Below are positions 1-35,090 of a stretch of DNA of 35,090 nucleotides, piece after piece. The DNA lies in the NCBI GenBank assembly GCA_003696645.1, contig RFGN01000140.1:1-35090 (forward strand). Reading direction: 5' to 3'. The notes beneath the pieces were generated by a model. It made no database searches and was not told the DNA's origin. It saw only the letters and a list, made by a program, of their open reading frames with translations. This DNA is from Gammaproteobacteria bacterium (lineage in GTDB: Bacteria; Pseudomonadota; Gammaproteobacteria; J025). Every line of letters begins with the position of its first letter. Within the stretch, counting starts at the first letter, position 1. Made by a program: the position numbers and the translations under genes.

Positions 1-11589: not shown

Positions 11590-13290
11590 TCATATGGAAG
11601 ACCAGATATTGCCAAATGGATCATCGTTTCTGGACTTTTTCTTGGTCTGTTTTTTGGCTTCATCAGGATGGGTGTGCTCTGAGATATTGCCATCCTCATC
11701 CGCAATGGCATAGGCGAATTGGCGGAACGATGCCTTGGACCTGAGCAGGCGGGTGAGAATCACGGAATGTTTTTCACTGCCCATGTCCACAAAGATATGC
11801 TGTTGGGAGCGAAACAGCCCCGGGGTAATGATAGATGGGGGAATGTTCAGTTTTTCATCTGCCGGAACAAGCAGACATTCCAGTCGAGGCGGTGAGGTAT
11901 TGCCCTTTTCAAAGTTCTTGGCCTTGACCGGTTGGGCATCCCTTGAGAGGAGTTGTACGCCGAAATGAAATTCTTCGTCATCCAGATGCTGGATCCATCT
12001 CACCAGACAGATATTCCAGACGGTGGTCGGGTCATTGCGTTTGGGTTGATCCTTGATGGCCAGCAGTTCTCCCACACGAATCAGCTGGGTCTGTTCACCG
12101 CTCCAGAGCATGCCGTATCCCATGCTGCTCCGGTTGAGTATGGTGCAGGGCAGGATATTGAAACTGGTTGCTTTGCTGTCTTCGCCTTCAAACAGGATGG
12201 TGGCGTCATCATCCTCATTGGTTAGCAGTATCTCATTCTGGTTCTTTGACTGATCCAGGGTACGATGCGAGGCAGTCAGTCCAATGGCGATCTCTGTTTC
12301 CATCCTGCGTTTGGTTCGCAGACTTTTCCTCTTGCTGGTATGCTCCCAGGAGGCTACCAGGGACTTGAAGATTTCTCTGGTCAGGCCATGACCGGATTCG
12401 ATGCTGGATTGTTGTATCTCTGCCTTCAGCTGTGTGGTCATTCTTGAAGTATTGAGGATGCGTGTTTCTTCGGTCATATCCCCTTTGTACAGCGCCAGAG
12501 GAAGAGGTTTGCTGTCCTGGTCCAGATTGACAACAAACTGGCAGCGGTCATCATCCCTGTCAACATTTCGAGTCAGAGTACAGAGCATGCCATAATTTTC
12601 AACGGCCTGATTCAGTTTGATGATCTTGTCGCCATCAAGCCGATTGGGGTTGGCGATGGAGAGCAGCAGAATATCCTTGTAGGTGTTTGAAATACTGGTG
12701 ACCTTGCTGATATTTTCATCAAGGTTGTTTTCTATTTCAATGCGATGCAGCTTGTTATCCTCGGCATAACGGTAGATCTGATTGATCTCTTTCCAGACCT
12801 CCGATTCTGGAAGAGTGTAAGACTGATAGTGTGTGATCAATAGGCGATTCAGATAAAAAAGTGTTCTTTGCAGACTGCTCAGCAGCATGGGGTTACGTGA
12901 TGCTGAAGCAATATTCACTGCAGATTTTTGTGCAACGTGCTTGTAACCGATAGCCAGTTCATTGTTGATTTCGGCAGTCAGTTGAGCAACCCTTTTCCCT
13001 CGGTTACTGAGCGGATGAGGGGCATTGACAAAATGCTTGTGCAGTGCCTTCATCACAAACTCGATCGGCGCATGGATCTGTTCCAGGATATTCAGAAGAT
13101 CATTGGGTGCCAGATCACAGCGGTTGGCCAGAACCAGTGTTTGGTAGAGCTGCTTGACGGTTTCACCGGTGTTGGCCAAAGGAAGGCGGCCTATCCACTG
13201 TCTGATGCTGTTACGATCCAGCGTAAAGGGCAGATCGTCGGCCCGTCCGTCGGTATCGGGGACGGCCAGGTTCAGGGCAACGGAGCGCAT
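11590..13290 (-). CDS. Large hypothetical protein with C-terminal atypical PilZ-like domain (candidate c-di-GMP receptor)
   Basis: 566-aa ORF with AAGGA 6 nt upstream of the ATG. Contains RKSLRTKRR (overlapping RxxxR motifs, aa 321-329) and NRSSMG (N-x-S-x-x-G, aa 386-391), followed by a beta-rich segment. The N-terminal ~300 aa are helical with no motif I can name. Confidence 0.55.
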   Translation of the reverse strand: MRSVALNLAVPDTDGRADDLPFTLDRNSIRQWIGRLPLANTGETVKQLYQTLVLANRCDLAPNDLLNILEQIHAPIEFVMKALHKHFVNAPHPLSNRGKRVAQLTAEINNELAIGYKHVAQKSAVNIASASRNPMLLSSLQRTLFYLNRLLITHYQSYTLPESEVWKEINQIYRYAEDNKLHRIEIENNLDENISKVTSISNTYKDILLLSIANPNRLDGDKIIKLNQAVENYGMLCTLTRNVDRDDDRCQFVVNLDQDSKPLPLALYKGDMTEETRILNTSRMTTQLKAEIQQSSIESGHGLTREIFKSLVASWEHTSKRKSLRTKRRMETEIAIGLTASHRTLDQSKNQNEILLTNEDDDATILFEGEDSKATSFNILPCTILNRSSMGYGMLWSGEQTQLIRVGELLAIKDQPKRNDPTTVWNICLVRWIQHLDDEEFHFGVQLLSRDAQPVKAKNFEKGNTSPPRLECLLVPADEKLNIPPSIITPGLFRSQQHIFVDMGSEKHSVILTRLLRSKASFRQFAYAIADEDGNISEHTHPDEAKKQTKKKSRNDDPFGNIWSSI

Positions 13291-13389
13291 GTGTATCCTT
13301 TATCAAGATTTACCGCCATAACTATTCAATTGTCCCAAATTTGCCCGCATCAGGCAAGGAAGAGTGGCATTTGCAGGAAGAAAATTGGC

Positions 13390-14403
13390 TCAAAAAATCC
13401 GTGACTTGTAGGGTTTATGCGGGATTTCACGGACAAAGACAGGAACAAGATACCCGGGCAGTTGTTCTTTCAGATATTCCATCAGTTCAAGTTTTCTGGC
13501 TTCATTCACTGCAAAATGGTGAGTTCCACGGACCGGATCAAGATCGTGAAGATAATAGGGCAGTACACCCATTGAAAAAAGGGCTTGGCTCAGGTCAGCA
13601 AGCACCGTTGGATGGTCATTGATGCCCTTGAGCAGAACAGTCTGGTTAAGAAGGGTGATGCCGGTTTGATGCAAGGCATTGAGGACGTATCGAACCTCGT
13701 CATCCAGCTCGTTGGGGTGATTGCTGTGAATGACCATGACGACCTGAAGTGGACAGTCTTTCAGCCAGCTCAGAAGATTTGTCGTGATACGTTCAGGTAG
13801 CACCACAGGAAGGCGTGTATGGATTCGCAAGGTATTGACATGCGAGATGTCCGAGATTTCCTGACTGATCTTTGCCAATTTTTCCGTTTCCAGCATGAGA
13901 GGATCTCCACCGCTCAGGATGACTTCCCGGATTGATGGATCCCGTTTGATCTCTTTCAGCATGGTGGGCCAGTGATGGCTCAACTGGGCGCTGCCAAGGT
14001 GATAGGGGAAGTTACGACGAAAACAATATCGGCAGTGAATGGCGCAGGCGCCGGTGACGATGAGAAGGACCCTGCCATGATACTTTCTGATGAAGCCGGG
14101 GATAGGCTGGAATTTTGATTCTTCCAGCGGGTCGATTGTGAAGCCTTCCTGTCTGATCTCTTCCTGGTTCAAGGGCAGGATCTGGCGCAGTAATGGATCA
14201 TTCGGTTGACCTGGCTGAATTCGATTGATATAGCTGCGTGAGGCCAGAACGGCAAAATCCGGATCAGAGGCGATCTGTGAAGCGATGGCAGGGTCTGCTC
14301 CCAGTCCGGTCCGGTCGAGAAGATCCCTGGCATGATGACAGGACCTCTTGAGCTCCCTTCGCCAGCTTCTTTGCTGTAATGGTGGAATTTTTGGGTTTAT
14401 CAT
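13390..14403 (-). CDS. epmB: EF-P beta-lysylation protein EpmB (lysine 2,3-aminomutase family, radical SAM)
   Basis: Radical-SAM cluster [25 protein letters not shown]...IDPLEE...[16 protein letters not shown] is collinear with E. coli EpmB/YjeK. Divergent from efp. Confidence 0.92.
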
Positions 14404-14437
14404 ATCCAGTTTTTATCTTGAAGGCACAGGAGAGAAC

Positions 14438-15007
14438 ATGGCCAGCTATAGTACCAATGAATTTCGGGGTGGACTCAAATTTTTAATGAATGGTGAACCC
14501 TGTTCCATCATTGAAAATGAATTTGTCAAGCCGGGAAAGGGCCAGGCCTTCAACCGGGTCAAATACCGTAATCTCAAGACCGGACGGGTGATTGAGAAAA
14601 CCTTCAAATCGGGTGAAACCGTTGAAGCGGCAGATGTGGTCGAGGTGGAAATGCAATTTCTCTACTGCGATGGAGAGGCCTGGCATTTCATGGATCCCAA
14701 GTCCTTTGAGCAGTATCAGGCCGATCGTGCGGCCATGAGTGATGCGGCACAGTGGCTGAAGGGTCAGGAGATCTGTATGGTTACGGTATGGAACGGAACA
14801 CCAATCCTGGTGACGCCACCCAACTTTGTCGAGCTGGCGGTCACAGAAACCGATCCGGGTTTGCGAGGAGACACCAGTTCCGGTGGCAGCAAGCCCGCAA
14901 CGCTTGAAAGTGGCGCAGTCGTTCAGGTTCCGCTGTTTATCAACATCGGAGATGTTCTGAAGGTCAATACTGCATCTGGAGAATATGTCAGCCGCGCCAA
15001 GGGGTGA
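14438..15007 (+). CDS. efp: Elongation factor P
   Basis: 189 aa. Starts [38 protein letters not shown], with the modifiable Lys in the KPGKGQA loop. AGGAGA lies upstream of ATG 14438. The ORF-track start at 14348 is an upstream extension. Confidence 0.97.
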
Positions 15008-15971
15008 CCATTATGCGCTTCCCGATCTGCGGCAAAGGTTGCAGGCACGTGCCGCGTTGCTGAACACGATCAGGACATTTTTCAGGGATCGTGGTGTACT
15101 CGAGGTCGAAACGCCATTACTTTATCCTGCCTTTTCCACGGAGCCTTTTCTGCAGCCATTTTCCGTGGAATTTTCGGGGGCGGGGGGCTGCCGTGCCAGA
15201 AGGCTGTATCTGCAGTCTTCTCCAGAATATGGGATGAAACGTCTTGTTGCGGAAGGCTCTGGTTCAGTATTCCAGATCTGCAAGGCCTTTCGTAATGGAG
15301 ACCTGGGCCATTTGCATCAGCCAGAATTCAGTCTCCTGGAATGGTATCGTGTTGGATTTGATTATCGTCAGTTGGCCCGTGAAGTGCAGTCCCTGATCGA
15401 GTCTGTGTATCCGGCATCGCGTATTCATCACCTGAGTTGTCAGACATTGCTTGCAGAATATGCCGGTGTGGACATGCATGAGAGCGACGATAGCAAACTG
15501 CGCGAGACACTGTTGCAGTGCGGTTTTTCCGAAGGTCTTGATGACGTGGATCGGGCAACGCTTATCGACTGGCTGCTGGATGAAATTATCAGAAAAAATT
15601 TTTCCGAAACCGGCATGTTGTTGATTGTTTACGACTATCCGGCGATCCACCCCCAGATGGCAGCTTTCCATGCCGAAGATGAGCGGCTGGTACAGCGCTT
15701 CGAGGCGTATCTGAATGGCATTGAACTGGCCAATGGCTATACGGAACTTCGTGACGCAGACGAACAATTGCGCCGGTTTCAGCTTGATCATGAAAGGCGC
15801 CGGTCACTGGGATTCGAAGATGTTGTCTGGGATGAAGCATTACTCGAGGCCTTGCGCACAGGGTTGCCGGAGTGTGCTGGCGTAGCTCTCGGTCTGGACC
15901 GCTTGTTGATGCTGACATCTGGAGCGACAGATATACATCAGGTCAGCAATTTTGCACTGCTGCCTGAATAA
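14985..15971 (+). CDS. epmA: EF-P-lysine lysyltransferase EpmA (PoxA/GenX, truncated class II LysRS paralogue)
   Basis: [17 protein letters not shown] (class II aaRS motif 1 region), ...SPEYGMKRL..., [12 protein letters not shown] (motif 3). No anticodon-binding domain. Overlaps the efp 3' end by 23 nt. Confidence 0.92.
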
Positions 15972-15973
15972 TT

Positions 15974-15995
15974 CCGAGTTTTCACTACAACTCGG
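15974..15995. terminator. Short hairpin between convergent epmA and rsgA
   Basis: 7-bp stem CCGAGTT / AACTCGG with an 8-nt loop. No U-tract. Confidence 0.2.
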
Positions 15996-16031
15996 GGCTT
16001 GTCTTGATAGCCCTCGTTCCAGGGCAGATCC

Positions 16032-16910
16032 TCATGAAAGTTTTTTCAGAAAATGGTGATAGCTGTCCAGTCGTGCTGGCGAGATTTCATTATTTCTAAC
16101 CGATTCAATCACTGCGCAACCCTGTTCCTGCAGATGCCTGCAATTGTTGAATCTACAGTATTGAGCCTGTTGATATATCTCTATGAAGCCTTTTTCAACC
16201 GCCTTCCAGTCCTGGATACAGGGTGTAAACTGGCGAACCCCGGGAGAGTCGATCACGTTACCCCCGTTGCCAACCGGATACAGCGTGGCCACAGTAGTGG
16301 TGTGCTGTCCCTGTTGAATGCCAGCCGAGAGCACTGATGTTGGGGCCTGGACTTCAGGGGCAATGGCATTGAGAATAGAAGACTTCCCCACCCCCGATTG
16401 ACCAACCAGAATGGTTGTATGATGGGTTATCATGCCTTTCAGACGATCAAGATTCAACCCCGAGACAGTACTGCATTGAATGCAGGGATAGCCGAGGTTT
16501 TCGTAGACATTCATGATGCCAGACATGGGTTTTGAAGAGGAATTCAAGTCATGTTTGTTAAATACAAGGATGGCCTGAATGCCCTGATTTTCCGAAAAGA
16601 GCAGGTATCTGTCTATCAATAGTGTGTCAATGGCCGGAGATTTGTAGGCAGATACGATCATGATCTGATCCATGTTGGCTGCCAGGGGCTTGCAGCGTCC
16701 TGTCTTATCCATCCTTTCCAGCAACGACTGTCGTGGCAATACGGCAGTCACCAATCTGCGACTTTGCTCCCATTCCACCCAATCACCGGTTACCGGTGCA
16801 GGGATGTTTTTTTTGATATGACAGTCAATGATCTCGTTGCTGGATGTCACGAGCCGACAGGTCTGGCCAAAACGGGCTACGATCCGGGCTTTGGCATGGG
16901 CAATTTTCAT
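16032..16910 (-). CDS. rsgA: Ribosome small-subunit-dependent GTPase A
   Basis: N-terminal OB fold, circularly permuted GTPase (NKHDL ... GQSGVGKSSILNAI), and C-terminal zinc knuckle CRFNNCRHLQEQGCAV. I prefer ATG 16910 (MKIAHAKARIV), 7 nt after the upstream stop. ATG 16979 is an alternative that would overlap the M48 gene by 62 nt. Confidence 0.9.
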   Translation of the reverse strand: MKIAHAKARIVARFGQTCRLVTSSNEIIDCHIKKNIPAPVTGDWVEWEQSRRLVTAVLPRQSLLERMDKTGRCKPLAANMDQIMIVSAYKSPAIDTLLIDRYLLFSENQGIQAILVFNKHDLNSSSKPMSGIMNVYENLGYPCIQCSTVSGLNLDRLKGMITHHTTILVGQSGVGKSSILNAIAPEVQAPTSVLSAGIQQGQHTTTVATLYPVGNGGNVIDSPGVRQFTPCIQDWKAVEKGFIEIYQQAQYCRFNNCRHLQEQGCAVIESVRNNEISPARLDSYHHFLKKLS

Positions 16911-16917
16911 GGGACTG

Positions 16918-18156
16918 TTATTTTTGGGTATCAGCTTGCAGGTGCGAGATTCTGATCGAAGCCGGGGGATGGGAGTCATGAAATGCTGAATACAGGGGAT
17001 CAGGGGTCAATGTGGAGGCATTTTCCTGATACAGCTTGATGAGACCAGAAATGAGATAGTCTGCATGACTGGTCTTTGCAGCATATTCATCTGCCTCGAA
17101 TTCATGACGACGCGACCACTGTGCTGTCAAGGGTTGAAAAAACAGGCTGAATAATGGCGCTATCAGTACGAATAACAACAGGGCCAGATCATTGCCGGGT
17201 TGAGAGACCCCCAGTCCCTGAAAGAACCATGTCGTCTGACTCAGGAATCCAACAAGGGACAATGCCGTACCACCCAGAAGAATGGATACTCCAAGGCGCT
17301 TTGGAATATGCCTGCACTTGAAATGACCCAGTTCATGGGCCAGAACAGCCTCGATTTCGTCCTCGCTCAATTGTTCAAGGAGTGTGTCGTAGAAGACGAT
17401 CCGCTTGCTTTTGCCAAAACCGGTAAAATAGGCATTTCCGTGGGCAGAACGGCGTGAACCATCCATGATAAATATCCCGTTGCTGGAAAAACCGGAGCGT
17501 TCCAGAAGTTGTACGATACGGTCCTTGACGGGACCTTCCGGCATTTCCGTGAAACGATTGAACCATTGAGCAAAGAACATGGGATAGGCCCAGGTAACGA
17601 ACAGGATGAAAAATAACCAGACCAGCATGGCTGCCAGCCACCACAAAGATCCAAGAGCAGTCATGCACCAGAGTATGACCCATGCAAGAGGGAGCATGAG
17701 AACAAGACCCAGAATCAGTTGCTTGATCGTATCGAGAAAGAAAAGGGCAGGTGTGCTGCGATTGAAACCGAATTTTTGTTCTATGAAAAATGTTTTGTAG
17801 TAATCCAGGGGAAGATTCAGAAGGTGGCTGATGATCATGAATGATGCAATCAGGGTCAGAGAATTCCCGGAGAAGGCGGCCTGATTCCACTGGTAGAGGG
17901 ACTGAAGTCCGCCACCGATTGTCCATGCCAGCAAGATCAGGCCGTCAAATATGACATGAACACGCTCAAGCTTCATTTTTGCCAGTGTATAATGGGCAGC
18001 AAGCTGATGAGACTCCAGGGATATTTTTTCCCTGAAAGCATCTGGAACCTGATCCTGATGAAGGCGTACATGGTTACAATGGCGCTGAATCAACCATAAT
18101 TGAATGAAGATGCCAAGGCCCAGGAGACCCAGAAAAATATAACTGAAGCTGTTCAT
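16918..18156 (-). CDS. M48 family (Ste24/HtpX-type) integral-membrane zinc metallopeptidase
   Basis: 412 aa, multiple TM helices, HExxH motif HELGHFKCRH, downstream EFEADEYA. Confidence 0.9.
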   Translation of the reverse strand: MNSFSYIFLGLLGLGIFIQLWLIQRHCNHVRLHQDQVPDAFREKISLESHQLAAHYTLAKMKLERVHVIFDGLILLAWTIGGGLQSLYQWNQAAFSGNSLTLIASFMIISHLLNLPLDYYKTFFIEQKFGFNRSTPALFFLDTIKQLILGLVLMLPLAWVILWCMTALGSLWWLAAMLVWLFFILFVTWAYPMFFAQWFNRFTEMPEGPVKDRIVQLLERSGFSSNGIFIMDGSRRSAHGNAYFTGFGKSKRIVFYDTLLEQLSEDEIEAVLAHELGHFKCRHIPKRLGVSILLGGTALSLVGFLSQTTWFFQGLGVSQPGNDLALLLFVLIAPLFSLFFQPLTAQWSRRHEFEADEYAAKTSHADYLISGLIKLYQENASTLTPDPLYSAFHDSHPPASIRISHLQADTQK

Positions 18157-18175
18157 TGAAAATATGAGTTGATCT

Positions 18176-18724
18176 ATGCAGACGGATAATCATAACCTTA
18201 TTTGGATCGATCTTGAAATGACCGGACTGGATACAGTCCGTGATTCGATCATCGAGATTGCCACCATCGTCACCGACAGCGAGTTGAATATCCTTGCAGA
18301 AGGTCCGGTTCTGGCGATTCATCAATCGGACGATATTCTGAATGATATGGATGACTGGAATCAGAAACATCATGGTGAGTCCGGACTGTTGGAAAGGGTT
18401 CGCAAGAGTGAATATGATGAATCACGTGCAGAGGCCATGACACTGGATTTTCTGCGCCAGTATGTTCCGGAAGGGAAATCACCCATGTGTGGCAACAGCA
18501 TCTGTCAGGACAGGCGCTTCATGGCGCGTTGCATGCCACGACTAGAGCAGTATTTCAGTTATCGTCATATTGATGTGAGTACAGTCAAGGAACTGTGCAA
18601 ACGTTGGTATCCCGGGGTGGCCAGTACCTTTACCAAAACAGGGACTCATCAGGCACTTGAAGATATCCGCGAATCAATCGAAGAACTCAGGCACTATCGC
18701 AAACATATCTTTCTGGCTCAGTGA
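18176..18724 (+). CDS. orn: Oligoribonuclease
   Basis: [13 protein letters not shown]...[10 protein letters not shown]...[11 protein letters not shown]...[14 protein letters not shown]. These are DEDDh exonuclease motifs collinear with E. coli Orn. 182 aa. Confidence 0.95.
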
Positions 18725-19110
18725 GTCTGGAACTGCAATATCGAAAACTGTGGCTGGTTATTGGTTGGCTGATCGTCATTGCGATTAATGTCGGTTCACT
18801 CTATCCATATGTTCCGGAAAGGATCATGAGCGGTGGCCTCGACAAGGTCTGGCATTCCGGCAGCTATGCCCTTTTGATGTTGTGGTTCTGCATGTTGTAT
18901 GATGGAGTCCGGCGCAGGATACTGATTGGCATCGGATGGGCCCTGATGGGGCTGATGATTGAAGTCCTGCAGGGTTTCTCTATAATACGCACTTTCGATC
19001 TTCTCGACTTCGCCGCGGATGTGATAGGCATCTCCATCGGTGGAGTATTGATGCTTACTCCGCTTTCCAGAATGCTGTTATGGCTGGAGAGCAAGATGCG
19101 TGTGCGGTAG
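18721..19110 (+). CDS. VanZ-family membrane protein
   Basis: 129 aa with four hydrophobic helices. VanZ-type motifs [12 protein letters not shown] and [13 protein letters not shown]. The GTG start overlaps the orn stop (GTGA). Confidence 0.7.
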
Positions 19111-19112
19111 AG

Positions 19113-19799
19113 ATGCAGGATTACAAAAAAGAATTCATAAAATTTGCGATAGACAATCAGGTATTGCGTTTTGGTCGTTTTACACTCAAATCCGGCCGAA
19201 TCAGTCCCTACTTTTTCAACAGTGGGTTGTTCAACACTGGAGCACAGCTGGCAAAGCTGAGCCAGTTCTATGCTCGTGCCATACATGATCAGACTGCAAG
19301 ACTGGGATTATCCTTCGATACCCTGTTTGGCCCGGCATACAAGGGAATTCCTCTGGTTGCCGGCATCTCTATGGCACTATATCAGGGTTATGGCCAGGAC
19401 TACCCCTATGCATTCAATCGCAAGGAAGCCAAGGACCATGGTGAAGGAGGATCGCTTGTCGGAGCGGAATTGAAGGGTCGTGTCCTCGTCGTGGACGATG
19501 TGATCTCAGCCGGAACCTCTGTCAGAGAGTCCGTCAAGATCATTCAGGATAACCATGCCGAGTTTGCTGGGGTTGCCATTGCACTGGACCGCAAGGAGAG
19601 AGGGCTGGGGGCAAGTTCTGCGATTGGAGAGATTGAAAAGGAGTACGGTGTTTCGGTACTCAATATCATTGACATTCAGGATATTATCGATTTTCTGGAT
19701 GATACCGGCCAAGGAGATCTCGTTGAGAAAATGCTGACATATCGCCAGCAGTATGGGGTTTCCGGAGAGGATGACGTCCATTCCAACATTAGAATCTAG
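19113..19799 (+). CDS. pyrE: Orotate phosphoribosyltransferase
   Basis: Starts MQDYKKEFIKFAIDNQVLRFGRFTLKSGRISPYFFN. PRPP loop VLVVDDVISAGTS. Collinear with E. coli PyrE. ATG 19113 lies 2 nt after the vanZ stop. Confidence 0.95.
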   Translation: MQDYKKEFIKFAIDNQVLRFGRFTLKSGRISPYFFNSGLFNTGAQLAKLSQFYARAIHDQTARLGLSFDTLFGPAYKGIPLVAGISMALYQGYGQDYPYAFNRKEAKDHGEGGSLVGAELKGRVLVVDDVISAGTSVRESVKIIQDNHAEFAGVAIALDRKERGLGASSAIGEIEKEYGVSVLNIIDIQDIIDFLDDTGQGDLVEKMLTYRQQYGVSGEDDVHSNIRI

Positions 19800-19812
19800 A
19801 AATATATATTGC

Positions 19813-20217
19813 ATGCAGAGTAGAAAACTTTATATCGGAAATCTGGCTTTCAGAGTGACTCAAAAAAGACTGAGGGAGATCTTTTCTCCTTGTGGTGAGA
19901 TCGAGAATATTCGCCTGATCAAGGATCGAAAAACTGGTCGCTCCAAGGGGTTTGCATTTATTACCTTTGCGGACGCCAAGGGAGCTGAAAACGGACTGAT
20001 GCAGGATGGCGTGGAGCTTGAGGGCCGGCCTCTCAGGGTCAATGTGGCATTGGAGCGGGCCTCTGATCAAGGAGAGCAGCAATCTGCCCCTGATCACTCA
20101 TCTCGGCAATCTGCCGCCCGCCCCGTGAATGAAAGATCCTCCGGTCGTCTATGGGACTGGATTGGTGGGATATTGTGTGGATTATTGCTGGGCTGGTTGA
20201 TCACTCTGGTCATTTGA
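19813..20217 (+). CDS. RRM-type RNA-binding protein with C-terminal transmembrane tail
   Basis: RNP2 LYIGNL and RNP1 KGFAFITF. A polar linker is followed by a terminal hydrophobic helix LWDWIGGILCGLLLGWLITLVI. ATG 19813 lies 13 nt after the pyrE stop. Confidence 0.85.
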   Translation: MQSRKLYIGNLAFRVTQKRLREIFSPCGEIENIRLIKDRKTGRSKGFAFITFADAKGAENGLMQDGVELEGRPLRVNVALERASDQGEQQSAPDHSSRQSAARPVNERSSGRLWDWIGGILCGLLLGWLITLVI

Positions 20218-20351
20218 TATCCTGTGGGTTTTTCGGTATAACACCCATGCCGAGAGACATGGCTGCATTTACAAGCTGACGAGGTTTATGCCAGAATGAG
20301 GCAGTCAATGCATATGTTGACCAATACAAACCGATTTGAGGGCAGTGAGCG

Positions 20352-20669
20352 ATGAAACGAACAACAGGAATCATTTTGATCTTGTCGATGGCTTTGAGTG
20401 CAATCTATTCACAAGTGGCACTGGCCGATGATGGGGCGGCTTTGTTCAAGCAGAAAGGCTGCACTGGGTGCCACGGTGAAGATGCAATGGGGCTGATTGG
20501 TCCGCGTCTTGCTGGCCAATTGGAAAAATATATTATCGAGCAGTTTAAACTGATTCGTGACGGGAAACGGACCTCTGGCAACTCTACCGTGATGGCCCAG
20601 GCCATTATGGAAGAGGTCTCTGACAAGGAGATTGGTGAAATTGCCAGGTATCTTTCAAACCTGAAATAG
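20352..20669 (+). CDS. Small periplasmic mono-haem class I c-type cytochrome
   Basis: Signal peptide MKRTTGIILILSMALSAIYSQVALA. Single CTGCH haem motif. Candidate distal Met in NSTVMAQ. 105 aa. Confidence 0.85.
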   Translation: MKRTTGIILILSMALSAIYSQVALADDGAALFKQKGCTGCHGEDAMGLIGPRLAGQLEKYIIEQFKLIRDGKRTSGNSTVMAQAIMEEVSDKEIGEIARYLSNLK

Positions 20670-20687
20670 TTTTACCTTCTGCGTGGC

Positions 20688-20705
20688 CCTGAATATGGAT
20701 TCAGG
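20688..20705. terminator. Hairpin between convergent cytochrome c and bolA
   Basis: 7-bp stem CCTGAAT / ATTCAGG with a 4-nt loop. No strong U-tract. Confidence 0.3.
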
Positions 20706-20730
20706 CAGATTCAGGTGGACTGCATGAATG

Positions 20731-20991
20731 TCAGTCGACGGTTTCTGTGTGGATGCTCAATGCATGAATGTGTTCGGGCATCATGTCCTGCAGACATGCA
20801 TACACCATCTGGTGCTGTCTGATGCGTGTCTTTCCATTGAAACTTTCAGAGGCGATCCTGACGGTAAAATGACCCGCTCCACCAGCAGAGGCGTGACCGA
20901 CATGCTGGTCACTGTCATCAATGATTTCAAGAGAGTGGGGTTTGAGGGTCTGTAACCGTTGCTTGATGGCCTGGATGCGATCGATACTCAC
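20731..20991 (-). CDS. bolA: BolA-family protein
   Basis: LEIIDDSDQHVGHA..GHFTVRIASESFNGKTRIRQHQMVYACL....IHALSIHT aligns with E. coli BolA. I prefer GTG 20991, which overlaps the yciI stop (GTGA). ATG 21069 would overlap yciI by about 80 nt. Confidence 0.8.
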   Translation of the reverse strand: MSIDRIQAIKQRLQTLKPHSLEIIDDSDQHVGHASAGGAGHFTVRIASESFNGKTRIRQHQMVYACLQDMMPEHIHALSIHTETVD

Positions 20992-21287
20992 GGCAGTACC
21001 CTCAAGTAGGGATGAATCACTACATCTTGGTAGACACCGGCCTGAATATACGGATCGGCGTTGGCCCATTCTTCCGCTTCCTTAATGTCCTCAAATTCTG
21101 CCACGATCAGACTTCCACTGAATCCTGCCTGACCAGGTTCGGGGCTGTCAATAGCCGGCAGGGGCCCGGCCGTCAACAACCTGCCTTCATCCCGCAATTT
21201 TTCAAGACGTTGAAGATGGGCTGACCGTGCATGCAAACGTTTTTCAAGACTGTTCACTGCGTCTTTTCCCATGATGACGTACCACAT
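20988..21287 (-). CDS. yciI: YciI-family protein
   Basis: MWYVIMGKDAVNSLEKRLHARSAHLQRLEKLRDEGRLLTAGPLPAIDS... is nearly collinear with E. coli YciI (98 aa). GGAGGAG lies upstream of ATG 21287. The ORF-track start at 21464 overlaps yciB. Confidence 0.9.
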   Translation of the reverse strand: MWYVIMGKDAVNSLEKRLHARSAHLQRLEKLRDEGRLLTAGPLPAIDSPEPGQAGFSGSLIVAEFEDIKEAEEWANADPYIQAGVYQDVVIHPYLRVLP

Positions 21288-21312
21288 ATCTCCTCCGGAA
21301 TGATGTTTCGGA

Positions 21313-21876
21313 TCACGATTCTTTTTGTCTGTCTGCAGGGGGTTCCTCATCCTTGATATATCTGGCGAGGAAAATCCCTTGAAGAATGATGAACACAAAG
21401 GTGAGACCCAGCATGCCAAAAAGCTTGAAATTGACCCAGGTCTCGGTGGAATAGTGATAGACAACGTACAGGTTCACACAACCCACAAGGATGAAAAAAA
21501 CGCTCCAACCCAGGTTGAGCTTTGTCCAGACCGGTTCTGGCAGGGTGATTGAACCCTGCATCATTCTCTTGACCAGAGGGGTACTTCCAATAAACTGACT
21601 CAGCAGAAAGGCAAGGCCAAACAACCAGTTGATCACACTGACCTTCCATTTGATGAACATCTCGTCCTGCAGTAACAGGGTGGCTCCGCCGAAAAGGAGA
21701 ACCAGAGCCAATGTAACGAGGTGCATTTTTTCATATTTCTTGTGATAGAGCCGATTCCAGCCGACCTGGGCCAGCGTTGCCACAATCAGGACGGCTGTGG
21801 CAATAAACAGGTCATAGAACTTGTAGGCCAGAAAGAACAGAATAATTGGGAAAAAGTCGGAAAACAGTTTGTTCAT
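21313..21876 (-). CDS. yciB: Intracellular septation protein A (YciB/IspZ)
   Basis: 187 aa, five TM helices. FFPIILFFLAYKFYDLFIATAVLIVAT...FIKWKVSVINWLF...PVWTKLNLGWSVFFIL is collinear with E. coli YciB. Confidence 0.93.
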   Translation of the reverse strand: MNKLFSDFFPIILFFLAYKFYDLFIATAVLIVATLAQVGWNRLYHKKYEKMHLVTLALVLLFGGATLLLQDEMFIKWKVSVINWLFGLAFLLSQFIGSTPLVKRMMQGSITLPEPVWTKLNLGWSVFFILVGCVNLYVVYHYSTETWVNFKLFGMLGLTFVFIILQGIFLARYIKDEEPPADRQKES

Positions 21877-21962
21877 GCTTGTAGATCACGCTGCACATTG
21901 GTGCGAACGGAATTCGTGGCTAAAATATCAGTCTATGATAATTCACTCGGGAGCATGTTTCC

Positions 21963-22577
21963 ATGCAATATTTTCAGATCCATCCTGACAATCCGCAAAA
22001 ACGGCTGATTCGGCAGGCCGTCGATATACTGGAAAAAGGTGGGGTGATCGTCTATCCCACGGACTCCTGTTATGCCTATGGCTGTACCATTGGAAACAAG
22101 TCGGCCCTGGAGAGGATTCGAAAGCTTCGCGATGTCGACAAGGATCATCACTTTACTCTGGTTTGTCGGGATCTCTCCGAAATAGCCAACTATGCCAAGA
22201 TCACCAATCCGGTCTATCGCCTGTTGAAGATGGCGACTCCGGGTCCGTACACCTTCATCATGGAGGCAACCCGAAGTGTTCCCAAACGTCTCCTGCATCC
22301 AAAGAGGAAGAGTATAGGATTGCGGGTGCCTGATCATCCCGTTGTCAGTGCACTACTTTCAGCACTGGGGCATCCATTGATGAGCGCGACCCTGATTGCC
22401 CCGGGAGAAGATTTACCCATGAGCGATCCAGATGAAATTCGTTCAAGACTTGAAAAACATGTTGATCTGCTTATCGATTGTGGTTCATGTGGAGTTGAGC
22501 CCACAACGGTCGTCGATCTGACCTCCGATTATCCCCAGGTCATCCGGCAGGGTCGAGGTGACGCCGGAATATTTTGA
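21963..22577 (+). CDS. yciO: YciO (YrdC/Sua5 L-threonylcarbamoyladenylate synthase-like fold)
   Basis: MQYFQIHPDNPQKRLIRQAVDILEKGGVIVYPTDSCYAYGC...HFTLVCRDLSE...PGPYTFI...RKSIGLRVP is collinear with E. coli YciO (206 aa). Confidence 0.92.
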   Translation: MQYFQIHPDNPQKRLIRQAVDILEKGGVIVYPTDSCYAYGCTIGNKSALERIRKLRDVDKDHHFTLVCRDLSEIANYAKITNPVYRLLKMATPGPYTFIMEATRSVPKRLLHPKRKSIGLRVPDHPVVSALLSALGHPLMSATLIAPGEDLPMSDPDEIRSRLEKHVDLLIDCGSCGVEPTTVVDLTSDYPQVIRQGRGDAGIF

Positions 22578-22582
22578 TCAGA

Positions 22583-23464
22583 TCAGGTTCCAATTTGTAC
22601 CGGGCAATCTTCTGCCATCAGGAGAAAGACCCCGTCACCGCCAAATTCGAATTCTGGCCACATGAATGGAAGGCGGGGATAGTGTCTCATCAGGGTCTGT
22701 CGGGTATGACCGACCTCTCCCACGAGAAGACCACCAGGTCGAAGAAAACCCCTTGCCAGTTCGATAATTTGAATCATGTGTGCAAGTCCCGAAGCTGGTG
22801 AATGCAGGGCGTGAGTGGGTTCATGATGGTATTCCGGTGGTAATTCTGCCATCTCTTCAGTTGATACATAGGGGGGGTTGGCAATGATCAGGTCAAAATC
22901 TGCACAGGCAGAAAGCCCCCTGAACAAATCCGCCTGGACGAGTTGCAATTGATGGCGAGTGTCCAGGTTGTGGCAGTTGATCCGGGCGACATCCAGAGCG
23001 CCGGAATCGATATCCGTTGCGATGATCTCGGCTTCTGGGAAGGCCTTGCAACAGGCCAGGGCGATGCAACCACTGCCGGTACATAATTCCAGGATTTTTC
23101 TGGGTGGATGGGTGAGCCATGGATTAAAGCGATCTGCTATCAATTCCGCAATGGGAGAACGTGGAATCAAGACCCGTTCGTCTACATAGAATGGTAGCCC
23201 GCAAAACCAGGCTTCATGAGTGAGATAGGCCACAGGTATCCGTTCTTGTATGCGTCTTTTGATCAGGTTTTGCAGTCTTGCAAGATTGTGCGGATCAAGT
23301 GACTCAGGCAGTGAGGACAGCGGTTCATGCGCCGGGAGCCCAAGCAGATACAGGGTCAGATAGATGATTTCATCCCATGCGTTATCCGCGCCATGTCCAA
23401 AGAAAGCATTATTATCGAGTTGTCTGACCAGTGGGATCAGCTGTTTTTCAAGTTCAGGAGGCAT
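22583..23464 (-). CDS. prmB: 50S ribosomal protein L3 glutamine N5-methyltransferase
   Basis: FFGHGADNAWDE...RIPVAYLTHEAWFCGLPFYVDERVLIPRSPIAELI...LELCTGSGCIALA...IIANPPYV (NPPY motif). Collinear with E. coli PrmB. Confidence 0.92.
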   Translation of the reverse strand: MPPELEKQLIPLVRQLDNNAFFGHGADNAWDEIIYLTLYLLGLPAHEPLSSLPESLDPHNLARLQNLIKRRIQERIPVAYLTHEAWFCGLPFYVDERVLIPRSPIAELIADRFNPWLTHPPRKILELCTGSGCIALACCKAFPEAEIIATDIDSGALDVARINCHNLDTRHQLQLVQADLFRGLSACADFDLIIANPPYVSTEEMAELPPEYHHEPTHALHSPASGLAHMIQIIELARGFLRPGGLLVGEVGHTRQTLMRHYPRLPFMWPEFEFGGDGVFLLMAEDCPVQIGT

Positions 23465-23564
23465 GGTTTGATCAAGCTTTGAATTGTCTGATTTTGGTTT
23501 ATGGATAACATTTCTTGGGAATTCTATGCCGGATTCATTTTTCTGTGGAGTTTTAATCGAGTGG

Positions 23565-23593
23565 TTGACCTTCAGAGGGTATAGGTGTAAGTT
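23565..23593 (+). promoter_or_regulatory. Candidate sigma70 promoter for the orphan hairpin RNA
   Basis: TTGACC (23565-23570), 17-nt spacer, TAAGTT (23588-23593). The predicted start is about 23600, at the foot of the first hairpin. Confidence 0.4.
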
Positions 23594-23599
23594 GTGTCT

Positions 23600-23714
23600 G
23601 CGGAGAAGAGAAGCGATCCGCAGTTAATCGGAGCGGCGTAGAGAAGGGCTCCGATAGAAGCCGGCCCATGAGTGTCAAGCGTAGAGAGAGGAGGGGGCCG
23701 GCTTCGCTTTTTTT
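23600..23714 (+). ncRNA. Candidate small RNA or leader (~115 nt, three hairpins, intrinsic terminator), family unknown
   Basis: SL1 has a 7-bp stem (23598-23604 / 23617-23623). SL2 has an 8-bp stem (23627-23634 / 23648-23655). SL3 has an 11-bp GC-rich stem (23657-23667 / 23695-23705) followed by T7. The motif GCGTAGAGA occurs in the loops of both SL2 and SL3, and AGAGAAG occurs in SL1. No plus-strand gene lies upstream. Confidence 0.5.
23657..23714 (+). terminator. Rho-independent terminator
   Basis: Perfect 11-bp stem GAAGCCGGCCC / GGGCCGGCTTC, followed by GC and seven T residues (23708-23714). Confidence 0.75.
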
Positions 23715-23744
23715 GAAATATCCATCCATCATATCAAGGGTCGA

Positions 23745-24530
23745 ATGAAAAGCGTTTGGTCTCAGTCAGCGGTCCTGATATGCCTGTCAGTATTTCTGGC
23801 ATCATGTCAGAGCCTGCCATCCAGAATACCTGAAAGTTCAAAGGCCTATACAGAACTTGGTCTTGCCTATTTGGAGAAAAAGAGCTATTCCCTTGCCGAG
23901 ACCAAGCTCAAGCATGCCATTGAGCTGTATGAGCGTAATGCAGAGGCCCACCATTATCTGGCTGAGCTATATCGAGTGCAGGGACGCAAGCTTTTGGCCC
24001 GAGATGAATATGAACGTGCTATTGCACTGGATCGTGATAATCCGTCCATCTGGAACAACTATGCAGTATTCCTGTGCGGGATCGGAGAATACGAGGCCTC
24101 TGAAAAATGGTTTCTCAAGGCGGCGCGCAAACGAGGTTACGAGAAACGTGCCGAGGCCTATGAGAATGCCGGAGTCTGTATGTTGGCCGCTGGAAACAGG
24201 GATCGGGCCATCCGGCATTTCGACAATGCCCTTGGCATCGAATTGCGGGAGAGATCGTTGTTGCAGCTTGCCACTCTCGAGATTGACCAGGGTCAGGCAG
24301 ACCGGGCAGTGGAAAATCTCAAACGCCTGCATCAGTTTTTCAAGCCATCACCAGAGAGCCTGTATTTGCTGGCCAGGGCAGAAAAGGATCTGGGACATTC
24401 GGATCAGGTTGAAAAGATAGCCAATCAATTCCAGGAGCTTTTTCCCGATAGTCCGTTAAACAGGAAGGTTCATTCCCTTTTTGAGTCTCACTCGGAGCAG
24501 GGCAATCATTCCGGTCAAAATGACAGATGA
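23745..24530 (+). CDS. pilW: TPR lipoprotein, type IV pilus biogenesis/stability protein PilW (PilF) type
   Basis: Lipobox VFLASC after a signal peptide. Successive TPR units match the PilW pattern: AYTELGLAYLEKKSYSLAETKLKHAIEL..., NNYAVFLCGIGEYEASEKWF..., YENAGVCMLAAGNRDRAIRHFDNAL. Confidence 0.7.
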   Translation: MKSVWSQSAVLICLSVFLASCQSLPSRIPESSKAYTELGLAYLEKKSYSLAETKLKHAIELYERNAEAHHYLAELYRVQGRKLLARDEYERAIALDRDNPSIWNNYAVFLCGIGEYEASEKWFLKAARKRGYEKRAEAYENAGVCMLAAGNRDRAIRHFDNALGIELRERSLLQLATLEIDQGQADRAVENLKRLHQFFKPSPESLYLLARAEKDLGHSDQVEKIANQFQELFPDSPLNRKVHSLFESHSEQGNHSGQNDR

Positions 24531-24925
24531 ATGACCAACCTTCGTTGATGTGCACGAGTCCGATGTTCCCAGAGAAAGATGCCCTGCCAGGTTCCCAGTG
24601 CAAGTCTGCCATCCACCACCGGGATGCTCAGGCTGGTTTCTGTGAGCATTGCCTTGATGTGTGAAGGCATGTCGTCGGGCCCTTCTGCGGTATGGGTGAA
24701 TTGTGGCTGGTTGCTTGGCACCATTCGATTGAGCCATTGTTCCAGATCGAATTGTGCAGCCGGGTCTGCATTCTCCTGGATCAGAAGGCTGGCAGAGGTG
24801 TGCTGGATGAAGATGGTGCATAATCCATCACGAGATTCTGCCTCTTTCTGGACAATGGCCTGTAGTTCACGAGTGATTTCATGAAGGCCCTGTCGATGTG
24901 TAGAAATGGTTGTTGATATGATCAT
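24515..24925 (-). CDS. yjbQ: YjbQ/UPF0047 family protein (secondary thiamine-phosphate synthase fold)
   Basis: 136 aa. GLHEITRELQ...GLCTIFIQHTSASLLIQENADP....DMPSHIKAML...SLSIPVVDGRLALGTWQGIFLWEHR is typical of YjbQ. Its 3' end overlaps pilW by 16 nt (convergent). Confidence 0.9.
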   Translation of the reverse strand: MIISTTISTHRQGLHEITRELQAIVQKEAESRDGLCTIFIQHTSASLLIQENADPAAQFDLEQWLNRMVPSNQPQFTHTAEGPDDMPSHIKAMLTETSLSIPVVDGRLALGTWQGIFLWEHRTRAHQRRLVIHLSF

Positions 24926-25946
24926 GGGTCAACGAATCCTCAGACAAATAATGGTGAGCATTATACTCCCGGGAATGTTCATTTGGGGGGAGGCTTGTCT
25001 TGCTGCAGACAAGCCTGGTGATATTCATCATGAAAAGGTAAAGGATTGCCGTGTATGTCATTCGACCTATAACCAGTCCACCATTAGGCAGTCAGGACGT
25101 TCCTGCCAGGGATGCCACGACAAACTGCCGACACCAGAACTGGAACAGGCTGAAGAGAGTGAACCCGAGGGTTACCCCAAGGATTCCCGTATCAAGATCA
25201 AGGAAATCCGGATGTATTATCCAAAAAGTCGTATTGGGCCAGAGCCCAACCCAATGGTGTTGATTCCAGCAGGTTCCTTTGTCATGGGGACCAATGACCG
25301 ATTACCGGATGAAGGCCCTGCGCATACTGTAACACTTGGCGCGTTTTATATGGATCGTTACGAGGTAACCAACCTGCAATATAAACAGTTCATTGATGCA
25401 ACGGGTCGGCGATCACCTGACCATTTCCGCAGCAGGACCTTCCCTGCAGGCAAGGCAGACCATCCTGTTGTCTATGTCACTTGGTATGATGCCGATGCCT
25501 ATTGCCATTGGGCAGGGAAAAGGCTCCCGACACAGGAAGAATGGGAAAAGGCGGCTCGGGGAACCGATGCGCGACCCTTTCCATGGGGGAGGCGTTTTGA
25601 TATCAATGCTGCCAATACGCCCCTGAGATGGTCTGCCCTGGGGACTGAAGGGGATACCACTCCGGTCGGAAGTTTTCCGGAGGGGGTGAGTCCATATGGC
25701 CTCTATGATATGTCTGGAAATGTCTGGGAATGGACTTCTTCATGGTATAAACCCTATCCGGGGAGTCGATGGGAATCGGAAAATTATGGAGAGTTGTATA
25801 AAGTTCTGAAAGGGGGTTCCTGGTGGGATTGCTCCTTCTACCAGTGCGGCATCTCTGCACCGGTCTACAATCGGAGTTTCTTTCAAAAACGGACCAAGAA
25901 TGCCAGTTTTGGGTTCAGATGTGCCAGGGATGGAGGCAAGACATGA
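24906..25946 (+). CDS. Periplasmic formylglycine-generating-enzyme (FGE/SUMF1) family protein with N-terminal di-haem (2x CXXCH) module
   Basis: Signal-peptide-like N-terminus. CRVCH at 25047-25061 and CQGCH at 25104-25118. FGE-sulfatase core: MVLIPAGSFVMGT...EGPAHTVTL.AFYMDRYEVTN.QY..F...HPVVYVTWYDA.AYC.WAGKRLPT..EWEKAARG...YPWG......GLYDMSGNVWEWT....VLKGGSW...FGFRCARD. C-x4-C pair CSFYQC at 25830-25847. In-frame alternative starts at 24918, 24924 and 24951. Confidence 0.85.
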   Translation: MVVDMIMGQRILRQIMVSIILPGMFIWGEACLAADKPGDIHHEKVKDCRVCHSTYNQSTIRQSGRSCQGCHDKLPTPELEQAEESEPEGYPKDSRIKIKEIRMYYPKSRIGPEPNPMVLIPAGSFVMGTNDRLPDEGPAHTVTLGAFYMDRYEVTNLQYKQFIDATGRRSPDHFRSRTFPAGKADHPVVYVTWYDADAYCHWAGKRLPTQEEWEKAARGTDARPFPWGRRFDINAANTPLRWSALGTEGDTTPVGSFPEGVSPYGLYDMSGNVWEWTSSWYKPYPGSRWESENYGELYKVLKGGSWWDCSFYQCGISAPVYNRSFFQKRTKNASFGFRCARDGGKT

Positions 25947-26896
25947 TGAGAGCGGGATGGTTGACCGGGATAGTGGCCCTCCTTTTGATCGATTCCGTGT
26001 GGGCATCGTCATCTTCTTCTGCGCAATGGGTCACGATACCAGCCGGTCCATTTCTGATGGGTACGGCAGATGAAGAGATCAGTCAGCAGGAGGACAAGAG
26101 CGGGATATACGGTTCAGGCAAGCCATGGTTTGTCGATGAGAGACCACAGCACAGTGTAACATTGCCGGAATACCAGATCGAAAGAACCGAGGTAACCAAC
26201 GCCCAATTCAGGGCTTATGTGATTCAGGAGAATACACGTGTCCCTCTGGAATGGATCAAGAATGGTTATCTGCTGGATCGAAAGATCCTGAACATTGCCA
26301 CGCTGTCGAAACTTCGTGATCTGGCCGCCAATCTATTTCGCCTGGATCTTGACGTTTCAAAAATGACCAAGGAAGATATTCTCGATCGAATCGAAGCCCA
26401 TCAACAGGCTCAGGATAACCTTCCTGTCGTCACGGTGGACTGGGAATTGGCACAGGGATACTGCACATGGCTAGGTGGTCGGTTACCGACTGAAGCGGAA
26501 TGGGAAAAGGCTGCCCGGGGGCCTGATGCCAGAATCTACCCATGGGGAAACAGGTGGGACAGATCCAGACTGAATATAGGGGAAGACCCGGATTATCCTT
26601 CCGGTGTCACCCCGGTCGGCCATTATCCCAGTGGTAAATCCTATTACGGACTCATGGACATGGCCGGAAATGTCATGGAATGGACCATGGATGATTACCG
26701 GGCCTATCCGGAGGGAAAATTGCCTGCTGGAGCAAAGGGCAAGGGTCAAAAGGTCTTGCGTGGTGGAGGTTGGGGCGGTCTGGGTCACTATGTGATCAGC
26801 CATTTCTATCGTACAGCCTATCGATTCTATCTGCCACGAACGGCCCAATTCAATGATGTGGGTGTCCGGTGTGTAAGAGACCTGCATCATGACTGA
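25943..26896 (+). CDS. Second FGE/SUMF1-family periplasmic protein, lacking the Cys pair and carrying a ~60-aa insertion
   Basis: ATG 25943 overlaps the upstream stop (ATGA) and follows GGAGG. Signal peptide MMRAGWLTGIVALLLIDSVWA. FGE core: WVTIPAGPFLMGT...ERPQHSVTL.EYQIERTEVTNAQF...LPVVTVDW.LAQGYCTWLGGRLPTEAEWEKAARG...YPWGN...YGLMDMAGNVMEWT...VLRGGGW...VGVRCVRD. No cysteine in the GGGWGGLGHYVISHFYR segment. Confidence 0.85.
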   Translation: MMRAGWLTGIVALLLIDSVWASSSSSAQWVTIPAGPFLMGTADEEISQQEDKSGIYGSGKPWFVDERPQHSVTLPEYQIERTEVTNAQFRAYVIQENTRVPLEWIKNGYLLDRKILNIATLSKLRDLAANLFRLDLDVSKMTKEDILDRIEAHQQAQDNLPVVTVDWELAQGYCTWLGGRLPTEAEWEKAARGPDARIYPWGNRWDRSRLNIGEDPDYPSGVTPVGHYPSGKSYYGLMDMAGNVMEWTMDDYRAYPEGKLPAGAKGKGQKVLRGGGWGGLGHYVISHFYRTAYRFYLPRTAQFNDVGVRCVRDLHHD

Positions 26897-29081
26897 CTCC
26901 AAAGACTTTCCTCAGGACCCCTGCCACGTCCAGCAGCAGGACCGATATGAATCACCCATTTCGAGCAGGAGTCATATCCTGCTTGTACTGCAGAAGCTGG
27001 GCCGGCCCGCAACATTGGCACAACTGGCAAAGCTGGTTGCTCTGCGGAATGACAGTCAGAAATCTGCACTTTCGAGAAGACTTGATGCCATGGTACGAGA
27101 CCGCCAATTGAGGCAGGATCGGCAGGGACGATATCATCTCCCTGCCAAGGCCTCTGTTGTTCAGGGAAAGGTATTGTCTCATCGAGATGGATTCGGGTTT
27201 CTGCAAGTTGAGGGTCAACCTGAAGATGTTTTTCTGCCGCCAAAGACCATGCAGTTGGTCATGCATGGAGATGAGGTGATAGCTTTGGTATTGCCAGATA
27301 GAGGACGGAGCGGGAAACAACGGTCTGGACGATATGTTGGCAGGATCATTGATATTATTCACCGAGCCCATGCCCATCTGGTGGGGCGGGTGCATCGTCA
27401 GGAAAAATCCTTGTATGTAGTCCCTGATGATCCGCGATTGAACATGCGTATTGAGATTGAGGGGGGCGGTCAGGGCAAGGTACGGGCCAGACCGGGTCAG
27501 ATCGTCGAAGTCCAGATTACAGCCTACCCGGACAGGCAGACAAACTGTCGGGGCAGGATTACGGAAATACTGGGTGAACACCTGGGCCCTGGGATGGAGA
27601 TTGATATTGCGCTGCGAAATCATGAAATTCCCTTTGTCTGGGATGATGATGTTCTCGCTGAACTCGAGCGTATTCCGGAGCATATCTCCACTTCAGAGAT
27701 CAAAAGGCGGAAGGATCTCAGGTCTCTGCCATTTGTGACGATAGATGGGGAGGATGCCAGAGATTTTGACGATGCCGTCTATTGTGAAAGAGAAGGTCGG
27801 GGCTGGATACTATGGGTGGCAATCGCAGATGTAGCCAGCTATGTCATGGCAGGGTCAGCGCTGGATCGGGCAGCCACCGATCGAGGGACTTCGGTATATT
27901 TCCCGGGGCGGGTGATTCCCATGTTGCCAGAGAAACTGTCCAATGGTCTTTGCTCACTCAAACCGAATGTTGATCGTCTGAGTCTGGTCTGTCAGATGCA
28001 TGTCTCCCCTCGCGGAGAGGTTCGTTCCTATCAGTTTTTTGCTTCAGTGATACGTTCACATGCCAGATTGACGTATCACCAGGCCAATGATCTGCTGAAA
28101 AATGGTCAGGCCCAGTCTGATCTTCCGTTCATGAAATCCCTGCAGGAACTTGAAAGAGTCTATCAGGCCCTGGACAAAAACAGAATATCACGCGGTGCAC
28201 TGAGATTTGATCGTGAAGAGGTACAGATCGTATTTGGGGACGATCAAAAAATAGAAAAGATTGTACCAGTTGAACGTCTGAGAACACACGAAATCATAGA
28301 GGTTTGCATGATTGCGGCCAATGTATGTGCAGCGGATTATCTGGAAGATCGTGAGATGCCTTTTTTGTTTCGTGTCCACGAAGCCCCAAAAACTGAGAAG
28401 CTTGAGGGGTTGAAACAGTTCTTGAGGGAAATCGGCCTGACTCTGGGAGGAGGCGACCAACCGGAACCCAGAGATTTCTCCAGGCTGCTTGATGCAATCT
28501 CTGAAAGAGATGATCGTATCACGATCGAGACAGTTGTCCTGCGTAGTCAGAATCAGGCATTCTATTCTCCGGATAATCAGGGACATTTTGGCCTGGCCTT
28601 GTCTCACTATGCACATTTTACCTCTCCAATCAGGCGTTATCCCGATCTGTTGGTGCACAGGGCCATCCATCACTGCCTGGATGGAAAAGGTGCCGACTCC
28701 TTCCCTTACACACATGCAGACATGAAGGCCCTGGGAGAGCATTGCTCGATGACTGAACGTCGAGCTGACGAGGCAACTCGCGATGTGATCAGCTGGTTGA
28801 AATGTTTCTATTTGCAGCAATTTCTTGGCAAATGCTTCCAGGGCGTCATCACGGGGGTTGCGGAATTCGGATTGTTTGTAGAACTGCAGCCCTTGTATGC
28901 TGAAGGCCTGATACATGTTTCTGCGTTGCCCAAGGATTTCTATCGTTTTATTCCTGAAAAACAGGTGTTAACGGGAACCAGTCATGGCCGTACCTTCAAG
29001 TTGATGCAGCATGTTCATGTTCGACTGGCAAGAGTCGATCTGGAATCAAGAAAGATTGACCTGACTCTATATGAGTCATGA
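26889..29081 (+). CDS. rnr: Ribonuclease R
   Basis: 730 aa. N-terminal winged-helix and cold-shock-like domains (GKVLSHRDGFGFL). RNB catalytic domain (FVTIDGEDARDFDDAVY...GTSVYFPGRVIPMLPE...HFGL....YAHFTSPIRRYPDL.VHR). C-terminal S1 domain. The start overlaps the preceding stop by 8 nt. Confidence 0.95.
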   Translation: MTDSKDFPQDPCHVQQQDRYESPISSRSHILLVLQKLGRPATLAQLAKLVALRNDSQKSALSRRLDAMVRDRQLRQDRQGRYHLPAKASVVQGKVLSHRDGFGFLQVEGQPEDVFLPPKTMQLVMHGDEVIALVLPDRGRSGKQRSGRYVGRIIDIIHRAHAHLVGRVHRQEKSLYVVPDDPRLNMRIEIEGGGQGKVRARPGQIVEVQITAYPDRQTNCRGRITEILGEHLGPGMEIDIALRNHEIPFVWDDDVLAELERIPEHISTSEIKRRKDLRSLPFVTIDGEDARDFDDAVYCEREGRGWILWVAIADVASYVMAGSALDRAATDRGTSVYFPGRVIPMLPEKLSNGLCSLKPNVDRLSLVCQMHVSPRGEVRSYQFFASVIRSHARLTYHQANDLLKNGQAQSDLPFMKSLQELERVYQALDKNRISRGALRFDREEVQIVFGDDQKIEKIVPVERLRTHEIIEVCMIAANVCAADYLEDREMPFLFRVHEAPKTEKLEGLKQFLREIGLTLGGGDQPEPRDFSRLLDAISERDDRITIETVVLRSQNQAFYSPDNQGHFGLALSHYAHFTSPIRRYPDLLVHRAIHHCLDGKGADSFPYTHADMKALGEHCSMTERRADEATRDVISWLKCFYLQQFLGKCFQGVITGVAEFGLFVELQPLYAEGLIHVSALPKDFYRFIPEKQVLTGTSHGRTFKLMQHVHVRLARVDLESRKIDLTLYES

Positions 29082-29838
29082 CATGGATCGTACAGAAAGT
29101 ATATATGGGATCAACCCGGTTTTAACCCTGTTGAAGCAATCGCCGAGTCAGGTGTTGCAGCTTTATATCCAGGCGGGAATCCATTCAAGACGGATCGACG
29201 AGATCGCAGGGTTGGCAACCAAAAAGGACATTCCAACTGAGGTTGTAGAGCGGGTGCGTTTGCAGGCGCTTGCCGGATGCGATCGACATCAGGGGGTCTT
29301 TGCCATTACGAAACCGGTCGAAACATTATCCTTTGACACCTTGCTGGATCATCTCGAAAAGGACTACATGGCGCAACAACTCCCCCCTCTGCTGGTGCTT
29401 GATCAGGTACAGGATCCTCATAACCTCGGTGCCTGCCTGAGAACTGCTGATGCGGTCGGCATTGCTGCCATCCTGATACCGGAACGAAAATCAACACCTG
29501 TCACGGCGGTGACCAGAAAAGTGGCATGTGGGGCTGCAGAGTCGATCCCTGTGATACCGGTCAAGAACCTGGCCAGGAGTCTGCAGGCACTGAAAAAGCT
29601 TGGTTACTGGCTTGTCGGGACGGACGAGCGGGGAAGCATGGATTATACCGAGCTGGACTGGACAATCCCTGTTACACTGGTGATGGGCAATGAGGGATCA
29701 GGGCTCCGTCGGCTGACAAGAGAATCTTGTGATTATCTCGTTCACATCCCCATGTTGGGTCAGGTCAGCAGCCTGAATGTATCGGTTGCGACGGGCGTTT
29801 GTCTGTATGAGATGCTACGCCAGAGGAGGCATAAATAA
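29071..29838 (+). CDS. rlmB: 23S rRNA (guanosine-2'-O)-methyltransferase RlmB (SpoU/TrmH family)
   Basis: IYGINPVLTLL at the N-terminus (substrate-binding domain). SPOUT motifs LVLDQVQDPHNLGACLRTA..., LVMGNEGSGLR, IPM.G.VSSLNVSVATG. The position after rnr is the conserved rnr-rlmB arrangement. Overlaps rnr by 11 nt. Confidence 0.92.
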   Translation: MSHDMDRTESIYGINPVLTLLKQSPSQVLQLYIQAGIHSRRIDEIAGLATKKDIPTEVVERVRLQALAGCDRHQGVFAITKPVETLSFDTLLDHLEKDYMAQQLPPLLVLDQVQDPHNLGACLRTADAVGIAAILIPERKSTPVTAVTRKVACGAAESIPVIPVKNLARSLQALKKLGYWLVGTDERGSMDYTELDWTIPVTLVMGNEGSGLRRLTRESCDYLVHIPMLGQVSSLNVSVATGVCLYEMLRQRRHK

Positions 29839-29865
29839 CGGGAGCAGACGTTTAATCTGCCCCCG
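29839..29865. terminator. Hairpin between convergent rlmB and the small membrane-protein gene
   Basis: Stem CGGGAGCAGA / TCTGCCCCCG (10 positions, one mismatch) with a 7-nt loop. No U-tract. Confidence 0.3.
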
Positions 29866-29881
29866 TCGAAAGCGGCTTCGG

Positions 29882-30175
29882 TTACGCAGCCTTTCTTGTC
29901 GGTGCCATCGGATCGTCTTCAGACTCGTGCGGCCGCTTGAAAGGCACGACATTGTCTGAACGATGGTGTCCGGAAGAATGGCTTCGTAACCACAGATCCT
30001 CAAGTCCCAGAGTACTGCCCAGGACCAGTGAGGTTCCTGTCAGTGCCAGACCGGCTTCCTGGAAAGTGACTGTCGTGGTACCGAGCAGCAGGGGAAGCCC
30101 CATGGCGATACCGGACAGCACGGCCAGAACCAGTGCTGACACCTTGAAGACAATGATATTTCTCATTTTCGGCAT
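29882..30175 (-). CDS. Small hypothetical two-TM membrane protein with charged His-rich tail
   Basis: 97-aa ORF. Strong SD AAGGAGG 7 nt upstream of the ATG. Two hydrophobic segments (IIVFKVSALVLAVLSGIAMGLPLLL and AGLALTGTSLVLGSTLGL). No family recognised. Confidence 0.6.
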   Translation of the reverse strand: MPKMRNIIVFKVSALVLAVLSGIAMGLPLLLGTTTVTFQEAGLALTGTSLVLGSTLGLEDLWLRSHSSGHHRSDNVVPFKRPHESEDDPMAPTRKAA

Positions 30176-30336
30176 TTCAAAACCTCCTTAACAAGCAAGA
30201 TTTATCCATCTCAAAAACAAGTAAATACCATCGGGATATTTCTGATGCACTGATTAATCCCTGTGCCAGAAATACCCCCGTTCTTCCGGACAAGTAGACG
30301 AATTCCGGCTAAAAAAGTTCCATGAAATTTCGAAAA

Positions 30337-31188
30337 TCAGCCGGCCAGGTTTCTGGCCATCAGGGTATTCTGCAGGAGCATGGCAACAGTCATGGGGCCG
30401 ACCCCGCCTGGAACAGGGGTTATCCAGCCTGCTCGTTTACTGGCCGTTTCAAAATCCACATCTCCGGACAATCGTCCATCTTCAGATCGGTGGATGCCTA
30501 CATCGATGACAATGGCACCAGGCTTGATCCATTCGGAAAGGACGATATGCTGCTTCCCTATTGCCACAACCAGGATATCCGCATCACTGACTCTTTCTTC
30601 CAGGTTTTGCGTAAACCGATGGCAGATCGTGACGGTGGCGCCGGCCAACAGAAGCTCCATGGCCATGGGGCGGCCGACAATATTGGATGCCCCGACCACG
30701 ACGGCATGCTTGCCTTTTAGCGGCACGGTTGTCTGTTCAAGCAGCTTCATGATCCCATAGGGGGTGCAAGGCCTGAGAGTGGGGCAACGCAACATCAGGC
30801 GGCCTATATTATAGGGATGAAACCCATCGACATCCTTTGCCGGGGAAATGGTTTCGAGGATGGTTTCCGGGTCGATGTGTTCTGGCAGAGGCAGCTGGAC
30901 GAGAATGCCATCAACCGAAGTATCCTGATTCAGCTGCTTGATCAGGGCCAATAATTCGGTTTGTGTCGTGTATTCAGGCAGGTCATGGGCGAAAGAAAGG
31001 ATTCCGGCGCTTTCGCAGGCCTTGCGCTTGTTGGCCACATAGACTTCAGAGGCTGGATGACTTCCAACCAGGATAACAGCCAGACCAGGAGGTCGAATCC
31101 CCTGGTTGTTCATCTCGGCAACAGTCTTTTTGACCTCGTTTCTTACAGACAGGGCCAAGGCCTTGCCATCAATGATTTTCGCGCTCAT
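30337..31188 (-). CDS. folD: Bifunctional methylenetetrahydrofolate dehydrogenase/methenyl-THF cyclohydrolase
   Basis: 283 aa. Starts [12 protein letters not shown]. Contains [42 protein letters not shown] and [10 protein letters not shown]. Confidence 0.95.
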
Positions 31189-31248
31189 TGGGTTTTATGG
31201 ATGATTTTGTCGGTATGGATTTATTTATACGGGACGGAATCCTGAATT

Positions 31249-31257
31249 TGTTATAAT
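31249..31257 (+). promoter_or_regulatory. Candidate extended -10 promoter element for leuCDB-asd
   Basis: TGtTATAAT (TGnTATAAT consensus) lies 29 nt upstream of the leuC ATG. No good -35 hexamer. Confidence 0.4.
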
Positions 31258-31285
31258 CTTAACACTTTTTGATCAGACACAAAGC

Positions 31286-32695
31286 ATGAGCGGTAAAACA
31301 CTCTATGACAAGCTCTGGGAATCACATGCCATTACAGCGAGTGAGGACGGATCGACTCTGATATATATTGACCGACAGTTGGTCCATGAAGTCACTTCTC
31401 CTCAGGCCTTTGAGGGATTGAGATTGGGTGGCCGATCGGTCTGGCGTCGATCGGCCAATCTTGCAACACCGGATCACAATGTCCCGACAGTGGACAGAAG
31501 CGCCGGAATCGAGGATCCGATATCCAGGCTGCAGGTCGAGACTCTGGATGAAAATTGTCGTAATTTTGGTATCACCGAATATGACATGATGGATCCCAGA
31601 CAGGGTATTGTGCATGTCATTGGTCCTGAAAATGGCGCCATTTTACCGGGCATGACAGTCGTTTGCGGAGACTCTCATACCTCGACACATGGCGCCTTTG
31701 CCGCATTGGCATTCGGTATCGGGACCTCAGAGGTCGAACATGTTCTCGCCACCCAATGCCTGTGGCTCAAGCAATCCAGGAACATGCGTGTGACCGTCGA
31801 AGGCCATCTTGGCAAAGGGGTTTCCGCCAAGGATATTGCCTTGCATGTCATTGGTGTCATTGGAACAGCTGGAGGCACTGGTCATACCATAGAATTTTGT
31901 GGAAATGCGATCCGTTCGCTCAGTATGGAAGGTCGCATGACCCTCTGCAATATGGCTATTGAGGCTGGCGCCAGATCCGGTCTGGTCGCCGTTGATGATG
32001 AAACATTGCGATATTTGCAGAATCGTCCCTATGCTCCGAAAGGACAGGACTGGATCGAGGCAACAAACTACTGGAAAACACTGGTCAGTGATGATGATGC
32101 GAGTTTTGATCGGGAGATCTTCATCAGTGCAGAAGAAATCAAGCCGCAGGTGACATGGGGAACCTCTCCAGAGATGGTGTTACCCGTTGATGGAAAGCTA
32201 CCCGATCCTGATCTGGAAGCGGATTCGGTAAAAAGAGAGAGCTATCGTCGGGCTCTTCAATACATGGATCTTGTTCCTGGACAGAAGATTACTGAAATCT
32301 GTCCGGACAAGGTTTTTATAGGATCTTGTACCAATTCACGTATCGAGGATCTGCGTATTGCGGCCCAGGTTGTTGAAGGCAAAAGGATTGCGGATTCGAT
32401 TTCTCTGGCAATGGTTGTACCGGGTTCTGGTCAGGTCAAGAAGATGGCCGAGTCAGAAGGATTGGACAAGATCTTTACAGCAGCCGGATTCGAGTGGCGT
32501 GAGCCTGGATGTTCGATGTGTCTTGCCATGAATGCCGACAGGCTCGAACCTGGAGAACGGTGCGCGTCAACATCCAATCGCAATTTTGAAGGCCGTCAGG
32601 GGCAGGGTGGTCGTACCCACCTTGTCAGTCCAGCGATGGCGGCCGCAGCCGCGATTGCAGGACATTTTGTTGACGTGCGCGAGGTGATGAGATGA
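31286..32695 (+). CDS. leuC: 3-isopropylmalate dehydratase large subunit
   Basis: 469 aa. Starts [14 protein letters not shown]. Contains [14 protein letters not shown] and VCGDSHT. Aconitase-type cluster cysteines in [11 protein letters not shown] and CSMCLAMN. Confidence 0.97.
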
Positions 32696-33339
32696 AGGCA
32701 TTTACCCGTCACCAGGGATTGGTGGCCCCTCTTGATCGTGCCAATGTCGATACAGATGCGATCATCCCGAAGCAGTTCCTGAAATCGGTCAAACGATCCG
32801 GTTTTGGTCCCAACCTGTTTGATGAATGGCGTTATCTGGATCATGGTGAACCGGGCATGGACTGCAGTCAACGGCCCCTGAATCCTGATTTTGTCCTGAA
32901 TCAACCGCGTTATCAGGGAGCCAGTATTCTGCTCAGCAGAGAAAATTTTGGTTGCGGATCATCTCGTGAACACGCGCCCTGGGCTCTGGAAGATTTTGGC
33001 TTTCGGGCCATTATTGCCCCGAGTTTTGCAGATATCTTCTTCAATAACTGTTTCAAGAATGGCCTGTTGCCTGTTGTGTTGCCATCCGATGTTGTAGATC
33101 AACTGTTTTCTGAAGTGGAAGCAAGTCCAGGTTACCAACTGGAAATCGATTTGGCGCAGAAGACAGTCAAATCTCCTTCGGATCAGGTATGGAATTTTGA
33201 TATCGATGACTTCAGGCAGTACAGATTGCTGAACGGACTTGATGATATTGGATTGACTCTTGAGAACAGTGATCTGATCAAGGCATTTGAGAATGAGCGT
33301 CGCCAACGTTTTCCCTGGATGTTTAACGAACTGAAATAA
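32692..33339 (+). CDS. leuD: 3-isopropylmalate dehydratase small subunit
   Basis: 215 aa. Contains [17 protein letters not shown] and [18 protein letters not shown]. The ATGA start overlaps the leuC stop. Confidence 0.96.
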
Positions 33340-33343
33340 CCGT

Positions 33344-34432
33344 ATGCAGAAAAAAATACTGGTATTGCCAGGAGATGGTATTGGGCCGGAGATCGTTGCC
33401 GAGGCTGTCAAGGTCCTTGAATTTTTCAACAGCAAGAATGGAGACCCATTTGTTCTGGAAACGGGACTGATTGGAGGGAGTGCCTATGAAGAAACGGGTG
33501 CTCCACTTCCGGAAGAGACACTCGGCAAGGCCAGAGCCTCCGATGCCATCCTTCTGGGCGCTGTCGGAGGGTATCAATGGGACAGCCTGGATCGGGAACT
33601 TCGACCTGAAAAAGGATTGCTTGGGTTGCGGGCCGGTTTGGATCTGTATGCCAATCTGCGTCCGGCGATTCTCTATTCCCAATTGGCCTCGGCTTCCACG
33701 CTTCGTGAGGAAGTGGTAAGTGGGTTGGATCTCATGATCGTACGAGAGCTGACAGGCGGTATCTACTTTGGCCAGCCACGTGGCATTCGGACACTCGAAA
33801 ACGGTGAGAGAGAAGGGTTCAATACCCTTGTCTATCGTGAATCAGAGATTGAACGTATTGCCCATACGGCCTTTCAGATTGCTTCCAGAAGGGATAAACG
33901 TGTTTGTTCGGTAGACAAGGCCAATGTCCTGGAGGTCACGGGTCTATGGCGTGAGGTGATGGAAAAGGTTGCGAGAGAGTATCCGGAAATCGAACTCAGT
34001 CATATGTATGTGGACAATGCCTCCATGCAACTGGTTCGTAATCCCAAGCAGTTTGATGTGCTGGTTACGACCAACATGTTTGGCGACATCTTGTCCGATT
34101 GTGCCGCAATGCTGACGGGTTCGATCGGGATGTTGCCTTCCGCTTCGCTCAATCGGCAAGGACAGGGGATGTACGAACCCATACATGGCTCGGCACCGGA
34201 TATTGCCGGAAAGGGGATTGCCAATCCCATGGCCACGATATTGTCCGTCAGCATGATGATGCGCTATTCACTGGATAGCCCGGAGATAGCAGACCAGATA
34301 GATGCCGCGGTTGGGCGAGTGCTGGATGCGGGTTATCGTACTGCCGATATCTACACTGATGGGATGAAACAGGTTGGAACCTCAGAGATGGGGGATGCCA
34401 TGATTGCAGTACTGAATGGAGAGGAGATTTGA
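33344..34432 (+). CDS. leuB: 3-isopropylmalate dehydrogenase
   Basis: 362 aa. Contains [55 protein letters not shown] and [10 protein letters not shown]. Confidence 0.97.
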
Positions 34433-34436
34433 GATA

Positions 34437-35090
34437 ATGTCAAAGCAATTTGATGTGGCAGTGGTGGGTGCTACAGGGGCTGTTGGGGCAACCATGATCA
34501 AGATTCTGGAAGAGAGACAGTTTCCAGTGCGGCATCTCTACCCACTGGCAAGTGCCAGATCTGCAGGAAAGTCTGTACAGTTCAGGGGTGAGTCTATTGT
34601 CATCCAGGATTTGGCTGAATTTGATTTCTCCCGGACTCAAATCGGGTTGTTCTCGGCTGGGGGCAGCGTTTCACGAGAGTTTGCTCTCAAGGCAGGTCAG
34701 GCTGGCTGTATCGTGATTGACAATACCTCGGAGTTTCGGTATCGGGATGATATCCCACTGGTTGTACCAGAAGTCAATGCCCATGCAATCTCTGAATACA
34801 AGAATCACAATATCATCGCCAATCCGAATTGTTCTACGATCCAGATGCTGGTGGCGCTGAAGCCAATCCATGATGTGGCTGATATCTCAAGAATCAATGT
34901 CTGTACCTATCAGGCCGTTTCCGGTAGTGGTAAAAGGGCTATCGAAGAGCTCTATGAGCAATGCAAGGTCATTCTGGATGGTGAACAACCTGTCCCTGAA
35001 GTATACCCAAAGCCAATCGCCTTTAATGTATTGCCACACATCGATACCTTTCAGGAGAATGGATATACCCGCGAAGAGATGAAGATGGTA
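34437..35090 (+). CDS. asd: Aspartate-semialdehyde dehydrogenase (5' part, runs off the window)
   Basis: ATG 34437 opens a frame to the window end (218 codons). It is absent from the ORF track because no stop is reached. Contains MSKQFDVAVVGATGAVG (NADP-binding GxxGxxG) and the active-site IANPNCSTIQM. Confidence 0.93.
   Translation, partial: MSKQFDVAVVGATGAVGATMIKILEERQFPVRHLYPLASARSAGKSVQFRGESIVIQDLAEFDFSRTQIGLFSAGGSVSREFALKAGQAGCIVIDNTSEFRYRDDIPLVVPEVNAHAISEYKNHNIIANPNCSTIQMLVALKPIHDVADISRINVCTYQAVSGSGKRAIEELYEQCKVILDGEQPVPEVYPKPIAFNVLPHIDTFQENGYTREEMKMV

Follow-up and report, generated by a model that had tools for sequence, protein, structure and literature searches.

An exported FGE-fold protein with a doubled CXXCH motif and its paralogous partner gene: a conserved pair with a possible redox function in the periplasm

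The window analysed here, that is, the whole stretch of 35,090 nucleotides from a gammaproteobacterial genome assembly, carries two overlapping genes, called A and B in this work, which encode exported proteins with the fold of the formylglycine-generating enzymes (FGEs). Gene A (24906..25946, + strand) encodes an exported di-haem/FGE-fold protein of 346 residues when it is read from the ATG at 24906, an assignment based on the open reading frame, Pfam and 120 close homologues. A product of identical sequence is deposited in GenBank (RMH20689.1, from a Gammaproteobacteria MAG) under the label 'formylglycine-generating enzyme family protein'. The ATG at 24906 runs into the divergent yjbQ open reading frame (24515-24925), and a better signal peptide is obtained from the ATG at 24924 (MGQRILRQ...), which judging from the sequence is probably the true start. 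The first-pass annotation had left room for a start located downstream of the CXXCH motifs; all the plausible starts lie upstream of them. Residues 1-33 (24906..25004, + strand) form a putative Sec signal peptide with a basic n-region, a hydrophobic core (10-27) and a predicted cut between C-L-A and A, as deduced from hydropathy and inspection; a comparable hydrophobic segment opens all the homologues inspected. A lipoprotein reading of C31 (G-E-A-C) was rejected because the lipobox is poor and this cysteine is variable in the homologues.

Gene B (25943..26896, + strand) encodes an exported FGE-fold paralogue of 317 residues (Pfam FGE-sulfatase, E = 1.5e-51) that has neither CXXCH motifs nor loop cysteines, its loop reading G-G-L-G-H-Y. 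The start codon of B (25943-25945) overlaps the stop codon of A (25944-25946) in the sequence ATGA, preceded by GGAGG (25932-25936); this arrangement (25932..25946, + strand), read directly from the sequence with the frame checked against the ORF list, fits translational coupling of both genes. The coupled gene was absent from the first-pass annotation. In related loci, B is the most conserved feature after A itself, given that an orthologous partner lies 3' of A in 18 of the 22 that could be assessed, and in locus L001 the gene order is A-B-A'-B'. In other genomes the product of B is mostly a lipoprotein.

The top 120 homologues of the A product show 55-87% identity; two CXXCH motifs are present in 119 of them, and all 120 have the sequence C-[ST]-[FY]-Y-x-C as well as a C-x4-C pair after GGS. 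In the alignment of 121 family sequences, C67, C70, H71, C200, C309, C314 and C339 are invariant, and C48, C51 and H52 are kept in 120. Because they are conserved across the top 120 homologues, the haem motifs and the Cys pair of the A product are not due to chance. In the A family, a doubled-CXXCH module and an FGE-fold domain are genuinely fused, and the fusion is conserved. The family is widespread among bacteria; the matches listed in the genome scan amount to a lower bound (at least that many members) and not to a family census. A HMMER search of 1.84 billion cluster representatives retrieved 182,739 representatives of the FGE-sulfatase superfamily (E up to 0.001); the top of this list is occupied by giant multi-repeat FGE-domain proteins, and about ten single-domain representatives of the A family can be discerned. 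A full-text literature search found no published description or functional study of this family or of a di-haem-FGE fusion, in agreement with the initial statement that a cytochrome-fused FGE is functionally uncharacterised.

The haem-attachment motifs of the A product are C48-R-V-C-H52 (25047..25061, + strand), present in 120 of 121 aligned homologues, and C67-Q-G-C-H71 (25104..25118, + strand), which is invariant in 121 of 121. The gap between H52 and C67 is exactly 14 residues, so that the doubled CXXCH initially noticed (CRVCH at 48-52 and CQGCH at 67-71, 14 residues apart) is borne out. The presence of CXXCH motifs in an exported protein (signal peptide by inspection) is a feature of c-type cytochromes, and this segment would bind two c-type haems covalently. 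When the protein was scanned with Pfam, as had been proposed, the FGE-sulfatase model matched strongly but the cytochrome models all scored below threshold: Cytochrom_c3_2 reached 19.1 bits (cut-off 25) and Cytochrome_C7 17.1 bits (cut-off 24.8). Sub-threshold matches to these models recur in 28 and 24, respectively, of 34 family members. Regarding candidate axial ligands, 93 of 120 family sequences have an upstream His, 60 have a His located between the two motifs, and 111 have a Met after the second one; none of these residues is universal. The CXXC...CXXC segment also gave a weak match to zf-Tbcl_FmdE (E = 0.026), a zinc-ribbon reading that was rejected in view of the export of the protein and of the conserved His that follows each CXXC.

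An acidic, Pro-containing linker (residues 72-97; 25119..25196, + strand) with 8 Asp/Glu, 4 Lys/Arg and 4 Pro follows the haem motifs; across the family it varies in length and sequence, with indels of up to ~45 residues. It leads to a conserved connector (25197..25250, + strand) for which the alignment column counts give the consensus G-M-x-x-P-M-Y-Y-x-x-S-R-[IL]-G-x-x-P-N (in 121 sequences, M99 is found in 86, M103 in 72, Y104 in 111, R109 in 109, G111 in 115 and P114 in 115). The connector offers candidate Met axial ligands, of which the window protein has M103 only. The composition count and Pfam agree with the order first annotated, an acidic linker and then a complete FGE-sulfatase fold.

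The fold domain comprises residues 116-341 (25251..25928, + strand) and is recognised by Pfam, AlphaFold2 and Foldseek. The Pfam model FGE-sulfatase (PF03781) matches the A product with E = 2e-63 and 214.9 bits (cut-off 23.3) over profile positions 4-255 of 255, the AlphaFold2 model has a pLDDT >90 over most of the domain, and the top Foldseek matches of this model are all FGE-fold proteins (ToxD, CalU17, pFGE and FGEs; E = 1e-18 to 1e-22). W274 and S305 correspond to FGE W299 and S333 in the phmmer pairwise alignment. C200 (in 'AYCHW'; 25503..25505, + strand) and C339 (25920-25922, + strand), both invariant in the family and kept in partner B, correspond by alignment numbering to C218 and C365 of human FGE, in which the structural disulfides are C365-C218 and C346-C235 (PMC4505483); a C200-C339 disulfide is likely from this correspondence. 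In BLASTP comparisons, the domain scored 77-122 bits against eight plasmid FGEs (28-36% identity), and 150-230 bits against cysteine-less FGE-fold proteins (40-50% identity). Because it is closer to the latter than to the sulfatase-linked FGEs, the A product is, by sequence similarity, not an FGE orthologue, and the earlier wording that a catalytic-type pair had been 'retained', which implies descent from an FGE, is overstated; the pair is missing from the closest relatives and may have arisen independently. The scores against the sulfoxide synthase models EgtB (121 bits, cut-off 360), SenA (113, cut-off 420) and OvoA (51, cut-off 400), which match only the C-terminal FGE-like part of the protein, are all below the cut-off, and so are those against the NCBIfam equivalog models PvdO (82 bits, cut-off 500) and GldK (105, cut-off 350).

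The active-site loop is G303-G-S-W-W-D-C309-S-F-Y-Q-C314-G-I-S-A-P-V-Y-N-R323 (25812..25874, + strand), with C309 at 25830-25832 and C314 at 25845-25847. In the family it reads G-G-S-W-[WF]-D-C-S-F-Y-x-C-G-[IV]-S-A-P-x-x-N-R; fourteen residues are invariant (G303, G304, S305, W306, D308, C309, Y312, C314, G315, S317, A318, P319, N322 and R323) and position 313 varies among K, Q, R, N and E. In the AlphaFold2 model, residues 310-313 have a pLDDT <50. The mature protein has eight cysteines: four belong to the CXXCH motifs, two match human C218-C365, and C309 and C314 are the only 'spare' ones; C314 has no alternative partner because the position of human C235 is occupied by Ala. Full-length proteins that carry the Cys pair nearly all have two haem motifs; in L008 the pair is found but no haems, and in L013 haems are found but no Cys pair. 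A C-x4-C sequence in the periplasm could simply be a disulfide, an observation that speaks against a redox role.

In FGE, Cu(I) is held by just two cysteines (PMC5324649), and CSFYQC had been proposed to align with them. The phmmer pairwise alignment with human FGE matches both (C309 with C336, C314 with C341), but the profile alignments match one at most: both hhalign with sulfatase-linked bacterial FGEs and the comparison of the family profile with human FGE place D308 on the first copper cysteine and C309 on the second, with C314 five residues further on. Counting of loop positions, with the cysteines at 4 and 9 as against 3 and 8 in FGEs, favours the pairwise solution; from these alignments, the equivalence of C309/C314 to the copper cysteines is ambiguous. 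The FGE signature C-H-x-S-Y-C-x-R-Y-R is absent from the loop of the A family (H337, S-Y and R-Y-R are missing), and the fuller pattern G-G-S-[FYH]-[LM]-C-x-x-x-Y-C-x-x-Y-R-x-[AS]-x-R is not found in the family either, the would-be R345 being Pro or variable.

The window has no sulfatase gene, and near A it has no copper-handling genes. The other window genes with a family match are of the housekeeping type, save one that encodes a large surface protein, and one ORF of 566 aa has no family match. In a promoter and terminator scan of 24400-30000, the sites were no more numerous than in shuffled sequence. That no sulfatase or obvious substrate gene lies nearby had been pointed out for the window, and it can be extended to the family: the flanks of 15 A-family loci, window included, have no sulfatase signature. 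A sulfatase gene was found within 2.5 kb of five of eight sampled plasmid FGEs. Among the 16 related loci compared, no neighbour recurs apart from B, and yjbQ reappears near A in L084 only; in the gamma- and betaproteobacterial loci the A-B pair lies among housekeeping genes. Eight divergent loci have cytochrome c genes next to A; a monohaem class-I cytochrome c gene is placed directly upstream of A in L009, L011, L013, L094 and L096, and more cytochromes c, a cytochrome b, a COX1-like gene and a haem O synthase are found near A in L011, L095, L097 and L100. In L011, a COX1-like gene, a haem O synthase gene and two cytochrome c genes are immediately upstream of A-B-B. A link to UbiA or haem O synthase was observed in 4 of 23 A-family loci, all of them divergent; gamma- and betaproteobacterial loci of the window's type never showed it. 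The stop codon of ubiA runs into the start of A in L095, in L097 a chorismate-lyase-like gene is followed in a row by ubiA, B', A and B, and P0190 is a single polypeptide of 612 aa that joins a 4-hydroxybenzoate octaprenyltransferase (285 bits against TIGR01474, cut-off 275) to two CXXCH motifs and an FGE domain with the Cys pair.

The architecture of A, its conservation, the partner gene, the missing sulfatase link and the cytochrome c neighbours in relatives are the observed basis for the reading that we favour, though only tentatively, as it stops somewhat short of probable: A and B would form a two-protein periplasmic redox module, a clade of its own within the FGE-sulfatase superfamily, with electrons passing between the haems and a Cys-pair site that possibly holds Cu(I). 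Protein A would be exported by the Sec route and receive two c-type haems at the doubled CXXCH; these would shuttle single electrons between a soluble periplasmic cytochrome c pool and C309/C314, where Cu(I) would most likely be bound, as at the Cys pair of FGE, dithiol/disulfide cycling being the other option. This redox site would in turn oxidise a periplasmic substrate other than a sulfatase, at a thiol or some other group. Protein B, which lacks the loop cysteines, is usually lipidated and would be made in step with A, would join it in a complex as a non-catalytic member that anchors or shapes it, in a pairing like that of SUMF2 with SUMF1. The substrate, and the direction in which the electrons flow, are parts of the scheme that we infer. 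The earlier idea that the haems are an electron entry point gains support, as entry or exit, because a monohaem cytochrome c gene is directly upstream of A in relatives; copper binding and O2 chemistry at C309/C314, however, are still what we infer. A more specific version, in which A-B is a new haem-plus-copper oxidase with a mononuclear Cu(I) bis-thiolate wired through two c-type haems to the respiratory cytochrome c pool, a lipoprotein paralogue and a non-sulfatase periplasmic substrate, is rather doubtful at present. In a variant suggested by the UbiA fusion, this oxidase, working at the surface of the membrane, could have a prenylated quinone or haem intermediate as its substrate.

Other explanations draw on part of the same evidence. 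The A product could be a true FGE with a built-in reductant, a periplasmic, Cu/O2-dependent enzyme that makes formylglycine from a cysteine of CxPxR-type sulfatases encoded elsewhere in the genome and whose haems deliver the two electrons that DTT supplies in vitro. The natural reductant of FGE is unidentified to date (PMC12123546), the C-x4-C spacing is identical, the pairwise alignment pairs both loop cysteines, W274 and S305 with their FGE counterparts, and human FGE gave the best sequence matches in a PDB search with the family profile (E = 1e-43). Nevertheless, this explanation seems decidedly unlikely in view of the greater identity to cysteine-less paralogues, the lack of the FGE loop signature, the shift of the Cys pair by five residues in the profile alignments and the 15 loci free of sulfatase genes or motifs, compared with the plasmid FGEs that adjoin one; besides, bacterial FGE systems lack an equivalent of partner B. 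The kinship with proteins that lack catalytic cysteines would instead suit a non-catalytic binding module with an electron-transfer tag, in which C309-C314 is a structural disulfide and the fold docks the di-haem carrier onto another redox protein, in the manner of PorK/GldK, T6SS immunity proteins and pFGE. Disulfides are favoured in the periplasm, and most of the superfamily is not FGE, with many scaffolds among its members (PMC12421860, 10.1101/2021.05.21.445229). We consider this a poor bet all the same, given that fourteen invariant loop residues, including D308, Y312, G315 and S-A-P, exceed the needs of a disulfide staple, that the Cys pair and the haems co-occur, and that a scaffold copy without the cysteines is already supplied by B.

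The genomic context of the divergent loci inspires two further proposals. A-B could be a thiol/disulfide or Cu(I)-handling accessory of the respiratory chain, whose Cys pair, a redox-active dithiol/disulfide or a Cu(I) carrier site, is held in the proper state by the haems. It would help to assemble or maintain redox enzymes of the periplasm or the membrane, for instance haem-copper oxidases, or it would pass electrons from thiols to cytochrome c. The gene row of L011 and the adjoining cytochrome c genes point in this direction, the housekeeping context in gamma- and betaproteobacteria fits a constitutive service function, and bufferin-cytochrome c-FGE-sulfatase fusions are reported from gene clusters for copper-chelating peptides (PMC12452194), although the comparison with them is one of domain descriptions. 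On balance such a role is unlikely: the respiratory context is confined to certain lineages and is missing in the window, genes for Sco, PCuAC or Cop did not turn up, and there is no precedent for the FGE fold as a chaperone or thiol oxidase. It is very unlikely that A is an oxidase of the product of a UbiA-type prenyltransferase (prenyl-hydroxybenzoate, quinone or haem O) at the outer face of the inner membrane. The P0190 fusion, the gene arrangements of L095 and L097 and the haem O synthase upstream in L011 suggest it, but they come from 4 of 23 loci, all on divergent branches, and the UbiA part of the fusion could be a mere membrane anchor. In addition, published structures have the active sites of UbiA enzymes pointing into the cytoplasm.

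If the haem-plus-copper oxidase reading were true, A would be the first enzyme of this fold to have a protein electron donor of its own, and it would reveal how copper sites of this kind are maintained in living cells; an FGE-like Cys pair beside two built-in haems would also provide a self-contained system to study the reduction of the site. The A-B family could reveal a new oxidation reaction in the periplasm, and the conserved pair, together with its cytochrome c and UbiA links in some lineages, gives concrete starting points for experiments. In public databases these proteins carry the FGE family label and the haem module goes unrecognised; therefore, a role in sulfatase maturation could be wrongly assumed.

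The A-B pair can be compared with several known systems. PvdO, involved in pyoverdine maturation (NCBIfam 'dihydropyoverdine dehydrogenase'), is also a periplasmic FGE-fold protein without a sulfatase link and has been implicated in oxidation, with an electron acceptor that is not built in; unlike A, it has no haem motif and no Cys pair, and no pyoverdine genes lie near A. Small c3/c7 multihaem cytochromes share with A the closely spaced CXXCH motifs (~20 residues start to start) and the weak Pfam matches; in contrast, A has ~25 residues for two haems and axial ligands that are not clearly conserved, and its segment is a tag on an enzyme-like domain instead of a free-standing protein. A survey of MNIO and bufferins mentions Buf1-Cytochrom_C-FGE-sulfatase fusions, for which its authors noted a possible copper link (PMC12452194). 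As in A, a c-type cytochrome and an FGE-sulfatase domain are joined in one exported protein; judged by domain description, the fusions have a class-I monohaem cytochrome (PF00034) and a bufferin domain, whereas A has a c3/c7-type doubled CXXCH and no bufferin. With the aerobic FGEs (human SUMF1 and those of S. coelicolor, T. curvata and M. tuberculosis), A shares the fold, the C218-C365-type disulfide, the equivalents of W299 and S333, and a C-x4-C pair in a loop flanked by the same two conserved strands; human FGE, which resides in the ER, likewise acts outside the cytoplasm. FGE is unique among the known oxidases in having a mononuclear Cu(I) site bound by two cysteines. A differs from these enzymes in its low identity (28-36%), in its loop, which is two residues longer and has no FGE signature, and in having an N-terminal di-haem module, a paralogous partner gene and no sulfatase linkage. 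With regard to B, the closest parallel, by analogy and not by orthology, would be pFGE/SUMF2, itself among the best Foldseek structural matches: in both cases an FGE-fold paralogue without active-site cysteines accompanies a cysteine-bearing one, but the product of B is bacterial, is usually a lipoprotein, and is encoded in the same operon as A, apparently with translational coupling.

The window is a 35,090-bp contig of an uncultured gammaproteobacterium, and its ORF 24906-25946 (+) is RMH20689.1, deposited as a 'formylglycine-generating enzyme family protein' (FGE); we call its 346-residue product A and number residues from the ATG at 24906. By inspection A has a predicted Sec signal peptide, basic and then hydrophobic, that ends C-L-A/A. 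It is followed by the haem motifs CRVCH (residues 48-52) and, 14 residues later, CQGCH (residues 67-71), a linker of 26 residues that includes 8 acidic residues and 4 prolines, a conserved connector, and a full-length FGE-sulfatase domain (residues 116-341; Pfam, E = 2e-63); the first-pass annotation had described this doubled CXXCH and the acidic linker preceding a complete domain correctly. Pfam and NCBIfam detect the FGE-sulfatase domain alone. In an AlphaFold2 model this domain has a pLDDT >90 over most of its length, the haem segment is undefined, as expected without cofactors, and loop 305-320 is likewise undefined; Foldseek matches are FGE-fold proteins only (ToxD, CalU17, pFGE, FGEs, EgtB and PvdO). 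The first ATG (24906) falls inside the divergent yjbQ ORF, and ATG 24924 is more likely to be the start. A start 3' of the haem motifs had been recognized as fatal to a di-haem reading; every candidate considered is upstream of both. yjbQ (UPF0047; 24515-24925, −) lies 5' of A and overlaps its annotated start by 20 bases; the yjbQ/A-B order is also present in another gammaproteobacterial MAG (L084) and absent from the other 15 related loci searched.

Thousands of FGE-domain proteins matched A in a protein search, and the best 120 were analyzed; these are 55-87% identical to A with a query coverage of 80-99% (mostly >86%). Two CXXCH motifs, spaced 17-28 residues start to start, are present in 119 of these 120 proteins, and C-[ST]-[FY]-Y-x-C after G-G-S in all of them. 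When the 121 sequences are aligned, motif 2 is invariant, motif 1 is kept in 120, and the residues between and around the motifs vary freely; also invariant are C200, C309, C314 and C339, and the loop pattern G-G-S-W-x-D-C-x-x-Y-x-C-G-x-S-A-P-x-x-N-R. Haem motifs and Cys pair (C309 and C314) co-occur in nearly all full-length members. A zinc ribbon formed by the CXXC pair is disfavoured, and haem c favoured, given that the His after each CXXC is conserved and the protein is exported. Weak, sub-threshold matches to Cytochrom_c3_2 and Cytochrome_C7 occur in 28 and 24 of 34 members, respectively. Candidate axial ligands are not obvious and none is universal; they include an upstream His (93/120) and Met residues in the connector G-M-x-x-P-M-Y-Y. 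Two variants, each followed by a B gene (see below), were observed: L013 5839-6861 has two CXXCH and a B-type G-H-Y loop replacing the Cys pair, and L008 5857-6678 lacks haem motifs but keeps a signal peptide and the Cys pair, here CSGYHC.

In human FGE, the motif C336-x4-C341-x4-C346 provides the copper ligands C336 and C341, and C346 is bonded to C235 (PMC4505483; PMC5324649). Pairwise HMMER places C309/C314 on C336/C341, at the cost of two single-residue indels, as the claim that CSFYQC aligns with the copper cysteines would have it. In contrast, the family profile against human FGE places Asp308 on the first copper Cys and C309 on the second, with C314 five residues later, and hhalign against bacterial FGEs gives the same shift, so that here only C309 falls on a copper cysteine, and on the second one. 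The shifted profile alignment needs one 4-residue and one 6-residue indel and is driven by a C-x-x-Y-[KR] resemblance; residue 313, however, varies in the family among K, Q, R, N and E, and in this it differs from the FGE arginine to which it is matched. Counted from the flanking conserved strands, C309/C314 occupy loop positions 4 and 9; the FGE pair is at 3 and 8. The human structural disulfide C218-C365 has its counterparts in C200 and C339, and the position of C235 is Ala; hence C309 and C314 are the sole unassigned cysteines of mature A and must act together. From these alignments it can be defended that A has a conserved C-x4-C pair on the FGE active-site loop, at least one member of which matches a copper ligand.

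Immediately 3' of A is a second FGE-sulfatase ORF, B (25943-26896, +), whose start ATG, preceded by GGAGG, overlaps the stop of A as ATGA. B (317 aa) has a signal peptide, no CXXCH, a G-H-Y loop at the position of A's cysteines, and as its sole two cysteines the structural pair also found in A. The order A (di-haem and Cys pair) then B (neither) is widespread and was found in gammaproteobacterial, betaproteobacterial (Gallionellaceae), Desulfobacterota-type and Nitrospirota MAGs; B is within two genes of A in 18 of the 22 A-family loci with a readable downstream region, and in other genomes its N-terminus is usually a lipoprotein box. When the flanks of 16 related loci were compared all against all, no conserved neighbour besides B emerged. 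A 588-kb metagenomic contig (L001 7968-11985) carries a tandem duplication, A-B-A'-B', in which each A copy keeps the Cys pair along with both haem motifs. In the window, the stop of B and the region of the rnr (RNase R) start codon overlap (26889-26896), and rlmB comes next; A-B-rnr-rlmB may be a single transcript, and this neighbourhood is not kept in other genomes.

The window genes that match known families are housekeeping (parE/parC, efp with epmA/epmB, rsgA, orn, tsaC, prmB, pilW, rnr, rlmB, folD and leuCDB), save one: the 1803-aa ORF 1378-6789 (+) combines DUF7948, a beta-propeller repeat and DUF11 repeats with an OmpA-like beta-barrel at its C-terminus, and its product is probably a large protein of the cell surface or outer membrane. 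An epmB-like radical-SAM gene, efp and a truncated class-II tRNA-synthetase-like (epmA-like) gene are grouped at 13390-15971, the usual EF-P lysylation cluster; between it and parC, a 566-aa ORF (11590-13290, −) has no Pfam match with E up to 1e-5. None of the window's genes encodes a sulfatase, as had been noted for the vicinity of A.

The most economical reading, which we hold tentatively, is that A and B form a periplasmic two-protein redox module with a non-sulfatase substrate. The di-haem tag would exchange electrons with a soluble cytochrome c and service the site that the Cys pair forms on the FGE fold; this site, probably a Cu(I) bis-thiolate or otherwise a redox-active disulfide, would act on a substrate other than a sulfatase, and B would be a non-catalytic, membrane-anchored partner. 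The earlier idea that the haems provide an FGE-like site with its own electron conduit survives, separated from the authentic FGE identity, and is supported by the gene context of relatives. Divergent branches (~42-50% identity to A) occur in a respiratory setting: a monohaem class-I cytochrome c gene is immediately 5' of A in five loci (L009 1712-2197; L011 3262-4246; L013 5541-5894; L094 6517-6990; L096 1598-2020), a COX1-like gene (685-2148) and a haem O synthase gene (2277-3131) likewise precede A in L011, and in L100 the surrounding genes encode cytochrome b, several cytochromes c and a cytochrome bd-like subunit. This setting would also suit an accessory that handles thiols or copper for respiratory enzymes, a reading that we consider unlikely. 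A possible tie to quinones comes from P0190 (L100 3876-5714), a 612-aa fusion of 4-hydroxybenzoate octaprenyltransferase (UbiA; above the TIGR01474 cut-off), two CXXCH and an FGE domain with the Cys pair; from L095 (1001-2955), where the ubiA stop overlaps the A start; and from L097 (2041-6401), with the order chorismate-lyase-like, ubiA, B', A, B. Fusion and adjacency may reflect a link to quinone biosynthesis or membrane tethering; that A-B acts as an oxidase on prenylated quinone or haem intermediates seems very improbable. Around gamma- and betaproteobacterial A loci, the window included, respiratory and ubiA neighbours are absent.

That A is a true FGE, its catalytic pair retained as the first-pass annotation proposed, has the pairwise alignment in its favour and is nevertheless doubtful; a non-catalytic binding module, suggested by the likeness to cysteine-less proteins and at odds with the many invariant loop residues, is no less so. 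The current annotation of the A family invites a wrong inference. Full-text literature searches found no description of the di-haem/FGE-fold architecture, in agreement with the statement that a cytochrome-fused FGE had not been functionally characterized; the closest that they came was a survey of MNIO gene clusters (PMC12452194) that mentions bufferin-cytochrome c-FGE-sulfatase fusions. Since these searches turned up no such architecture and Pfam and NCBIfam see one domain only, the A family, common in environmental bacteria, is an apparently undescribed variant inside the known FGE-sulfatase superfamily. By sequence comparison A is not an FGE by descent. Its domain shows 28-36% identity (77-122 bits) to eight plasmid FGEs, five of which have a sulfatase gene ≤2.5 kb away, versus 40-50% (150-230 bits) to cysteine-less FGE-fold proteins that include B-type partners and many Nitrospira and Chloroflexi paralogues. 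The 15 A-family loci scanned, the window included, contain no sulfatase motif. Whereas FGEs carry the loop signature G-G-S-[FYH]-L-C-x-x-x-Y-C-x-x-Y-R-x-A-x-R, absent from A, the A loop reads G-G-S-W-W-D-C-S-F-Y-x-C-G-I-S-A-P-x-x-N-R and is two residues longer.
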